Origin: a virus | IMG/VR virus record: IMGVR_UViG_3300037961_006825 | Span: 10,205-74,204 of that record | Reading direction: 5' to 3' (one strand) | Length of the DNA: 64,000 nucleotides | Part shown: positions 1 to 64,000 of the stretch, piece after piece | Position numbering within the stretch: the stretch's first letter is position 1 | Layout of the letters: each line of letters opens with the position of its first letter | Notes under the pieces: generated by a model | What the model saw: the letters and a program-made list of their open reading frames with translations, nothing else | What the model was told of the DNA's origin: nothing | Database searches by the model: none | Made by a program: the position numbers and the translations under genes

Positions 1-9256: not shown

Positions 9257-10163
9257 ACCAAAAGATCCTTCTATTAGTATTGTAATGACTCATTTTAATA
9301 GAGCTCATCTATTAGAAAGAACATTACATACTTTCACGTATAATAAAACAAGAGATTTTGAAATAGTTATTGTAGATGATGCAAGTGAGACTGATGAGTG
9401 GGAAAAGTTAATAAATTTAATTAGTGAATATAAACAACATTTTAAGTTTAGAGTTTTTAGAATTAGAGAAAATAGTAAGTGGTATTCCAATCCATGTATA
9501 CCTTTTAATATTGCATTAAAACAGGCTAAAGGTAAAATTATTATAATACAGAATCCAGAATGTTTACATGTTGGCAATATTATTGATTATGTGCATAAAC
9601 GACTTGATGCATTTGATTCCGACGAAGCTATTCCACATAGAAAATTTATGTCTTTTGCTTGTTATAATATTGATAAGAATCAAACCGAGTCATTAGCTCC
9701 TAACCCTACACCAGAAGAGGTTTTAAAAACTATTAACCCGGTAAATAATAATCCTATTACACATTGTGAAGAACCGGGTTGGTATGATCATTCTAAATAT
9801 AGACCTTTAGCATATCATTGGTGCAATGCAATAGCAAATGAAGATTTTAAAAAATTAAAATATTTCGATGAGAGATATGCTTTTGGTACAGCTTATGATG
9901 ATGATGAATTAGCATGGAGAGTTAAAAAACTATTATACTCATATAATGAAGGTATTAATAATCCTTTAGTAGTGCATCAATGGCACGGTTTGGGTAATTA
10001 TTATAAAAATCCTAATCAAGCAGAAAATCAAATGAAACAAGATTACAATCACAAGTTTTATGAAACAATTACTAAAAGTGAACAAAGAGGAAAATATAAT
10101 CCTGATAATATAAGAAATGATTTATCTGAAAAAGTAGAATATGATATAGTATCAGGTGTATAA
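9243..10163 (+). CDS. Glycosyltransferase family 2
   Basis: SIVMTHFNR, VIVDDAS, FDERYAFGTAYDDDE, HQWH. Confidence 0.85.
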   Translation: MQQDKPKDPSISIVMTHFNRAHLLERTLHTFTYNKTRDFEIVIVDDASETDEWEKLINLISEYKQHFKFRVFRIRENSKWYSNPCIPFNIALKQAKGKIIIIQNPECLHVGNIIDYVHKRLDAFDSDEAIPHRKFMSFACYNIDKNQTESLAPNPTPEEVLKTINPVNNNPITHCEEPGWYDHSKYRPLAYHWCNAIANEDFKKLKYFDERYAFGTAYDDDELAWRVKKLLYSYNEGINNPLVVHQWHGLGNYYKNPNQAENQMKQDYNHKFYETITKSEQRGKYNPDNIRNDLSEKVEYDIVSGV

Positions 10164-10166
10164 ATT

Positions 10167-11216
10167 ATGAAAAAAACAATAGTTACAGTTACAGGTATTA
10201 GACCAGACTTTATACGTATGTCAGAAGTTTTTAAAAAACTTGATAAAGATTTTAATCATATATTAGTACACACAGGTCAGCATTATGATAAACTTCTTTC
10301 AGATGTATTTTTTGATGAACTTGATATAAGAAAACCTGATTATAATTTAAAGATTGGAAAACCGGGCGCTGAACATTTTCACCAATCAGCAGATTTATCT
10401 GTTAAATTAATTGAATTACTAAGAAAGATAGGTAATGTAGATTGTGTAGTATTTTTAGGTGATTCAAATTCTGTATGTATAGCTCCTCAACTTAAAAAGG
10501 AAGGTTATAAAATAGCTCATATAGAAGCAGGTATGAGATCATATGATAAAAGAATGCTCGAGGAAGTTAATCGAGTAGTTTGCGATCATTGTAGCGATTT
10601 TCTTTTCGTGTATCATGATAATTATAAAATAAAACTTTTCTATGAAAAAATAAATGAGCATATCTATACAGTGGGGAATACTATTGTTGAAGTTTTGAAA
10701 AAAGTTCATAAAAATAAGAAAAAGAAAACTTCTGATTATATCATTCTTGATATACATAGACCAGAGAATTTTAAATATAGAGATAGACTTATACATATAT
10801 TAGATTTTGCAGATAATTTTAATTTACCGGTAAAGTTTTTAAACTTTAAACGAACTATGCAATATATAAAAGATTTTGAAATAGATATGAGTCTATATAA
10901 AAATATAAAAATTATTGATTTATTATCATATAAAAAATTTATTGATTTGCAGTATAATGCATATTGTATAATTAGTGATTCTGGTACAGCTCAAGAAGAA
11001 CCGGCACTACTTAAAACTCCTGTTATAGTACCTAGAGATTATGCTGAAAGACCTGAATCAGTTGAATATGGATGTTCAATTGAAGTTAATGCTAATAAAA
11101 TTATACAGGTAGAAGCAGCAAAAAGTTTTATTGAAAATTATAACCCTAATATTGAATGGTTAGGAAATGGAAACACTAGTCAATTAATAGTAAATAAATT
11201 AAAAGAAATTTTATGA
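10167..11216 (+). CDS. UDP-N-acetylhexosamine 2-epimerase (WecB/FnlC family)
   Basis: GIRPDFIRMS, HTGQHYD, HIEAGMRS, HRPEN, DSGTAQEE, ERPE. Confidence 0.9.
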   Translation: MKKTIVTVTGIRPDFIRMSEVFKKLDKDFNHILVHTGQHYDKLLSDVFFDELDIRKPDYNLKIGKPGAEHFHQSADLSVKLIELLRKIGNVDCVVFLGDSNSVCIAPQLKKEGYKIAHIEAGMRSYDKRMLEEVNRVVCDHCSDFLFVYHDNYKIKLFYEKINEHIYTVGNTIVEVLKKVHKNKKKKTSDYIILDIHRPENFKYRDRLIHILDFADNFNLPVKFLNFKRTMQYIKDFEIDMSLYKNIKIIDLLSYKKFIDLQYNAYCIISDSGTAQEEPALLKTPVIVPRDYAERPESVEYGCSIEVNANKIIQVEAAKSFIENYNPNIEWLGNGNTSQLIVNKLKEIL

Positions 11217-12004
11217 ATAGAAAAAAGATAATAGGCTTCGGTCAGATGAGAAATGAGAGCGAGAATGGTAACCTAGAAAATTGGTTTAAATGTATGGAGC
11301 CTTGTGATCATATCTATATTTTTGATCAAGCGAGTACAGATAATAGTAAAGAAATCTATGAAAAATATAAAGATAGAACTACTGTTATATATAGTCCGAC
11401 TAATAGATTTACCGAAGAACTATTATGTAAAGATGAATTATATAGATTAATGTTAAAGGAACATCCTGATGTAGATTGGGTATTATGGTTAGATGGGGAT
11501 CTATTACTTGATGGAAGATTATTAGTAGATGATAATCTACAAAAATTATGTCATAAACTTGATGAAGCGAAAGTAGACCTTCCTTGTTTTGGTCATTATA
11601 ATTTATGGAGATCAGATAAATGGTATAGGAAAGATAATGCTTACCATGATTTACATATGCATTGGTTCCCTTTATGGGGTCAACCGCAAAATAAATGGTT
11701 TGATAGACAACCTGGATTACATCACGGACAAGTACCTCAAGGTACAACTAAACATGCACAGGTTGATGTTAACGTGATTCATTTCGGGTTTAAAAATGAA
11801 GAAAAAATTGTTAATAAATATTTACACTATAAAAGTTTAGGGCAATCTGGATGGGCATTAGATAGATTAGTTGACGAAAGTACACTAGATGTCGGTGAAG
11901 TCCCGAGTCATATATATCCGAAATGGTTTAAAATAGAAGACGATCAATCACCTTTAAATAAACCAAAATTAATAGATAAATACAAAGAAAAAATATTTAG
12001 TTAA
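11213..12004 (+). CDS. Glycosyltransferase family 2-like
   Basis: FDQASTD, WLDGD DxD motif, IHFG. Confidence 0.75.
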   Translation: MNRKKIIGFGQMRNESENGNLENWFKCMEPCDHIYIFDQASTDNSKEIYEKYKDRTTVIYSPTNRFTEELLCKDELYRLMLKEHPDVDWVLWLDGDLLLDGRLLVDDNLQKLCHKLDEAKVDLPCFGHYNLWRSDKWYRKDNAYHDLHMHWFPLWGQPQNKWFDRQPGLHHGQVPQGTTKHAQVDVNVIHFGFKNEEKIVNKYLHYKSLGQSGWALDRLVDESTLDVGEVPSHIYPKWFKIEDDQSPLNKPKLIDKYKEKIFS

Positions 12005-12006
12005 TT

Positions 12007-13503
12007 ATGAATATTACTACTTTAGGTCATGCAGGTCTATGGATAGAAACAAAAGATCTTAAAGTTTTATGCGATCCATGGCATTTTAAAAACCCAGCTT
12101 TTTTTAATACCTGGCATGTTTATCCGGATAATAGTAACGTAGATTGGGATCATATACTTGAAAAAACCGATATTGTTTTTGTATCTCATGTACATAAAGA
12201 TCATTTTGATGAAAAAATATTAACTGATTTATTAGAAAAAAATAATGACGTAAAAGTATTATTACCAGATTTTAGATTCTGCGAACTTAAAAAAGATTTC
12301 GAAAAAATTGGATATAAAAATTTTATTATAAAAGAATACAAAAAGGGAGATACCACAATAGTAACGTATCCGTCTGAAACTATCGATAGGGAAAGAGAAG
12401 ATAGTAGTATTTGTGTAAATGATGGTAGTAAAACTTTTTTAAATTTTAATGATTCTACTATAACCCCTGAACATAAAGATAATATAATAAAAAGATTCAA
12501 AAAAATTGACTGGGCTGCTGGTCAATTTTCCGGAGCTAACTGGTGGCCTTCATGTTATGAATATAATGAAGATAAAAAACTTGAATTAATTTTATCATAT
12601 AAAAAACGCAAGATTGATCATTATAAAAGAATGATTGATTATTTAGGGGTTAAAAAAATGATACCAATAGCTGGACCTCCTTGTTTTCTTCAAAATAATT
12701 TAAATGAATTAAACTATAGAGAAAATAAGAAAAGTATATTTTTTGATAATTGGGATGTACCTGAATTTAATTTAATGAAACAAGTATATAGAACATTACC
12801 TGGTGATAGATATACTTTTTCATCCATAAAAGATATTAAAGATAGACCATTCGATAAAGAGGAATTTATTAAAAATAATTTATACGATTTTAATTATGAT
12901 GTATCAAACGATGAAATAAAAAAAATTGATAAAAAAATATTTTCTTTATTTAGCGATTTATTATCAAATAATACCTGGTTAAGCAAGTATATTAAATGTA
13001 AAATTTACTTAAATGTAGAAAATTATAAAACTTTTTGTTTAGATTTTAAAAATGCAAAAGTATCTACAGAAGACGAAATTATTAAAAAAGGAATTTATTA
13101 TATTATAAATTTTAAACAAAAAGTAATTTACGATTTACTTTTTAAAAATATAACTGATTGGGAAGAAGCATTTTTAAGTTGTACATGTACATTTGAAAGA
13201 AAACCTGATTTATATAATCCATGGATATTATCATTTTTTAGAAATCTTAATAATGATAGATTACAAAAAATATATGAAATAACCCAATCCAGTGAAGTAT
13301 TAGAAGGTAAAATGATAGTTGGTGATTATGAGGTAAATAGGTATTGCCCTCATCAACAATATGATTTAATGTATCATAGTAAAATAGATCTTGAAAATGG
13401 GACTATACAGTGTTTAGGACACGGTTGGAAATGGGACTTAGAAACCTGTGAAGGTATAAATTGTGCTGCAAAAATTATTTGTAATAGAATAATACGTAAG
13501 TAA
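12007..13503 (+). CDS. Metallo-beta-lactamase-fold protein with C-terminal Rieske [2Fe-2S] domain (Rv3818/CMAH-related architecture)
   Basis: GHAG, CDPW, SHVHKDHFD; Rieske CPH...CLGHGW. Confidence 0.85.
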   Translation: MNITTLGHAGLWIETKDLKVLCDPWHFKNPAFFNTWHVYPDNSNVDWDHILEKTDIVFVSHVHKDHFDEKILTDLLEKNNDVKVLLPDFRFCELKKDFEKIGYKNFIIKEYKKGDTTIVTYPSETIDREREDSSICVNDGSKTFLNFNDSTITPEHKDNIIKRFKKIDWAAGQFSGANWWPSCYEYNEDKKLELILSYKKRKIDHYKRMIDYLGVKKMIPIAGPPCFLQNNLNELNYRENKKSIFFDNWDVPEFNLMKQVYRTLPGDRYTFSSIKDIKDRPFDKEEFIKNNLYDFNYDVSNDEIKKIDKKIFSLFSDLLSNNTWLSKYIKCKIYLNVENYKTFCLDFKNAKVSTEDEIIKKGIYYIINFKQKVIYDLLFKNITDWEEAFLSCTCTFERKPDLYNPWILSFFRNLNNDRLQKIYEITQSSEVLEGKMIVGDYEVNRYCPHQQYDLMYHSKIDLENGTIQCLGHGWKWDLETCEGINCAAKIICNRIIRK

Positions 13504-13537
13504 TTGATCTTCAATTTTTAGTTTTTAAATAATAGTA

Positions 13538-14284
13538 ATGATAAAGAAAAACGTTGAAATAATTACCTTAATTTATAAAAGTGTAGACTATTTACGTTTC
13601 ATTGTTGAACAAATGAAATCAGATAGATGCAAAGCAGAAGGTTGGGATGTAGGTATAAGAGTTGTAGCTAATGATGCAACGCCTGAAGTTTTAGATGAAC
13701 TTAAAAAATTAGATATACCTTATACTATTCATAATAACTTTTGGACTAATGAATTTTATCTTAATAAAGTATATAGAGCATATAATTATGCAGTAATAAC
13801 TAGTGAGTATGATAATGTAGTTTTAATTAATTCAGATTATGTTATCGGTGAAAACTTTTTAACTAATTTATTAAAACATCACGATGGGGTAAATATACCT
13901 TGTGGTAGACTTATTGAAAGTGGTAAGATGCCTTCAGGTGAAAATGCTATTAATATGGGTCAGAATGATTTTGGTAGATCTCCAAAAAATATTGATAAAG
14001 AAGGTTTTGACAACTGGGTTAAAAATAATGCAGAAGATAAAACTTTACCAGGTGGGTTGTTTATGCCAGTTGTATTAGAAAGAAAAACATTTATCGACAG
14101 TTGCATGTACCCTTTAGGTAATATATATCATAACGGTATAGGTACTGCAAACTTTGGTGGAAAATATGTGCAGTCAGGTGATGATTTTTATTTTAAAAGA
14201 GTTTTAGCTAAAAGAGGTATGAAACATATAACTGTTTGCGATTCATGCGTCTATCACATTATAGAGGGTGAAAAAGACGAATAA
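13538..14284 (+). CDS. Glycosyltransferase (GT-A fold, divergent)
   Basis: VVAND, YNYA, LINSD, SGDD, VYH; lies inside the glycan cluster. Confidence 0.65.
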   Translation: MIKKNVEIITLIYKSVDYLRFIVEQMKSDRCKAEGWDVGIRVVANDATPEVLDELKKLDIPYTIHNNFWTNEFYLNKVYRAYNYAVITSEYDNVVLINSDYVIGENFLTNLLKHHDGVNIPCGRLIESGKMPSGENAINMGQNDFGRSPKNIDKEGFDNWVKNNAEDKTLPGGLFMPVVLERKTFIDSCMYPLGNIYHNGIGTANFGGKYVQSGDDFYFKRVLAKRGMKHITVCDSCVYHIIEGEKDE

Positions 14285-14787
14285 TGATTAGACATGAAGA
14301 ATTTATAGAAGCTATTGCAGTTATTAAAAGACCTAAATCATATTTAGAATTAGGATTATACCAAGGTGATACTATCAATAGAATATCAAAATATTTTAAA
14401 AATAAAGAAAATATTGTTGGGGTTGATATGCTTCTTGAACCTATAATAGATGGTACGTTTCATAAAATGTCTACTGATGATTTTTTTAAACAAAATAAAA
14501 AAAACTTTGATATGATTTTTATTGATGCTGATCACAGATATGAAAGTGTTAAAAAAGATTTTAAAAACTCTATAAAAATTTTAAACCCAGGTGGTGTAAT
14601 TTTATTACATGATACTGACCCAGAGAATGATAATTTATTTAATGACGGTTATTGTGGCGATTGTTATAAAATAGTAAAAGAATTAGAAGAGGATGAAAGA
14701 TATAATATAACAACATTACCTATCGAAGAAGCTGGGTTATCAATTGTAACAAGAAAAAATGAAACGAGAACACAAATAAGAAAATGA
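14284..14787 (+). CDS. Class I SAM-dependent methyltransferase (Methyltransf_24-like)
   Basis: YLELG, FDMIFIDADH, GGVILLHD. Confidence 0.85.
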   Translation: MIRHEEFIEAIAVIKRPKSYLELGLYQGDTINRISKYFKNKENIVGVDMLLEPIIDGTFHKMSTDDFFKQNKKNFDMIFIDADHRYESVKKDFKNSIKILNPGGVILLHDTDPENDNLFNDGYCGDCYKIVKELEEDERYNITTLPIEEAGLSIVTRKNETRTQIRK

Positions 14788-15707
14788 AAGGTTGGTTAGT
14801 ACACGATTACATGACATGTATACCTAATACTAGAACATTATGGTATGATTTAGTTGATTGGTTACCACATTTAGAAGATAAGTGTAATAATGGAGAGTTA
14901 ATGAGACTTCCAGAACATGTTGACCAACTATTAAAGCATAATGAAGAACCAGATTATGTAATCCGCAATGCATCCTATTGGCCTACATATGCTTTTTCTA
15001 AATCTAAAATTATTTCTATTCTCCAAGATTTTAGAGATGAACCAACTCTAAAGCAATGGCAACTTGATGTTTGTAATGGTAGTGATAAAGTTATAGCAGT
15101 TTCTAATTATGTAAAGGAAAAATTTTCTGATGATATTGATAAAGAAAATGTAGAAGTTTTACCTATCGGTACAGATTTTAATTTTTTTAAACCGCAAGAA
15201 GTAGATAATGAGTTTGATATATTACCAAATTCAATTTTATGGATAGGAGATTATAATAATAATCCAAAAGGGTTTGATATATTAAAACAAATAATTAAAA
15301 ATACTAACTATAATTTTTGTATAGTTTTAAAATCAAATATAAAATTTGAACATAAACGTATTAGATGTTTCAATAGAATTTCTCATGAAAAATTAGTTAG
15401 AATTATGAACAATTGTAAAGCAGTTTTATGTACTAGCAGAGAAGAAACATTACATTTATCATCAATAGAAGCTGCAGCTTGTAACCTACCAGTTATAACA
15501 TCTAATATAGGAATACATTATAATGTTAAATCAGGTGTATGGGGGGAAAATGTACCAACTTTTGATTATAATGACTATATTACTTCAATAGATAAGGTTT
15601 TTAATAATATAAAAAATTATACACCAAGAGATTATTTTAATGAAAGATATAGTATATCTGCATTAAAAGAAAAATGGTTAAAAATGATTAATGAAGTTAT
15701 TGATTAA
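14784..15707 (+). CDS. Glycosyltransferase family 4 (GT-B)
   Basis: IAVSNY, KGFD, ETLHLSSIEAAACNLPVITSNIG. Confidence 0.85.
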   Translation: MKGWLVHDYMTCIPNTRTLWYDLVDWLPHLEDKCNNGELMRLPEHVDQLLKHNEEPDYVIRNASYWPTYAFSKSKIISILQDFRDEPTLKQWQLDVCNGSDKVIAVSNYVKEKFSDDIDKENVEVLPIGTDFNFFKPQEVDNEFDILPNSILWIGDYNNNPKGFDILKQIIKNTNYNFCIVLKSNIKFEHKRIRCFNRISHEKLVRIMNNCKAVLCTSREETLHLSSIEAAACNLPVITSNIGIHYNVKSGVWGENVPTFDYNDYITSIDKVFNNIKNYTPRDYFNERYSISALKEKWLKMINEVID

Positions 15708-15734
15708 TCGTAAAAGTATACTATAATATAATAT

Positions 15735-16688
15735 ATGAAAATTTTAGTAGTAGGTGGAGCTGGTTATATAGGCGGATATTTAGTTGATCAACTAATTGAA
15801 AAAGGTCATGAACCTATCGTATATGATAATATTCTTTATGAAGATCGTTATTTAAAAGATGTACCTTTTATTAGAGGTGATATAAGAGATACGTATAAAT
15901 TAGTTGAAGCTGCTGAAGATTGTGATGTAGTGGTTTTAGCTGCAGCGTTAGTTGGAGACCCAGCTTGTAGTGTTGATAAAAATCTAACTGATAGAATTAA
16001 TTATCAGGCTATTAAAAGAGCTTGTGAAGATTTACCTAAAGATATACATGTTATTTTTATGTCAACTTGTTCGGTATACGGAGCTCAAGACGATGTATTA
16101 GATGAAGAAAGTAGTACAAATCCTTTAAGTGAATATGCAGTTACTAAGTTAAAAGCTGAAGATCATATTAAAGAGAGAAACGGTACTATCTTTAGATTAG
16201 GAACGGTATATGGTGTAGGCGATGCAATGAGTAGAATAAGATTAGACTTAGTAGTAAATGTTTTAACTTATAATGCAATAAAGAATGGAAACATAACTGT
16301 AAACGGTGGAGATCAATGGAGACCTATTATTTCAGTAAAAGATATATCAGGGTATATAATTGAAGCGGCACAAAGAAAACCTAATGATACCTTTATTCTC
16401 TCTTATGAGAATACTACTATAAAACAATTAGGTGAATTAGTTGTTAAAGAGTTACCTGGTACAGAAATAAAATATACTGAAATATCTTTTCAAGACGCAC
16501 GTAATTATAAAGTATGTGCTAAAAAAGCAGAAGATTATTTTGATTATATGGCAAAATGGTCTCCTGCAGAAGAAATTAAACAGATGGAAAAAATCTTTAG
16601 AGAAGAAAGATTAAAAAATCCGGATGATGAAATTTATAGTAATGGTAAATATCTTGCAGAGTTAAAACGAACAAATGGATTTAATTAA
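15735..16688 (+). CDS. NAD-dependent epimerase/dehydratase (extended SDR)
   Basis: GGAGYIG, STCSVYG, YAVTK, RLDLVVN. Confidence 0.9.
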   Translation: MKILVVGGAGYIGGYLVDQLIEKGHEPIVYDNILYEDRYLKDVPFIRGDIRDTYKLVEAAEDCDVVVLAAALVGDPACSVDKNLTDRINYQAIKRACEDLPKDIHVIFMSTCSVYGAQDDVLDEESSTNPLSEYAVTKLKAEDHIKERNGTIFRLGTVYGVGDAMSRIRLDLVVNVLTYNAIKNGNITVNGGDQWRPIISVKDISGYIIEAAQRKPNDTFILSYENTTIKQLGELVVKELPGTEIKYTEISFQDARNYKVCAKKAEDYFDYMAKWSPAEEIKQMEKIFREERLKNPDDEIYSNGKYLAELKRTNGFN

Positions 16689-16911
16689 TATGAGCGCGCA
16701 CTTAAAAGCAATAGTAAAAAAACTAGAAGGCCAGCGAGACATTGAGCTTGCTGATTTAGATACCTACTTAACAAAGCAGGTAGCAATTGGTGAACATCCT
16801 GATATAGGTGTTGAAATAGAAAAGAAAATTGAAAAAATTGATGAGTTAGATTCAAAAATAGATACAATTCAAAAATATTTTAATAATAGTCAAATGGAAT
16901 TATTAGGGTGA
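16675..16911 (+). CDS. Hypothetical phage protein
   Basis: IGEHPDI motif and coiled coil; coupled within the operon. Confidence 0.6.
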   Translation: MDLINMSAHLKAIVKKLEGQRDIELADLDTYLTKQVAIGEHPDIGVEIEKKIEKIDELDSKIDTIQKYFNNSQMELLG

Positions 16912-17330
16912 ATGAAATAAATGAAATAAAAGGCGGCGTTGCTGTTGATGATAGAGGGTCGGTTAGATTTGTAAATGATTTTGACTTTAAAAATGTAAAA
17001 CGCTTTTATCAAGTCAGTAATCATAAAGAAGGTTTTATTAGAGCTTGGCATGGTCATAAAAAAGAAGGTAAGTATGTTTATGTTGCAAAAGGTTCAGCTT
17101 TAATCGGAGCTGTAAAATTAGACGGTACTAATAATCCTCATAAATTTATACTATCATCTCAATCGCCGAAAGTTATTTATATACCACCTGGTTATGCAAA
17201 TGGATTTAAAAATTTAGAAGAAGATACCATTGTTCAATTCTTCTCTACTTCAACCTTGGAGGAAAGTTTAGGAGATGATTATCGATATGATCACGATCAT
17301 TGGAATATTTGGGAGGAAGATTATAGATGA
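16908..17330 (+). CDS. RmlC-like cupin sugar 3,5-epimerase
   Basis: DDRG, RAWHGH, IPPGYANGF. Confidence 0.85.
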   Translation: MNEINEIKGGVAVDDRGSVRFVNDFDFKNVKRFYQVSNHKEGFIRAWHGHKKEGKYVYVAKGSALIGAVKLDGTNNPHKFILSSQSPKVIYIPPGYANGFKNLEEDTIVQFFSTSTLEESLGDDYRYDHDHWNIWEEDYR

Positions 17331-18178
17331 ATATATTAGTTTTAGGTGCAAAAGGAATGTTAGGTAGATATGTTGCAACATATCTTAATAAAAATAAAGA
17401 TTATCAAATTTATTGTACTGATAGAAGACATTTAGATGTCTCTAAAGTAGATAGAGATGATATATTATCACAACTTATGTTTCCAGAAAATGGTAAGGAT
17501 ATAAAAATTGATTTAGTTATAAATTGTATTGGTATGATTAAACCTGTAATTGCTAAAACTTCTATGAGTGAAGCAATAAAGGTTAATACTTTATTTCCAC
17601 ATTTAGTAAGTGAAGTATGTAAAGAACATGATATTAAATTTATACACGTAACTACTGACTGTGTATATACAGGTAGTTTGGCAGACTTTACTTTAGGTTA
17701 TGATGAAATGGATATACATGATGCTGAAGATGATTACGGTCTAACTAAATTTTTAGGTGAACCAAAAAATTGTACTGTTATTAGAACATCTATAATTGGT
17801 GAAGAAGTTGGTCAATCTCGTTCATTAATTGAATGGATAAAGAATCAAAGAAACGGTAAAGCAAATGGTTATACTAATCATTATTGGAATGGAGTAACTT
17901 GTTTGCAGTTTGCTAAAATTGTTGAACGTATGATTGAAACTGATAATTTTTGGGAAGGTACTAAACATATTCACTCTGATGCTGTTGATAAATTTCAGTT
18001 AGTAGAAATGATAAATAAAATTTATAATTTAAATATTGAAGTTACTCCAGTAGAAGGTCCTTCATTTTGTAATCGATCGTTATCATCAGTATACGAAGAT
18101 ACAGAAAAATTAAATACTGAAACTTTAGAAACACAAATTAAAGAATTAGCTAAATTTTCGGATGAACTCTATGCATGA
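17327..18178 (+). CDS. RmlD-like NDP-4-keto-6-deoxyhexose reductase
   Basis: GAKGMLG, NCIG, TTDCVY, YGLTK, RTSIIG. Confidence 0.88.
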   Translation: MNILVLGAKGMLGRYVATYLNKNKDYQIYCTDRRHLDVSKVDRDDILSQLMFPENGKDIKIDLVINCIGMIKPVIAKTSMSEAIKVNTLFPHLVSEVCKEHDIKFIHVTTDCVYTGSLADFTLGYDEMDIHDAEDDYGLTKFLGEPKNCTVIRTSIIGEEVGQSRSLIEWIKNQRNGKANGYTNHYWNGVTCLQFAKIVERMIETDNFWEGTKHIHSDAVDKFQLVEMINKIYNLNIEVTPVEGPSFCNRSLSSVYEDTEKLNTETLETQIKELAKFSDELYA

Positions 18179-18374
18179 AACCAAAACTCGTTCTATAACG
18201 AAAACCGTAGCATGGAGAATAGTTGCAACACTTAATAGTTTTTTAGTATTAGTATTTTTTAGTAATATTTTAACTTCTAATTTAGGTAAAGCTATAATGA
18301 TGAATATAACCGGATTTTTTATCTATTACATTTATGAACGAATCTGGAATATGATAAAGTGGGGTAAAGAATAA
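18162..18374 (+). CDS. DUF2061-like small membrane protein
   Basis: RSITKTVAWR...YYIYERIWNMIKWG. Confidence 0.8.
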   Translation: MNSMHETKTRSITKTVAWRIVATLNSFLVLVFFSNILTSNLGKAIMMNITGFFIYYIYERIWNMIKWGKE

Positions 18375-18466
18375 TGGATTTTGAATTTTTAATGAAAATA
18401 TTTTTATTTGCATCAGTATCAATTATTATCTTAATGATGTATTTCAATAATGATAATTTACTATGA
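18374..18466 (+). CDS. Small hydrophobic protein (30 aa), unannotated
   Basis: MDFEFLMKIFLFASVSIIILMMYFNNDNLL; TAATG and ATGA couplings on either side. Confidence 0.5.
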   Translation: MDFEFLMKIFLFASVSIIILMMYFNNDNLL

Positions 18467-18636
18467 TAGCATATAAAGTAATTGTTTGGAGAATTTTTTC
18501 TATTATAGTTTGTACAATAACAGCTAGGATATGGTTTGGTGATTGGCATGCTACAGTTTTTGGAATTTTTATTAGTATTTTTTTAACAATACTACATTAT
18601 TTCTTTGAAAAAATATGGAACAGGTATATAATATAA
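18463..18636 (+). CDS. Second DUF2061-like protein (57 aa), unannotated
   Basis: MIAYKVIVWRIFS...LHYFFEKIWNR matches the K-x3-WR / E-x-x-W pattern. Confidence 0.65.
   Translation: MIAYKVIVWRIFSIIVCTITARIWFGDWHATVFGIFISIFLTILHYFFEKIWNRYII
18617..18632 (+). promoter_or_regulatory. GGAAC-N5-TATAAT promoter motif
   Basis: GGAACaggtaTATAAT, 7 nt before ATG 18640. Confidence 0.6.
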
Positions 18637-18639
18637 AGT

Positions 18640-19230
18640 ATGATAATTAAAGATATTAAAGTTTATGATGGGCCGCTAATTCATAAAAGATTCGCTTATA
18701 ACTTCTTTCGTAAAAATACTTTACCGATTGGTAATATAATAGCGTTTAGATGTCCGATGGATGTAGAAGTAGGCGGTATGATTGATCAAGAAGATGTATT
18801 GCAAAATGATTATATTCGTAGCGATGATGCGATGAATTTTTGTTGGGAGATCCCTAACTTAGATAAACTTGGAGCTGTAGCGTTTCAACGACTTTTAAAT
18901 ACTCAGATTGCTAATATTTTATCTTCAACATATATTAAAAAGCCTATTGAAGTAGATGGAGACGACTTAATGGTTCATCATGAGTTTACTGGTAGCGATG
19001 GTGAGTTGCGAGACGTTGGTAAATGTAGTGTTAGTATAACTTATTCAAAAGATAATGTTGCAATTGGTCATACAGGAATTAATATCGATGCAGGTCGTGG
19101 TGCTCCTCCTTTTGCTTATAGTACTAAGCTTACTGATGAGCAGGCTGAAAAATTTATGCAAGATGTTATAGATATTTTTTATGCAATGGCAGATGATATG
19201 TTTATAGCAACTACTAAAATTAATCTATGA
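18640..19230 (+). CDS. DUF366-like protein (BPL/LPL-type fold)
   Basis: YDG...AY...IIAFR...MIDQED...SDD, GDDLMV, KCSVSI, GHTGINI. Confidence 0.7.
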   Translation: MIIKDIKVYDGPLIHKRFAYNFFRKNTLPIGNIIAFRCPMDVEVGGMIDQEDVLQNDYIRSDDAMNFCWEIPNLDKLGAVAFQRLLNTQIANILSSTYIKKPIEVDGDDLMVHHEFTGSDGELRDVGKCSVSITYSKDNVAIGHTGINIDAGRGAPPFAYSTKLTDEQAEKFMQDVIDIFYAMADDMFIATTKINL

Positions 19231-19589
19231 CGATATTTCAATATATAAATAGTTTACTTTATAGTAAAAAGAAAATAGATATGAACTGTGATGATGAATC
19301 ACAGTTTAATCTTTTTATGGTGAATAGATGGAGTAGTATGTATTCTAAAGAAGTAGCTAATTATATAAACGAAACAAGCAATAAATTTTGGAGTTTATTT
19401 GACGATAAACAAAATCAATACAAATATCTTTATAATATTTTACCAAGATTAAAGTATAAAAGAATACAATATATAAAGAAACTTAAAAAAGAAAAAGTTA
19501 AGAAACAAGACGAACCTATACTTCCGGAATTCATTTCTAAGAAAGAATATAAACAATATGTTGAATTGGAAAATATATTGAGTAAATAG
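19227..19589 (+). CDS. T4 gp62-like clamp loader small subunit
   Basis: F-x-x-NR-x-x-S, NE-x-x-N, Q-Y-x-Y-L...KR-x-x-YIKK pattern. Confidence 0.6.
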   Translation: MTIFQYINSLLYSKKKIDMNCDDESQFNLFMVNRWSSMYSKEVANYINETSNKFWSLFDDKQNQYKYLYNILPRLKYKRIQYIKKLKKEKVKKQDEPILPEFISKKEYKQYVELENILSK

Positions 19590-19593
19590 TAGT

Positions 19594-20055
19594 ATGGGAC
19601 AAGTTAATATTGACGTTTTAGCTCCGCAAAAGAAAATAATTGACTTAGATGGAGCGCATAATGAAAGTTTAGATAATCTAATTACAGATGATTATGTATT
19701 AGATTTTATTTTCGATGATATCTTACTAATTGAATTTATCGATGAGGTTAATGACGGTGCAGGTGATGCAGTAATGAGAGGTGGTGTATATATACCTACC
19801 AATGCAATCCAAAGGGCGTGGCGCAAAGGTAAAATTATTTTAGCAGGTCCAGAAGCAAAATATGCAAAGAAAGGCGATGTCGTTGTTTTTCCTAATAATT
19901 TAGGAGTTGGTATTTCAAATACTGAAATAGGTGGTTATGGACATTTACGTAAAGGAATCTTTTTAAATGAAAGTAGATTATTCGGTATTTGTAATAAAAA
20001 GGTAAAGGTAAATGAAAGTAAATCTCGCAAGTCTAAGAAACGTTCTACAAAGTAA
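19594..20055 (+). CDS. GroES-like co-chaperonin
   Basis: DDILLIE, GGVYIP, GKIILAGP, KKGDVVVF. Confidence 0.75.
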   Translation: MGQVNIDVLAPQKKIIDLDGAHNESLDNLITDDYVLDFIFDDILLIEFIDEVNDGAGDAVMRGGVYIPTNAIQRAWRKGKIILAGPEAKYAKKGDVVVFPNNLGVGISNTEIGGYGHLRKGIFLNESRLFGICNKKVKVNESKSRKSKKRSTK

Positions 20056-20389
20056 CGTTTGTGAAATAGTATTTGCGAAGAGAAGACCGAAACCAAATGA
20101 TTCTCCGACTCGTAGAATGCTATGCACATTAGATCAATCTATATTAAATAGTGTTAATGGTCGTATAACCTTAAACTTTAAACCTCCTTCTGGTCCTCCA
20201 AAGTATAATCCTGAATCTAAAAATTTATTACTTGTGTGGGATATTCTAATGCAAGGGTGGAGAATGGTAAGTTGTGATGATGTTGAAATAGTAAATACTA
20301 TTCCTGGTAATGATGATTTCTGGACTTACTTTAACGAAAATATTTTAACAATGGAAGCTGATGAAAAACGTCAGTATATGGGTACATGA
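20012..20389 (+). CDS. DUF2693/WYL_2-like SH3-barrel protein
   Basis: IVFAK, RRMLCTL, VWDI-x-x-QGWR. Confidence 0.7.
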   Translation: MKVNLASLRNVLQSNVCEIVFAKRRPKPNDSPTRRMLCTLDQSILNSVNGRITLNFKPPSGPPKYNPESKNLLLVWDILMQGWRMVSCDDVEIVNTIPGNDDFWTYFNENILTMEADEKRQYMGT

Positions 20390-20724
20390 AGTTTGAGCGT
20401 ATAGAAAAAGATTTACAAAATTTACTATTAAGAGATATTGTAATTTTTAATGATAAAAAGACCTTTAAAAGGGGTAAATTAATTATCTTTAAAGTTAAAG
20501 AATTTTATTATGTTCTAACTCTAAAAAATGAAAAAAATGAATTAAGAGAATATGAATTACCATACCCGTTCAAACATGAATGGAAAGAAGATCATTTAAT
20601 TTTTGACTACTCAATACAAAACTTTCATCAACATAATCAATTTGTTGAATTTAAAACTAAAATATTCAAACCCTCTTCAAAGAATAAAATACTAAATACA
20701 ACAGTTGTTTTATCAGCAATTTAG
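20386..20724 (+). CDS. Hypothetical protein
   Basis: Coupled ORF within the operon. Confidence 0.6.
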   Translation: MKFERIEKDLQNLLLRDIVIFNDKKTFKRGKLIIFKVKEFYYVLTLKNEKNELREYELPYPFKHEWKEDHLIFDYSIQNFHQHNQFVEFKTKIFKPSSKNKILNTTVVLSAI

Positions 20725-20738
20725 TATATAATCATTAT

Positions 20739-22367
20739 ATGCTGAGTAAGTATCTAAATAAGTTTCCGCATAGGTATAATCCAAGTACGCAGCAAATAAA
20801 ACTAATTAAAAAGATTGAACATGCATTCAATCGTGGACATAAATTTGTTATATGCAGTGCACCTACAGGAAGTGGAAAGAGTTTTATATCAAAAACTTTA
20901 GCTAATGTATCTAATGAACCAACTGAAGTGTTTAGAGATTTGATTGAAACATATCAAGCATTTAAAATGGATTCTGTTGGTAATTATACTAATGAGTTAG
21001 AATGCATGGATGAACCTCCATCAGGTGCATTTGCATTAACCATAACTAAATCTTTACAAGATCAATATTTGCAATTATTTAGTGATAGTGCGATAATGAA
21101 AGGTAAAAGTAATTATACGAGTACTTTAGACCCTAATATAGATGTTGAAATGGAATCATCAGTAATGCCGAAAAAAGTTTTAGATGATCATAGAATGTCT
21201 CATAAGTGTCCTTATCATAATGCACGTAACGCAGGTTTATTAGAAAAGTTTGGTGTACTTAATTATAAGATGTTTTTATCTTTACCTGATCATGTTAAAC
21301 GTAAAAATTTTATTATATGTGATGAAGCATCTGAACTTGAGGATGAAATAGTAAAGCAATATTCAGTTTTCATTGATCCTGATAGATTAAAATTATTAGG
21401 AGTTAAAGTACCTAATCTTTATTCAGTAAAGCAAGAAGCAGTGCATAAATGGGTATGTTCATGCATGGTATTAATAAGTGAGTATGTTAATACTTTAACT
21501 AATAGAAGTAATAATAAAAGAATAAAACTTAGTAATAGTGAAAATATTAAATTGACCTATCTTAAAAATTTACATCGTAGTTTAAACTTAATCGATGATA
21601 CTTGGGAAGAATGTGAGTATGTTGTTCAACGTGAAGGTAAAACAGTTAAAGTAATGCCTCTTAAAGTAGATGTATTATCAAAGTATATTTTTAAACATGC
21701 TGATAACGTATTATTAATGTCAGCTACTATTATTGATCATGAGCATTTTGCTAAAAGTTTAGGTATTACTCAGTATGAGTATGTAGAATCTGATAGTACT
21801 TTTGACCCTAAAAAAGCTCCGATATATATTAATACTAAACAAAAAATTAATCATTATAATCTTAAAAAAGTATTACCTAAGATAGTAAAGCAAATTGAAG
21901 ATGTATGTCAAGAGCATGAATTTGAAAAGGGTATAATACATACACATACCGGATTTATTGCTTCTTACTTGCAGAATCATTTAACAAGTAAAAGATTTCT
22001 TTATCGTGATCAGCATACACGTAATGAAGAAATATTAGAGCAGCATTCTAAAAGTAAAAATCCTACTGTACTGGTAAGTCCATCATTAGGTTTAGGTATT
22101 GATTTACGAGATGATCTTGCAAGGTTTCAAATTATTATTAAAGCTCCTTATTTACCTCTCGGGGATAATAGAATTAAAAAATTATTTGAACAAGATAAGA
22201 AATGGTATACTAATAAAATGCTTAGTAATGTAGTTCAGCAATGCGGTAGAGGGATAAGAAGTAAACAAGATTATTGTACTACGTATATTTTAGATTCAAG
22301 TATATCTGATGCAATAATAAGGAGTAAAAAATATTTACCTAAGTATTTTTTAGAAAGGTTCGTGTAA
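20739..22367 (+). CDS. DinG/XPD-like SF2 helicase
   Basis: APTGSGKS, ICDEA, MSAT, GIDL, KAPY, QQCGRGIRS. Confidence 0.9.
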   Translation: MLSKYLNKFPHRYNPSTQQIKLIKKIEHAFNRGHKFVICSAPTGSGKSFISKTLANVSNEPTEVFRDLIETYQAFKMDSVGNYTNELECMDEPPSGAFALTITKSLQDQYLQLFSDSAIMKGKSNYTSTLDPNIDVEMESSVMPKKVLDDHRMSHKCPYHNARNAGLLEKFGVLNYKMFLSLPDHVKRKNFIICDEASELEDEIVKQYSVFIDPDRLKLLGVKVPNLYSVKQEAVHKWVCSCMVLISEYVNTLTNRSNNKRIKLSNSENIKLTYLKNLHRSLNLIDDTWEECEYVVQREGKTVKVMPLKVDVLSKYIFKHADNVLLMSATIIDHEHFAKSLGITQYEYVESDSTFDPKKAPIYINTKQKINHYNLKKVLPKIVKQIEDVCQEHEFEKGIIHTHTGFIASYLQNHLTSKRFLYRDQHTRNEEILEQHSKSKNPTVLVSPSLGLGIDLRDDLARFQIIIKAPYLPLGDNRIKKLFEQDKKWYTNKMLSNVVQQCGRGIRSKQDYCTTYILDSSISDAIIRSKKYLPKYFLERFV

Positions 22368-22873
22368 TGAAAAAATTAAGACTTAATGAGTATATTGTTA
22401 AACCATATGAAAAAAAATATTTCGAAGAAATAATTGACTTATTTTATATTTTTAATCAATCAGCTAAAATACCTGAATATAATGGTATGTTTGAATATGA
22501 TAATGAAGAAGAACAAAAAGAACATCTAAGAGGATGTTTTAATCAATTGTTAGAAGAAACTGAAGGAACTTTTTTAATAGTAGATACCTCAAATGATAAA
22601 GTTTTTGGTTATACGTCTTACGGTCCTGATAATGGTGAAATTAATTTAACTTTAGCTTTTACGTCTCCTTTATATGTTTTTTGGACCGGTATCCGAGCTT
22701 ATCAAAAATTAATTAATACTATTTGTATTTTTAAACACGTTGATAGAGTAGTTTCAAAAGTGTATAGAGATAGAGTCGGTAAATATATGGACTTTTTGCA
22801 TCGTTATTTTAAAATAGAGGTTGAAGATTGTACTGATGGTCCTGGGTATCAAGTAACAATGTATAAGAATTAA
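22367..22873 (+). CDS. Hypothetical protein, possible GNAT-like fold
   Basis: VKPY...IIDLF and FLIVD...KVFGY pattern; weak. Confidence 0.4.
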   Translation: MKKLRLNEYIVKPYEKKYFEEIIDLFYIFNQSAKIPEYNGMFEYDNEEEQKEHLRGCFNQLLEETEGTFLIVDTSNDKVFGYTSYGPDNGEINLTLAFTSPLYVFWTGIRAYQKLINTICIFKHVDRVVSKVYRDRVGKYMDFLHRYFKIEVEDCTDGPGYQVTMYKN

Positions 22874-22874
22874 T

Positions 22875-24128
22875 ATGTGTGGTTTTGTTTGTACAAATAA
22901 AGATTTAGAATATAGTAAATCGAATAAAAAAATTAAATCTAGAGGTCCTGATTTTACTAATTCAGTAAAGCTAGATAAGTTTAATATTGTTCATAACCTT
23001 CTTGATATATCAGGATTAAAAATATTACAACCTATTACAAAAGATAATATAACTATTTTCTTTAATGGGGAAATATATGAACCGTATAATGAAGTAGAAA
23101 GTAAAACTATAATTCCTTTATATAAAGAATATGGAGAAAAGTTTATAGAAAAAATAAACGGTGAATATGCTTTAGTAATTATAGATCATTCAAAACAGTT
23201 AATTTTAGCTTATAGTGATATTTTTGCAACTAAACCATTATTTTATTCAGTAAATGGAGATGATATTGGTATTAGCTCTTATAAATCTGAATTAGATATA
23301 TTAAAATTTAAAGAAATAAAAAGAATTAAACCATCCACTTACGTTAAAATAAATTTAAAAAATAATGAATATAGCGAATCTATTCATAGTAATTTCAATT
23401 TAGAAGAAAAAAATAACTCATATGATTCATGTATAGATGCTTTAAGTAATGCATTTAAAATAAGATGTAATAAACCAGCTGGCGTTGGGTTGAGCTCAGG
23501 ACACGATTCAGGTGGCATATTAAAGTGGTCAGTTAATAATAAAAATAAAAATAGTTTCTTTTTTGTAGAAACTGATAATGAAGATTTATCTGTAATGCAA
23601 GAAAGGTATAAAATTTGTGAAAATAATAAACTACCTTTACATTTAATTGATTATAAAAAAAATCTTACTTTAAATGAAATAATGGAACATAAACTTCTTG
23701 AACTAAAAATGGAAGAATATGAATTATTTAAAAATGAAGTTTCAACTACTTTAATATCTAAATTGCTAAGAACTGTAAAAGCTAAAAAATTAAATGTTTT
23801 TATATCCGGTCAAGGTAGTGATGAGATTTTATCTAATTATAAATCAGGACCTTTTGTAAAAAATTTACAAAAACAATTTCCATGGAAAAATTTTTATGAA
23901 GGTGCTAATAGACATTTTATAGATCAATTAGAATATATTGGTGGATGTTATGGTATTGAAACACGCTACCCATATTTAGATAAAAACTTTGTTCAAGAAT
24001 TTTTATGGCTTTCAAAAGAAAAAAAGAATGAAAAATATAAAAACGTTTTATCAGAATATTTAAATGATTTATCAGTTAGTGATATCAAGTATGGTTTTAG
24101 AATAAATAATATTAATGCAAACGTTTGA
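22875..24128 (+). CDS. Asparagine synthase-like glutamine amidotransferase
   Basis: N-terminal MCG, RGPD, FNGEIY, LSSGHDSG, SGQGSDEI, RYPYLD. Confidence 0.88.
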   Translation: MCGFVCTNKDLEYSKSNKKIKSRGPDFTNSVKLDKFNIVHNLLDISGLKILQPITKDNITIFFNGEIYEPYNEVESKTIIPLYKEYGEKFIEKINGEYALVIIDHSKQLILAYSDIFATKPLFYSVNGDDIGISSYKSELDILKFKEIKRIKPSTYVKINLKNNEYSESIHSNFNLEEKNNSYDSCIDALSNAFKIRCNKPAGVGLSSGHDSGGILKWSVNNKNKNSFFFVETDNEDLSVMQERYKICENNKLPLHLIDYKKNLTLNEIMEHKLLELKMEEYELFKNEVSTTLISKLLRTVKAKKLNVFISGQGSDEILSNYKSGPFVKNLQKQFPWKNFYEGANRHFIDQLEYIGGCYGIETRYPYLDKNFVQEFLWLSKEKKNEKYKNVLSEYLNDLSVSDIKYGFRINNINANV

Positions 24129-24633
24129 AGAATATTATAATGAACAAATGCTTAATGAAGGAAAAATAGGTAAAGCATTAGCGACAGGGGCGTTAGCTGC
24201 GAGTATGATGGCTGGTACAGCTCAAGGTGCTATTTTTAATAATAATCCGGGCAACATAAGAAGTTCACCGACTCAATGGAATGGTGAAATAACTAAACCT
24301 GGAGAAGCATTTGAAAGATTCGAATCTATGCCATATGGTATTAGAGCGTCAGCAAGAATTCTTAGAACTTATGGTAGTAAATATAATATAAAAACTATTA
24401 ATCAGATAATTGATAGATATGCACCACCAGAAGATAATAACCCTAATAATGCTAATTATGCACGTCATGTATCCAATGGTTCAGGGTTTGGTGTTGATGA
24501 AGAAATTAACTTAAACGATCCAGCAGTTTTAATGAAATTAATGAGACCTATCTTTGAATTTGAAAATGGTAGAAAAGAAGCTGATAAAATATCAGATGAA
24601 GATATTCAAAAAGGTGTCAAGATGGCATTTTAA
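24115..24633 (+). CDS. Lysozyme-like virion protein (NNPGNIR family)
   Basis: NNNPGNIR, F-x-S-x-x-YGIRA, RYAPPEDNN, FENG. Confidence 0.75.
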   Translation: MQTFEEYYNEQMLNEGKIGKALATGALAASMMAGTAQGAIFNNNPGNIRSSPTQWNGEITKPGEAFERFESMPYGIRASARILRTYGSKYNIKTINQIIDRYAPPEDNNPNNANYARHVSNGSGFGVDEEINLNDPAVLMKLMRPIFEFENGRKEADKISDEDIQKGVKMAF

Positions 24634-24820
24634 TTTTTAAGGTTTTAACTTTACCTTTTCTTTGACCTTTGAATCCCCTAACTACTTTTGAATTACTTGG
24701 TTTACCTAATTGATCATTTTGGTTTGTAAACTTACCAGGTAAAACTTTGCTACGTTTATTAGTATCTACTGGAGCTTTGAAATCTTCTAAAAACTTATCA
24801 ACTAAACCATTGAATTTCAT
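24617..24820 (-). CDS. Small basic hypothetical protein
   Basis: MKFNGLVDKFLE N-terminus; TAAATA box upstream. Confidence 0.55.
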   Translation of the reverse strand: MKFNGLVDKFLEDFKAPVDTNKRSKVLPGKFTNQNDQLGKPSNSKVVRGFKGQRKGKVKTLKIKMPS

Positions 24821-24843
24821 ATATAATTATTTATAATAGATAT

Positions 24844-25200
24844 ATGCGAAAATCTTTAAAGCTGAAATGTATAGTAACTGGAAAGGATAGTTTATTTTCC
24901 GGAGACTATCTTAAGAAAAAAATCGAAGAGTATGGTGATGTTGAATCATTAGAAAAATTATATGTAAGTAGAGACGTTAAAACGTTATTAAGAAGAGGTT
25001 ATGGAATAAATGAAATAAGAAATATTCTTAATGTTAGTGAAGACGTAAACTTACCTGATAAAAATATTATTGATGAAGTTGAAAGTAAATTTAAAATATC
25101 TGGTTTAAAATTACCAACATTTAACGATAATCTTTCCGGCTTTACATATAATAAGTCAGATAAAGAAGTTGAAAACTTTATAAATAATCATATAATATAA
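24844..25200 (+). CDS. Hypothetical protein
   Basis: TATAAT 6 nt before ATG. Confidence 0.6.
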   Translation: MRKSLKLKCIVTGKDSLFSGDYLKKKIEEYGDVESLEKLYVSRDVKTLLRRGYGINEIRNILNVSEDVNLPDKNIIDEVESKFKISGLKLPTFNDNLSGFTYNKSDKEVENFINNHII

Positions 25201-25202
25201 TT

Positions 25203-25424
25203 ATGAATTTCAACGTACGTATAGATGGAAGCAAGTTAATTATCTTTAATGTAGTTAACGGTGCTATACATAAAGTAATAAGCTTACCTACAGGAGCTAC
25301 ATATAGTGGTCCTATAGTATCAGGAGATGTAGCAACAGTTAGTATACATTACAAAAACGGTACTAACAGATCTAGAACATATAATTTAAAGACAGGATCA
25401 CTTAAGAGTGATATAGGAATGTAA
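25203..25424 (+). CDS. Hypothetical beta-rich protein
   Basis: Operonic ORF. Confidence 0.55.
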   Translation: MNFNVRIDGSKLIIFNVVNGAIHKVISLPTGATYSGPIVSGDVATVSIHYKNGTNRSRTYNLKTGSLKSDIGM

Positions 25425-25936
25425 TGATAGATATTGCGTTAGTAGACGACCCTGTTGATATGGATAAATTTAAATTAAGAAGCATAGAAAAAGCTTCTTT
25501 ATTCCTTGGATTTATTATTAAAAATAAATATGATGAAGAAAGATTATCTATTAATGAAATTTATAGTCCTGAAAAATTTAGTATTGGATATAAAGAAAAT
25601 GATAATATAAAATTACTACCTCTCTATGGTATTTTTGTTAGTCTTAATGATCTTAGTAATAAGTTAAGTAAGTTAATTATACGGCAGGAGAGATATGAGA
25701 GCGTAATGAATCTTAACATGTTTACCAATTTATTAGAAGAGTTTAATTTATCATGTAATGATAGTTATTGTCATTTTTATAAAGGTATTTACCCTATTGA
25801 TAATAAGCATTTTGATAAGTTAACTGATGATAGAATAGGTAATGATAAACGCATATTTCAACATATGCTTGGTCTAAATGAAAATAAATTCGATTTTCAA
25901 AAGTTTGGTAGCTTAAAACTACTACTTCTAACATAA
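25424..25936 (+). CDS. Hypothetical protein
   Basis: TAATG coupling. Confidence 0.55.
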   Translation: MIDIALVDDPVDMDKFKLRSIEKASLFLGFIIKNKYDEERLSINEIYSPEKFSIGYKENDNIKLLPLYGIFVSLNDLSNKLSKLIIRQERYESVMNLNMFTNLLEEFNLSCNDSYCHFYKGIYPIDNKHFDKLTDDRIGNDKRIFQHMLGLNENKFDFQKFGSLKLLLLT

Positions 25937-25945
25937 TTATTATAT

Positions 25946-28204
25946 ATGAACGTATTGAAGAGAAATGGTGAACTTGTCCCTTATGATGTTGATAAAATTC
26001 ATAAGTCAGTAAATTGGGCAATAGGTGATATAAAAGGCGTAACTGCATCTGATATAGAGATTAATGCTAATCTTCAGAAAAGAGATGGTATGACGTCGAC
26101 TGAAATACATAACGTATTAATTGATTCTGCAGCTAATCTAATATCTCTAGATAGTCCTAACTATCAATATGTTGCAAGTAGATTACTATCTGCTCAGTTA
26201 CGCAAGGATGTATGGGGTGGAAAAAATCCTCCTAAGCTTTTAGATTTTATTAATAAAAATGTTCATGAATATGATGTATATGATGAAGATATTTTAATGT
26301 TATATACTGATGATGAAGTTAATAAGTTAGATGAATACATTGATCATGAAAGAGATAATAATTTTACATATGCTGGTATGCGTCAATTGTGTGATAAATA
26401 CCTTATTCAAGATAGAGAATCTGGTAAGATATATGAAACTCCTCAGTTTGCATATATGATTATTGCAATGGTATGCTTCGGTAAATATACTAATTCAGTT
26501 AGAATGAATTACGTAAAAAGAGCATATGATTATTTTTCTAAGTTCAAAATTAATATACCAACTCCTCTAATGGCAGGGGTTAGAAGTAAAATTAAGCAAT
26601 ATGCTTCATGTTGTCTTATTGACGTTGATGATACTCTACCTTCTATATTTTCTTCTTCTACTGCTGCAGGGTATGCAACAGGTTCAAGATATGGTATTGG
26701 TTTAAATATGGGTCGTATCAGACCTTTAAACTCTCCAATAAGAAACGGTGAAGTTATTCATACCGGAGTTATTCCTTTTCTTAAGTTAATGGAATCTACG
26801 GTAAAGTCTTGTCATCAGAATGGCATTAGAGGGGGTTCAGCTACTGTTAACTTTCCTTTCTGGCATTATGAAGTCGAAGATATTATGGTATTAAAAAATA
26901 ATTCAGGTACTGATGATAATAGAGTTCGTAAGTTAGACTATTGCATACAGTTCAGTGAATTATTTTATAAACGATTCTTAAAAAATGAAGATATAACTCT
27001 ATTTTCTCCATATGAAGCAAAAGATCTTTATGATGCTTTTGGTCATGAAAACTTTGATGAACTATATGAGCAGTACGAAAGAAAGACTAGTTTAAAATTT
27101 AAAAAGACAGTTAAAGCAAGACAGCTTATGTCTTTATTTGTTAAAGAGAGAGTTGAAACGGGTAGAATATATTACATGAATATAGATCATTGTAACCAAA
27201 GATCAGCTTGGGATACAGATGTTAAAATGACTAATTTATGTGTTGAAGTATTGCATCCAACTAAACCAATGCAACATGTTGATGATAATGATGCTGAAAT
27301 TGGTATTTGTATTTTATCTGCTATTAATGTATTAGAGATACAATCTGATGCAGAAATGGAAAAGGTATGTGATGTGATTGTTAGATTATTAGATCAACTT
27401 ATTGACTATCAAGATTACTTTTTACCAGCTGCTAAAAACTTTACCCGAAACAGAAGATCATTAGGAGTTGGTATAACTAACTTTGCAGCTTATCTTGCTA
27501 AGAACGGTGCAAAATATGATGATGAAGAAGCACCGAACATTGCAAGTAACTTAATGGAAAAAGTTCAATACTATTTGCTTCTATCTTCAAATACTTTAGC
27601 AAAAGAAAAAGGTAAATGTCCTAAGTTTCATGAAACAAAATATAGTAAAGGATGGTTACCTCACGATACATATAAAACTGAATTAGATGAATTTGTAACT
27701 GTTAAACCATATATGGATTGGGAATATTTAAGAGAACAAATTAAAGAGCATGGGTTGAGACATAGTACTGTATCAGCTATTATGCCTTGTGAGAGTTCAT
27801 CTGTCATACAGAGTTCAACTAATGGTATAGAACCAATTAGGAATTATATTACCTATAAGAAATCTAAAGCTCGTACGTTGCCTGTAATTGTACCTAATTA
27901 TCATCATTATAAGAATAAGTATACTTTAGCTTATGATATGGAAGACAATCAAGGTTTAATTAAAGTAGTTGCTGCTTTACAGAAATGGGTTGATATGAGT
28001 ATTAGTGCGAATCTTTATTATAATTATGCTCATTATGAAGGTGGAGCATTGCCTGATGCAAAAGTTATTAAAGAGCTTTTACTATCATATAAGCTTGGTT
28101 GGAGAACTGGATATTATCTCAATACTGATGATGGAGATAAACAAAGTAGTGCTGAAGAAATAAACGAAGAAGAAGGATGCGAATCAGGGGCATGCGCATT
28201 ATAA
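25946..28204 (+). CDS. nrdA: Ribonucleotide reductase class Ia alpha subunit
   Basis: ATP cone (VLKRNG), ETPQ, ASCCL, TNLCVE, CILSA, STNGIEP, YY, C-terminal CESGACAL. Confidence 0.97.
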   Translation: MNVLKRNGELVPYDVDKIHKSVNWAIGDIKGVTASDIEINANLQKRDGMTSTEIHNVLIDSAANLISLDSPNYQYVASRLLSAQLRKDVWGGKNPPKLLDFINKNVHEYDVYDEDILMLYTDDEVNKLDEYIDHERDNNFTYAGMRQLCDKYLIQDRESGKIYETPQFAYMIIAMVCFGKYTNSVRMNYVKRAYDYFSKFKINIPTPLMAGVRSKIKQYASCCLIDVDDTLPSIFSSSTAAGYATGSRYGIGLNMGRIRPLNSPIRNGEVIHTGVIPFLKLMESTVKSCHQNGIRGGSATVNFPFWHYEVEDIMVLKNNSGTDDNRVRKLDYCIQFSELFYKRFLKNEDITLFSPYEAKDLYDAFGHENFDELYEQYERKTSLKFKKTVKARQLMSLFVKERVETGRIYYMNIDHCNQRSAWDTDVKMTNLCVEVLHPTKPMQHVDDNDAEIGICILSAINVLEIQSDAEMEKVCDVIVRLLDQLIDYQDYFLPAAKNFTRNRRSLGVGITNFAAYLAKNGAKYDDEEAPNIASNLMEKVQYYLLLSSNTLAKEKGKCPKFHETKYSKGWLPHDTYKTELDEFVTVKPYMDWEYLREQIKEHGLRHSTVSAIMPCESSSVIQSSTNGIEPIRNYITYKKSKARTLPVIVPNYHHYKNKYTLAYDMEDNQGLIKVVAALQKWVDMSISANLYYNYAHYEGGALPDAKVIKELLLSYKLGWRTGYYLNTDDGDKQSSAEEINEEEGCESGACAL

Positions 28205-28214
28205 ATACTTAAAG

Positions 28215-28445
28215 ATGGCTGATAAAGAAGAGAAACAGCCAGAGAATGTTCCTGGCAAATTCTACGTTGATGAACAATGTATAGATTGCGACATGTGTAG
28301 AGATCATGCCCCGGAGTTTTTTATGCGCAGTGATGATGGAGGTTATTCTTACGTTTATAATCAACCTAAAAATGATAATGAAATCGAATTATGTGAAGAA
28401 GCTTTGCAAGATTGCCCTGTAGAAGCAATAGGAAATGATGGATAA
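28215..28445 (+). CDS. Monocluster ferredoxin
   Basis: CIDCDMC...CPVEAI; own TATAAATA box at 28200-28207. Confidence 0.9.
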   Translation: MADKEEKQPENVPGKFYVDEQCIDCDMCRDHAPEFFMRSDDGGYSYVYNQPKNDNEIELCEEALQDCPVEAIGNDG

Positions 28446-28478
28446 TTTTTTAACTAAAGCTATAATAAATAAAGTAAT

Positions 28479-29540
28479 ATGGAGACTGTATTGAACACAA
28501 AAAATGTAGACACAACTAAACAACCAATGTTTTTAGGAGAAGATCTAGCTCTGCAAAGATATGATAGATTTAAATATCCTAAATTTTTCGATCTATGGAG
28601 AAAGCAAGAGGAATTTCATTGGTTACCAGAAGAAGTTTCATTAACTAAAGATCGTAACGATTATGAGAATTTAACTGAAACTGAGAAATTTATCTTTAAT
28701 AGTAACTTAAGATGGCAAACTATGACTGATAGTATGTTATCAAGAAGTATTCATAATATTAAAAATTATGTATCGAACCCTGAATTAGAAATTTGTATGA
28801 CCACATGGGCTAGATTTGAAACTATTCATAGTTACTCATATACATATTTGTTGCAAAATATTACAAAAGACGCTACTGCTTTTTTTGATAGTATTTTAGA
28901 AGATAAAAATATTGTTACTAGAGCAACTGAAATTAGTTCTGCTTATAATAAACTTTTAGGAGATGATAGTAATGATATTAAACAAAAAATATTCAATGCA
29001 GTATTATCAACTCAAATTACTGAAGGTTTAGCTTTTTACGTTTCATTCGCATGTTCATACTTTTTCGGATATAAAGGTAAAATGGAAGGTAATGCTAAAA
29101 TTATTGGATTAATTGCACGTGATGAAAACTTACATGCTGCTATTACTCAAAATATTATTAAGAACTGGCGTCAAAATGAAGATGAAGGTTTTTCTAAAAT
29201 CTTAAAAGATAATGAACAAAAGGTTTATGATATGTATGGGTTAGCTGTAGAGAATGAAAAGAAATGGGCTGAATATTTATTTTCACAAGGTTCATTATTA
29301 GGTCTAAATGCAGATATGCTAAACGGTTACATTGAATGGTTAGCTAATAATAGACTTAAATCTTTAGGATATGATAAAATATTCGATGCACCTACCAATC
29401 CGATCGGCGGTTGGTTAAATAGTTTTTCAGATAGTTCTAAAGTTCAAGTAGCACCGCAAGAAACTGAAATAAGTTCTTATAAGATAGGTGCGAGAGATAC
29501 TGAAATAAGTGAATCAGAATTTGAAGATTTTGATCTATAA
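28479..29540 (+). CDS. nrdB: Ribonucleotide reductase class Ia beta subunit
   Basis: WLPEEVSL, DS, ETIHSYSY, EG-x-x-FYVSFA, RDENLH, APQETEISSY. Confidence 0.97.
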   Translation: METVLNTKNVDTTKQPMFLGEDLALQRYDRFKYPKFFDLWRKQEEFHWLPEEVSLTKDRNDYENLTETEKFIFNSNLRWQTMTDSMLSRSIHNIKNYVSNPELEICMTTWARFETIHSYSYTYLLQNITKDATAFFDSILEDKNIVTRATEISSAYNKLLGDDSNDIKQKIFNAVLSTQITEGLAFYVSFACSYFFGYKGKMEGNAKIIGLIARDENLHAAITQNIIKNWRQNEDEGFSKILKDNEQKVYDMYGLAVENEKKWAEYLFSQGSLLGLNADMLNGYIEWLANNRLKSLGYDKIFDAPTNPIGGWLNSFSDSSKVQVAPQETEISSYKIGARDTEISESEFEDFDL

Positions 29541-29541
29541 C

Positions 29542-29569
29542 TTGACTTGTATTAAATAGACTATATAAT
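29542..29569 (+). promoter_or_regulatory. Sigma70-like promoter
   Basis: TTGACT-16 nt-TATAAT immediately upstream of the beta-barrel gene. Confidence 0.6.
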
Positions 29570-29571
29570 TT

Positions 29572-30324
29572 ATGACTATGAATAAAAAATACATCATCAT
29601 TGGAGCATTGGTTGCTATCGTTGCATTTTTTACAATGTGCGGTAAAGCTGAAGCTCAAGAAGTAAAACAAGAGAAGACATGGAGTGTCAATACTGAAGTA
29701 GGTTATTACGAATCAAGAATCTCCGGAGGATTGGTTGGAGCAGAAGATGCCCCGTACGTAAAAGCTTCTACGAAAATTGGCGATTTTTATGGCTTATCGC
29801 TCGTAGGTGGGATCGAATATGTTGATGATCCTGATGCTTACGAATTGCACGGTTCAATTGGAACTGTTCTAGATACACCTATCGGTGATATCGATACAAG
29901 ATTAGTTGCACATAATAAACAAGGTAGCGATGCTACATTTGAATTAGTTGGAGCTTATATTGTAAACTTATTTAGCTTTGTAGAAACAGAGTTAAGTTTA
30001 AGCGTAGAAAATGGATCAGAAGCTGTTGATACTACTTTAGATCCTATCTATACCCCTGCTGTAGTATTATCAAAGACCTTTAATACTGGTACTTTTGATC
30101 TTATTGTAGGTGGTGAATATGGACAATCATTCGGTTATGATGAAGACTATGAATACATTCATGGATTTGCAAGACTTGAAACGATTGTTAATGATGCTGC
30201 TAAGTTATTTGTTCAAGGTAATTGGATTAATAGTGATGTAGTATTCGCAGATGGAATTACTTATGCTGATGCACAACTTGATTGGGATCAATCAGTTAAT
30301 GTTGGGTTAGCATTTACCTTCTAA
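29572..30324 (+). CDS. Outer-membrane beta-barrel protein
   Basis: Signal peptide (…KAEA|Q), alternating amphipathic strands, C-terminal VGLAFTF (BAM-type terminal Phe). Confidence 0.75.
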   Translation: MTMNKKYIIIGALVAIVAFFTMCGKAEAQEVKQEKTWSVNTEVGYYESRISGGLVGAEDAPYVKASTKIGDFYGLSLVGGIEYVDDPDAYELHGSIGTVLDTPIGDIDTRLVAHNKQGSDATFELVGAYIVNLFSFVETELSLSVENGSEAVDTTLDPIYTPAVVLSKTFNTGTFDLIVGGEYGQSFGYDEDYEYIHGFARLETIVNDAAKLFVQGNWINSDVVFADGITYADAQLDWDQSVNVGLAFTF

Positions 30325-30342
30325 TTTTATTTAGACACAATG

Positions 30343-30378
30343 AGCCCTCTACTGAGAAATCGGCAGAGGGCTTTTTTT
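30343..30378 (+). terminator. Intrinsic terminator between convergent genes
   Basis: AGCCCTCT...AGAGGGCT followed by T7. Confidence 0.85.
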
Positions 30379-30381
30379 GTA

Positions 30382-30555
30382 TTACTTGCTCCAAGCAGAG
30401 CCACGGTACATACCGTGCTTTACTTCTGTAGCAGGTTTTACTTTATTCGGATCGTAAGTGTTTCCTCTGTAAGAAGCGATGCCGGGTTTCTTTGCCACCG
30501 CTTGTTCAGAATTTTCCACTTTCGCTCCTCTATACTGCATGTATCGAGTTGCCAT
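30382..30555 (-). CDS. DUF4278-like YRG-repeat small protein (57 aa), unannotated
   Basis: MATRYMQYRGAKVENSEQAVAKKPGIASYRGNTYDPNKVKPATEVKHGMYRGSAWSK; three YRG motifs; AAGGA SD upstream. Confidence 0.85.
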   Translation of the reverse strand: MATRYMQYRGAKVENSEQAVAKKPGIASYRGNTYDPNKVKPATEVKHGMYRGSAWSK

Positions 30556-30577
30556 AGTTTATTTTCCTTTTACGGTG

Positions 30578-30655
30578 CGTTCCTTCCCCTACCCCATATT
30601 TCTTTCATAGAACTATGTACAGAAAATAGGGTACTTCCGCCCTTTCGGGTGAACG
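30578..30655 (-). ncRNA. Glutamine riboswitch (glnA-motif type)
   Basis: CGUUC-A-CCC(GAAA)GGG-C-GGAAGUA-CCCUA...UAGGG-GAAG-GAACG gives P1, P2, E-loop and P3; sits 22 nt upstream of the YRG gene. Confidence 0.85.
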
Positions 30656-30674
30656 AGTTATATATATATTTATT

Positions 30675-30690
30675 ATTTTAATATAGTTCC
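30675..30690 (-). promoter_or_regulatory. GGAAC-N5-TAAAAT promoter upstream of the riboswitch
   Basis: Minus strand GGAACtatatTAAAAT about 20 nt before the riboswitch 5' end. Confidence 0.55.
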
Positions 30691-30715
30691 TCAAGTTCTT
30701 ATAAATAATTTTGTT

Positions 30716-30967
30716 ATGGAAATTATACTATACACAATCGTTTGGCTTTCACTTGGAGGTTTATTTGCTACTATTTTACTAGCAAATGATCCTTATGTTA
30801 AAGCTAAAAAAATAGCTGATATCGCTTTAGAGCGTATCGAAATATTAAAGCATAAGTGGCTTGAATCTGAAAAAGCCGGTTATGATATTGGCATAGAAAA
30901 TGCTCAAAAATCATGGAAAAAAAATCATGCTAAAGACTGGCGAAAAAGCCGGAAGAAAGCTGCTTAA
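30716..30967 (+). CDS. Membrane-anchored DUF4032-like protein
   Basis: TM helix, then EILKHKWLESEKAGYDIG...W...HA-x-x-WR. Confidence 0.65.
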   Translation: MEIILYTIVWLSLGGLFATILLANDPYVKAKKIADIALERIEILKHKWLESEKAGYDIGIENAQKSWKKNHAKDWRKSRKKAA

Positions 30968-30982
30968 TTAATTAGAAAATTC

Positions 30983-31015
30983 AAGCCAGTCTCAAATATT
31001 TGAGGCTGGCTTTTT
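30983..31015 (+). terminator. Intrinsic terminator
   Basis: AAGCCAGTCTCAAA-TA-TTTGAGGCTGGC-TTTTT. Confidence 0.85.
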
Positions 31016-31037
31016 AATATAATAACTTGTCTTTCAA

Positions 31038-31053
31038 GGAACTGTGATATAAT
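31038..31053 (+). promoter_or_regulatory. GGAAC-N5-TATAAT promoter motif
   Basis: GGAACtgtgaTATAAT, 6 nt before ATG 31060. Confidence 0.65.
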
Positions 31054-31059
31054 TGTTAT

Positions 31060-31236
31060 ATGAGTAGAGCAGGAAAACAACAAGTAGTTAGCAATAGAAC
31101 ACGAAATATTCAAAACGGTGCATATACTGATATATTCCGTAGAGAAGAAGAACAAGAACGTACAAGACGAAGAAACTTAAATCGTATGTATAATAATAAC
31201 TACCACGGCGGGTATACTTGTAAAATAAAATGGTAG
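31060..31236 (+). CDS. Small basic hypothetical protein (58 aa), unannotated
   Basis: MSRAGKQQVVSNRTRNIQNGAYTDIFRREEEQERTRRRNLNRMYNNNYHGGYTCKIKW, directly behind the promoter motif. Confidence 0.6.
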   Translation: MSRAGKQQVVSNRTRNIQNGAYTDIFRREEEQERTRRRNLNRMYNNNYHGGYTCKIKW

Positions 31237-31252
31237 TTATAAATATTTTTCT

Positions 31253-31669
31253 ATGACTAGACTAACTACATACAGAGGAGACAACCCATTAAAAATCATT
31301 GAGGATAGCTTAAACGGTATGCTCAATCTAACACCGGTCTTCCATAACTTGGAAGAAGTATACAAAACTGGCGATATCGTAAGATTCGCTTCAACAAAAG
31401 ATGGCCTGAATATTCAAATTGATATTCCGGGCTGTAAAAAACAAGACCTTGATCTTGATGTTGATTCTGATCAACGTGAAGTGTACATCAAAGGTAAGCG
31501 TACCGTCAAAACTAATGACGGTGAAGAGACCCAGACTATGAATAGAAGTTTTTCTATTGGTAGAGAATACGATCTTAATAAAATTAAGTTTACGTATGAA
31601 TATGGTGTACTCGAAGTATCAGTACCTAGAAGAAAAAAAGAAGAGTATATTAAAAAATATACTGTTTAA
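31253..31669 (+). CDS. Hsp20 small heat-shock protein
   Basis: IDIPGCKKQDLDLDV, NRSFSI, YEYGVLEVSVPR. Confidence 0.88.
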   Translation: MTRLTTYRGDNPLKIIEDSLNGMLNLTPVFHNLEEVYKTGDIVRFASTKDGLNIQIDIPGCKKQDLDLDVDSDQREVYIKGKRTVKTNDGEETQTMNRSFSIGREYDLNKIKFTYEYGVLEVSVPRRKKEEYIKKYTV

Positions 31670-31744
31670 TATATAAATAGTTACTGGTAGGGGAGTACGC
31701 AATTGTAAACTGGGGTTGGTTGGTGGGAACATTTTACAAATATC

Positions 31745-32002
31745 ATGACAATTTTCGGGTGGATATATACTATAGCATTTTCAATATGCTATATTCCTCA
31801 AATAGTAAAAACTTTTAAAACTAAAAAAGTAGAAGATATTAGTATAAGTTTATTTACATTATCTATAGTTGGCTATGGCAGCGCATTAGTGTATAGCATT
31901 ACGGAGCTTAACGCTCCTTTAGTTTTAATAATTAACTATACATTTGGCGGTATATGTAGCTTAACTATGATTCTCCTGTATTATCTATATAAATCTAAAT
32001 AG
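31745..32002 (+). CDS. PQ-loop/SemiSWEET-like transporter
   Basis: YIPQIVKTFKTKKVEDIS; three TM helices. Confidence 0.85.
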   Translation: MTIFGWIYTIAFSICYIPQIVKTFKTKKVEDISISLFTLSIVGYGSALVYSITELNAPLVLIINYTFGGICSLTMILLYYLYKSK

Positions 32003-34358
32003 ATACGTTTATAGCTTGAGATTTATCTGTGTTAAATTGTGATGATGCTGGTACATTACAACCATGACTCATTTTTGATTTAATTGTTGAATTTCTTAAA
32101 CTTTTATTACTATCAACTAATGTCATTGGAATACCTGCTGTGGTATGTGAATGAGGGTAAACTTCAATAGAATTAGGATCTGGGAAAGGTTGAACCTTTC
32201 CTCTATTAAACGCTATTAGATCAATTGAATTTGTTACTACTGGCATAGCTTCATCAAATTTAATAAAACCAGTACCTAATGTTACCCCTGATACATTTAC
32301 CGTAGCACCTCTAGGTATAAAACCTATAACGCATGAACTAACAAGACCTTTTGTTGGTTGACCACTGGCTTTTGATGTACCACCTGTAGTAAACTCTGCA
32401 GGAGCAGTAATATGTTGAACTGACATCTCTCCTTCAACATGTAACCCTCCACCAACAATTATATTATTTTGAACTCCTAAACTACCTTCAACAAATATTT
32501 GTCTTTTTCTTTTATTTCTAAGTTTTAAAATATTAGCAGAAATATTAACATAATCACCATCAATATTAACGCCATATTCAGATCCAATATTTACTTGATC
32601 ACCAGCTATATTTGTAACTGAACCTGATACATTAGTTGGTCCTGATGATTTTAATTGTAACCCACCTGCACCAACCATTAGATTGTATTTGTTAGCAACA
32701 TTTAAATTATAAGTACCACCTGGCATATCTTGAACATCCACATATTCAATTAATGCTGCTGGTTCTCTATTTTTATAAACCCCGTTAGTACCAACAATCA
32801 TTTCAGAAGTAACTAACTTACCTACCGGATCAACTCTTATACTACCATAGTCGTTCATTACCATGCCAATAGTTTCAATTTTGTTCTTAGCTATTTCTAC
32901 AAATTCATTTCCACCTACACCCATTTCTTTTTCCAGATCCATTAACTCTTCTAATTTTTGAATTATTTGATCTTTAAGATTATTAACATTAGGATCTTCA
33001 TCATAGGTACCGCCAGATGATGTTACTGGTATAGGTAATCCGGTCTCTTTAGTATAATTTCTCCTATCAGTTGCATTTGTTTGTTGTTGACCCTGAGCAG
33101 GTGATGCAAATTTAGCTACTAAATCATTTACGTTTTCAAAAATAGGATTTAAAAATCCACTAACTATTGAACCTATATTAATAGAAGATGCTATGCTTGA
33201 AAATCCTGAATCTTCAAAAGTATTTTTATTGTTTAAAGCAAAAACTTGATCACTAAATACAGGATATTCTGGATCTTTACCAACTTTTTGTTGCTTAATA
33301 CTATTTCGTTTAATTATTACATTACCACTATTATCAGTTACATTATAAGAAAATGTTCTTCTTTTTGGAAAAAGTTGTTTAGTATCTTGAATAGGTGCAA
33401 AAGTATCTCTCCATTGCTCATAAATTTCTTTATTTAAATTACCAATTTTTTTATACTTATCTCTAACTATTATTTCATCTAAATTCTTACCTGTGTATTC
33501 ATTTCTAAACCCTTTTGTAGTATGGTAACTATCAGCTAATACTAATTTTTGATCATTCTTTGAAGCTAATTCAATACTAGTATGATTATTCATTTCTTTA
33601 AATGACCCTGAATATTGAGTTATTCTGACCTTTTCATTAAAATCAGTATTATTAATTTCTATAGCTCCCCCTTTTTGATTTAAAACATATTTGTTTCTAT
33701 ACGTTTTTACATTTTCATCTAGTTCGGATAGCGAGGCATCAAAATTTTCAAACTTACCCGGATAATCTACATCATTATCATATATACCCTGCCAGTCATT
33801 TATACCGTATGCTGCAGCCATTACAACTGGAAAGTTGTAATCTCCTTCTCTAAAAAATACATAAACGTGAGCTCCTACTGAAGGTATACCAAATGACCCT
33901 TTAGCTTTATTAGAATATGTATTTGGTTTATACATATATGAATAAGGATTTACATTATTAATATTATTTTCGTTTTTATCAAAAGCATCTTTCAATCTAA
34001 AAGAACTTTGATCATAAATTTCTCCACTTGAAGCAGTGTTTTCATTTAAAAAGTTTTCATACTTATTAGCATCTGAAACAGAAGATTTACTTGCATAACT
34101 ATTATATCTTCCTGATGCGTCTTCACTTGTTAATGGAGCAGCTATTTCAGCCCAAGGTAAAGTTTTTTTCAATTCTTTCATTATCGGATTTAGATCATTA
34201 TTGATAAACTTGAAAGATTTATTTGTATTATCTCCAATCCATTCACTATATACGGCAGGTGATACACTCGGTACATATACTTTAACCCTACCTCTTTTTT
34301 TAGGGTCATTATTTTGTACCACTATACCAAGATATATATTATTAAATTTATCCATCAT
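31995..34358 (-). CDS. Baseplate hub / gp5-like protein (OB-fold N-terminus, beta-helix C-terminus)
   Basis: YLGIVVQNNDPKKRGRVKV, LPWA, IPSVGAHVYVFFREGD, HSH near the C-terminus. Confidence 0.75.
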   Translation of the reverse strand: MMDKFNNIYLGIVVQNNDPKKRGRVKVYVPSVSPAVYSEWIGDNTNKSFKFINNDLNPIMKELKKTLPWAEIAAPLTSEDASGRYNSYASKSSVSDANKYENFLNENTASSGEIYDQSSFRLKDAFDKNENNINNVNPYSYMYKPNTYSNKAKGSFGIPSVGAHVYVFFREGDYNFPVVMAAAYGINDWQGIYDNDVDYPGKFENFDASLSELDENVKTYRNKYVLNQKGGAIEINNTDFNEKVRITQYSGSFKEMNNHTSIELASKNDQKLVLADSYHTTKGFRNEYTGKNLDEIIVRDKYKKIGNLNKEIYEQWRDTFAPIQDTKQLFPKRRTFSYNVTDNSGNVIIKRNSIKQQKVGKDPEYPVFSDQVFALNNKNTFEDSGFSSIASSINIGSIVSGFLNPIFENVNDLVAKFASPAQGQQQTNATDRRNYTKETGLPIPVTSSGGTYDEDPNVNNLKDQIIQKLEELMDLEKEMGVGGNEFVEIAKNKIETIGMVMNDYGSIRVDPVGKLVTSEMIVGTNGVYKNREPAALIEYVDVQDMPGGTYNLNVANKYNLMVGAGGLQLKSSGPTNVSGSVTNIAGDQVNIGSEYGVNIDGDYVNISANILKLRNKRKRQIFVEGSLGVQNNIIVGGGLHVEGEMSVQHITAPAEFTTGGTSKASGQPTKGLVSSCVIGFIPRGATVNVSGVTLGTGFIKFDEAMPVVTNSIDLIAFNRGKVQPFPDPNSIEVYPHSHTTAGIPMTLVDSNKSLRNSTIKSKMSHGCNVPASSQFNTDKSQAINVSI

Positions 34359-34376
34359 ATGTATTTACTTTAAAAA

Positions 34377-35756
34377 TTATACTATTCCATTAGAGCTAAC
34401 TTGATAATCTTCTAATTTAGGACTATTGTATCTTACATTATATTTGTTACCATCTACTGTTATAAAACTCCACGTATTGCTAACTCCTAAATTTTCTTCC
34501 GAACCAGGCTCTAAAACTGTAACATCTGAACTATTAATTATGATACCTGCATTTTTTAAAATTTCAATATAAGTTCTTCTATTTCCTGAAATTTCCGGAA
34601 AACGATCATCTTGAATAGAAAAATTATTTTTTATTAAACATAAAAGTATTGCATATTGATCTCTACTTCCGAACACGTCATTGTAATTTATATCTAATAC
34701 GCTATCTAAATTTGAAAATCTATCAGGTAAACCTCCCCCTGCCATAAAATCATAGAACTCAGTCTCATCTAATGGATCCAAACTCACAACTTCATAATTT
34801 TCATCTGTAATTTGAGATAAAGATAATAACTCTTTATCCTTTAACAGTTTAAATTTTCTAAATCTACCTCTAAAATTTTCAAACTCACTATAAGATACAT
34901 CAATTTTATTTTTTACATAATTTTGTATTTCTGGGTCATAAACTGGCCTAGCTTGTACTTCTTTTTCATTATTAAAAAAGCTCAAATTCGGTCTATTAAA
35001 TGGTTTTTTATCAATAGTTTTTATACTATCTAATTCAGCTTTTTGAGTCATAACTGGAGATACAAAAGTAGATGTTTCAGATGCAATTTCATTTGTAAAT
35101 GTAGTACCTAATTCAGTCATTACTGAATCTTTAAAATCAGGATCAACATTAATATCTCTTATCACCCTATTTGAAAAATTTTGAAGATTATCTTTTAATG
35201 ATTGAGATGCTGAGCCTGATATCAACCCAACTTCTGCTTCTTCAATATTTTTATAATTAACAACTTCTCTAACATTTTTGATAGTTTCTGCTACATCTTT
35301 ACCTATACCAACTATTGCTTCATTAAAAATTTCAGCAGAATTTGCTATAGTATCTACTGCTTCTGTAATTGTATCGCTTATAGTACCAATTAATGTACTA
35401 ACTGCATCTTTAAGTTGTTGCACTACACCATTAACTGCTTCTGCTATTTTTTCTTTAATTTTCTTTTTTACTTTTTTGATTACTTCTTTAGTAGAAAAAC
35501 CAACCGGATTTGTAACTAATTGAAATACCATCATACCGGTTTCTACTAATTTTTTAGCAGTTTCTATACCTTGAATCAATCTTTCCTGTATTTGCATTCT
35601 AATCTTAGCTGCGGCGATAGCAGCTTGATTTATAGGCGCTAATGCTTGCTTAACTTTTAGTTGCATTGCATTACCAAATGTTCTAACAGGGTTACCTATA
35701 GACGTTTGTCTAATACTTGATATCTGATCATTTATACTTTTTAAATTGTTAGGCAT
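34377..35756 (-). CDS. Hypothetical late protein, helical N-terminus (possibly baseplate-associated)
   Basis: Upstream of the gp5-like gene; TAAATA box. Confidence 0.5.
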   Translation of the reverse strand: MPNNLKSINDQISSIRQTSIGNPVRTFGNAMQLKVKQALAPINQAAIAAAKIRMQIQERLIQGIETAKKLVETGMMVFQLVTNPVGFSTKEVIKKVKKKIKEKIAEAVNGVVQQLKDAVSTLIGTISDTITEAVDTIANSAEIFNEAIVGIGKDVAETIKNVREVVNYKNIEEAEVGLISGSASQSLKDNLQNFSNRVIRDINVDPDFKDSVMTELGTTFTNEIASETSTFVSPVMTQKAELDSIKTIDKKPFNRPNLSFFNNEKEVQARPVYDPEIQNYVKNKIDVSYSEFENFRGRFRKFKLLKDKELLSLSQITDENYEVVSLDPLDETEFYDFMAGGGLPDRFSNLDSVLDINYNDVFGSRDQYAILLCLIKNNFSIQDDRFPEISGNRRTYIEILKNAGIIINSSDVTVLEPGSEENLGVSNTWSFITVDGNKYNVRYNSPKLEDYQVSSNGIV

Positions 35757-35770
35757 ATATTAATATTTAC

Positions 35771-35798
35771 TTGATAATTATGTTTTATATACTATAAT
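35771..35798 (+). promoter_or_regulatory. Sigma70-like promoter of the TGT-kinase-QueF operon
   Basis: TTGATA-16 nt-TATAAT, 6 nt before ATG 35805. Confidence 0.65.
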
Positions 35799-35804
35799 TA
35801 TAGT

Positions 35805-36587
35805 ATGTTAGTATCTCATGAAAGCCCTATAAGTATGCTCGAGAAATCGAGAGATTATAATGATTATGATTATGCTTTAGTCCATCTCTTTGAGTCTCAT
35901 CCAAAGTATTATGATTTCTTTAAAGAATCATTATTAATGGATAGAGATGTATTATTAGATAATAGTATATTTGAGTTAGGTGAAGCATTTGATCATAAGA
36001 AATTTGCTAAGTATGTTAAAGAATTAAAACCTACTTATTATATAGTACCTGATGTATTAGAAAATGGTTATGAAACTATTAAACATTATATTGAGTTTTG
36101 TTCAGAATATACTGATTTACCTGGTAGTAAAATAGGTGTAGTTCAAGGTAAAACGTATGATGAGTTAGTTGATTGTTATCGCTTTATGGAGCAAAATGCT
36201 GATTATATTGCTATTAGTTTTGATTATAGTTATTATGTTACTACTGGGTTTGGTAAAACTAAACTTGAAAGATGGTGTAATGGTAGGCAAAGATTTATAA
36301 AGCATCTAAAAGATGACGGTGTATGGAATTGTCATAAACCTCATCATTTGTTAGGTTGTTCATTAGCAAGAGAGTTTAAAGCTTATGTAGGAGATAACTC
36401 TATAAGATCTGTTGATACATCTAATCCTATAGTTGCAGGTATTAAGGAACTAAGATATAATAGTGATTTAGGATTGAATGATAAACCTTCTATAAAATTA
36501 GCAGATTTAATTGATACAAAAGTTAATGCAAGTCAAGTAGAAGATATAATGTATAACGTAGGAAAATTTAAAAATATAGTTACATGA
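35805..36587 (+). CDS. TGT/DpdA-like guanine transglycosylase-fold protein
   Basis: LLDNS, VPDV, GVVQG, HLLG, SVDTS echo TGT-barrel motifs; adjacent to queF. Confidence 0.7.
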   Translation: MLVSHESPISMLEKSRDYNDYDYALVHLFESHPKYYDFFKESLLMDRDVLLDNSIFELGEAFDHKKFAKYVKELKPTYYIVPDVLENGYETIKHYIEFCSEYTDLPGSKIGVVQGKTYDELVDCYRFMEQNADYIAISFDYSYYVTTGFGKTKLERWCNGRQRFIKHLKDDGVWNCHKPHHLLGCSLAREFKAYVGDNSIRSVDTSNPIVAGIKELRYNSDLGLNDKPSIKLADLIDTKVNASQVEDIMYNVGKFKNIVT

Positions 36588-37138
36588 TAATTACTTTTAC
36601 AGGAGCTCAAAGTACTGGTAAATCTACTTTACTAGATAAATGTACGTATGATGGTAGGTTTAATTGCTATAGCTTCGTACCTGAAATAACTAGAAAGTTA
36701 AAGAAAAAATATAACTTAACTATAAATGAAAATGGTGATGAATATACTCAATTATTTTGTATTAATAGTCATTTAGAAAATTATCTAAGTCATAAAAATA
36801 GTAAGGTGGTATTAGATAGATGTGCATTAGATGCTTTAGTTTATACGACTTATCAATATCATACTGGTAAAGTTAATGAATGGGTAATGGATTATGCAAC
36901 TAATTTATTTGAGAGTTTAAAAGATAAATATGATATTATTTTTTATACTGAACCTGATATTGATTTAGTTGATGACGGTGAAAGAAGTAGTAGTAATGAG
37001 TTTAGAGATACTATTGTTAAACTATTTGAGGAAGCAATAGATCATTATAATTTAAAAGTAGTACGATTAAAAGGTACTGTTGAAGAACGTATGGTAACAA
37101 TATATAAAACTTTAGATAAAATTAATTATGGCAAATAA
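36584..37138 (+). CDS. P-loop nucleotide kinase-like (AAA_28/dNMP kinase type)
   Basis: GAQSTGKST, LDRCALD, DDGER. Confidence 0.78.
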   Translation: MIITFTGAQSTGKSTLLDKCTYDGRFNCYSFVPEITRKLKKKYNLTINENGDEYTQLFCINSHLENYLSHKNSKVVLDRCALDALVYTTYQYHTGKVNEWVMDYATNLFESLKDKYDIIFYTEPDIDLVDDGERSSSNEFRDTIVKLFEEAIDHYNLKVVRLKGTVEERMVTIYKTLDKINYGK

Positions 37139-38057
37139 AACATTAGATAATAGTAGGATAAGTAAGCATTTAGGTCAAACGTCTCAATATAAGAGTCAGT
37201 ATGATCCTGAGTTATTGGTAAGAGAGCCTCGTAGTAATAATCGAGAATATTTGAATATATTTGATGATGATTTACCTTTCGTGGGATCAGATACGTGGAA
37301 TGCATATGAGTGTTCGTTTCTTTTAGATAACGGATGCCCTGTAACTGGGATTGTAAAATGTGTGTATCCTTGTAGTAGTAAGTATATTGTTGAGAGTAAA
37401 AGTATTAAGTTATATTTTAATTCCTTTAATATGACTAAAATAGCTGCTGATAGAGATGTAGCTATTAGTTCTTTTGAAAATACTGCAAGTAAAGATTTAA
37501 GTAAGTTACTAGAGACTGAAGTTAAGGTATCATTTCAAGACGGGGCTCGTGTAAATAATACTTATAATAGTCCTAATGGTGCTTGGGATATAGATCAATA
37601 TATAAACGTAGATCATTTAGAAGATCAAAAAGATTATATTTATAATCAGTATACTGAAGACCCGAGCTTATTAGAAGGAATAACTCGTCAAAGAGATCTA
37701 AAGCAATATTTTTATTCCGGGTTGCTTAAAAGTAACTGTCGTGTAACTTCTCAACCTGATTGGGGTGATGTATTTATATACATTAAATCTAAGTATGCTA
37801 TTGATGCGCATAGCATTAAAAAGTATATTGTATCTTATAGAGATGAGTGTCATTTTCATGAAGAGATCTGCGAATGTTTTTATAAACGTTTAAAAGATGC
37901 ATTTGATCCTTCTGAACTTTTAGTTATGTGTTTATACGCTCGTAGAGGTGGTATTGATATTAACCCTGTAAGAGCGTCGAATCAAGATCTAATTGATGAA
38001 TTTGCTGGTAGTTTAGTCGATCCAGATGTAGTTCATATTAAAACTTCTAAACAATAA
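37128..38057 (+). CDS. queF: 7-cyano-7-deazaguanine reductase QueF (long, bimodular type)
   Basis: DTWNAYE, VESKSIKLYFNSF, LLKSNCRVTSQPDWG, FHEEICE, YARRGGIDINP. Confidence 0.93.
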   Translation: MANKTLDNSRISKHLGQTSQYKSQYDPELLVREPRSNNREYLNIFDDDLPFVGSDTWNAYECSFLLDNGCPVTGIVKCVYPCSSKYIVESKSIKLYFNSFNMTKIAADRDVAISSFENTASKDLSKLLETEVKVSFQDGARVNNTYNSPNGAWDIDQYINVDHLEDQKDYIYNQYTEDPSLLEGITRQRDLKQYFYSGLLKSNCRVTSQPDWGDVFIYIKSKYAIDAHSIKKYIVSYRDECHFHEEICECFYKRLKDAFDPSELLVMCLYARRGGIDINPVRASNQDLIDEFAGSLVDPDVVHIKTSKQ

Positions 38058-38062
38058 TATAT

Positions 38063-38239
38063 ATGTCAAAAAAAATATTGCAAGGCCGTACACAATATAA
38101 AGGTGTTGGTAAATTATATGGTCGTAGTTCTGGAGAAATGGTCTTCAACGAACATGTAGGTTACAAAGTAACACCTAAGCTTAACCAAGCTATCAATAAA
38201 AATTTGCAAAAAAAGAGCCTCAACTCTAAAAAGAGCTGA
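38063..38239 (+). CDS. Small basic hypothetical protein (58 aa), unannotated
   Basis: MSKKILQGRTQYKGVGKLYGRSSGEMVFNEHVGYKV...; starts 5 nt after the queF stop. Confidence 0.5.
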   Translation: MSKKILQGRTQYKGVGKLYGRSSGEMVFNEHVGYKVTPKLNQAINKNLQKKSLNSKKS

Positions 38240-38244
38240 GACTC
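38208..38244 (-). terminator. Intrinsic terminator of the major capsid gene
   Basis: Minus strand AGAGTCTCAGCTCT-TTTT-AGAGTTGAGGCTCT-T7. Confidence 0.8.
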
Positions 38245-38267
38245 TACGCAAATGTATAAGAACGAAC

Positions 38268-39797
38268 TTATGCAAAATACACGCTGTTTGTACCAGGTGT
38301 GAATGCAGATCCGAGTCCTGTACAAATGATTACGTGGTAGTAAAGGTTAGCACCAAAGATATTATCAACGACGCCATAACGAGTAAGCAAGCCTACTCTA
38401 GGAGCGAAGTCGTTAGGACCAATTGTGCGTTGTACCATTACAGGAATGTAAGGACAGTAGATAATACCAGTGTCATAGAACTCAGGTCCTTTGTATCCTA
38501 ATAGGATATATTCAGGAGCTGTAGAAGCTGCGGCACTGAAATCATTACCAATTGTTTGTCCTTCTGTTCTTGTATCACGATAAACATTGAAACGTCCACC
38601 AAGGTTACCGATCTTAGCAACACCTACTGGCTGTGTATTAACGTTACCTTGAACTGGTACCCACTGGAATTCAGGGAGCATTTCCAAGATAGCGCAAACA
38701 CGTGGAGTAGCAACTAAGAAGTTAGCAGCACCACGTCTGTTTCTAACAGCAATACGGTTAGCTTCGACGATTACTCTTTGATATAAGTCTCTGTTACGCT
38801 CAACAATCCAACGTCCGTCAGCAGAAGCAGGTGACCAGATAGAATATCCAGTACCTTTTTGTGCATTAAGAGCAGTTTGAATCATACGGATCAACATTTC
38901 ACGATCGATCTCAGCCTGAATTTCATATGACATAGCATTTGTTAACTCAGTATCGATATCGATTCCGTTCATGTTTTTAAGATCCTGTTCTAATTCAACT
39001 GACCATCTAGCGCCTAAGCGTCTAGTACCGGCTTCTACAGCAGTCTTCTCAAACGAAACTTCCATTGTAGGAATTTTGTTTGTGATTTCGAAGTTCTTTA
39101 GAAGTGCTGCAACACCCTTATCGTTAGCATCGATTGTAAAATCATCGTTACCAGATAAGTATGTTGAAGTTTGTCCGGTATAACCAGTTACTAGCTCTTG
39201 GAAACCAGCTTCTTTAGCAGAAGCAGCGGTTGCAGCAGTGCTATCAGCACCGGAACCAGGGTTACCAGAAATTTGATCGCTATCGAAGCCATCAACACCA
39301 GTTCCACCTAAAGTTTCACCAGAGTAACGGTAACGTAATGCGAACGCTAGACCAACTGGTCCGGCCATTGGTTGAACACCAACAATCTCATTTGTAATTA
39401 ACTCGGGAAAAGTACGTCTAATCATTGGAATCAAGATCTTAGGCAGACGAGCGTCACCAGAAGCGTAAGTATCTTCGCCAGGTGTACCACCGACTGTTGC
39501 TCGATTGTTCCAAGAAGTTGCAGTATCACCTAAAGAACCAGTTTGTGAACCAGCACCATGTCCAGCTGCTACAGATGAACCACCAATATTACTCACAGGA
39601 GTATAGTTAGGTCCAGCTTCTTTCAAACACCATGTCTCTTGGTTTTCCAAAAGCATAGCAGTGTTTAAACGTGTATGGCTGTCTTCGATAGGAGCAACAC
39701 TCTTTGAAGTGTAATCTAATACAGGAGCCCATTTCTCTAATAGTTGAGAAGCTCTTGATTCGTCAATATATGCCTGTGTAGGTCTAATTGAATTCAT
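38268..39797 (-). CDS. gp23: Major capsid protein, T4 gp23 family
   Basis: LLEKWAPVL, LLENQE, GVQPM-x-GP-x-GL, ELEQDLK, EIDRE, YCPYIP, PRVGLLTRYG. Confidence 0.97.
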   Translation of the reverse strand: MNSIRPTQAYIDESRASQLLEKWAPVLDYTSKSVAPIEDSHTRLNTAMLLENQETWCLKEAGPNYTPVSNIGGSSVAAGHGAGSQTGSLGDTATSWNNRATVGGTPGEDTYASGDARLPKILIPMIRRTFPELITNEIVGVQPMAGPVGLAFALRYRYSGETLGGTGVDGFDSDQISGNPGSGADSTAATAASAKEAGFQELVTGYTGQTSTYLSGNDDFTIDANDKGVAALLKNFEITNKIPTMEVSFEKTAVEAGTRRLGARWSVELEQDLKNMNGIDIDTELTNAMSYEIQAEIDREMLIRMIQTALNAQKGTGYSIWSPASADGRWIVERNRDLYQRVIVEANRIAVRNRRGAANFLVATPRVCAILEMLPEFQWVPVQGNVNTQPVGVAKIGNLGGRFNVYRDTRTEGQTIGNDFSAAASTAPEYILLGYKGPEFYDTGIIYCPYIPVMVQRTIGPNDFAPRVGLLTRYGVVDNIFGANLYYHVIICTGLGSAFTPGTNSVYFA

Positions 39798-39874
39798 GAT
39801 AGATTTTTTCCTTTTGTTTTATCGACCCCAAGGGATTTTATTCCCAGGTAACTTAGAATGAAATTCTCAACTAA

Positions 39875-40732
39875 TTAGTATTTGGAAAGTTCATCAAGAT
39901 ATGGACTATTAGGCTTAGGTTGCTCTGCTGTAGCACTTTCATATACTACATCAACCTTTTCCATATCACTGTAAGCTTCTTCTTTCAAAGTCTCGAGCCT
40001 ATCGCTTTCTTTCTTCTTAAAGAGCTTAACCGTATAATCAAAGTTTTCATTGATAAACGATGCACTCTTTCCTTTAAATGCTTTCTCAACAAACTTCTTA
40101 GCTTTACTATCAAGTTTAGCTGATTTACTTTCAATTAAGTATTGAGCTTTTGTTTGCTCTAATTCTTTTTTGATTTTAGCATTCTCTTCTACGACAGACT
40201 CAAGCTTTTCATTAGCTTCATTTATTTGCTTATGACCATCTACAACAGCTTCTTTAATGCTTTCTTTTTCTAAAGCACTATCAACTGCTAAATGACTTCT
40301 AAGACTTTCTAATACCTTAACTGCTTTTGTATTCTTTACTGCTTCTTGAACACTTTCAGAAGGTACGGTTTCTTCTAGATAAACATCTAGATAATCGGAA
40401 ATTGATTCAACTAAGCTTTGTTTAAAGCTTGCAGCATCATCATTTAATGCTGTTTCATATTTTTCAATTACAAGTTTTAATTTTTCAGCTCTATCACTAT
40501 CTAAAGCTTCAACCACTCTTTCTAATTTTTCTGTATGATCACTATCGATCTTTTCTATTAATTGTTCTAGCTTTGTTGAATAAAGTTCATCTTGATCCTG
40601 TAAAGCTTTCTCCACGTGAATTTCAACTCTATCATTTACTTTAGCTTCGAAAACTTTTTCAATTTCAGATAGAACTTCTTCATTCAACGCTCCGTTAGTG
40701 GCTTCTCCTAGTATTGTTTTGATATCACTCAT
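39875..40732 (-). CDS. gp22: Prohead core scaffold, gp22-like
   Basis: Acidic coiled coil, VFEAKV, ISDYLD; immediately upstream of gp23. Confidence 0.85.
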   Translation of the reverse strand: MSDIKTILGEATNGALNEEVLSEIEKVFEAKVNDRVEIHVEKALQDQDELYSTKLEQLIEKIDSDHTEKLERVVEALDSDRAEKLKLVIEKYETALNDDAASFKQSLVESISDYLDVYLEETVPSESVQEAVKNTKAVKVLESLRSHLAVDSALEKESIKEAVVDGHKQINEANEKLESVVEENAKIKKELEQTKAQYLIESKSAKLDSKAKKFVEKAFKGKSASFINENFDYTVKLFKKKESDRLETLKEEAYSDMEKVDVVYESATAEQPKPNSPYLDELSKY

Positions 40733-40734
40733 AA

Positions 40735-40887
40735 TTAAAAAATCTTTATATTATTATTTATAATCTTCTGCTCTATTTTCTTGTTAACTGCATCAGATAA
40801 AGCAGCAGAAGCTGTTGCGTAGTCTCTTTTTTGTACATTTGATATAAATTTACTAATAGTTTTTTCTAAATTTGCAACTTTTTTCAT
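40735..40887 (-). CDS. Small prohead-core-like protein (50 aa), unannotated
   Basis: MKKVANLEKTISKFISNVQKRDYATASAALSDAVNKKIEQKII...; fills the gap between gp21 and gp22 with a TAATG overlap. Confidence 0.65.
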   Translation of the reverse strand: MKKVANLEKTISKFISNVQKRDYATASAALSDAVNKKIEQKIINNNIKIF

Positions 40888-41555
40888 TATAATCCTTTAA
40901 TAAATTTAATAATATTTTGTTTTAAATAATCATCTACATCTCTACCTGGTAGAGAAGTTAATGATTTCTCGAAATTATCATACGCTTCTTCAAATTGACC
41001 ATACTTGTTAACAACGTACTGTTTACTTTCTAATATACCATTTACAAATGCTTTAGGAAATGATGGGTCTGCAACGCAGTCAATTGCTACTAATTTAAAG
41101 TCTTTAACTCTATTAACACCATCTTGACCTGATTCGGGTATCAATTGACCTAATGCTCTAGAACTCATACCTACTCTCACACCATCATTAATTAAACTTC
41201 TTACGATTAAACCTGTTGGTGTAGATAGAACTTTACTTTTACCATAAAAAACATTACCGTCTTGAGACATTTCTGTAACTAAATGACATGCTCTTTCTAA
41301 ATCAACGTCAGCAGTAGTAGGATGATTTAATTCTCCCATCGCGCGTCCTGTTTTAACCATTAGATTTTCATAACGTTTTACTTCACGTTGCATTTCTTCT
41401 AAAGGATATATTCTTTTATTACGATTTACACCTTCGGCCATCATATAAGGACCTTTAATATAAAAGTTTTTAGAGTCTTTACTATTGCCTTCTTCTACAA
41501 TATATTCAAACTCTTCTTTAGGAGCTGGTGTTTCGACTATTAAATTTAAACCCAT
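40887..41555 (-). CDS. gp21: Prohead protease, gp21 family
   Basis: NRNKRIYP, GELNHP, GMSSRALG, DCVADPS. Confidence 0.95.
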   Translation of the reverse strand: MGLNLIVETPAPKEEFEYIVEEGNSKDSKNFYIKGPYMMAEGVNRNKRIYPLEEMQREVKRYENLMVKTGRAMGELNHPTTADVDLERACHLVTEMSQDGNVFYGKSKVLSTPTGLIVRSLINDGVRVGMSSRALGQLIPESGQDGVNRVKDFKLVAIDCVADPSFPKAFVNGILESKQYVVNKYGQFEEAYDNFEKSLTSLPGRDVDDYLKQNIIKFIKGL

Positions 41556-41616
41556 GTTATTAATATTTATATTATTTATTACTTTTTAACAGGAACTCAA
41601 CGATATTATATTTTTA

Positions 41617-44037
41617 CTATGCATCTTTAATTTGTAGGTTACCTATTGATTTAAAGTCTCCGTCTTCTGACATTACCATATATCTGACTTTTAGATAATA
41701 AACATCAGCACTAGTATTAGATGATATATTTACACTTGTTCTAAGAGCTAAAGCTCTATTACTATGAATTCTAGTTTGTGTATCCGGACCTTGATTTCTG
41801 TTATATAGCCAATCTCCATCTATAAGAGCAACTACTCTAGGTAATGATGTTAATTGAGAAAAAGTACCTGTTGTATCACTACTTGCAAATGTACCAATTG
41901 AAATAGCTGCCTGACCGCTACCAGCCCATGAAACTCTAGTACCTCCGCTTTGAGATTTATAAACTTGTATTGAAACCGGTACAATGTATTTATTAGCACC
42001 GGGTGATGCTACTAGAATAACTGGATTTGTATTTTTATTAACAAGTCCTGCACCGGAAAGAGCAAAAGTATCAATTCTCATGTCTTCAACTATTTTACCA
42101 GCGGTACCTACACCTAGACTAAATGCAGCTCCATTTACTGATCCTTCCTTACCGAAGAAGTTACCAGCTCCATAAGCACCCATCTTAACAAATGCATTAC
42201 CAGTAGAGGTACCATCATCAACAAATAAATTACCTCCACCGACGTTCAATCTATTACTTTTAATTATATCCTTAGCAGACATGTCATCAGTTGAGGTAAA
42301 CCCGGTTGCTTTAACATTACCAGCGACTTCTAACATTTCACTTGGTGTTTTATCTCCAATACCAACACGCCCGGTATCTCCTTTAATGGTTACACGTTCG
42401 ACAGGCCCATTATTGACATCTCCAGTAGCTAGTTGAATATCACCATGAGTATCATTACCACCAACAGAATTTAAAAAAAGATCATTTCCTTGCTGATAAA
42501 ATTGACCTGTACGCGGACCATCGCTACCATCAGAAAAATTTGATGAAAAGAAGCCTGAACCATTATCAACATCACCTTTTAAAGTTACACCAGCACCGGT
42601 TTGAGTGGTTTCAAAACCGATAAATCCAGTACTAGTTATTTTTGAAGCTGATAAGTCTCCATTAGCTGATAAATTTCCAGTTACGTTAAATCCAGATAAT
42701 TCAAAACCTATATCTAAATTAGTTGATGATAATAATGTATTAGCAAGAATAGTATCTGCTTCCATTGTACCGGTAACAGTTAAGTCGCCATTCATAGTAC
42801 CACCATTAGCATATTGCACTGCATTGGTACCACCACCAGAAGACATTTCAACATATCTTCTGAGACCTCTCATATCTTGAGAGAAATTTTCTGTAACTTC
42901 TTTTATTAGCTCATCTTTAACTTGAGTTAATTCAACGTCTTGTATTTTTTCTTTTAATATAGTCTTATATTCAACAACCTCTTTATTATTAACAGCTGCT
43001 AATAATTTATTATATTCATCATTTTTCTTCTCTGATAATAATTTAAATTTTTCATTAAGCTTATTAAATTTATCATTAGAGTCTTCTAATATATCTTGAA
43101 TTACTTTATTTTGTTTTTCTATCTTTTTATTATCTGCAACTTCTAAAAGAGTAATATTATTTTTTATTTCTTTTAATTCTTTGTTAGCTTCATTAACTTT
43201 CTTTTTACTATCCTTTAAGAACTTTTCTTGTAAGTTTTCTAATAGTTTAGTTTCATTTGAAATATTATTAATATAATTTTCTACTAGTTCTGATATTTCT
43301 GCATATTTACCTTCAACTACGTTGCTAATATTTTTAGATGTAAATTCTTTTAAACTTTTAACCTCGGTGATAAAATTGTCATACTTTTCATTTATTTCAT
43401 TTGATAATTGTTTAGATCGTAATTGAATACTATCTTTATTTTCTTTATCTGTTTCTTTTAAAAACAATTGAAGCCTATCTTGTATATCATCTTTTAACAA
43501 TCTTAAATTTTTATCAAACTCTTCTTCTAAATGTTTTAACGTTTGATTCTTTTTTGTTTCTAATAAATCTATTTTTTCATTATAAATTTCATCATACTTA
43601 TCAAGTTTAATTTTTAATCTATCATCACTATATTTTTCTAATGTCTCTCCTAAAAAGTTTATCATTACATCAGATGTTTCGTTTTCTATTTTTTCAATTA
43701 AAACTTGTTGATCCTCTTTAATAGTATTATCGGTAATTAAATTCTCTTGACTTTTTATTAAATGTAAATTAGTCTCGTTTATTTTAATATATGATTTATC
43801 ACCATTAACTAGTACTGCATCAGTAACATATTTTTTACCTTTATATTTTAAATCGATATAAACTAGAGGGTCGCCATTAATTTCACCTACCTTCTCTAGT
43901 ATTATTTTTTGGTCATTTAATGTACATTCAAATACATCTGAAAATGATTCTATTTTTTCACTTATTGAAATAACGTTTTGACTATCATTAGATAGTATAA
44001 AATCAAATTCATTATTATTAATAATACATTTTTCCAT
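41617..44037 (-). CDS. Long coiled-coil plus fibre-like virion protein
   Basis: About 400 aa acidic coiled coil, SSGGGTNAVQYANGGTMNGDL linker, GRVGIG...LEVAG fibre motif. Confidence 0.6.
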   Translation of the reverse strand: MEKCIINNNEFDFILSNDSQNVISISEKIESFSDVFECTLNDQKIILEKVGEINGDPLVYIDLKYKGKKYVTDAVLVNGDKSYIKINETNLHLIKSQENLITDNTIKEDQQVLIEKIENETSDVMINFLGETLEKYSDDRLKIKLDKYDEIYNEKIDLLETKKNQTLKHLEEEFDKNLRLLKDDIQDRLQLFLKETDKENKDSIQLRSKQLSNEINEKYDNFITEVKSLKEFTSKNISNVVEGKYAEISELVENYINNISNETKLLENLQEKFLKDSKKKVNEANKELKEIKNNITLLEVADNKKIEKQNKVIQDILEDSNDKFNKLNEKFKLLSEKKNDEYNKLLAAVNNKEVVEYKTILKEKIQDVELTQVKDELIKEVTENFSQDMRGLRRYVEMSSGGGTNAVQYANGGTMNGDLTVTGTMEADTILANTLLSSTNLDIGFELSGFNVTGNLSANGDLSASKITSTGFIGFETTQTGAGVTLKGDVDNGSGFFSSNFSDGSDGPRTGQFYQQGNDLFLNSVGGNDTHGDIQLATGDVNNGPVERVTIKGDTGRVGIGDKTPSEMLEVAGNVKATGFTSTDDMSAKDIIKSNRLNVGGGNLFVDDGTSTGNAFVKMGAYGAGNFFGKEGSVNGAAFSLGVGTAGKIVEDMRIDTFALSGAGLVNKNTNPVILVASPGANKYIVPVSIQVYKSQSGGTRVSWAGSGQAAISIGTFASSDTTGTFSQLTSLPRVVALIDGDWLYNRNQGPDTQTRIHSNRALALRTSVNISSNTSADVYYLKVRYMVMSEDGDFKSIGNLQIKDA

Positions 44038-44071
44038 AACAATATTTATAAACTAATAAAGTCTATTCAAA

Positions 44072-44524
44072 TTACTTCCATCTTATATTCAATTCTTTCT
44101 CAGTTAAAATGATAAATTTATAACCTTTTTTGGAAGCATATTTTTTAGCTGCTTCCCATTTAGCTATATTCTGCACATACATTTTTCTTTCATATAATAG
44201 AGTAGTTTTTCTTGCATATTTTCGAGTTTTAGGTTTAACTGTTTGACTACTTGGTTTTATTTCAATTAAGAACTTAGTTTTTTTACCTTTTTTATCTCTA
44301 AAAATAATATAGTTATCAATAAGATATCTATGAACTTTATTATCTAAGGGGTTCAAATAAGGTATAATAACATTTTCACTACCCCATTTTAATATATTAT
44401 CGTTCTTATCAGCCCATCTAAAAAATTTTAACTCCCATCCAGATCTATATTGCGGTAGTTTAGTACCTATATACTTTTCTTTATTAACAGGTCTATAATA
44501 TCCTTGATGGAAATTTCCCTTCAT
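44072..44524 (-). CDS. gp4: Head completion nuclease, T4 gp4 family
   Basis: YRSGWELKF, WGSE, HRY-x-x-D, IEIKP, AKWEAA, LTEKEL; start re-called at MKGNFHQG behind a TAAATA box. Confidence 0.88.
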   Translation of the reverse strand: MKGNFHQGYYRPVNKEKYIGTKLPQYRSGWELKFFRWADKNDNILKWGSENVIIPYLNPLDNKVHRYLIDNYIIFRDKKGKKTKFLIEIKPSSQTVKPKTRKYARKTTLLYERKMYVQNIAKWEAAKKYASKKGYKFIILTEKELNIRWK

Positions 44525-44569
44525 ATTAATATTTAAAGTGATATTTGTGGAAAATCTATAAATATTGAT

Positions 44570-45088
44570 ATGACGTTTGAAGAAAAAATTATTAAAAATA
44601 GTTCTATTAGACAAAAGAACTTAATGAGACCTGCTTTAATTGCAACTGAAAAACCAGATACAGGCGTAACTATTCTAAAGAAAGGTGCATATTACCTTAT
44701 AAAAGACTCAGCTGATATTACGGTGAAGTATTTACCATTATTATGCTATGGTAGTTTTTCTGCACCTATAAGTGATTTGAAAGGAAAATTTACTCAAGCT
44801 GAAATTATTGACTTTGTAGGTAGAGCTAAAGAAGAAAGCTTTACTAATCAGTTACTCAATATTATATTAACTGATATAGGGTGTACTCAACCTATAACAC
44901 AAATAGTAGATGATGATAAAACTGATGAATTAGATTTATCATTTGATGATGATGAAGACGTATACGGTGATTACGAAACTGAAGAAGAAACATCAGTTAC
45001 TACAACTACTACAACTACTGAAGTTATTGATATAGAAGATGCTAGTGTAGTTATTCAAAAGCTTATTGAAGTATTTGCAGCTAAATAA
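44570..45088 (+). CDS. Hypothetical late protein with acidic/Thr-rich tail
   Basis: TATAAATA 5 nt before ATG. Confidence 0.55.
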   Translation: MTFEEKIIKNSSIRQKNLMRPALIATEKPDTGVTILKKGAYYLIKDSADITVKYLPLLCYGSFSAPISDLKGKFTQAEIIDFVGRAKEESFTNQLLNIILTDIGCTQPITQIVDDDKTDELDLSFDDDEDVYGDYETEEETSVTTTTTTTEVIDIEDASVVIQKLIEVFAAK

Positions 45089-48000
45089 TTAAACACTTAT
45101 CTTTAAAGTTGCACCATCTCTATATACCACTCCTGGTACACCTGGATCTGATGTTGGTAAGGCTGCTGCACTTAAGTATAACGTTTGAGCGTGTAACATA
45201 TTAGCTGATACCGATGTTATATGTTCACCTCCAGCAATAACCGTATTACAATGTTCACCACCACCTCCGCTGCCACTACCTAATATATTATTACATTTAC
45301 CACCTAATACAGCAGAACTATTAATATAGTCTTGTATACAATTTTTAAATCCACCTAATATAGTTGAATATGATGTATTACCATTACCTACACCTCTACC
45401 TATTGAACTGCAATATCCTCCTATAATAGAAGAATAATCAGACGCTTCTCCAAGGCAGTTAAATCCACCTGATGCAACTTGCCCTCTTGCAAGACATGTT
45501 TGATTTTGTATACCACCTAATACTACATTATCTTGGCCATTAGCTGTATTAAATGAACCAGCTAGTACAGCATTGTTAAATCCAAACGTATTAATATTAT
45601 TAAATTCACCTGCTAATATAGCAGAGTTTTTAGATTCAATCGTATCAATCCGGTTAAAAAATCCTCCTAGAACTGTTGACCCTGACGATGCAACAACATT
45701 ACTTGAACCACCTACTATAACTGAATGATTTCCAAAAGCTGAATTGTCTTTACCGTTTATAACTACGTTAAAACTATCTCCTGCGCTTACACCGACGATG
45801 TTATTTGAACCATTACCTATTAAACCACAATTACCTTTTACAGTATTATTAAATCCTCCTAATATAATACTATGCTCACCATTAGCAATACCTCTTTGAC
45901 CTATAGTGTTTCCACGACCAGCTAAAATTGCTGAATCAGTAGCGCCATCAGTAATAATACCACTAATAGCATTAACAATAGTGCCATTAAATGCACCTGA
46001 TAAGATTTGATTACCTCTACCACCACCTATGAACGATCCAGATGCTGCAATATAATTTGTAAAACCTGCACCGATAATTGAGTCATTAACTACGTCTTGC
46101 CCTGGCCCATCTATTACACTATATATTTCATTTTTACATCCTACTAATATAGCATTGCTATTACCGCAAATTATATTACATTCACCACCGCCCATAAAGT
46201 TGAACGTGCCCATTTGATAAGTACCACCTGGTGGACATTTTATAGGTGTAATACAGTTTTTTAACCCTCCTGTAATAGTTGATTCGGTGGCCATTATTTG
46301 ATTTTGTTTACCACCTCCAATAAATGAATATTCTATATTACAATTATCACTGTTACATATTTTATTTGCAAAACCTCCACCAATAGTATTACCATAATTT
46401 GATGTACAAGCACCATCCAATATTGTATTAGTTGATCCAATACAATTATCAAAACCACCACCTATAAAGCTAACATCACCGTAAATACAATTTCTTATAC
46501 CGGATGCGACTGTACTTGCACCGTTATAGCCTTTGACCATATTATTGTAACCTGATCCTATAAAGTTAAAGTGACCAGAACATATTTCATTACTACAACC
46601 TGCTACTATGGCATTTCCAGTTGCTCTTGGAAATACTCCAATAAGACCTCGAGTACCACACATTATATTTCCAGTACCGCCGCCGATAAATGTATAATCA
46701 CCTCTAGAAGTATTATTAATACCACCTCCGATAAATGAATCTTGACCGCTTATACTATTACATTTACCACCTGCAATTGTTCCCCCACATGTATCAGGGC
46801 CACCAAATATAGTTCCACTTACCCCTGATATAATAGTACCGTCTGGGGCATCAACTACTCCACTTACCCCTCCTACAATTGTACCATCAGCACCTGCAGA
46901 TGCAATAACATTAAATGTTCCTCCACCAATATTACCACCAGATGCATGGATTGTATTATTTTGACCGCCTACTATACTAGCTCCAGATTCTCCTCCTGAT
47001 AACCCAGGGTATGCTGATACGTTTATAGTATTTGTATCTGAACCAACTACTAATTCACCACCTGATATAGTAGTTGAACCTGATGTACCGTCTCCCGAAA
47101 CTACAACCGTTGCTGTTGTACCTGAAGGTGATGTTACTACAACAGTACCTGGATCTGTTAAATCTATACCTATATTAGCACTAGCAGTTCCTGAAGTACT
47201 ATCTCCAAAACCTAAATTACCACCTGATAAAAATACATCATTACCACCGGTATTACCTCCTGAAACTATTACCGTATTAGAAGATATTGTAACGAAATCA
47301 GTTTGTAAGGATCCTCCGGATAAAGTAACATTACCTATACCAGAATTACCTCCGCTAATAAACACATTATTAGATGAAATAGTAACTAAATCTGTCTGTA
47401 AAGAGCCTCCTGATAAAATTACATTACCAAAATCATTATTATTACCACCAGAAACAATAACTGTATTAGATGAAATCGTTACGTTATCTGTTTGCAATGC
47501 ACCACCTGATAAAACAACATTACCAAAATTATTTGTATTACCACCTGAAACAAAAATAGTGTTAGATGATACTGTTACGTTATCTGTTTGTAATGCCCCG
47601 CCCGATAAAACTACGTTACCTGCATTTGAAAACCCGTCTGCGCTAACTACTACACAAAATGAAGAAATAGTTACGCCATCTGTTTTTAATGCTCCGCCAG
47701 ATAAAACTACATTACCAAAATCGTTTGTATTACCACCTGAAATAACAACAGTATTAGATGAAACTGTTACGTTATCTGTTTGTAAAGAGCCACCCGACAG
47801 AACTACATTACCAAAATCGTTTGTATTGCCACCTGAAATAACAACAGTATTAGATGAAATCGTCACGTTATCAGTTTGTAGGGAGCCACCTGATAAAACT
47901 ACATTACCAAAATCGTTTGTATTACCACCTGAAACGGTAACTGCCTCTGGTAATAAAGTAACTACACTTTGACCATTTGATAAACTAACGGAAACAGATT

Positions 48001-48130
48001 CACCAAAGAACATGTTACCTTCATTTAAATTAGCTACGTTACTTATAAAATTGAAAAAATCCCCTTCTGTGGGTACTTTTCCGGTAAGAAACAATGCTGA
48101 TAAATTGTTGCGAGTATAAGTGGTGCTCAT
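45089..48130 (-). CDS. Gly/Ser/Asn-rich beta-helical fibre/adhesin-like virion protein
   Basis: Tandem 32-aa repeats, then dozens of I-GG-G-x-x-N units; C-terminal LPTSDPGVPG...LKISV. Confidence 0.75.
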   Translation of the reverse strand: MSTTYTRNNLSALFLTGKVPTEGDFFNFISNVANLNEGNMFFGESVSVSLSNGQSVVTLLPEAVTVSGGNTNDFGNVVLSGGSLQTDNVTISSNTVVISGGNTNDFGNVVLSGGSLQTDNVTVSSNTVVISGGNTNDFGNVVLSGGALKTDGVTISSFCVVVSADGFSNAGNVVLSGGALQTDNVTVSSNTIFVSGGNTNNFGNVVLSGGALQTDNVTISSNTVIVSGGNNNDFGNVILSGGSLQTDLVTISSNNVFISGGNSGIGNVTLSGGSLQTDFVTISSNTVIVSGGNTGGNDVFLSGGNLGFGDSTSGTASANIGIDLTDPGTVVVTSPSGTTATVVVSGDGTSGSTTISGGELVVGSDTNTINVSAYPGLSGGESGASIVGGQNNTIHASGGNIGGGTFNVIASAGADGTIVGGVSGVVDAPDGTIISGVSGTIFGGPDTCGGTIAGGKCNSISGQDSFIGGGINNTSRGDYTFIGGGTGNIMCGTRGLIGVFPRATGNAIVAGCSNEICSGHFNFIGSGYNNMVKGYNGASTVASGIRNCIYGDVSFIGGGFDNCIGSTNTILDGACTSNYGNTIGGGFANKICNSDNCNIEYSFIGGGKQNQIMATESTITGGLKNCITPIKCPPGGTYQMGTFNFMGGGECNIICGNSNAILVGCKNEIYSVIDGPGQDVVNDSIIGAGFTNYIAASGSFIGGGRGNQILSGAFNGTIVNAISGIITDGATDSAILAGRGNTIGQRGIANGEHSIILGGFNNTVKGNCGLIGNGSNNIVGVSAGDSFNVVINGKDNSAFGNHSVIVGGSSNVVASSGSTVLGGFFNRIDTIESKNSAILAGEFNNINTFGFNNAVLAGSFNTANGQDNVVLGGIQNQTCLARGQVASGGFNCLGEASDYSSIIGGYCSSIGRGVGNGNTSYSTILGGFKNCIQDYINSSAVLGGKCNNILGSGSGGGGEHCNTVIAGGEHITSVSANMLHAQTLYLSAAALPTSDPGVPGVVYRDGATLKISV
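47220..47940 (-). repeat. 96-bp (32-aa) coding tandem repeat, about 7.5 copies
   Basis: ATTACCAAAATCGTTTGTATT recurs at 47711, 47807 and 47903; unit VTISSNTVVISGGNTNDFGNVVLSGGSLQTDN. Confidence 0.9.
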
Positions 48131-48158
48131 ATATCAATATTTATAGAATTTATGATAA

Positions 48159-49406
48159 TTATCCTACAAAGAAGAGTGGTGGATCTGCATCTCCTTGACC
48201 TGGAGTGCCTTCGTATAATTGTTGCTCTAAATCAGCTTTTTCTTGAAGACCTTCTTGCAATAGTCCATCGTTAAGCTGACCACCTCCAAATAATCCAGTA
48301 CCTTGATATTTACCTCTTATTCTACCAACAACAATTTTAGTTAATGCTAATGAATATTGGTAAACCCAAAGCTCTTTAATGACGTCTCTTATAGGTCTTT
48401 CAACATAACAATCTAACACACCATAAAATCTAACTGTATTATTATTAGACCCTGGTTGAGGGTACATCCTTAATATTTGAGTACGTGGATCAAAGTCAAA
48501 AGTTCTTTCTATAGCTAATAATTTTTCTCTCGTCTCTAACCAATTTTTTAATGTATACCATGATACTAAATCAAATCCATAATTACCCATAGCATAACTA
48601 AAATATGTCTGTTGAGCTAATGTTTGCTCAATTGTAAATAGTGTATTAATACCAGTTGTTGATCCTTCAGTAAAGTTTTTAACGTCTATAACTTTTCTAT
48701 AATCCATTAGATCATAATCAAAACTGTTAACCATTTCCATTGAATAATTATTAGCATCATTTCTAACTTCACCAAGTAAGGTTACATCATGAGGTACCGG
48801 TGCTTGGAAAAATCCTGTTAATATAACTGTATTAGATGACCCTATTTCGAAAGTTAAACCTAAAACTGCATTACCTATTGTAGCAAATTCTGAAGATTTT
48901 TCTACACTAATAAACTCTTGATACAATGGAGCAGGTATAATTTCATTTCTACTGATACCTCCGCTTAAGAACGTACCGCTTAAAGATGGTATTGATTGAA
49001 ATAAGGTACCGTCAATAGCTGATAAACACAAATAGTTTCTTGTTGAAGATAAATCGGTATATTTTGTAAAAGTAGGGTTAGTAATAGATCTTGTTTCAAG
49101 AAAACTCGATTCCTTTACATCAGTTGCATTTAATGAAAATAAAGTATCAAGTTTTATACCATAATTTTTACGATATAAATTACTATCAAATACAAGATAC
49201 TCTCTTGTATAACCTGCAAATTTAGTAAAATATTCAGTTGCTATACTTATATTTTCAAATAATTGATCTCTATGAATTTCAACATTTACTGTAGGATAAC
49301 CTAATGATCTAATTATCCTATCACCTAAACGATTAAATGAATCTATTCTATTATTCAGATTAGTACTCTGAAACCCTGATATTGGCGCTATAGTGCAAGT
49401 TGACAT
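48159..49406 (-). CDS. gp13: Neck protein, T4 gp13-like
   Basis: RSLGYPTVNVEI, WVYQYSLALTK, GRIRGKY, GG-x-LN; carries an internal insertion. Confidence 0.85.
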   Translation of the reverse strand: MSTCTIAPISGFQSTNLNNRIDSFNRLGDRIIRSLGYPTVNVEIHRDQLFENISIATEYFTKFAGYTREYLVFDSNLYRKNYGIKLDTLFSLNATDVKESSFLETRSITNPTFTKYTDLSSTRNYLCLSAIDGTLFQSIPSLSGTFLSGGISRNEIIPAPLYQEFISVEKSSEFATIGNAVLGLTFEIGSSNTVILTGFFQAPVPHDVTLLGEVRNDANNYSMEMVNSFDYDLMDYRKVIDVKNFTEGSTTGINTLFTIEQTLAQQTYFSYAMGNYGFDLVSWYTLKNWLETREKLLAIERTFDFDPRTQILRMYPQPGSNNNTVRFYGVLDCYVERPIRDVIKELWVYQYSLALTKIVVGRIRGKYQGTGLFGGGQLNDGLLQEGLQEKADLEQQLYEGTPGQGDADPPLFFVG

Positions 49407-49454
49407 ACATAATTATTTAATTAAAAAAGCGTTATCTTTCTATTAAATAATTAC

Positions 49455-49823
49455 ATGGCATATCCAATACCAAAATTATCAGATGCAGATGTACCTAATA
49501 CGTACGTTAATAGAAATAAAAACTTTCAGTTTGCACAGTATGCAACGAATACAGCCTATACTGAATTATCAGCTATCGAATGTAGTGAAGCTACTATTAA
49601 AAATTCTACCGGACAAACTTTAAATATTTTCGATGGATCACAATACGATAGGGGTTCAGATACTGAAATATATCAAGATTATAGAGCATTTGCATTAGAC
49701 TCAAATGAAAGTATGGTTTTCAGAGGTATTACAAGTACAAGTCAATTAAGTGCAAGAACCGCTTCAGGTGCCGGAACGTTTTATGTTAGAACTGCATTCT
49801 TTAGCAATTCAATCTCGACTTAA
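49455..49823 (+). CDS. Hypothetical late (virion) protein
   Basis: TAAATA 5 nt before ATG; FRGIT-x-x-x-QLSA motif. Confidence 0.55.
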   Translation: MAYPIPKLSDADVPNTYVNRNKNFQFAQYATNTAYTELSAIECSEATIKNSTGQTLNIFDGSQYDRGSDTEIYQDYRAFALDSNESMVFRGITSTSQLSARTASGAGTFYVRTAFFSNSIST

Positions 49824-49826
49824 TAA

Positions 49827-51545
49827 TTAAGTAGCAGGTTCAATAGGAGCAACTTCTGGAGCTGCATCAGCCCCTAATTCAGCAGGACCACCACCAAAGT
49901 CTGGAGGTGTCTCAGGATCAGTAGGTAATCCAGGTTGAGCTCCGCCTTGTAAAGGAGCAGCTGCTTCTTGATCTCTCCAATCAGGACCACCAGCACCAAT
50001 TTGCTGTAACTCCCATTGAAATTCTGCATCCTTACGTAAAAATTCTCTATTAGCTTTTATTTCTTGATCAGACCAACCAAGATATTTTTTCTGTGCATAT
50101 GTATTAGAAACAAACTCACCAGCTGCTAATTGATTATAGTTTGCAACTTTAAGTTCTAATTTTTGATTTTCTCTTAATTCATAAAAATTAGTAGGTACAT
50201 TAAATTCAATATGAACATTATTAGGCTTAATATCAAATTCTTCATATAAACCTTTTAATTTTAAATGAGTTAAGAAACCATTTTTAAGACCAGAAGCAAA
50301 TTGCTGTTGCATTCTAATAATAAATCTTGCAAATTTAAGCTCTTCTCTTAAAATTTCATTACCATCACTAAATTGACTATCAGGATTTAATCTATTAAGA
50401 GGTACTTTAAGAGCTTTATATAGCTTATTAACAAAATACATTAAGTCTGCTAACTCACCTAAATTACTACCTCCAGGTATCTGAGTTACTGATGTACCTT
50501 CTGATCCAGCTCTTTTAGCAAACCAGAAAGAATCAAGCATAGACTGAGGATTAAATTTTTGAACTTGACCAGATTGATTAGTATCAAATGTTTTCTTACT
50601 CCAATACTCAGCAACTAACTTTCTAAGATAAGCTTCTGCTTTAGGTGGAGCCATATTACCAACATCAACGTTAAATACTAAACGTTCTGGAGCTCTTACA
50701 AGCCTATATATAACAATTGCATCTTCTACTAACGAAAGCTGACGATATGCTCTTCTTGCATTTTCAATAAAAGGTAGTCTAAATGCTTTATCTTGATTCC
50801 ATATACCTGAATTAACATATGTTACTTGATTTTCATCCATAGGAATGAAATCAAACTTCATAATTTTTTCAGGCTTATTAGGATCAAAAATAGGTTTACG
50901 AAGAATATAACCTTTTATAATCATATTCTGAATATTATCGTAAATAGGATCAATTAAATCTGCTGGTAAAATTACTGAGCCTAAAATTCCTTCTTTAACA
51001 TGGCCACCGTGGATAATATGCTCAAAGTATACTTCACCTTCTATTAATAATTGTCTAAAATATTCAAAACCTTTTTTATCTAAATTAAAATAATCAATAT
51101 ATCGATTAAATTCTTCTTGTAAAGTATCTGCTACATTTTCATCTATATCCATATTTCTAAGATATAAATTAACAACATTTCCTTTTTCATCTATATTAAT
51201 ACACTCATCGCAAATTTCATCTAGTGCATCACTGATTTCAGAAAAAGCAGCCATGATTCTATAATCACGTAAACGACCGCCTTTGTTTTCTTCTATATTT
51301 GCATAAACTAACTTATTATAGTTTCCATCAACGCTAACATGTCCTGATGGATTACTATTAAAATCATTATTATAAAATATACTATTTTTTGCTAAAGCTT
51401 CAGTTCTATTCATTCCAACATCTTGAAATGAGCTATACTTTGGATTTAAGTCATTAATAACATTATTAAAATCTAAAGATTGATAAGGCAATTTATTTGC
51501 TATATTCTTAAAGAAACCACCGCTTTGTTGTTTTTCGTCAGCCAT
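49827..51545 (-). CDS. gp20: Portal protein, T4 gp20 family
   Basis: EDAIVIYRLVRAPER-x-x-F-x-VDVGNM, KAEAY, KLYKALKVP-x-x-R, REELKF. Confidence 0.97.
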   Translation of the reverse strand: MADEKQQSGGFFKNIANKLPYQSLDFNNVINDLNPKYSSFQDVGMNRTEALAKNSIFYNNDFNSNPSGHVSVDGNYNKLVYANIEENKGGRLRDYRIMAAFSEISDALDEICDECINIDEKGNVVNLYLRNMDIDENVADTLQEEFNRYIDYFNLDKKGFEYFRQLLIEGEVYFEHIIHGGHVKEGILGSVILPADLIDPIYDNIQNMIIKGYILRKPIFDPNKPEKIMKFDFIPMDENQVTYVNSGIWNQDKAFRLPFIENARRAYRQLSLVEDAIVIYRLVRAPERLVFNVDVGNMAPPKAEAYLRKLVAEYWSKKTFDTNQSGQVQKFNPQSMLDSFWFAKRAGSEGTSVTQIPGGSNLGELADLMYFVNKLYKALKVPLNRLNPDSQFSDGNEILREELKFARFIIRMQQQFASGLKNGFLTHLKLKGLYEEFDIKPNNVHIEFNVPTNFYELRENQKLELKVANYNQLAAGEFVSNTYAQKKYLGWSDQEIKANREFLRKDAEFQWELQQIGAGGPDWRDQEAAAPLQGGAQPGLPTDPETPPDFGGGPAELGADAAPEVAPIEPAT

Positions 51546-51558
51546 TGTAATTATTTAA

Positions 51559-52749
51559 TTAACTTTCTAAGATTATAAAGGTGTCGTTGCTACTATAAGT
51601 TTGTGATGTTGTTGTTTTACTTGATATTGCATAACCTGCAGATAATGTATAAGGTACAAATTGTATAGTTGGATTATATGGTTGTGATGTATCTAAAGCG
51701 CTTAATTGAAATGATATTGTATTTGAATTTATTACTGTATAGTCTATAGGGTGACCGGTAATAGATTTACCACTATAATTATTATCGCTACCGCTAACAA
51801 AATCTGTTATAGTAGATAGCTCTCTAGTAGAGGAATCAAAATATCGACCTGCATTAGTACTTAACAACATTCCATTAATTTTATCAAATCCTGTACCATT
51901 TAATAAAACATTATGACTTGCTCCGTTAGCATCCATTCTTGCTAAATTTGGAATTGTAAAGTTATTCAATAATTGAATACCATTATAAAATATAGATGTT
52001 ATATCAGGTTTACCAGATACTGAAATATTTTCCGTATCATTATAATTATGAGCTGATAGAGTTGAGTAATTATCGTATGTTTCTAATAATCTTTCATTAT
52101 AAAAATTAGCATCAATTTTGAATATGTTACCTTCACCATCTGCTGTATCTTTAAATAACCAACCTTTAATAGTAAACGATGTATCAGCTGTTACTCTAGC
52201 TTTTTGAGAACCATTTGTTTCTACTGGATAATCTAAACTAACATCTCCTGACCATAATACTTCACTTCTTATTTCTTGATCTTTAGCTAAAGCAAATTTT
52301 TCCGGAACTTTCCAAGATATAACTACATAAGGGTTACAAAAAGGAATAAAATTAGATAAAATCTGATCCATATCAGTTTGAAACTTAGTCATTATTGAAC
52401 AACTGATATTAATATTAATAGGTACAGGAGCTTTAACTTTCCTTGATATTAAGTCTTGTTGAGGTAAAGCGGTACCTGCATAATGAAATCCGTCTATCTT
52501 ATTAAAAACTCTACTCGTATCTCTAGATATACCTGTTATGTTTATTGCAACTGCAGGTAATGTCATAGTTTTATTCAAATTGACTAAATCGTAAAGTACC
52601 CTCTGCTTAGGAGCATAAACATATCTTACATTTATTTTATCTTGCTCTTCTCTGGCTTTATTAAATCTACCAATAACAATGTCGTCAAACGCTGCAACGA
52701 ACTGCGTTATCATATCTTTAATTTCGAAATAAAAAGGTCGGGCTTTCAC
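51559..52749 (-). CDS. gp15: Tail sheath stabilizer/terminator gp15-like with C-terminal extension
   Basis: FVAAFDDI, YAPKQR, LP, PVP-x-NI, DQILSNFIP-x-x-NP, FTIKGWLF. Confidence 0.85.
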   Translation of the reverse strand: MKARPFYFEIKDMITQFVAAFDDIVIGRFNKAREEQDKINVRYVYAPKQRVLYDLVNLNKTMTLPAVAINITGISRDTSRVFNKIDGFHYAGTALPQQDLISRKVKAPVPININISCSIMTKFQTDMDQILSNFIPFCNPYVVISWKVPEKFALAKDQEIRSEVLWSGDVSLDYPVETNGSQKARVTADTSFTIKGWLFKDTADGEGNIFKIDANFYNERLLETYDNYSTLSAHNYNDTENISVSGKPDITSIFYNGIQLLNNFTIPNLARMDANGASHNVLLNGTGFDKINGMLLSTNAGRYFDSSTRELSTITDFVSGSDNNYSGKSITGHPIDYTVINSNTISFQLSALDTSQPYNPTIQFVPYTLSAGYAISSKTTTSQTYSSNDTFIILES

Positions 52750-52753
52750 TTAA

Positions 52754-53254
52754 TTATTTATCCCAAGGAAACACCATCCAGTTGTCTGAATGAAAACTAT
52801 TTCCATAAAATCCATCATTGAATTTTGAATTATAACGTTTAACAAGAGCACAATAACGTATATCTTTTATTTTTTTAAGATGATTATTAAGATAGTAATT
52901 AATAGCTTTAAATGTATCACCTGAGTCATTAATATCATCTACTACTAATACTCTACCCCATACAGTCGGTTTTTGTATCATAGCAAATTTTTCTGTATCA
53001 GATTTAAATCCCATATCAGATAAATTTTTAATTAATTGTTTAAGTGTCTTGTTATCTTTATGCCTAGTATTAATACCTAAATTTTGTAAATTATAAACTC
53101 CTAATTTATAACTTAAGATAGTAGCAGGTATTAACCCACCTCTACCTAATCCTATTATAGTATCGAACTTAAAATCGTGCCAGCTTATTTCATCAATTAT
53201 ACGCTCAATTAAAAAATCTACATCTGACCATTTAAGTATAGTATTATTAAGCAT
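52754..53254 (-). CDS. Purine phosphoribosyltransferase (Gpt-like)
   Basis: GLGRGGLIPA, LVVDDINDSGDT, WMVFPW. Confidence 0.88.
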   Translation of the reverse strand: MLNNTILKWSDVDFLIERIIDEISWHDFKFDTIIGLGRGGLIPATILSYKLGVYNLQNLGINTRHKDNKTLKQLIKNLSDMGFKSDTEKFAMIQKPTVWGRVLVVDDINDSGDTFKAINYYLNNHLKKIKDIRYCALVKRYNSKFNDGFYGNSFHSDNWMVFPWDK

Positions 53255-53291
53255 ATATTAATTATAATATATAAAAGATAGAAATCAAGAA

Positions 53292-53840
53292 TTATTCACC
53301 ATACTTAAGATTTAGCTTTTTTCTTCTTTGTTTAGCTATAGTAATTTTTCTTTTATATTGAGGCTTATCCATTATTTCTAAAACTTGTTGTAAAGCTTTA
53401 CATTTATGGATAAAAGCTGAGTCCTTTTCAACTACTCTATGGATTACTTTACCTACTCCAAATTCTGGATATTGAGAGGTTGGTTCAATAGCATCAACCA
53501 TTTCTTCCAAATCACTTTTTATATTTTTTTGTAAATGAACTAAGTCCGTTCTATATAACCCCACTACTATAATTTCTGGATTTTCTGGTGTTACTTTGCT
53601 TTGTTCTGAATCGTAAATATAACCGTACGTTTTTTTATCTTCTTGATCTGATATTCCTGCTGGCATATATGGTACTCCTGTTTTTTGCGCATATGCTGTT
53701 GGTATATTTCCTTTAGCATATCCTGTTTTACTTTCATCTGGTATATATTTTAAATTCTTTCTATCTTTCTGTTGATCATATCCAATAGCACTTTGATTAA
53801 GAGATTCAAATAAATCAGTAAATTGTTCAACCTTCTTCAT
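53292..53840 (-). CDS. Hypothetical protein
   Basis: MKKVEQFTDLFE N-terminus. Confidence 0.55.
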   Translation of the reverse strand: MKKVEQFTDLFESLNQSAIGYDQQKDRKNLKYIPDESKTGYAKGNIPTAYAQKTGVPYMPAGISDQEDKKTYGYIYDSEQSKVTPENPEIIVVGLYRTDLVHLQKNIKSDLEEMVDAIEPTSQYPEFGVGKVIHRVVEKDSAFIHKCKALQQVLEIMDKPQYKRKITIAKQRRKKLNLKYGE

Positions 53841-53873
53841 ATATTATATTTATGTTCCTATAAATAATAGTAA

Positions 53874-54269
53874 ATGGATAAATTAGTCTCCTTCTTTAAA
53901 AACGCTCTCGAAAATTTTAACTTAGCTACTTTTGTATTAGCAGGCTTAGCAGCTTTGGTTGCTTTATGGTTAAATAGTCAATATGTATCTCAAGAAGTTT
54001 ATCAAAAAGATCAAGAAATTATTGCATTAAAGATTGAAAGTTTAGAAACTGAGACTCAAGCTTTACGATTTATGGCTCAAGCTAATCAAACTGAAATAAG
54101 AGAGTTATTACCTCTTATAGCTAAAATTGAAAATCTTATAGCTAATTTTATTACACCAAGTGGCGATGTTATTATAACTGAAAGTATGAAAGAAATGGAA
54201 ATTGATATTGCCGAAATAAAGAAAGATATCGAGTATATGAAAGCTCGTTTATGGCCTAACGATCAATAG
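53874..54269 (+). CDS. Membrane-anchored coiled-coil protein
   Basis: Single TM followed by coiled coil; TATAAATA box upstream. Confidence 0.55.
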   Translation: MDKLVSFFKNALENFNLATFVLAGLAALVALWLNSQYVSQEVYQKDQEIIALKIESLETETQALRFMAQANQTEIRELLPLIAKIENLIANFITPSGDVIITESMKEMEIDIAEIKKDIEYMKARLWPNDQ

Positions 54270-54727
54270 TAAATCTTTTCAAAAGCATCATATAATTTTT
54301 CTTCAAGCTCTCTAGCTTCAACTTCGAAAGGATTATCCCAATAAGCAGGACTTCTATCTGTTACATCCTTCTCAGTATAATCTAATTTTTTACCTGATAT
54401 ATTATCGAACTTATCTTGTCTAAAATGTATTAATTCATGAAAAAATGATTGTAATAAATACTTTCTTCTTTTTTCTATTTTACGATAACCGCTTTTTAAG
54501 CATAATTCCATCTCTGCATCTAGTTCATGCTTACTACTACCAAAATAATATCCCGAAGTAGTAGATTGTATACCTTTAACATCTAAATTATATACATGCG
54601 TTTTTCTAGTATTTTTATATTCATTAAGAATAAAGTTGCAGAAGTTTGATATATTTTTTTCCTTTATATCTAAATCTTTGAATAATTTTTTTAACTTACT
54701 ATCAAAACTAATATCTAATACAATCAT
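54263..54727 (-). CDS. HExxH zincin-like metallopeptidase
   Basis: FFHELIHFRQ...YWDNPFEVEAR. Confidence 0.7.
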   Translation of the reverse strand: MIVLDISFDSKLKKLFKDLDIKEKNISNFCNFILNEYKNTRKTHVYNLDVKGIQSTTSGYYFGSSKHELDAEMELCLKSGYRKIEKRRKYLLQSFFHELIHFRQDKFDNISGKKLDYTEKDVTDRSPAYWDNPFEVEARELEEKLYDAFEKIYY

Positions 54728-54733
54728 ATATCT

Positions 54734-54749
54734 ATTATATAAGAGTTCC
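54734..54749 (-). promoter_or_regulatory. GGAAC-N5-TATAAT promoter motif
   Basis: GGAACtcttaTATAAT, 6 nt before ATG 54727. Confidence 0.65.
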
Positions 54750-54767
54750 TCTTTATATTTCCGGAAT

Positions 54768-54794
54768 AAAAAAGCCGCTCTTTCGAACGGCTTT
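54768..54794 (-). terminator. Intrinsic terminator
   Basis: AAAGCCGTTC-GAAA-GAGCGGC-TTTTTT on the minus strand. Confidence 0.85.
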
Positions 54795-54815
54795 CAGTTT
54801 CGGGTAGGTGTTAAA

Positions 54816-55685
54816 TTATTTGTTACCTAAGTAGTACAATCTACGGCTTGATGTGCTTAATGAAATACCTTTACCTGATAGAGCTTGTGGAGCTCCATCT
54901 TCGTCAAATGCACCAGCTGTAAATACTGTACTAGCTCCACCACCGTTACCGCCATCATAATTTTCAGTGGTACCAGATAATGATAAAAATGTTCCTTTAG
55001 GACCCGCTCCTTGAACTGCTGATAATGCAAAATGGCCTTCATCATAACTACCACCGGTTGCTCCAGCTGGACCTGGTGTCTGGCCTTGCATTCTTGGAGA
55101 AGCTCTTCTAGCGCTATTAACAATCCACTGAGTTGAATGACCGTCTCCGTCTACTAAGGCTAATACCGATCCATGATAACCATTAGCAATTGCTAATTCT
55201 GCAAAATATTCAACCCCTGATTCACCGCCAAAGAACGCACTAGTAATGAATGCATCTGTAAGATTATGATTATTAGCTACAATCCCTGATACCAATACTC
55301 TATTTTGATTTGCATTTAACCCCGGGCCATGTACAGTTAAGTTTGGTCCATATGGATTACCTGTATTGTAGAATGAACCATCAGCTGATAGGTTGAATAA
55401 AAGTCTTGCTTTACTACCTGGACTGTTTACTGTAGGTACTCCTCCTGTATAACCTTCTGCGTGGTTAGCTTTATCCATATCAGTTAAAACTCCACCTGTG
55501 TATACTTTTAATACACTTAAACCAGCAAATGCAGTAACATCTACTGATGGTCCCCCGAAACCTGCTTCGGCTAATTCTACTGATTTATATTCACTACGCT
55601 GTAAAGGTTCACCAGCTCCTATATCGCCAGCTTTAATTTCATACTGAAAATGTTGTTTACCTAATCTTTTTAATTTAAAGTCCAT
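54816..55685 (-). CDS. Gly-rich late protein, probably structural (decoration-like)
   Basis: AATAAATA box and own terminator; G/S/A-rich. Confidence 0.55.
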   Translation of the reverse strand: MDFKLKRLGKQHFQYEIKAGDIGAGEPLQRSEYKSVELAEAGFGGPSVDVTAFAGLSVLKVYTGGVLTDMDKANHAEGYTGGVPTVNSPGSKARLLFNLSADGSFYNTGNPYGPNLTVHGPGLNANQNRVLVSGIVANNHNLTDAFITSAFFGGESGVEYFAELAIANGYHGSVLALVDGDGHSTQWIVNSARRASPRMQGQTPGPAGATGGSYDEGHFALSAVQGAGPKGTFLSLSGTTENYDGGNGGGASTVFTAGAFDEDGAPQALSGKGISLSTSSRRLYYLGNK

Positions 55686-55728
55686 GTAATTATTTATTGC
55701 TTTCTAGATTTATTTTCTACAATTATAA

Positions 55729-55971
55729 TTAATCTTCTGCGCTATACCCATATCCACTATAAGAAGGTGGTATATCATTTGTATCAACTTGAGGTATTTC
55801 TTCAACTACTTCTTCTTTCTTTTCAACTTTCTTCTTTGAAGTTACAAAAAAATCAGCAATTTGAGCTATAAGTTTCTTTTTAGTTAATCTTCTATCAAGT
55901 TCAATACCTTTAGTACGGCCTAACTCCTCTAGAGCGTTTTTAGATAATTTATTTAAGTCGTCGTTAGTCAT
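55729..55971 (-). CDS. Small protein with Rho-N/SAP-like helix pair
   Basis: LSKNALEELGRTKGIELDRRLTKKKLI. Confidence 0.6.
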   Translation of the reverse strand: MTNDDLNKLSKNALEELGRTKGIELDRRLTKKKLIAQIADFFVTSKKKVEKKEEVVEEIPQVDTNDIPPSYSGYGYSAED

Positions 55972-56081
55972 ATTAATATTTATAGTTTTTTAATTAAAAT
56001 TTTTATTTTTGCAAACTAATCAAAGCGCAAAAGCAAAGCGCGGATACTCTCGGAAGGTCTTAGATTGATATAAGTAATTGT

Positions 56082-56504
56082 ATGTACGAATATAAAGCAG
56101 TAGTAACAAAAATAGTAGACGGTGATACGGTAGATGTTGATATCGATTTAGGATTTGAAGTTTGGTTAAAGAATCAACGTATTAGATTATATGGTATTGA
56201 TACACCTGAGTCTAGAACATCTGATAAGACTGAGAAAGTTTTCGGTAAGTTAGCAGCATCTAAAGTTAAGGAATTTTGCCCAGTTGGTAGTGAAATAGTA
56301 TTAGCTACTAAAACTGACGACTCGCGAGGCAAGTATGGTCGTATCTTAGGTAGTCTAATTACTAAAGATGGGATTAATGTTAATGAATATCTTGTTGAAA
56401 ATGCATACGCAGTAGCGTATTTTGGGTTATCTAAAGCTGATATTGCTCAAAAACAGCTAGAAAATAGGCAAATTATTATAGATCGCGGAGAAGTCACGCT
56501 ATAA
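56082..56504 (+). CDS. Thermonuclease (SNase-like)
   Basis: IVDGDT, RIRLYGIDTPE, GKYGRILG. Confidence 0.88.
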   Translation: MYEYKAVVTKIVDGDTVDVDIDLGFEVWLKNQRIRLYGIDTPESRTSDKTEKVFGKLAASKVKEFCPVGSEIVLATKTDDSRGKYGRILGSLITKDGINVNEYLVENAYAVAYFGLSKADIAQKQLENRQIIIDRGEVTL

Positions 56505-56608
56505 TCTTAAATTTTTTTTACTGGATAGAGATATCTCTCTATTAGAATCTTACTAACCTTTAAAATTTTAAAGGAGAATTCACTCGAGATCTATATAAAT
56601 AGATTTCT

Positions 56609-56836
56609 ATGAATAACATAATATCATACATAACAGGCGGGCTAGAAGCAATCACTAAAGTCGGATTGGCACTAGTATCGATCAGCATATTAGCTGAAAT
56701 ATTATTCGGTAAAGGTGCTCTTTTTGGAGCAGACGTTATCGGAAATGTAACATCAATCGTAGCCTCGATTGGAGGACAAAACGGATTAGTTGGACTAATC
56801 GCTTTGTTTGTATTAGTTGGGCTATTGAAAAAATAA
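56609..56836 (+). CDS. Small hydrophobic membrane protein
   Basis: Two TM helices; late box and terminator. Confidence 0.7.
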   Translation: MNNIISYITGGLEAITKVGLALVSISILAEILFGKGALFGADVIGNVTSIVASIGGQNGLVGLIALFVLVGLLKK

Positions 56837-56864
56837 ATCCATATAATCACCGGTAAGTATGGTA

Positions 56865-56892
56865 AGCCGCCTCCTTGAGGCGGCTTTTTTTT
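56865..56892 (+). terminator. Intrinsic terminator
   Basis: AAGCCGCCTC-CTT-GAGGCGGC-T8. Confidence 0.88.
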
Positions 56893-56913
56893 AAGATAAA
56901 TATATTAAATGGT

Positions 56914-57120
56914 ATGGTATCGATCAGACGAATATGTGCAGGCCCAGGTAAAAAATCAAAAACATTAATTTGGTTTTCAAAAGATCTATACTATATATGG
57001 CCAACTAACGATTATGAACATGCAGAGATACTTAAAATTTTTAAACAAGATAAACCGCATGAAGGTATTTTAAATGACTTTAATCAACACTTTGCTCCAT
57101 TGTTTAACCAAGAGAAATAG
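56914..57120 (+). CDS. Hypothetical protein
   Basis: Start re-called to ATG 56914 because the track start lies inside the terminator. Confidence 0.5.
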   Translation: MVSIRRICAGPGKKSKTLIWFSKDLYYIWPTNDYEHAEILKIFKQDKPHEGILNDFNQHFAPLFNQEK

Positions 57121-57134
57121 TATTAAATAATAAT

Positions 57135-60100
57135 ATGGCAGATCAGAGAATATTTAGACCTTATTCACCACGCATTAGAAATAGTGGTATATTAAGACCT
57201 GAGACTCCTAACTTTACTGTTCCTGGTATAAAATTAACAAATACACCTAACTTAACATCATTGAATTTAGGTGGAGGTAGAGTACCTGAAGACTTACCTC
57301 CTATAATTTTTGAAGGTTTATATAGAAATGATTTAAAATTAGCTGACCAGTTCTTTGGTGTCACTACTGGTGAAGAATATACTATAGGAGATGGAGTAGC
57401 TATAAACGGGTTTGGTGACTATATAGCATTCAATGGAGAAAGAATCAATAGTAGTAACCATATTACTGATGTATCTGCATATAAATATGAGCATGTTCTA
57501 TCAAATTTATCAGCTCAGAATGATTCAGAATTAGGAGCTAGATTTTATGATACTGTTAGTAGTAAATTTTTAAGTAACTCTGGTAGTGGTTCATTATATT
57601 ATAATGCAAGTGCAGGTGCTATTCAGTTTGACGGTATTGATGATTATGTAGATTTACAATTTATACCTAATAGTAATTTAGAAATAGAATGTGTATATAG
57701 ATGGGTAGGAGGTGATACTGTGTTTGTATCACCTCGTAATGGTAATTATCCTATTTTCGGGGCTGATGGAGGTACTAGTTCTTTAATAAGCAAATCTATA
57801 CTTTTTAGTTTTGGTCTTAAAAAAGATGGTGCAGGTGTTGAATATTATCAAACTTGTTATGGTAATAGAGATGGTGAAAGTGGTTGCGACTTTGTAAAGA
57901 CTGGGGTAGGAGCTACAGCTCAAACATCTTTTGACCCTAGAGATTACTCTAAATTTGTAAAAGTTAGATTGAGTAATGGGGTCTGGTATCTATCAGATGA
58001 AGATGGAAGTAATGAAGAAGTTGTATCTAATCGTTGTAACCCTAATACGCAAGGAGTTGAACTACCATTTGAAAATAATTGCTCATTCATATTAGGTGCT
58101 AGTAATTCAGATACTGGACCTCAAAGATTTACTAACATAGAAATAAAGAGTTTTAAAGCTACACAAACTAATAGACCTTATCCATCTGAAAGATTTTCAA
58201 GCAAAAATTATCTTTCTTCTACAGAGTTTAAGCATATAACTACATTTAAGCCAATAATAAGAAATATATTTCAAGGATTTGGTAATGGAGACGGTCAAAC
58301 TAGTATTGCATATAGTCAAGATGGTAAAACTATTGCTATTTTAGGTAGAGGAGATGATTCTAATACCGGTAATGGTGGTGCAGTATATGTTTATTCTGAA
58401 GCTGATCATGGTGAGTATGAAGGTTATAGAGCAAAGGGTCAGGTAATATACGGTACACCTAATGTTAATAGTAGTGCAAATTTTGGTCCTATAGCTTTAT
58501 CACAGGATGGTAATTTATTATTCGTTGGTAATAGATATGATACCTCAATTTTAGGAGATACTTTTGCAGGTTCAGTAAGTGCTTTAAGATATTTATCTGC
58601 TAATGACGGTTCATCGTATTGGAAGGTAGAATCATCAGTGGAAGGTCCTTCAGGTACTAATGTATCGTTTGGAGGTAATTTTGATATAAATTATGATGGT
58701 ACAAAATTAGCAGTTAGTGATAGAGGATTTAATTCTAATAACGGTACAGTTCATTTTTATATATCAGGTGCAGGTAGTTCTCAATTTACTTTACTAACAT
58801 CTTTTGTAGATCAAAATACTAGTAAAATTACAAATACACAATTTAGTAAACGTTATGGTAATTATTTATCAATATCGCCTTTAGGTAATAAATTAGCAGC
58901 TAGCTCTCCTAAAAGAAAAGCAGCATGGGATTTGTTATTAAACCCTGATAATAGACCTACTGGCTCAAGTGATACAGTGATAGATGATATAGGAGCATAT
59001 GATATATTTGATATAAGTGTAATGCCAGAACGAACTACTGTATTATCAGCTGATTATTCGAATAACTTACAACCAAAAGATGATGTAAGTTTCTTATTCC
59101 CTGACAATAGAGAAGCATTTTTTGGAGGAGTTACAAAATTTAATTATGATGGATCTATTTTCTTAGGGTCTGGAGATGTTCTTTTTAATAATCCTTTTTA
59201 TCCAGTAGATCAAGCCGGCGCTGGTTTTGCAGCAGACGGAGGCCCTAATGCAAGAAATGCAGGTTACATTAATATACATGCTCTATCAGCATTACACTTA
59301 CAACGTGATACTCGTTTAATGTCTACTAGCGCAGTACAAATGTTTGATGATAGTTTTAAACCTCAAGAATATCGCGAATTAATTAATAACTATGGTAGAT
59401 TATATACACATCAAGGCTTTATTAATGATGTAGGTTTACTAGATACAAGAGATGTTGGTATATTATCAGGTTCAAATAGAACTGCATTAGATAATTTTGG
59501 CAATGTTGATTATGATCAAAGTATGTATGGTAGTAATTATAATATTGATAACTCATTTGATTCATTAATAGTTGGAGCTCAGGGATTTTTTGCATTAAAT
59601 TCAGAACCAGGTGTATCTGATAATGGTAAGAGAGGTTTAGTACAGGTGTTTAAAAGAGAGAATGAACCTGATTACTACTATCAAACAAGACATATATCGA
59701 ATGGATTTACTCAAAACATAGATAATTTGTATATGAATATATCATTCTCTAAAATGAGTATAACAAGAGTAAGCGCAGCTACAGAAGGGTTACCAAGACC
59801 TCCATTTCAAATAAGAGGTGATATACAAGACCCAATGGTAGTTAAATTTACATTAACTGAAGATGGAAATGATTCTGTACAGCAATTAGCTTTATTTGGT
59901 TCTCAAAATACAGATGATGGGGTATCATCTTCTTATAGTACTGGTACTAATAACGATCCTATGAGAGATGCAGTCGATGGTATAGTAGACTTTACTTATT
60001 ATGTACCAGCAGACAATCCTATGGTGGGAGAGTATTGGCAAGTAGGTACATCATTCAGCAGTAGTATAGGTGGCCCTCTTTCATATTCACCTAATGGAGT

Positions 60101-60335
60101 TAAGATAGTAGGTGGTGAATGGACTAAAGTTAAACTATATTATGGAGAGAGATTTGGTGGTGTTGATAAAAGTATGTCAGTTAGAAGATTTATAGCTAAC
60201 TTTAAACAAGCTGGTAAACTATTAAATGATGGTACTGATGAAAGAGGTAGTCCTGGTAAAACAGGCGATCATTTCTATATATCAGAGTATATAATATCAA
60301 ATAGGTTCGATAAAGCTAAATCAACTAATCCTTAA
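57135..60335 (+). CDS. Large virion/receptor-binding-like protein (ConA-like lectin segment plus FG-GAP-like propeller repeats)
   Basis: FDGIDDYV; repeated S-x-DG-x-x-x-A-x-G / G-x-V-x-x-Y units; late box. Confidence 0.6.
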   Translation: MADQRIFRPYSPRIRNSGILRPETPNFTVPGIKLTNTPNLTSLNLGGGRVPEDLPPIIFEGLYRNDLKLADQFFGVTTGEEYTIGDGVAINGFGDYIAFNGERINSSNHITDVSAYKYEHVLSNLSAQNDSELGARFYDTVSSKFLSNSGSGSLYYNASAGAIQFDGIDDYVDLQFIPNSNLEIECVYRWVGGDTVFVSPRNGNYPIFGADGGTSSLISKSILFSFGLKKDGAGVEYYQTCYGNRDGESGCDFVKTGVGATAQTSFDPRDYSKFVKVRLSNGVWYLSDEDGSNEEVVSNRCNPNTQGVELPFENNCSFILGASNSDTGPQRFTNIEIKSFKATQTNRPYPSERFSSKNYLSSTEFKHITTFKPIIRNIFQGFGNGDGQTSIAYSQDGKTIAILGRGDDSNTGNGGAVYVYSEADHGEYEGYRAKGQVIYGTPNVNSSANFGPIALSQDGNLLFVGNRYDTSILGDTFAGSVSALRYLSANDGSSYWKVESSVEGPSGTNVSFGGNFDINYDGTKLAVSDRGFNSNNGTVHFYISGAGSSQFTLLTSFVDQNTSKITNTQFSKRYGNYLSISPLGNKLAASSPKRKAAWDLLLNPDNRPTGSSDTVIDDIGAYDIFDISVMPERTTVLSADYSNNLQPKDDVSFLFPDNREAFFGGVTKFNYDGSIFLGSGDVLFNNPFYPVDQAGAGFAADGGPNARNAGYINIHALSALHLQRDTRLMSTSAVQMFDDSFKPQEYRELINNYGRLYTHQGFINDVGLLDTRDVGILSGSNRTALDNFGNVDYDQSMYGSNYNIDNSFDSLIVGAQGFFALNSEPGVSDNGKRGLVQVFKRENEPDYYYQTRHISNGFTQNIDNLYMNISFSKMSITRVSAATEGLPRPPFQIRGDIQDPMVVKFTLTEDGNDSVQQLALFGSQNTDDGVSSSYSTGTNNDPMRDAVDGIVDFTYYVPADNPMVGEYWQVGTSFSSSIGGPLSYSPNGVKIVGGEWTKVKLYYGERFGGVDKSMSVRRFIANFKQAGKLLNDGTDERGSPGKTGDHFYISEYIISNRFDKAKSTNP

Positions 60336-60349
60336 TATTAAATATTATT

Positions 60350-61123
60350 ATGAGCATTAATAAGAAAGTTATAGTCCCTGGTATAGGTAAAGTAATATCG
60401 AAAAACAAGAGACCAAAGCGCAGAATCCCAACACCATCATTAAAAATATTGGGGCACTCCGGAGCACCGGAATCATTTTTAGATAAATATATTAGATTTG
60501 CTCAAGTAGCGCCATATGTTGAGAACGCACCTAATGGTGAAGTTACTTTATTTGCAAGAGCTAATGGGGCTCTATATAGCGATTCAGGTGATTCATCATA
60601 TGAAAATGGATTAGATAGGTCTTTTCAAAAGGTAGTTATCCCTAATTTTCTTGGAGTGGAGTTTGATGAACCATTTTTAATAGAAGATGGTAGATTAATT
60701 ATAGGAGATCAAGTATCAGGTGCAGGTGAAAAGAGATGTAATGTTGTAGGTCCTCCTCATGGAACATTACCTGACCCTCCACCTGGTATATATCCAACTA
60801 CATGTACATTCTTTAATATAGACTTAAAACCATCTGACGTTACTAATGCGTTAGGTCTATGTCCTAATTCATCAACTGGTGTAGTTGGTAATGTAAAAGA
60901 CTACGTAGTATATTATTATCAATGGGAAGGCCAAGCAGGTGGAGGTACCCAAGACAATATTAACATTAATATAAGCCATTTTGATAATCAAGAGTTTACT
61001 GTACGTAAAGATGATTCATCATTAACAGGAACTTGCGATTGTATGATTAAAAGAATTTCAGATAATAAGATAGTAAGACTTACAGGATCATTAACCTCGT
61101 TCACTGAAACGGTAATGCAATAA
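60350..61123 (+). CDS. Hypothetical late protein
   Basis: TAAATA before ATG; basic N-terminal arm. Confidence 0.55.
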   Translation: MSINKKVIVPGIGKVISKNKRPKRRIPTPSLKILGHSGAPESFLDKYIRFAQVAPYVENAPNGEVTLFARANGALYSDSGDSSYENGLDRSFQKVVIPNFLGVEFDEPFLIEDGRLIIGDQVSGAGEKRCNVVGPPHGTLPDPPPGIYPTTCTFFNIDLKPSDVTNALGLCPNSSTGVVGNVKDYVVYYYQWEGQAGGGTQDNININISHFDNQEFTVRKDDSSLTGTCDCMIKRISDNKIVRLTGSLTSFTETVMQ

Positions 61124-61131
61124 ATATAAGT

Positions 61132-61656
61132 ATGGCTAAGCTACCATTCAATAATAGAAACGCTTTCAACGCGTTTGCTAATAATACCAACAGAGGTAGA
61201 AGACCAAAATTCTCAATAAACTATATTAATAAGGTAACTGTAAAGGAACCTAAACCTCTCGAGTTAAACTATCCCGGTGCAGTTAAAGAAGAAAAAGAAA
61301 AGCCTTTAGTTTTAAATTACTTTAATAAGACTAAAAGAGACTCTATTACAATTGGAGGTAATAATAGAAAGTCATTTACTGCATCTGATGTAGGAACTCC
61401 TACATCTGTAACAATAGCTAATGCAGATAGTTCTGCGTTTAATGATACATATAATAAAACTACAGTTGATGGTCAAGTAAGATATTTAGTAGTTGCAGCT
61501 AGATATATCTTTTTCGATACTGGTACTAGTAAATGGTCATTATTTAATAATAGTGTTATTGCTACATTACCTGCATCTGTTACAGAATCAGATGGCTTCT
61601 GGTCATCAAATGCATGGACAGGTTTCTTAACTAACGCCACATATACATTGGGTTAA
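61132..61656 (+). CDS. Hypothetical late protein
   Basis: TAAATA before ATG; internal duplication KPLELNY / KPLVLNY. Confidence 0.55.
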   Translation: MAKLPFNNRNAFNAFANNTNRGRRPKFSINYINKVTVKEPKPLELNYPGAVKEEKEKPLVLNYFNKTKRDSITIGGNNRKSFTASDVGTPTSVTIANADSSAFNDTYNKTTVDGQVRYLVVAARYIFFDTGTSKWSLFNNSVIATLPASVTESDGFWSSNAWTGFLTNATYTLG

Positions 61657-61776
61657 TATATAGCAAAAAAAAATTTCTCAAAAAAATAGTGGCATGACCT
61701 CTCCCGTTTCTGGAACTCCGGTCTCTATAGTATGAATATTCGCACGTTAACTTCTCTGAGCGCGGGTCTCTCTGAC

Positions 61777-61807
61777 AAAAAGGGGCCCCTCTCGGCGAAG
61801 GACCCCT
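61777..61807 (-). terminator. Intrinsic terminator for the leftward early-like genes
   Basis: Minus strand AGGGGTCCTTC-GCCGA-GAGGGGCCCC-TTTTT. Confidence 0.75.
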
Positions 61808-61893
61808 CTACTATATGTTAACCAAATCTCTACTCGGCCTTTCGGGCGGCTCTTATATCGAGTTTATACTCTCGAGGCCCATCAAGTATCAGG

Positions 61894-62409
61894 TTAGCAT
61901 GCAACCTCCTCTTTATACTTAGCCTTTTTAACTTCGTCTATATACCAAGAGCGCTCTCTACTCTCCATATCATGCCACTTACTATACTCTTCGTAAGTTA
62001 ACTCAACAAATCCAAATCCGGCACAACCAAAGTACTTCTTCTTATCATCATCAATACCAAACTGAATAACATCTCCGCAAGACATACTACGATGACCATA
62101 GTTACGATAAAAGTTCTTAGGGCTAATCCAATCAGCTCCGTCTTGCTTCTCTTCTAGCTTACGACCTTCGGAACGAGGATCATTATTAATCTGCTCTAGA
62201 GTCAACGACCAACTATCGAACATATTCTGAGTCGCTCTATAGATCTTCTCACACTTACCAACCCAATCTAACTTAGTAGCAGGCATATTAAAGTTACCAA
62301 CACATACTACTTCATTACCATCTTCAAAGGCTCCAAACCAAATCTTACCTCTTAAGCCATATCCTACTTTATTCATAATTTTATCCTTCTTGGTTAACGT
62401 TTCAAACAT
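61894..62409 (-). CDS. Hypothetical early protein (YodL-like RSMSxGD motif)
   Basis: GHRSMSCGDVI; the likely true start is MNKVGY (62376), which has an AAGGA SD. Confidence 0.6.
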   Translation of the reverse strand: MFETLTKKDKIMNKVGYGLRGKIWFGAFEDGNEVVCVGNFNMPATKLDWVGKCEKIYRATQNMFDSWSLTLEQINNDPRSEGRKLEEKQDGADWISPKNFYRNYGHRSMSCGDVIQFGIDDDKKKYFGCAGFGFVELTYEEYSKWHDMESRERSWYIDEVKKAKYKEEVAC

Positions 62410-62444
62410 AAATTAATTATACCATAGTTCCTAGGAGAGGGGAC

Positions 62445-62990
62445 TTATCGTCCCGCTCTCGCAGCTTTCATCTGAGGTTCTGGAAAGAGCTCCATCTGAG
62501 CCTCTATAGGTTCCACTTTCACCACATCAATCACCTTACGAGTAGGTCGGAACTCTTCACCAGCATTATCAACTAACGTTCCATCTTTAACAGTAAAGAC
62601 ATGCTTTGCTACAAATACAAGGAACGTTCCTGCTGGAAAGTCTTTCATAAACGACTTAACGGTCTTGTTCCTATAGATATACTCACCGTATAGCTTATAA
62701 CGGTTCCGTATATATTGACGCTGCACATACTTAAAGCGGAACTTCTTACCGTCTAGTTCCAGTTCCTCTTCCTGCATACCTATGCACTTCTTTACCATAT
62801 TAAGGCAACCTCTCTTATCGGAACGATCGAAGCGTTCCTTTAAGAACTTATGAGCGGTATCGTACCCAATACCTACTGCGGTAGCGATCGCTCTAACGGA
62901 ACAGTCATTTCGTTCCCCTTTACTAGTCTCAGTCGGAGTTAGTACCGACGATGCATATTCATAACTTAACAACTTATTTGGTTTTGACAT
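62445..62990 (-). CDS. Hypothetical early protein, papain-like Cys/His motif
   Basis: NDCSVRAIA...HVFTVKDG-x-x-x-D; GAGG SD. Confidence 0.55.
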   Translation of the reverse strand: MSKPNKLLSYEYASSVLTPTETSKGERNDCSVRAIATAVGIGYDTAHKFLKERFDRSDKRGCLNMVKKCIGMQEEELELDGKKFRFKYVQRQYIRNRYKLYGEYIYRNKTVKSFMKDFPAGTFLVFVAKHVFTVKDGTLVDNAGEEFRPTRKVIDVVKVEPIEAQMELFPEPQMKAARAGR

Positions 62991-63047
62991 ATAATATTTC
63001 CTCTTTAATGGTTAATCTTAATTACTCTCTGATTATATCAGAGTTCC

Positions 63048-63488
63048 CTAATCGTCTCGGCCCCCGCCAACCTTTCCGGAAATCCAATCATGCACATCAT
63101 CGATAGTCGTCGATCCGGTATCCAAAAAGACGCAATCATCCTCCTCTAACTTCGAATCGAGCTCATATAGCTTAGTCTTAGTCGATTCAGCCCAATACCA
63201 TATGCCATTTATATTAACATAGATATGACCGTTATGAGGTATTTGCTTAGCTACCTCTTGCCAGGTCTCTCCAGTATAAGGTGGATTACCTGCTTCGAAG
63301 TAACGAACGCCTCCGAAGTCATCTATCTCAGCAATATCGCCTCCATCAATCAAAGTCTCGACCTTATCTCGAGTATTGAAAAAGTTCTTAAGCTTAGCAC
63401 CTAGCCCGGCTAGATATCCATCCCAATGACTATACACTCCTCGCATACCCACGCTATCGTTCATTATTACTGCTGCTCTCGTCGCCAT
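63048..63488 (-). CDS. Conserved-type phage early hypothetical protein
   Basis: MATR...YSHWDGY-x-x-GLG motif; AAGGA SD. Confidence 0.65.
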   Translation of the reverse strand: MATRAAVIMNDSVGMRGVYSHWDGYLAGLGAKLKNFFNTRDKVETLIDGGDIAEIDDFGGVRYFEAGNPPYTGETWQEVAKQIPHNGHIYVNINGIWYWAESTKTKLYELDSKLEEDDCVFLDTGSTTIDDVHDWISGKVGGGRDD

Positions 63489-63533
63489 ATTATTATCCTT
63501 GGTTAACTTTTTATCTTTATTATATCAGAGTTC

Positions 63534-63626
63534 CTATCGATTAGTTACCCACCATACGAATGAAGTAAATCCATATACGAATAGCGCGCCTAATACGATG
63601 ATCCCTAGCTCTATTAATTTATCCAT
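63534..63626 (-). CDS. Small single-TM protein (30 aa), unannotated
   Basis: MDKLIELGIIVLGALFVYGFTSFVWWVTNR with AGGAG SD and its own promoter motif. Confidence 0.6.
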   Translation of the reverse strand: MDKLIELGIIVLGALFVYGFTSFVWWVTNR

Positions 63627-64000
63627 ATCTATCTCCTAACTACCTCTATTATACATTTGTTCCTCTTTCGTGCTGCTCCGGAAGAACGAACCGAATAAGG
63701 AACAGTGATATAATTAATGTATAACCGGAACGGGTAGGTGTTAAAAGAAAAGCCCGGACGCAGAGCCTAAAGGGTTGGGGAGGACTGTCTAGAGGACCCC
63801 CGCGGGGGGTTTCCGGAAAGGGCTATCTTCCGGAAGGGGGTCTCCGAGTCTCCGAGAACGCGATAGAGCGGGCGACGCGCGGGGGAAGAAAAAGTTCGGA
63901 GAGGGTTGGTCTCATACTCACTCTTAGCAGATGTCTCCTATCTTTCTCGGGGTAGGCGTAGAGGTTTCGCTATTATATCTTACTGAACGCACCCTTGCAG

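Follow-up and report, generated by a model that had tools for sequence, protein, structure and literature searches.

Glutamine riboswitches paired with genes of the DUF4278 family are established in cyanobacteria (PMC6212724, PMC6316151). The leader of gifB in Synechocystis sp. PCC 6803 was described in 2018 as a type-1 glutamine riboswitch controlling IF17, which inactivates glutamine synthetase (GS) (PMC6212724). In the model for gifB, the C that follows stem P1 and its neighbours mask the ribosome-binding site until the binding of glutamine recruits that C (PMC6212724). DUF4278 constitutes the N-terminal moiety of IF17, where it stabilizes the protein and is dispensable for GS inactivation (PMC6316151, PMC6212724), and the IF7-homologous C-terminal part carries the GS-binding residues R110 and K102 (PMC6316151). 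In Prochlorococcus MED4, PMM1846 (yfr6) encodes a short stand-alone DUF4278 protein with a glutamine riboswitch and is ON with nitrogen excess (PMC6212724, PMC6316151). Among viruses, glnA RNAs have been listed for cyanophages (PMC9964418, PMC9602691), and Buchholz et al. (2022) reported glutamine riboswitches in the Methylophilales phage Melnitz and the Pelagibacter phage Mosig, in ten pelagimyophage MAVGs and in five related virome contigs, interpreting them as a 3′ ssrA domain that controls the tmRNA and naming no downstream peptide (PMC9004378). RF01739 is also recorded in SAR86 MAGs (PMC12379486). The riboswitch and the peptide family, and also the combination of the two, are already known; what is new here is a further documented bearer.

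The stretch of DNA analysed here (the window, 64 kb) is part of a 74-kb IMG/VR contig (G000) that is ~34% complete and has a GC content of ~30%. The sequencing runs that contain this DNA are marine metagenomes, with no RNA run among the matches listed. The locus lies on the minus strand and consists, in order, of a AATAAATA box, an RF01739 aptamer, a CACCG tail, a Shine-Dalgarno sequence (SD), a 57-codon ORF and a GC-rich hairpin. The 361-nt fold of the whole unit is much more stable than those of shuffled sequences (z = -5.4). The features of the locus are as follows.

30667..30674, minus strand: late-promoter-like box AATAAATA, 11 nt upstream of P1, a one-mismatch variant of TATAAATA.
30574..30657, minus strand: type-1 glutamine riboswitch aptamer (glnA RNA, RF01739), from the Rfam match and covariation.
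30556..30577, minus strand: linker and expression platform, with the invariant CACCG tail, the SD AAGGAA at 30564-30569 and an 8-nt spacer to the ATG.
30382..30555, minus strand: gene of a 57-aa DUF4278 microprotein, stop codon included, with its ATG at 30553-30555, from the match to Pfam PF14105.
30343..30372, for both genes: 10-bp GC-rich hairpin, a putative intrinsic terminator, from sequence, fold and compensatory changes.
30340..30681, plus strand: 113-aa ORF antisense to the aptamer and the DUF4278 ORF, not a gene.

The preferred interpretation, to which a probability of roughly 70% is attached, is that these features form a self-contained late unit of a pelagimyophage-like T4-type phage, in which glutamine would gate, probably as an ON switch, the translation of a DUF4278 peptide that would act on a host nitrogen-metabolism protein.

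Each of the described systems resembles the locus in part. It shares with the gifB leader the same aptamer family with its conserved core, a location in the 5′ UTR of a gene that contains DUF4278, and predicted translational control. Unlike gifB, its product has only 57 aa and consists of DUF4278 alone, lacking the IF7-like GS-binding moiety of IF17; its promoter region has a T4-type late-like box, whereas the gifB promoter is NtcA-regulated; its P3 is extended to 45 nt and no helix sequestering the ribosome-binding site is visible; and it is carried by a phage whose host is probably a heterotroph. In PMM1846, too, a glutamine riboswitch controls a short stand-alone DUF4278 protein, but the riboswitch is of the pseudoknotted type 2 (Downstream-peptide, RF01704), the promoter has an NtcA box and the gene is cellular. 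The cassettes of cyanomyophages are compact mobile units of similar layout, in which the aptamer is followed after ~30 nt by an ORF of 26-55 aa, usually with YRG. The cyanophage peptides, however, have two YRG motifs and score 19-23 bits, below the Pfam cut-off, whereas the peptide of the window has three and scores above it, and the cyanophage P3 holds a second aptamer-like core. With Melnitz, Mosig and the MAVGs the locus has in common the RNA family and the broad group of the bearers, marine myophages that are T4-like and have a curli operon (CsgF/CsgG). The aptamer of Melnitz was confirmed (52.8 bits) and overlaps the end of the annotated tmRNA; after the sequence GGGGAG comes a 32-aa ORF that is missing from the annotation, runs antisense to an annotated CDS and matches neither DUF4278 nor any other Pfam family, in contrast to the regulated gene of the window, which is a clear DUF4278. 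No tmRNA was found in the window.

A first-pass annotation of this locus had described a complete glnA-type aptamer with P1, P2, E-loop and extended P3, followed by an SD, a 57-aa ORF with three YRG motifs and a hairpin, all on the minus strand, and had proposed a covariance-model search as a check. Every one of these elements is present where it was placed, and the search returned RF01739 above the gathering score (42.3 bits versus 35 bits) at 30574-30657 of the minus strand, covering model positions 1-53 of 53 (E = 7.5e-6 when the window was searched, 2.1e-9 for the 74-kb contig). It is the sole Rfam match in the 64-kb window. P1 is formed by CGUUC (30651-30655) and GAACG (30578-30582), P2 is CCC-GAAA-GGG (30640-30649), J2/3 is CGGAAGUA (30632-30639), a 37-nt insertion relative to the Rfam model lengthens P3 to 45 nt (30587-30631), the 3′ half of the E-loop is GAAG (30583-30586), and a C at 30577 directly follows P1.

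Conservation of the aptamer was assessed in an alignment of 10 distinct leader sequences from the contigs of relatives. The aptamers of the relatives score 42-47 bits against RF01739, and the variant L139 is below the Rfam gathering score yet keeps the architecture. The 15 pairs of P1-P3 are paired in 100% of cells across the 10 leaders, and five of these pairs have changed on both sides. None of 500 column shuffles reached the observed pairing values and slid controls were only 36-46% paired, both figures being for a 19-pair structure that includes a 4-bp candidate helix, CCGU:AUGG. Compensatory changes in L139 have turned a C:G pair of P1 into G:C and CCC/GGG of P2 into UCGC/GCGA, and the base of P3 has changed from CC/GG to AU/AU in L004, L139 and L140. 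The isolated P3 folds in two registers and its apical hairpin differs between two sub-clades, as expected of a variable arm; therefore, only the six basal pairs of P3 were scored. All 10 sequences have GGAAGUA, GAAG and the post-P1 C unchanged; in the solved structure of the aptamer, glutamine is sandwiched by these residues, which also make the G23-C60 pair (PMC11477058, PMC6212724). By its architecture and conservation the RNA is a genuine glnA-type glutamine aptamer, and it is predicted to bind L-glutamine because the known ligand-contacting core is fully conserved.

The ORF downstream of the aptamer has YRG at residues 8-10, 29-31 and 50-52, and residues 28-56 match Pfam DUF4278 (PF14105) with 30.1 bits against a cut-off of 25.3 (28 bits in a six-frame search). 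Among seven close homologues, 3, 5 and 13 variable columns fall on the first, second and third codon positions of the minus-strand ORF, and the indels in the peptide ORFs of distant relatives are in frame. The peptides of the relatives are 53-95% identical to that of the window. As judged from profile match and substitution pattern, the 57-aa ORF is a genuine gene of the DUF4278 family. The plus-strand ORF of 113 aa was rejected as a gene, as the first-pass annotation had already held it to be spurious: the codon-position pattern fits the minus strand, the antisense frame is interrupted by a stop in L003, and no antisense ORF of at least 50 aa is listed at this place in L139. The description of the microprotein gene as hidden had to be given up, since gene callers already call near-identical copies on public contigs, with PF14105 precomputed.

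An exhaustive profile search of 1.84 billion proteins placed 31 representative clusters in the peptide family (E ≤ 1e-3), of which the hallmark is three invariant YRG motifs ~21 residues apart, the last within G-x-YRG-x-x-W. The peptide or family profiles had no match in PHROGs, NCBIfam or PDB sequences (the PDB profile search was empty even at E 10), and tblastn of the peptide against phage records had none either. AlphaFold2, run on the family alignment, produced three β-hairpins with RG at each turn (pLDDT 72, pTM 0.25), a model that looks like beads on a string and not like a compact fold, its global confidence being low.

The upstream boundary of the unit is marked by the promoter motif that the first-pass annotation had noticed. 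The box is indeed present, with the reservation that it differs by one mismatch from the TATAAATA box found ahead of many genes of the phage. Of the 23 TATAAATA boxes in the window, 15 are followed within 25 nt (mostly after 5-10 nt) by the ATG of a reading frame of 60 codons or more, against 1.5 expected for random positions; AATAAATA itself is not enriched. From this placement, TATAAATA is the probable T4-style late-promoter box of the phage and clearly looks functional elsewhere in the window. All 10 relatives have (A/T)ATAAATA or TAAATA 10-13 nt upstream of P1, and L004 and L140 have a perfect TATAAATA at the same place. The riboswitch would then make up nearly the entire leader, and AATAAATA may be tentatively annotated as a candidate late promoter, with a predicted transcript of ~310 nt. 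No NtcA-type GTA-N8-TAC box was seen within 60 nt upstream.

At the downstream boundary, an OMP-like gene (29572-30324) converges on the cassette, as it does in L139 also. The plus-strand side of the hairpin between the two genes ends in U7, such that the A-run before the hairpin makes a canonical U7 terminator for the OMP-like gene. In the sense direction of the peptide gene, the hairpin is followed by a moderately U-rich stretch, and by a proper T-run in L141. The stem has been kept by compensatory changes in L134, L137, L139, L004 and L141. On the strength of these sequence comparisons the hairpin is an intrinsic terminator common to the OMP-like gene and the peptide gene.

The gap between the aptamer and the ATG is 21 nt, which leaves no room for a terminator; hence, control is predicted to act on translation initiation. 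The SD (AAGGAA) begins 8 nt after P1, and both it and the CACCG tail are invariant in the 10 relatives. Sequestration of the ribosome-binding site by the 3′ tail, as expected of the free state of a glnA RNA, was not found in the subfamily of the window: a search for an anti-SD helix with the 5′ strand of P3 (UAUUUUCU), the 5′ strand of P1 and the tail found none that is conserved in the subfamily, and the SD is predicted to be 0.7-0.8 unpaired in eight of 10 relatives whether or not P1 is forced. The candidate helix CCGU:AUGG has 4 bp and no covariation, and is broken in two of 10 relatives. A hairpin over codons 2-10 (CUC/GAG and GC/GC), which starts at the G after AUG, is invariant and weak (consensus -5.5 kcal/mol), and its conservation is confounded by the conserved codons (MAT..QYRG). 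In the cyanophage cassettes, unlike the window, the tail CUCUUUAA pairs with the SD UUAAGGAG, giving the SD an unpaired probability of ~0-0.05, and in L142 CAUCUC pairs with GAGAUG; the clear anti-SD helices of 7-8 bp in the cyanophage and L142 versions match the gifB model.

As no anti-SD is apparent in the window, the choice between ON and OFF is a matter of homology only. Both of the DUF4278-linked glutamine riboswitches that have been tested, of types 1 and 2, are ON switches (PMC6212724), and a translational ON switch that yields more peptide when glutamine is plentiful is accordingly given somewhat better than even odds. The same precedent argues against a switch of the opposite sign or a non-canonical platform, in which a compact bound aptamer, with the SD only 8-10 nt from P1, might occlude the 30S site, or the hairpin enclosing codons 2-10 might mediate the effect of the leader. 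That alternative would account for an SD that is predicted to be open in both states without an anti-SD helix and for the invariance of the CACCG tail and of the codon 2-10 hairpin, and it has a parallel in metagenomic glnA RNAs upstream of glnA genes, which are expected to be negative regulators (PMC6212724); with the coding-region hairpin so weak, and its conservation confounded by codons, it is considered unlikely. The first-pass statement that the phage reads nitrogen status is plausible, with the qualification that no expression platform is visible in the subfamily and even the sign of regulation comes by inference.

Protein and pattern scans of viral and metagenome collections found the cassette on more than 12 contigs, with 10 distinct leaders. 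A long-P3 aptamer was found by one pattern scan on at least 118 viral contigs, which are cyanophages where testable; nearly all of them have an ORF of 26-55 aa ~30 nt downstream, mostly of the form MSKVVYRG...YRGV, and psbA was present in all five of the large contigs with this sister cassette that were tested. The novelty implied by the first-pass annotation does not stand up, both because such sister cassettes are common in viral contigs and because glutamine riboswitches in non-cyanobacterial marine myophages of this kind have been published (PMC9004378). More distant peptides with three YRG motifs, on other viral contigs, are also preceded by RF01739 (43-58 bits), indicating that the link between RNA and peptide is conserved. 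One of these distant carriers is a 46-kb phage, 84% complete, without psbA. If the aptamer were merely an inherited relic and the peptide were made constitutively from the late promoter, an SD predicted to be accessible in all states would be no surprise, but one would not expect an invariant core and compensated stems in relatives whose peptides share no more than 54-60% identity, nor an aptamer that accompanies distant family members in other phages too; this explanation is regarded as highly improbable.

The phage is T4-like, encoding gp23, gp20, gp5 and gp15. Among cultured phages, the best-ranked matches of gp23 and gp20 are cyanomyoviruses, at 29-34% identity; gp23 is 40% identical to that of Melnitz over residues 117-483 and 33% identical to those of cyanophages over 94% of its length, in pairwise comparisons. 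Just upstream of the window (G000 8818-10135) is a curli operon encoding CsgF (57 bits) and CsgG (159 bits), followed by a FecR-like gene and a gene for a cyclase-like protein of 680 aa (window 667-3707). A curli CsgF-CsgG operon in the variable region is a peculiarity that has been described for marine pelagimyophages (PMC7029224). The counterparts of CsgG in Melnitz and HTVC008M share 44% identity with it, the cyclase-like gene is 38-40% identical, and the gene order is the same. Among 50,697 phage records, CsgG and the cyclase match only HTVC008M (Pelagibacter) and Melnitz (OM43), with two exceptions. The exceptions are one 1.5-kb CsgG record from a Salmonella phage and weak, partial cyclase matches from Acinetobacter. 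Ribosomal protein S21 was not found in the 74-kb fragment. The same phage records gave no meaningful blastn match to 2.5 kb around the locus or to the 126-nt leader, and in two scans the peptide patterns of the subfamily and the exact 24-nt aptamer core were found in no prokaryote species genome, so that no cellular donor or host was identified.

The first-pass annotation saw no cyanophage hallmarks in the window, and this extends to the contig: psbA/psbD and hli were found neither in G000 nor in four related contigs (G001, G007, G008, G009), and what is present is the CsgF/CsgG and cyclase module of pelagimyophages. A complete cyanophage used as a control (G002) was positive for the photosynthesis genes and lacks the module. 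At ~34% completeness, missing cyanophage genes do not settle the matter, and the phage might be a divergent cyanophage with an ordinary nitrogen cassette, its photosynthesis genes being in the unsequenced two thirds of the genome, as the ranking of the gp23 and gp20 matches and the psbA genes that accompany the sister cassette in 5/5 large contigs would suggest. However, identities of 29-34% are no better than the 40% to Melnitz, the curli and cyclase module is common to HTVC008M and Melnitz but absent from G002, none of the five contigs of this group has psbA or hli, the 60 nt upstream of the cassette contain no GTA-N8-TAC box, and the GC content is ~30%. A cyanophage is therefore very unlikely, and the phage is read here as a divergent member or neighbour of the pelagimyophage group, with a streamlined marine heterotroph as its predicted host.

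By implication, the first-pass annotation ascribed to the peptide an IF17-like action on glutamine synthetase. Membership in DUF4278, the presence of this domain in IF17 under the same riboswitch class (PMC6212724) and the basic character of the peptide are consistent with an inhibitor of host GS. Its 57 aa, however, are fully taken up by the three YRG repeats, and, as judged from this repeat make-up, the IF7-like C-terminal part with its critical R and K residues (PMC6316151) is absent. Since DUF4278 is dispensable for inactivation and the IF7-like part is absent, GS inhibition is not supported. Moreover, the pairing of GS with its inhibitors is lineage-specific even within cyanobacteria and the inhibitor proteins have been described as unique to cyanobacteria (PMC6212724, PMC6316151), whereas the host is probably not a cyanobacterium. 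An IF17-like inhibitor is thus improbable.

Another candidate function is mimicry of PII, in which the YRG hairpins would imitate the YRGAEY motif at the T-loop tip and compete with PII for binding partners, AmtB among them. At the level of the motif, LQYRGAEV of the relatives resembles VYRGAEY of the GlnK T-loop (PMC7919409), and AlphaFold2 places each RG at the turn of a β-hairpin. Against this, an invariant motif of three residues can arise by chance, the family profiles retrieved nothing from all PDB sequences even at E 10, and SAR11, a likely host clade, has no GlnB, GlnK or GlnD (PMC3870248), which makes PII mimicry quite improbable. A broader conjecture, itself unlikely, is that stand-alone YRG (DUF4278) peptides of three hairpins are a general class of horizontally mobile nitrogen-status effectors of phages of heterotrophic bacterioplankton (SAR11, OM43 or SAR86 types). 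They would not be cyanobacterial GS inhibitors; made late and gated by glutamine, they would act on a target conserved beyond cyanobacteria (for example by PII T-loop mimicry), with an SD-proximal platform that, unlike that of gifB, has no anti-SD helix.

Under the preferred interpretation of a glutamine-gated late unit, transcription would start from the T4-style late box a few bases before the type-1 glutamine riboswitch, giving a transcript of ~310 nt that would be ended by the hairpin which the unit shares with the converging gene. The aptamer would bind L-glutamine and thereby control translation initiation of the 57-codon DUF4278 gene, most likely as an ON switch by homology with the leaders of Synechocystis gifB and Prochlorococcus PMM1846, so that more peptide would be made when glutamine, hence nitrogen, is plentiful. 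The peptide, predicted to consist of three YRG β-hairpins on flexible linkers, most likely would bind a host nitrogen-metabolism protein late in infection.

The module of glutamine riboswitch and DUF4278 is thus not confined to cyanobacteria and their phages; as a cassette complete from promoter to terminator, it moves between marine phages that infect different hosts. Small ORFs downstream were probably overlooked when the riboswitches of pelagimyophage-like phages were read as controlling a tmRNA. In the likely host clade, IF-type control of GS as known from cyanobacteria is absent and, in SAR11, so is PII, which makes the textbook target impossible there; this subfamily is therefore a useful handle on the function of DUF4278. 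The absence of an anti-SD helix also makes it suitable for testing how ligand binding is passed on in glutamine riboswitches of type 1.

The late-promoter-like box TATAAATA occurs at 23 sites in the window, and at 15 of them it lies close 5′ of a start codon, mostly at 5-10 nt. The 23 sites include those at the following positions.

1647, 4661, 28200, 30700, 31238, 44043, 48138 and 53859

From this spacing, the late mRNAs of the phage are predicted to be nearly leaderless; the exceptions are the riboswitch unit and the transcript from the box at 31672, the leader of which is about 60 nt.

The glutamine riboswitch and its DUF4278 peptide gene have close neighbours on both sides, listed here with the counterpart of one of them in the related viral contig L139.

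Window 29572-30324 (+): OMP-like beta-barrel candidate gene with signal peptide and C-terminal aromatic residue
L139 4229-4855 (-): its counterpart, with the same two features
Window 30716-30967: DUF4032-like gene, homologous to the N-terminal portion of the public protein P0012

The OMP-like protein (208-250 aa in the two versions) has no match in Pfam or PHROG. Its gene is convergent with the DUF4278 gene, the two having a terminator hairpin in common, and this pairing is kept in L139, the peptide of which is only 54% identical. An island with a porin and a glutamine riboswitch has been mentioned in a Prochlorococcus MAG (PMC12379486).

L139 also contains a group I intron (3041-3260, 86 bits), which is present in the related contigs L130 and L141 as well. 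The intron follows a 273-aa orf in the tail/baseplate region, with a PAAR-like gene close by, and the cassette lies about 640 nt on its 3′ side. A separate observation concerns P0012 (106 aa, a public gene call). Two thirds of the DUF4032-like protein, from its N-terminus, are joined here to the final two of the three YRG repeats, at the word SEKA that is common to both parts. Either the assembly is chimeric, or P0012 comes from a relative that was rearranged and lost its riboswitch.

A CsgF-CsgG curli operon is located at 8818-10135 of the whole contig, in its own numbering, followed on the 3′ side, within positions 3-3707 of the window, by two genes.

Window 667-1668: FecR-like gene
Window 1665-3707: adenylate/guanylate-cyclase-like gene (680 aa)

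This gene order is identical in Pelagibacter phage HTVC008M and OM43 phage Melnitz, beyond which CsgG and the cyclase-like gene have almost no matches in phage records. Within its first 10 kb (18-7499), the contig also encodes FolE2, a QueD-like PTPS, PhoH and spermidine synthase, which together with the queF and tgt-like genes of the window fit the 7-deazaguanine pathway.

In the cyanophage cassettes (L010-L127, e.g. L010 4365-4459), a second aptamer-like core, CGUUCA-hairpin-...GAACGC, lies within P3 of the glutamine aptamer, so that the Rfam match is partial or missed. In some of the downstream orfs a YRG module is fused to a basic helical module (..IRQQIEKEERLKQAQLAMAMK); the latter is also found by itself, as an orf of 26-35 aa.

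In Melnitz (MZ577097 46398-46564; 1400-1565 of the stretch L009), the riboswitch overlaps the 3′ end of the annotated tmRNA. On the 3′ side of the riboswitch is an orf of 32 aa that lacks annotation and has GGGGAG as its Shine-Dalgarno sequence; this orf is antisense to the annotated CDS MelnitzEXVC044M_89. The published reading, that the Melnitz riboswitch controls ssrA, may need revision.

Follow-up and report, generated by a model that had tools for sequence, protein, structure and literature searches.

Among 7-deazaguanine systems, only those built around the enzyme DpdA3 are known to replace guanine completely. The DpdA3 subfamily was delineated by Cui, Hutinet et al. (2023), with gp056 of Campylobacter phage CP220, immuto_65 of Flavobacterium phage immuto and CGPG_00065 of Cellulophaga phage phiST as founding members, and the final base of CP220 is the amide ADG (PMC10516641). 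Post-replicative insertion was proposed in the 2023 paper for all DpdA subfamilies, and the kinase with which the present study is largely concerned is not mentioned there (PMC10516641).

Here, a window of 64,000 nucleotides (positions 10,205 to 74,204 of IMG/VR record IMGVR_UViG_3300037961_006825) was analysed, in which a DpdA3 gene is directly followed by genes for a P-loop kinase and for QueF. These three genes very probably form the last module of a 7-deazaguanine system of the DpdA3 type that would put dPreQ1, unformylated, in the place of dG. The replacement is probably complete, by analogy with the three DpdA3 phages of the literature. In the predicted pathway FolE2, QueD and QueE, together with a QueC expected outside the sequenced fragment, would convert GTP into preQ0, QueF would reduce preQ0 to preQ1, DpdA3 would swap guanine for preQ1 on a deoxyribose, and the phage genome would end with dPreQ1 in place of dG.

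Organization of the locus

The source is an uncultured, marine, T4-like phage, represented by a 34%-complete fragment. The phage was detected among the assembled contigs of public marine metagenome runs of 2014 and 2019. RNA contigs in public runs comprised the capsid gene only; in such assembled contigs the absence of cassette coverage is uninformative. The cassette extends from 35805 to 38057 among structural genes, and is listed here with the promoter candidate in front of it:

35771-35798, + strand: sigma-70-like promoter candidate (TTGATA-16-TATAAT), the best match in the region (11/12)
35805-36587, + strand: DpdA3-subfamily TGT-fold base-exchange enzyme, 260 aa (phrog_19058, homology, AF2 model)
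36584-37138, + strand: AAA_28 P-loop kinase, 184 aa (PF13521, AF2 fold, synteny censuses)
37128-38057, + strand: bimodular QueF (preQ0 to preQ1 reductase), 309 aa (QueF_N and QueF Pfam families, motifs)

The three coupled genes described in the initial annotation were recovered at exactly the same positions, all on the + strand and overlapping, the first two by 4 nt (ATGA) and the last two by 11 nt. The single promoter placed in front of them fared less well. The 11/12 match does end 6 nt before the first ATG, but promoter-like sites are no commoner in the region than in shuffled sequence (18 observed, 18.3 expected), and for this reason its function is regarded as plausible only. A small ORF located after QueF (38063-38239) was considered as a cassette gene and discarded, as it has no Pfam match and about 150 related loci contain no homologue of it.

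The base-exchange enzyme

The first gene is a member of the DpdA3 subfamily, as judged from its homology to the founding members: in tblastn searches it is 50% identical to CP220 gp056 over 99% of its length, 49% identical to immuto_65 and 27% identical to phiST CGPG_00065, and with the sequence alignment included the values for CP220 gp056 and immuto_65 span 49-51%. These values bear out the DpdA-like nature that had been suggested earlier, and agree with the PHROG matches (phrog_19058, 6e-69; phrog_20335, 2e-10). No Pfam or NCBIfam family was matched at E <= 0.1, the TGT profile PF01702 included, and when the family profile was compared with PDB sequences the best match was DpdA (7UI4), with an E value of only 0.22. 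The AF2 model (pLDDT 97.8) is more informative, since only TGT, ArcTGT and DpdA structures occupy the top of the structure lists (Foldseek E 6e-8; VIA Z 16.9-17.7, about 226-231 of 260 residues, rmsd about 3 A). On the strength of this model the protein is a minimal TGT-type TIM barrel, as the initial annotation had it.

Nine residues are invariant across 127 relatives (D52, E57, D83, R161, H181, L183, G184, D204 and P208). The HLLG..SxDTS segment aligns, weakly, with Leu236..Asp256 of DpdA, which would match L183 to Leu236 and D204 to the nucleophile Asp256, and the spacing of D52...F56 is the same as that of Asp95...Phe99 in DpdA, a motif argument and not a structural superposition. The predicted roles are nucleophile for D204, acid/base for D52 and base binding for D83. 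This mapping rests on the weak DpdA alignment and the motif spacing, because, when the family profile was compared by hhalign with one TGT sequence, that of E. coli, only a partial alignment of 7% probability resulted.

The absence of an obvious Zn-binding cysteine cluster, also noticed earlier, was confirmed: neither a CXCXXC motif nor the Zn site CXCX2CX22H occurs in the protein, which ends at residue 260, short of the position that this site takes in DpdA and TGT. Of its five cysteines, C124 and C185 alone are conserved when the three phages are aligned, and across the 127 relatives C124 alone is conserved at 90%. All DpdA-specific insertions are absent as well. Both features, the Zn site and the insertions, are reportedly conserved within the DpdA family (PMC10164549).

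The DpdA3 family is very large, with 4139 matches in 90% clusters and, at 50% identity, 1580 representatives. It is often met in T4-like phages of marine and fresh waters, is almost wholly unannotated and includes fusions to QueF, DpdN and GNAT. Its members are acidic (median pI 5.5), with seven conserved basic positions. Net charge was given up as an indicator of a DNA substrate, since E. coli TGT is likewise acidic (pI 5.97), and the basic positions do not decide the matter either.

The AAA_28 kinase

The second protein matches PF13521 (AAA_28) over its full length (7e-20, 72.3 bits, cut-off 27), a family that includes the ribosylnicotinamide kinase (RNK) domain of NadR. Its match to the RNK-domain region of TIGR01526 (4e-10, 39.4 bits) lies below the cut-off of 341, and the protein is related to NadR RNK in fold and family, yet is no orthologue of the NR kinase. 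Its AF2 model (pLDDT 90.4) comes closest to NadR RNK domains (Z 17.4-18.7), followed by dCK/dGK/dAK (Z about 16-16.7) and thymidylate kinase (Z about 15.5-16), while a search of its sequence against the PDB gave nothing significant. “Thymidylate kinase” is the name that its orthologues carry in RefSeq and PHROGs, and for this protein it is a PHROG label only (phrog_2107); Thymidylate_kin was not among its Pfam or NCBIfam matches at E <= 0.1. By sequence and modelled fold the protein therefore appears closest to nucleoside 5′-kinases and is not clearly an NMP kinase, although the Z gaps are small and an NMP-kinase activity is possible. As it resembles a nucleoside kinase, additional kinases would have to take its product to the triphosphate. 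The kinase family comprises single-domain proteins of 160-210 aa, and neither a DNA-binding domain nor any likeness to the ParB-like DpdB was found in the kinase.

QueF and the precursor pathway

QueF matches both of its Pfam families above cut-off (QueF_N, PF14819, 3e-33, 114.9 bits; QueF, PF14489, 1e-21, 76.9 bits). Against TIGR03138 it scores 246.1 bits, under the cut-off of 293.45, with residues 12-290 covering positions 5-267 of the 275 in the profile. It is a divergent, yet full-length QueF with intact motifs. The family is defined by the motif E(S/L)K(S/A)hK(L/Y)(Y/F/W) and a catalytic Cys, and the present protein has ESKSIKLY at 89-96, Cys204 within CRVTSQPDW and HFHE at 242-245, in agreement with the earlier observation that the catalytic motifs are intact.

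The initial annotation had advised a search for folE, queD, queE and queC elsewhere in the genome. FolE2 (2e-73), QueD and QueE (phrog_2076, 2e-43) are encoded upstream on the same contig, whereas QueC was not found on the 34%-complete fragment. QueC and QueE are both present in 5/5 relatives checked, and synteny with the closest relative would place QueC about 43 kb upstream of QueE, beyond the start of the contig.

Because the cassette has no DpdN, the predicted base is unformylated dPreQ1. The earlier suggestion that the preQ1 amine could be decorated further found no support in this phage: DpdN and GNAT, which occur in sister lineages, are missing from it. The SpeD (two) and SpeE (one) genes beside QueE were considered as decorators of the amine and rejected, as they are not conserved with the system, SpeE being present only in the closest relative and missing from three complete genomes.

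Association of the kinase with DpdA3

In 84 of the 86 DpdA3-anchored loci of IMG/VR, the kinase and then QueF follow on the same strand, the two exceptions being loci cut by a contig end, and all 65 kinase-anchored loci contain DpdA3. Relatives in IMG/VR number 573 for DpdA3 and 540 for the kinase, and the cultured phages (50,697 records) with the best kinase matches are exactly the DpdA3 phages. The census loci are kin, and the independent support amounts to about 6-8 lineages or architectures rather than about 150 loci.

The association persists through considerable rearrangement. Besides DpdA3-K-QueF (K, kinase), the orders DpdA3-DpdN-K-QueF, DpdA3-GNAT-K-QueF and DpdA3-K-MazG-QueF-QueC were found, as well as a split form in which an insert of 6 kb separates DpdA3 from DpdN-K-QueF. 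A lineage with a fused enzyme, DpdA3::QueF-DpdN-K-QueD, was obtained in a metagenome scan, while a viral-contig scan with one DpdA3::QueF fusion protein gave no match. In CP220, which makes dADG, the order is HD::AAA_33-DpdA3-K, with no QueF. In phiST an AAA_18 P-loop gene adjoins DpdA3 and the AAA_28 kinase is absent; in phiST-like contigs the AAA_18 domain and DpdL form one protein, which is preceded by a PRTase and a DCD/dUTPase-like gene. As read from these sequences, a non-orthologous kinase replaces AAA_28 in the phiST lineage, and a kinase belongs to the core of the DpdA3 system in every lineage examined, whatever the final base. No DpdA3-kinase fusion was found among the best 150 representatives or in searches for longer forms of either protein, which is weak evidence, since long proteins crowd such searches. 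Pyrophosphatases also adjoin DpdA3 in several systems (PRA-PH in immuto, MazG in phiST and in locus L178, HD in CP220, DCD in locus L102), and the PRTase likewise recurs beside it.

Accessory candidates in the window

Four further features of the window may bear on the system:

4674-5096, + strand: Nudix hydrolase (PF00293, 4.6e-10)
7056-7850, + strand: second AAA_28/dNK-like P-loop protein, 264 aa (PF13521 1e-9, weak PF01712 (dNK), phrog_2107)
25946-29540, + strand: class I RNR (NrdA, ferredoxin, NrdB), context that bears only on the ribonucleotide alternative discussed below
52754-53254, - strand: small XGPRT-like PRTase, candidate accessory (PF00156 2e-10, phrog_8995)

The second P-loop protein possibly provides a second kinase step. 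The PRTase, which is found 3-9 kb from DpdA3 in many loci, is a candidate for the salvage of released guanine or for the ribosylation of a deazaguanine base. Apart from the Nudix hydrolase, no candidate NTP pyrophosphohydrolase is recognisable on the contig; the Nudix hydrolase occurs in 3/5 related genomes, beside QueE in one of them, and in one of the three complete or near-complete genomes of the lineage, and its tie to the system is weak. The contig and four relatives, of which three are complete or near-complete, gave no match to MazG, PRA-PH or HD profiles, and as a consequence no way to exclude dGTP is apparent in this lineage.

Route of base exchange

Two levels at which the base could be exchanged have to be weighed, and sequence alone does not settle the choice. 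Over the published post-replicative editing we favour, with about even confidence, an exchange in the nucleotide pool, which would be made on a free deoxynucleoside or deoxynucleotide and not on DNA. The AAA_28 kinase would phosphorylate the exchange product, a second phage P-loop kinase and the host NDK would complete dPreQ1-TP, and the phage polymerase would incorporate it. DpdA3 would then be the first TGT-fold enzyme to act on a free deoxynucleoside or deoxynucleotide and, together with an obligatory kinase (elsewhere also MazG, HD or DCD), would make a 7-deaza-dGTP analogue pre-replicatively, a proposal to which we assign slightly less than an even chance. If it is true, the outcome would be an all-dPreQ1 genome with a primary amine at every G position.

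In favour of exchange in the pool we count, besides the identity of the parts and the pathway genes, the constancy of the kinase across lineages, rearrangements and final bases, its non-orthologous replacement in phiST, its nucleoside/nucleotide-kinase fold, the pyrophosphatases beside DpdA3, and a DpdA3 devoid of the Zn site and of the insertions found in DNA-acting DpdA. To this are added the literature observations that DpdA3 phages replace G completely, that the ADG nucleoside occurs in the cytoplasm of CP220-infected cells, and that DpdA3 without its neighbours gave no DNA modification in E. coli (PMC10516641). Counted against it are the lack of a DpdA3-kinase fusion, the lack of a dGTP-depletion enzyme in the lineage and the likeness of the kinase to nucleoside kinases, together with the kinship of the census loci and the absence of QueC from the fragment. 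To our knowledge, every characterised TGT-superfamily enzyme works on a polynucleotide, and this also counts against the pool. The only DpdA3 paper, moreover, proposes post-replicative insertion (PMC10516641). The initial annotation had taken the intervening kinase as a sign of exchange at the nucleotide level; its position as a core partner in every lineage, the non-orthologous kinase of the phiST lineage and the recurrent NTP pyrophosphatases support this reading, but the identity of the kinase as an NMP kinase is unclear, as NadR RNK domains and deoxynucleoside kinases rank above thymidylate kinase.

According to the published model, DpdA3 acts as a transglycosylase on replicated DNA, where it swaps guanine for preQ1, which we consider a serious possibility, albeit clearly short of even. 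With a similarly restrained probability, the kinase would assist in an ATP-dependent way, much as DpdB does in the bacterial Dpd system, or would be an ordinary salvage kinase travelling along. The model draws on the homology and fold that DpdA3 shares with DpdA and TGT, on the retained catalytic Asp and on the lack of a recognisable dGTP-depleting enzyme in this lineage, and it has a precedent for an ATP-using partner in bacterial DpdA, which needs the ATPase DpdB to put preQ0 into DNA. The DpdA3 fusions listed above are uninformative on the acceptor substrate. The partner found here is, however, a small single-domain protein whose nearest folds are nucleoside and nucleotide kinases, unlike DpdB, and two unrelated kinase families (AAA_28 and AAA_18) take the same slot. 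The model is further challenged by the MazG, HD and DCD pyrophosphatases and the PRTase that recur in the operons, by a DpdA3 devoid of the Zn site and the insertions conserved in DNA-acting DpdA, and by the same failure of DpdA3 alone to modify E. coli DNA. A sequence-independent 100% replacement by base flipping would also be unprecedented.

A ribonucleotide route, in which the PRTase would join preQ1 or preQ0 to PRPP as in toyocamycin/tubercidin biosynthesis, the kinase and RNR would lead to the deoxynucleoside diphosphate, NDK would give the triphosphate and DpdA3 would only polish residual G in DNA or recycle nucleotides, is judged improbable. It can point to the XGPRT-like PRTase, which recurs near DpdA3 and matches only 14 cultured-phage records, nine of them DpdA3 phages, to NrdA and NrdB in the window, and to the use of 7-deazapurine bases by a PF00156 PRTase in secondary metabolism (bioRxiv 10.64898/2026.04.15.718813). 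Yet no PRTase match was found in Firehammerviruses, in which G is fully replaced, the PRTase of the window lies 15 kb off on the opposite strand and would have a simpler job in returning released guanine to GMP/GTP, the preQ0 precursor, and the strictly conserved DpdA3 would be left without a necessary job. Finally, a queuosine-type modification of host or phage tRNA, suggested by the TGT fold and by QueF and the preQ pathway as classical tRNA-queuosine genes, is highly improbable given a DpdA3 without Zn subdomain and tRNA-binding parts, relatives of about 50% identity in phages with DNA, not tRNA, modified at 100%, and a full de novo pathway out of proportion for a lytic-type phage of about 200 kb.

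If the kinase does mark an exchange in the nucleotide pool, the published post-replicative model would need revising, the TGT superfamily would gain a new reaction type, and an enzymatic path to 7-substituted 7-deaza-dNTPs, useful as reagents, would become available. Even if the mechanism is conventional, the kinase is to be counted as a core component, which may explain why DpdA3 failed reconstitution in E. coli. The form of the system without DpdN predicts genomes with unformylated dPreQ1 at every G, none of which has been demonstrated so far.

Comparison with known systems

The closest described system is that of immuto, in which DpdA3 (49% identical), the “thymidylate kinase” (37%) and a homologous bimodular QueF lie on the same strand in the order DpdA3 ... 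kinase-QueF, and QueD, QueE and the small PRTase are present as well. It differs from the window in a DpdN formyltransferase between DpdA3 and the kinase, in a MazG-like PRA-PH just upstream and in FolE in place of FolE2; in addition, the present cassette is located among structural genes. As DpdN is found in immuto and not in this window, the base predicted here is dPreQ1 and not formyl-dPreQ1. In the Firehammervirus CP220, a dADG phage, an orthologous kinase (40%) directly follows DpdA3 (50-52% identical), and the cassette is likewise wedged among T4-like structural genes, while QueF is missing, an HD::AAA_33 fusion precedes DpdA3 and the small PRTase has no match. The dDG phage phiST is more remote: it shares a distant DpdA3 (27%, phrog_20335), a small P-loop kinase-like gene, MazG, FolE/QueD/QueE and the PRTase, but its kinase is of the AAA_18 family, the decarboxylase DpdL takes the place of QueF and the final base is 7-deazaguanine.

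DpdA3 has the TIM-barrel fold (Z 16.9-17.7 over about 226-231 residues) in common with bacterial DpdA/DpdB (Salmonella Montevideo, 7UI4) and the TGTs, along with the three Asp residues for nucleophile, acid/base and base binding and the Phe/Leu sandwich. The identity is only 10-13%, and DpdA3 is shorter (260 aa versus 370-413 aa). Replacement in the DpdA3 phages of the literature is complete, whereas that by bacterial DpdA ranges from below 0.1 to 30%, and DpdA3 has no ParB-like DpdB partner.

Phage T4 makes its hydroxymethylcytosine with the dCTPase gp56, the dCMP hydroxymethylase gp42 and the dNMP kinase gp1. The proteins are unrelated to those described here, but the logic is analogous, as a pyrophosphatase, an enzyme that alters the base and a kinase together achieve the complete replacement of one base. 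An exchange in the nucleotide pool would parallel this arrangement, in which a base modifier works on the monophosphate between a dNTP pyrophosphatase and a dedicated kinase. In the present lineage no protein takes the part of the pyrophosphatase; across DpdA3 operons, MazG/HD/DCD, DpdA3 and the P-loop kinase correspond to the same three roles as in T4.

Cassette and phage

The phage very probably makes preQ1 and places it for G in its own DNA by means of a DpdA3 system. The cassette of the window comprises three genes:

35805-36587, + strand, DpdA3 (260 aa)
36584-37138, + strand, AAA_28 kinase (184 aa)
37128-38057, + strand, bimodular QueF (309 aa)

They overlap by 4 nt (DpdA3/kinase) and 11 nt (kinase/QueF) and are flanked by minus-strand genes: a 787-aa and a 459-aa ORF, both putatively structural, on one side and the capsid gene on the other. 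A 58-aa ORF 3' of QueF was not counted as a cassette gene, being without homologue in the related loci. While the three coupled genes of the initial annotation stand, its single promoter (TTGATA-16-TATAAT, ending 6 nt 5' of the DpdA3 ATG) can only be called plausible, since such sites are as frequent in this AT-rich region as in shuffled sequence.

The window (bases 10205-74204 of a 74,204-bp IMG/VR viral contig with CheckV completeness of 34%) has a G+C content of ~29%. With a gp23-type capsid protein ~33% identical to cyanomyovirus counterparts, the phage is T4-like, and near-identical DNA was present in marine metagenomes from both 2014 and 2019. Marine metatranscriptomes contained near-identical RNA contigs for the capsid gene (38268-39797), with exact matches in the two 2019 runs of a single study and slightly divergent ones in a 2025 run, so this phage or one closely related to it is transcribed in the sea.

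DpdA3

Pfam and NCBIfam searches with the first protein gave no match, and none of the 120 DpdA3-family matches listed carried a precomputed Pfam domain or functional name. The protein matches phrog_19058 (6e-69). Homologues were found by tblastn in only 25 of 50,697 phage records, with ~50% identity over the full length in Firehammervirus phages (CP220 gp056) and Flavobacterium phage immuto ('DNA guanine transglycosylase'), and 26-28% in the phiST group, a Chryseobacterium phage and Campylobacter phage CC_R7. The DpdA3 subfamily was founded on CP220 gp056, immuto_65 and phiST CGPG_00065 (PMC10516641). The family counts 4139 matches in 90% clusters (1580 representatives at 50% identity); among its proteins, P0274 carries an intein/LAGLIDADG insertion (PF14890, PF03161) and P0148 an unannotated 320-aa N-terminal domain with no Pfam match.

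All 50 Foldseek matches listed for the AlphaFold model (pLDDT 97.8; 127 relatives as alignment input) were tRNA-guanine transglycosylases (E 6e-8 and weaker). VIA-align gave Z scores of 17.7 for archaeosine TGT, 17.1 for bacterial TGT and 16.9 for the DNA preQ0 insertase DpdA (7UI4), covering ~226-231 of 260 residues at ~3 A. Invariant among the 127 relatives are D52, E57, D83, R161, H181, L183, G184, D204 and P208. The family profile found DpdA as its best, weak match among PDB sequences (E 0.22); HLLG...SxDTS of DpdA3 there lies over HLLGI...SIDST of DpdA, which would put L183 on Leu236 (base sandwich) and D204 on Asp256 (nucleophile). The D52-x3-F56 spacing equals that of Asp95...Phe99 in DpdA. 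The DpdA family as a whole is reported to conserve a Zn site, CXCX2CX22H, and four insertions (PMC10164549), and DpdA3 has neither. The compact TGT-like barrel without Zn-binding cysteines described initially was thus confirmed, and sequence and model suggest that transglycosylase fold and chemistry were kept while the family-wide barrel additions were lost.

QueF and the preQ pathway

Both Pfam domains of bimodular QueF are present in the third protein, which scores 246 bits for the bimodular QueF equivalog, under the 293 cut-off; it keeps the QueF motif, Cys204 and HFHE, in agreement with the catalytic motifs first reported as intact. The search for folE, queD, queE and queC yielded FolE2 (PF02649, 2e-73), QueD and QueE (phrog_2076, 2e-43) in the part of the contig upstream of the window. 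QueC was not found anywhere on the contig, even when the QueC of the closest relative was used as query at E 10. Each of the five related genomes examined, including three that are 96-100% complete, encodes both QueC and QueE. The closest relative has its QueC ~43 kb upstream of QueE, a position that would here fall before the contig start.

Outside the window on the same contig, a 565-aa ORF without Pfam or PHROG match lies between FolE2 and QueD (G000:C1:1106-2803, locus L093), and QueE is immediately followed by two genes for S-adenosylmethionine decarboxylase and one for spermidine synthase (G000:C1:5310-6848, L093). These SpeD/SpeE genes were rejected as part of the deazaguanine system because SpeE is common to the closest relative only, and are probably a separate polyamine auxiliary module. 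An AsnB-like glutamine amidotransferase in the window (22875-24128; GATase_7 and Asn_synthase) is not QueC, though of the same PP-loop superfamily.

The kinase and its linkage to DpdA3

The kinase annotated between DpdA3 and QueF matches AAA_28 (72 bits), its only annotated sequence relative being the ribosylnicotinamide-kinase domain of NadR. Nearest to its model (pLDDT 90.4) were NadR RNK domains (Z 17.4-18.7), followed by the deoxynucleoside kinases dCK, dGK and dAK (16-16.7) and thymidylate kinases (15.5-16). Family match and fold ranking thus point to a nucleoside/nucleotide-class kinase acting on small molecules, with a leaning to nucleoside kinases. The P-loop, a D-R-C motif (D nearly invariant) and R134/S135 are among the invariant residues, the last in a low-confidence loop of the model (123-137) where such kinases have their LID. 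The RefSeq/PHROG name 'thymidylate kinase' is backed by no family model. Streptomyces phages of ~131 kb (H65-H100, e.g. Karimac, StarPlatinum) encode distant AAA_28 homologues (25-28% identity) annotated as thymidylate kinase.

Kinase and then QueF follow DpdA3 on the same strand in 84 of 86 DpdA3-anchored IMG/VR loci, both exceptions being interrupted by a contig end, and DpdA3 is present in 65/65 further kinase-anchored loci. Relatives in IMG/VR are similarly numerous (573 for DpdA3, 540 for the kinase). As the loci come from related phages, what gives this linkage its weight is how many distinct arrangements keep the pair.

Gene arrangements around DpdA3 (K, AAA_28 kinase; ::, fusion)
1. 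DpdA3-K-QueF: window
2. DpdA3-DpdN-K-QueF: immuto
3. As 2, with a ~6 kb insert 3' of DpdA3
4. DpdA3-GNAT-K-QueF
5. DpdA3::QueF-DpdN-K-QueD: metagenome contigs
6. DpdA3-K-MazG-QueF-QueC
7. HD::AAA_33-DpdA3-K: CP220; dADG made, no QueF
8. MazG-DpdL-AAA_18-DpdA3: phiST

The phiST P-loop protein, CGPG_00066, is of another family (AAA_18); the 2023 DpdA3 paper, in which the word 'kinase' is absent, termed it unique (PMC10516641). On phiST-like contigs AAA_18 forms a fusion with DpdL, preceded by a PRTase gene and one resembling dCTP deaminase/dUTPase and followed by DpdA3 (L102:4043-6786, L104:2416-6783). The arrangements indicate that the kinase accompanies DpdA3 and not any given tailoring enzyme; another kinase-type protein substitutes where AAA_28 is missing.

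Proteins P0271, P0273 and P0275 (531-568 aa) are in-frame DpdA3::QueF fusions, on contigs with the order DpdA3::QueF-DpdN-kinase-QueD (loci L171-L177), and P0143, P0177 and P0272 are DpdA3::DpdN fusions. An 88-kb metagenome contig carries a compact operon, DpdA3-AAA_28 kinase-MazG (5e-13)-QueF-QueC (L178:6173-9820), with QueE and FolE 3' of it. At L078:10798-11349 (also in L086) a GNAT acetyltransferase gene (PF00583, 22.9 bits) replaces DpdN between DpdA3 and kinase, and P0134 resembles a DpdA3-GNAT fusion (14.4 bits, below the Pfam cut-off). An N-acyl-preQ1 base, to our knowledge so far undescribed in DNA, is predicted from both.

Five lineages have an NTP pyrophosphohydrolase gene adjoining DpdA3: immuto, phiST and L178 (PRA-PH or MazG), CP220 (HD) and L102 (DCD-like). 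None of these kinds was detectable in the window's lineage, where Nudix occurs in just 3/5 genomes. In a 96%-complete relative, a Nudix gene directly beside QueE (G004:C1:71785-72782) might encode a pyrophosphatase for dGTP or dihydroneopterin triphosphate.

Route of base exchange

We favour, with confidence and doubt in equal measure, a route in which DpdA3 would swap the base on a free deoxynucleoside or nucleotide, the product then being phosphorylated. This is suggested by the obligatory, convergently replaced kinase and its fold, by the loss of the Zn site and the insertions that are conserved where DpdA acts on DNA, and by the recurrent pyrophosphatases, which would match the T4 gp56/gp42/gp1 pathway with its logic of pyrophosphatase, base-modifying enzyme and kinase. 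It is also favoured by the complete replacement of G in 3/3 DpdA3 phages analysed and by the free ADG nucleoside reported from infected cells, cited second-hand in PMC10516641. DpdA3 could not be brought to function in E. coli (PMC10516641). Against exchange on free nucleotides count the failure to find any kinase fusion, the lack of a visible dGTP-removing enzyme in the window's lineage, and the fact that a nucleoside kinase alone stops short of the triphosphate. We also know of no TGT-family enzyme acting on a mononucleotide, which counts in the same direction. The initial proposal that the kinase signals exchange at the nucleotide level gains from linkage, arrangements and fold, but is weakened by the leaning to nucleoside kinases.

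The published post-replicative model, with exchange in DNA and the P-loop protein as an ATP-using helper, for which DpdB of bacterial DpdA sets a precedent, is a tentative but serious contender. A ribonucleotide route through PRTase and RNR is improbable; a small XGPRT-like PRTase, a recurrent neighbour of DpdA3, is encoded at 52754-53254, and its matches are confined to 14 phage records, of which nine belong to DpdA3 phages. A tRNA role of the cassette is hardly credible.

The DpdA3 system, in which we favour exchange before replication, is of a known kind, described in 2023 (PMC10516641). With DpdN, DpdM and GNAT genes all missing from the cassette, its predicted end product is dPreQ1, and the window would thus hold a DpdN-less variant of that system, yielding the unformylated base.
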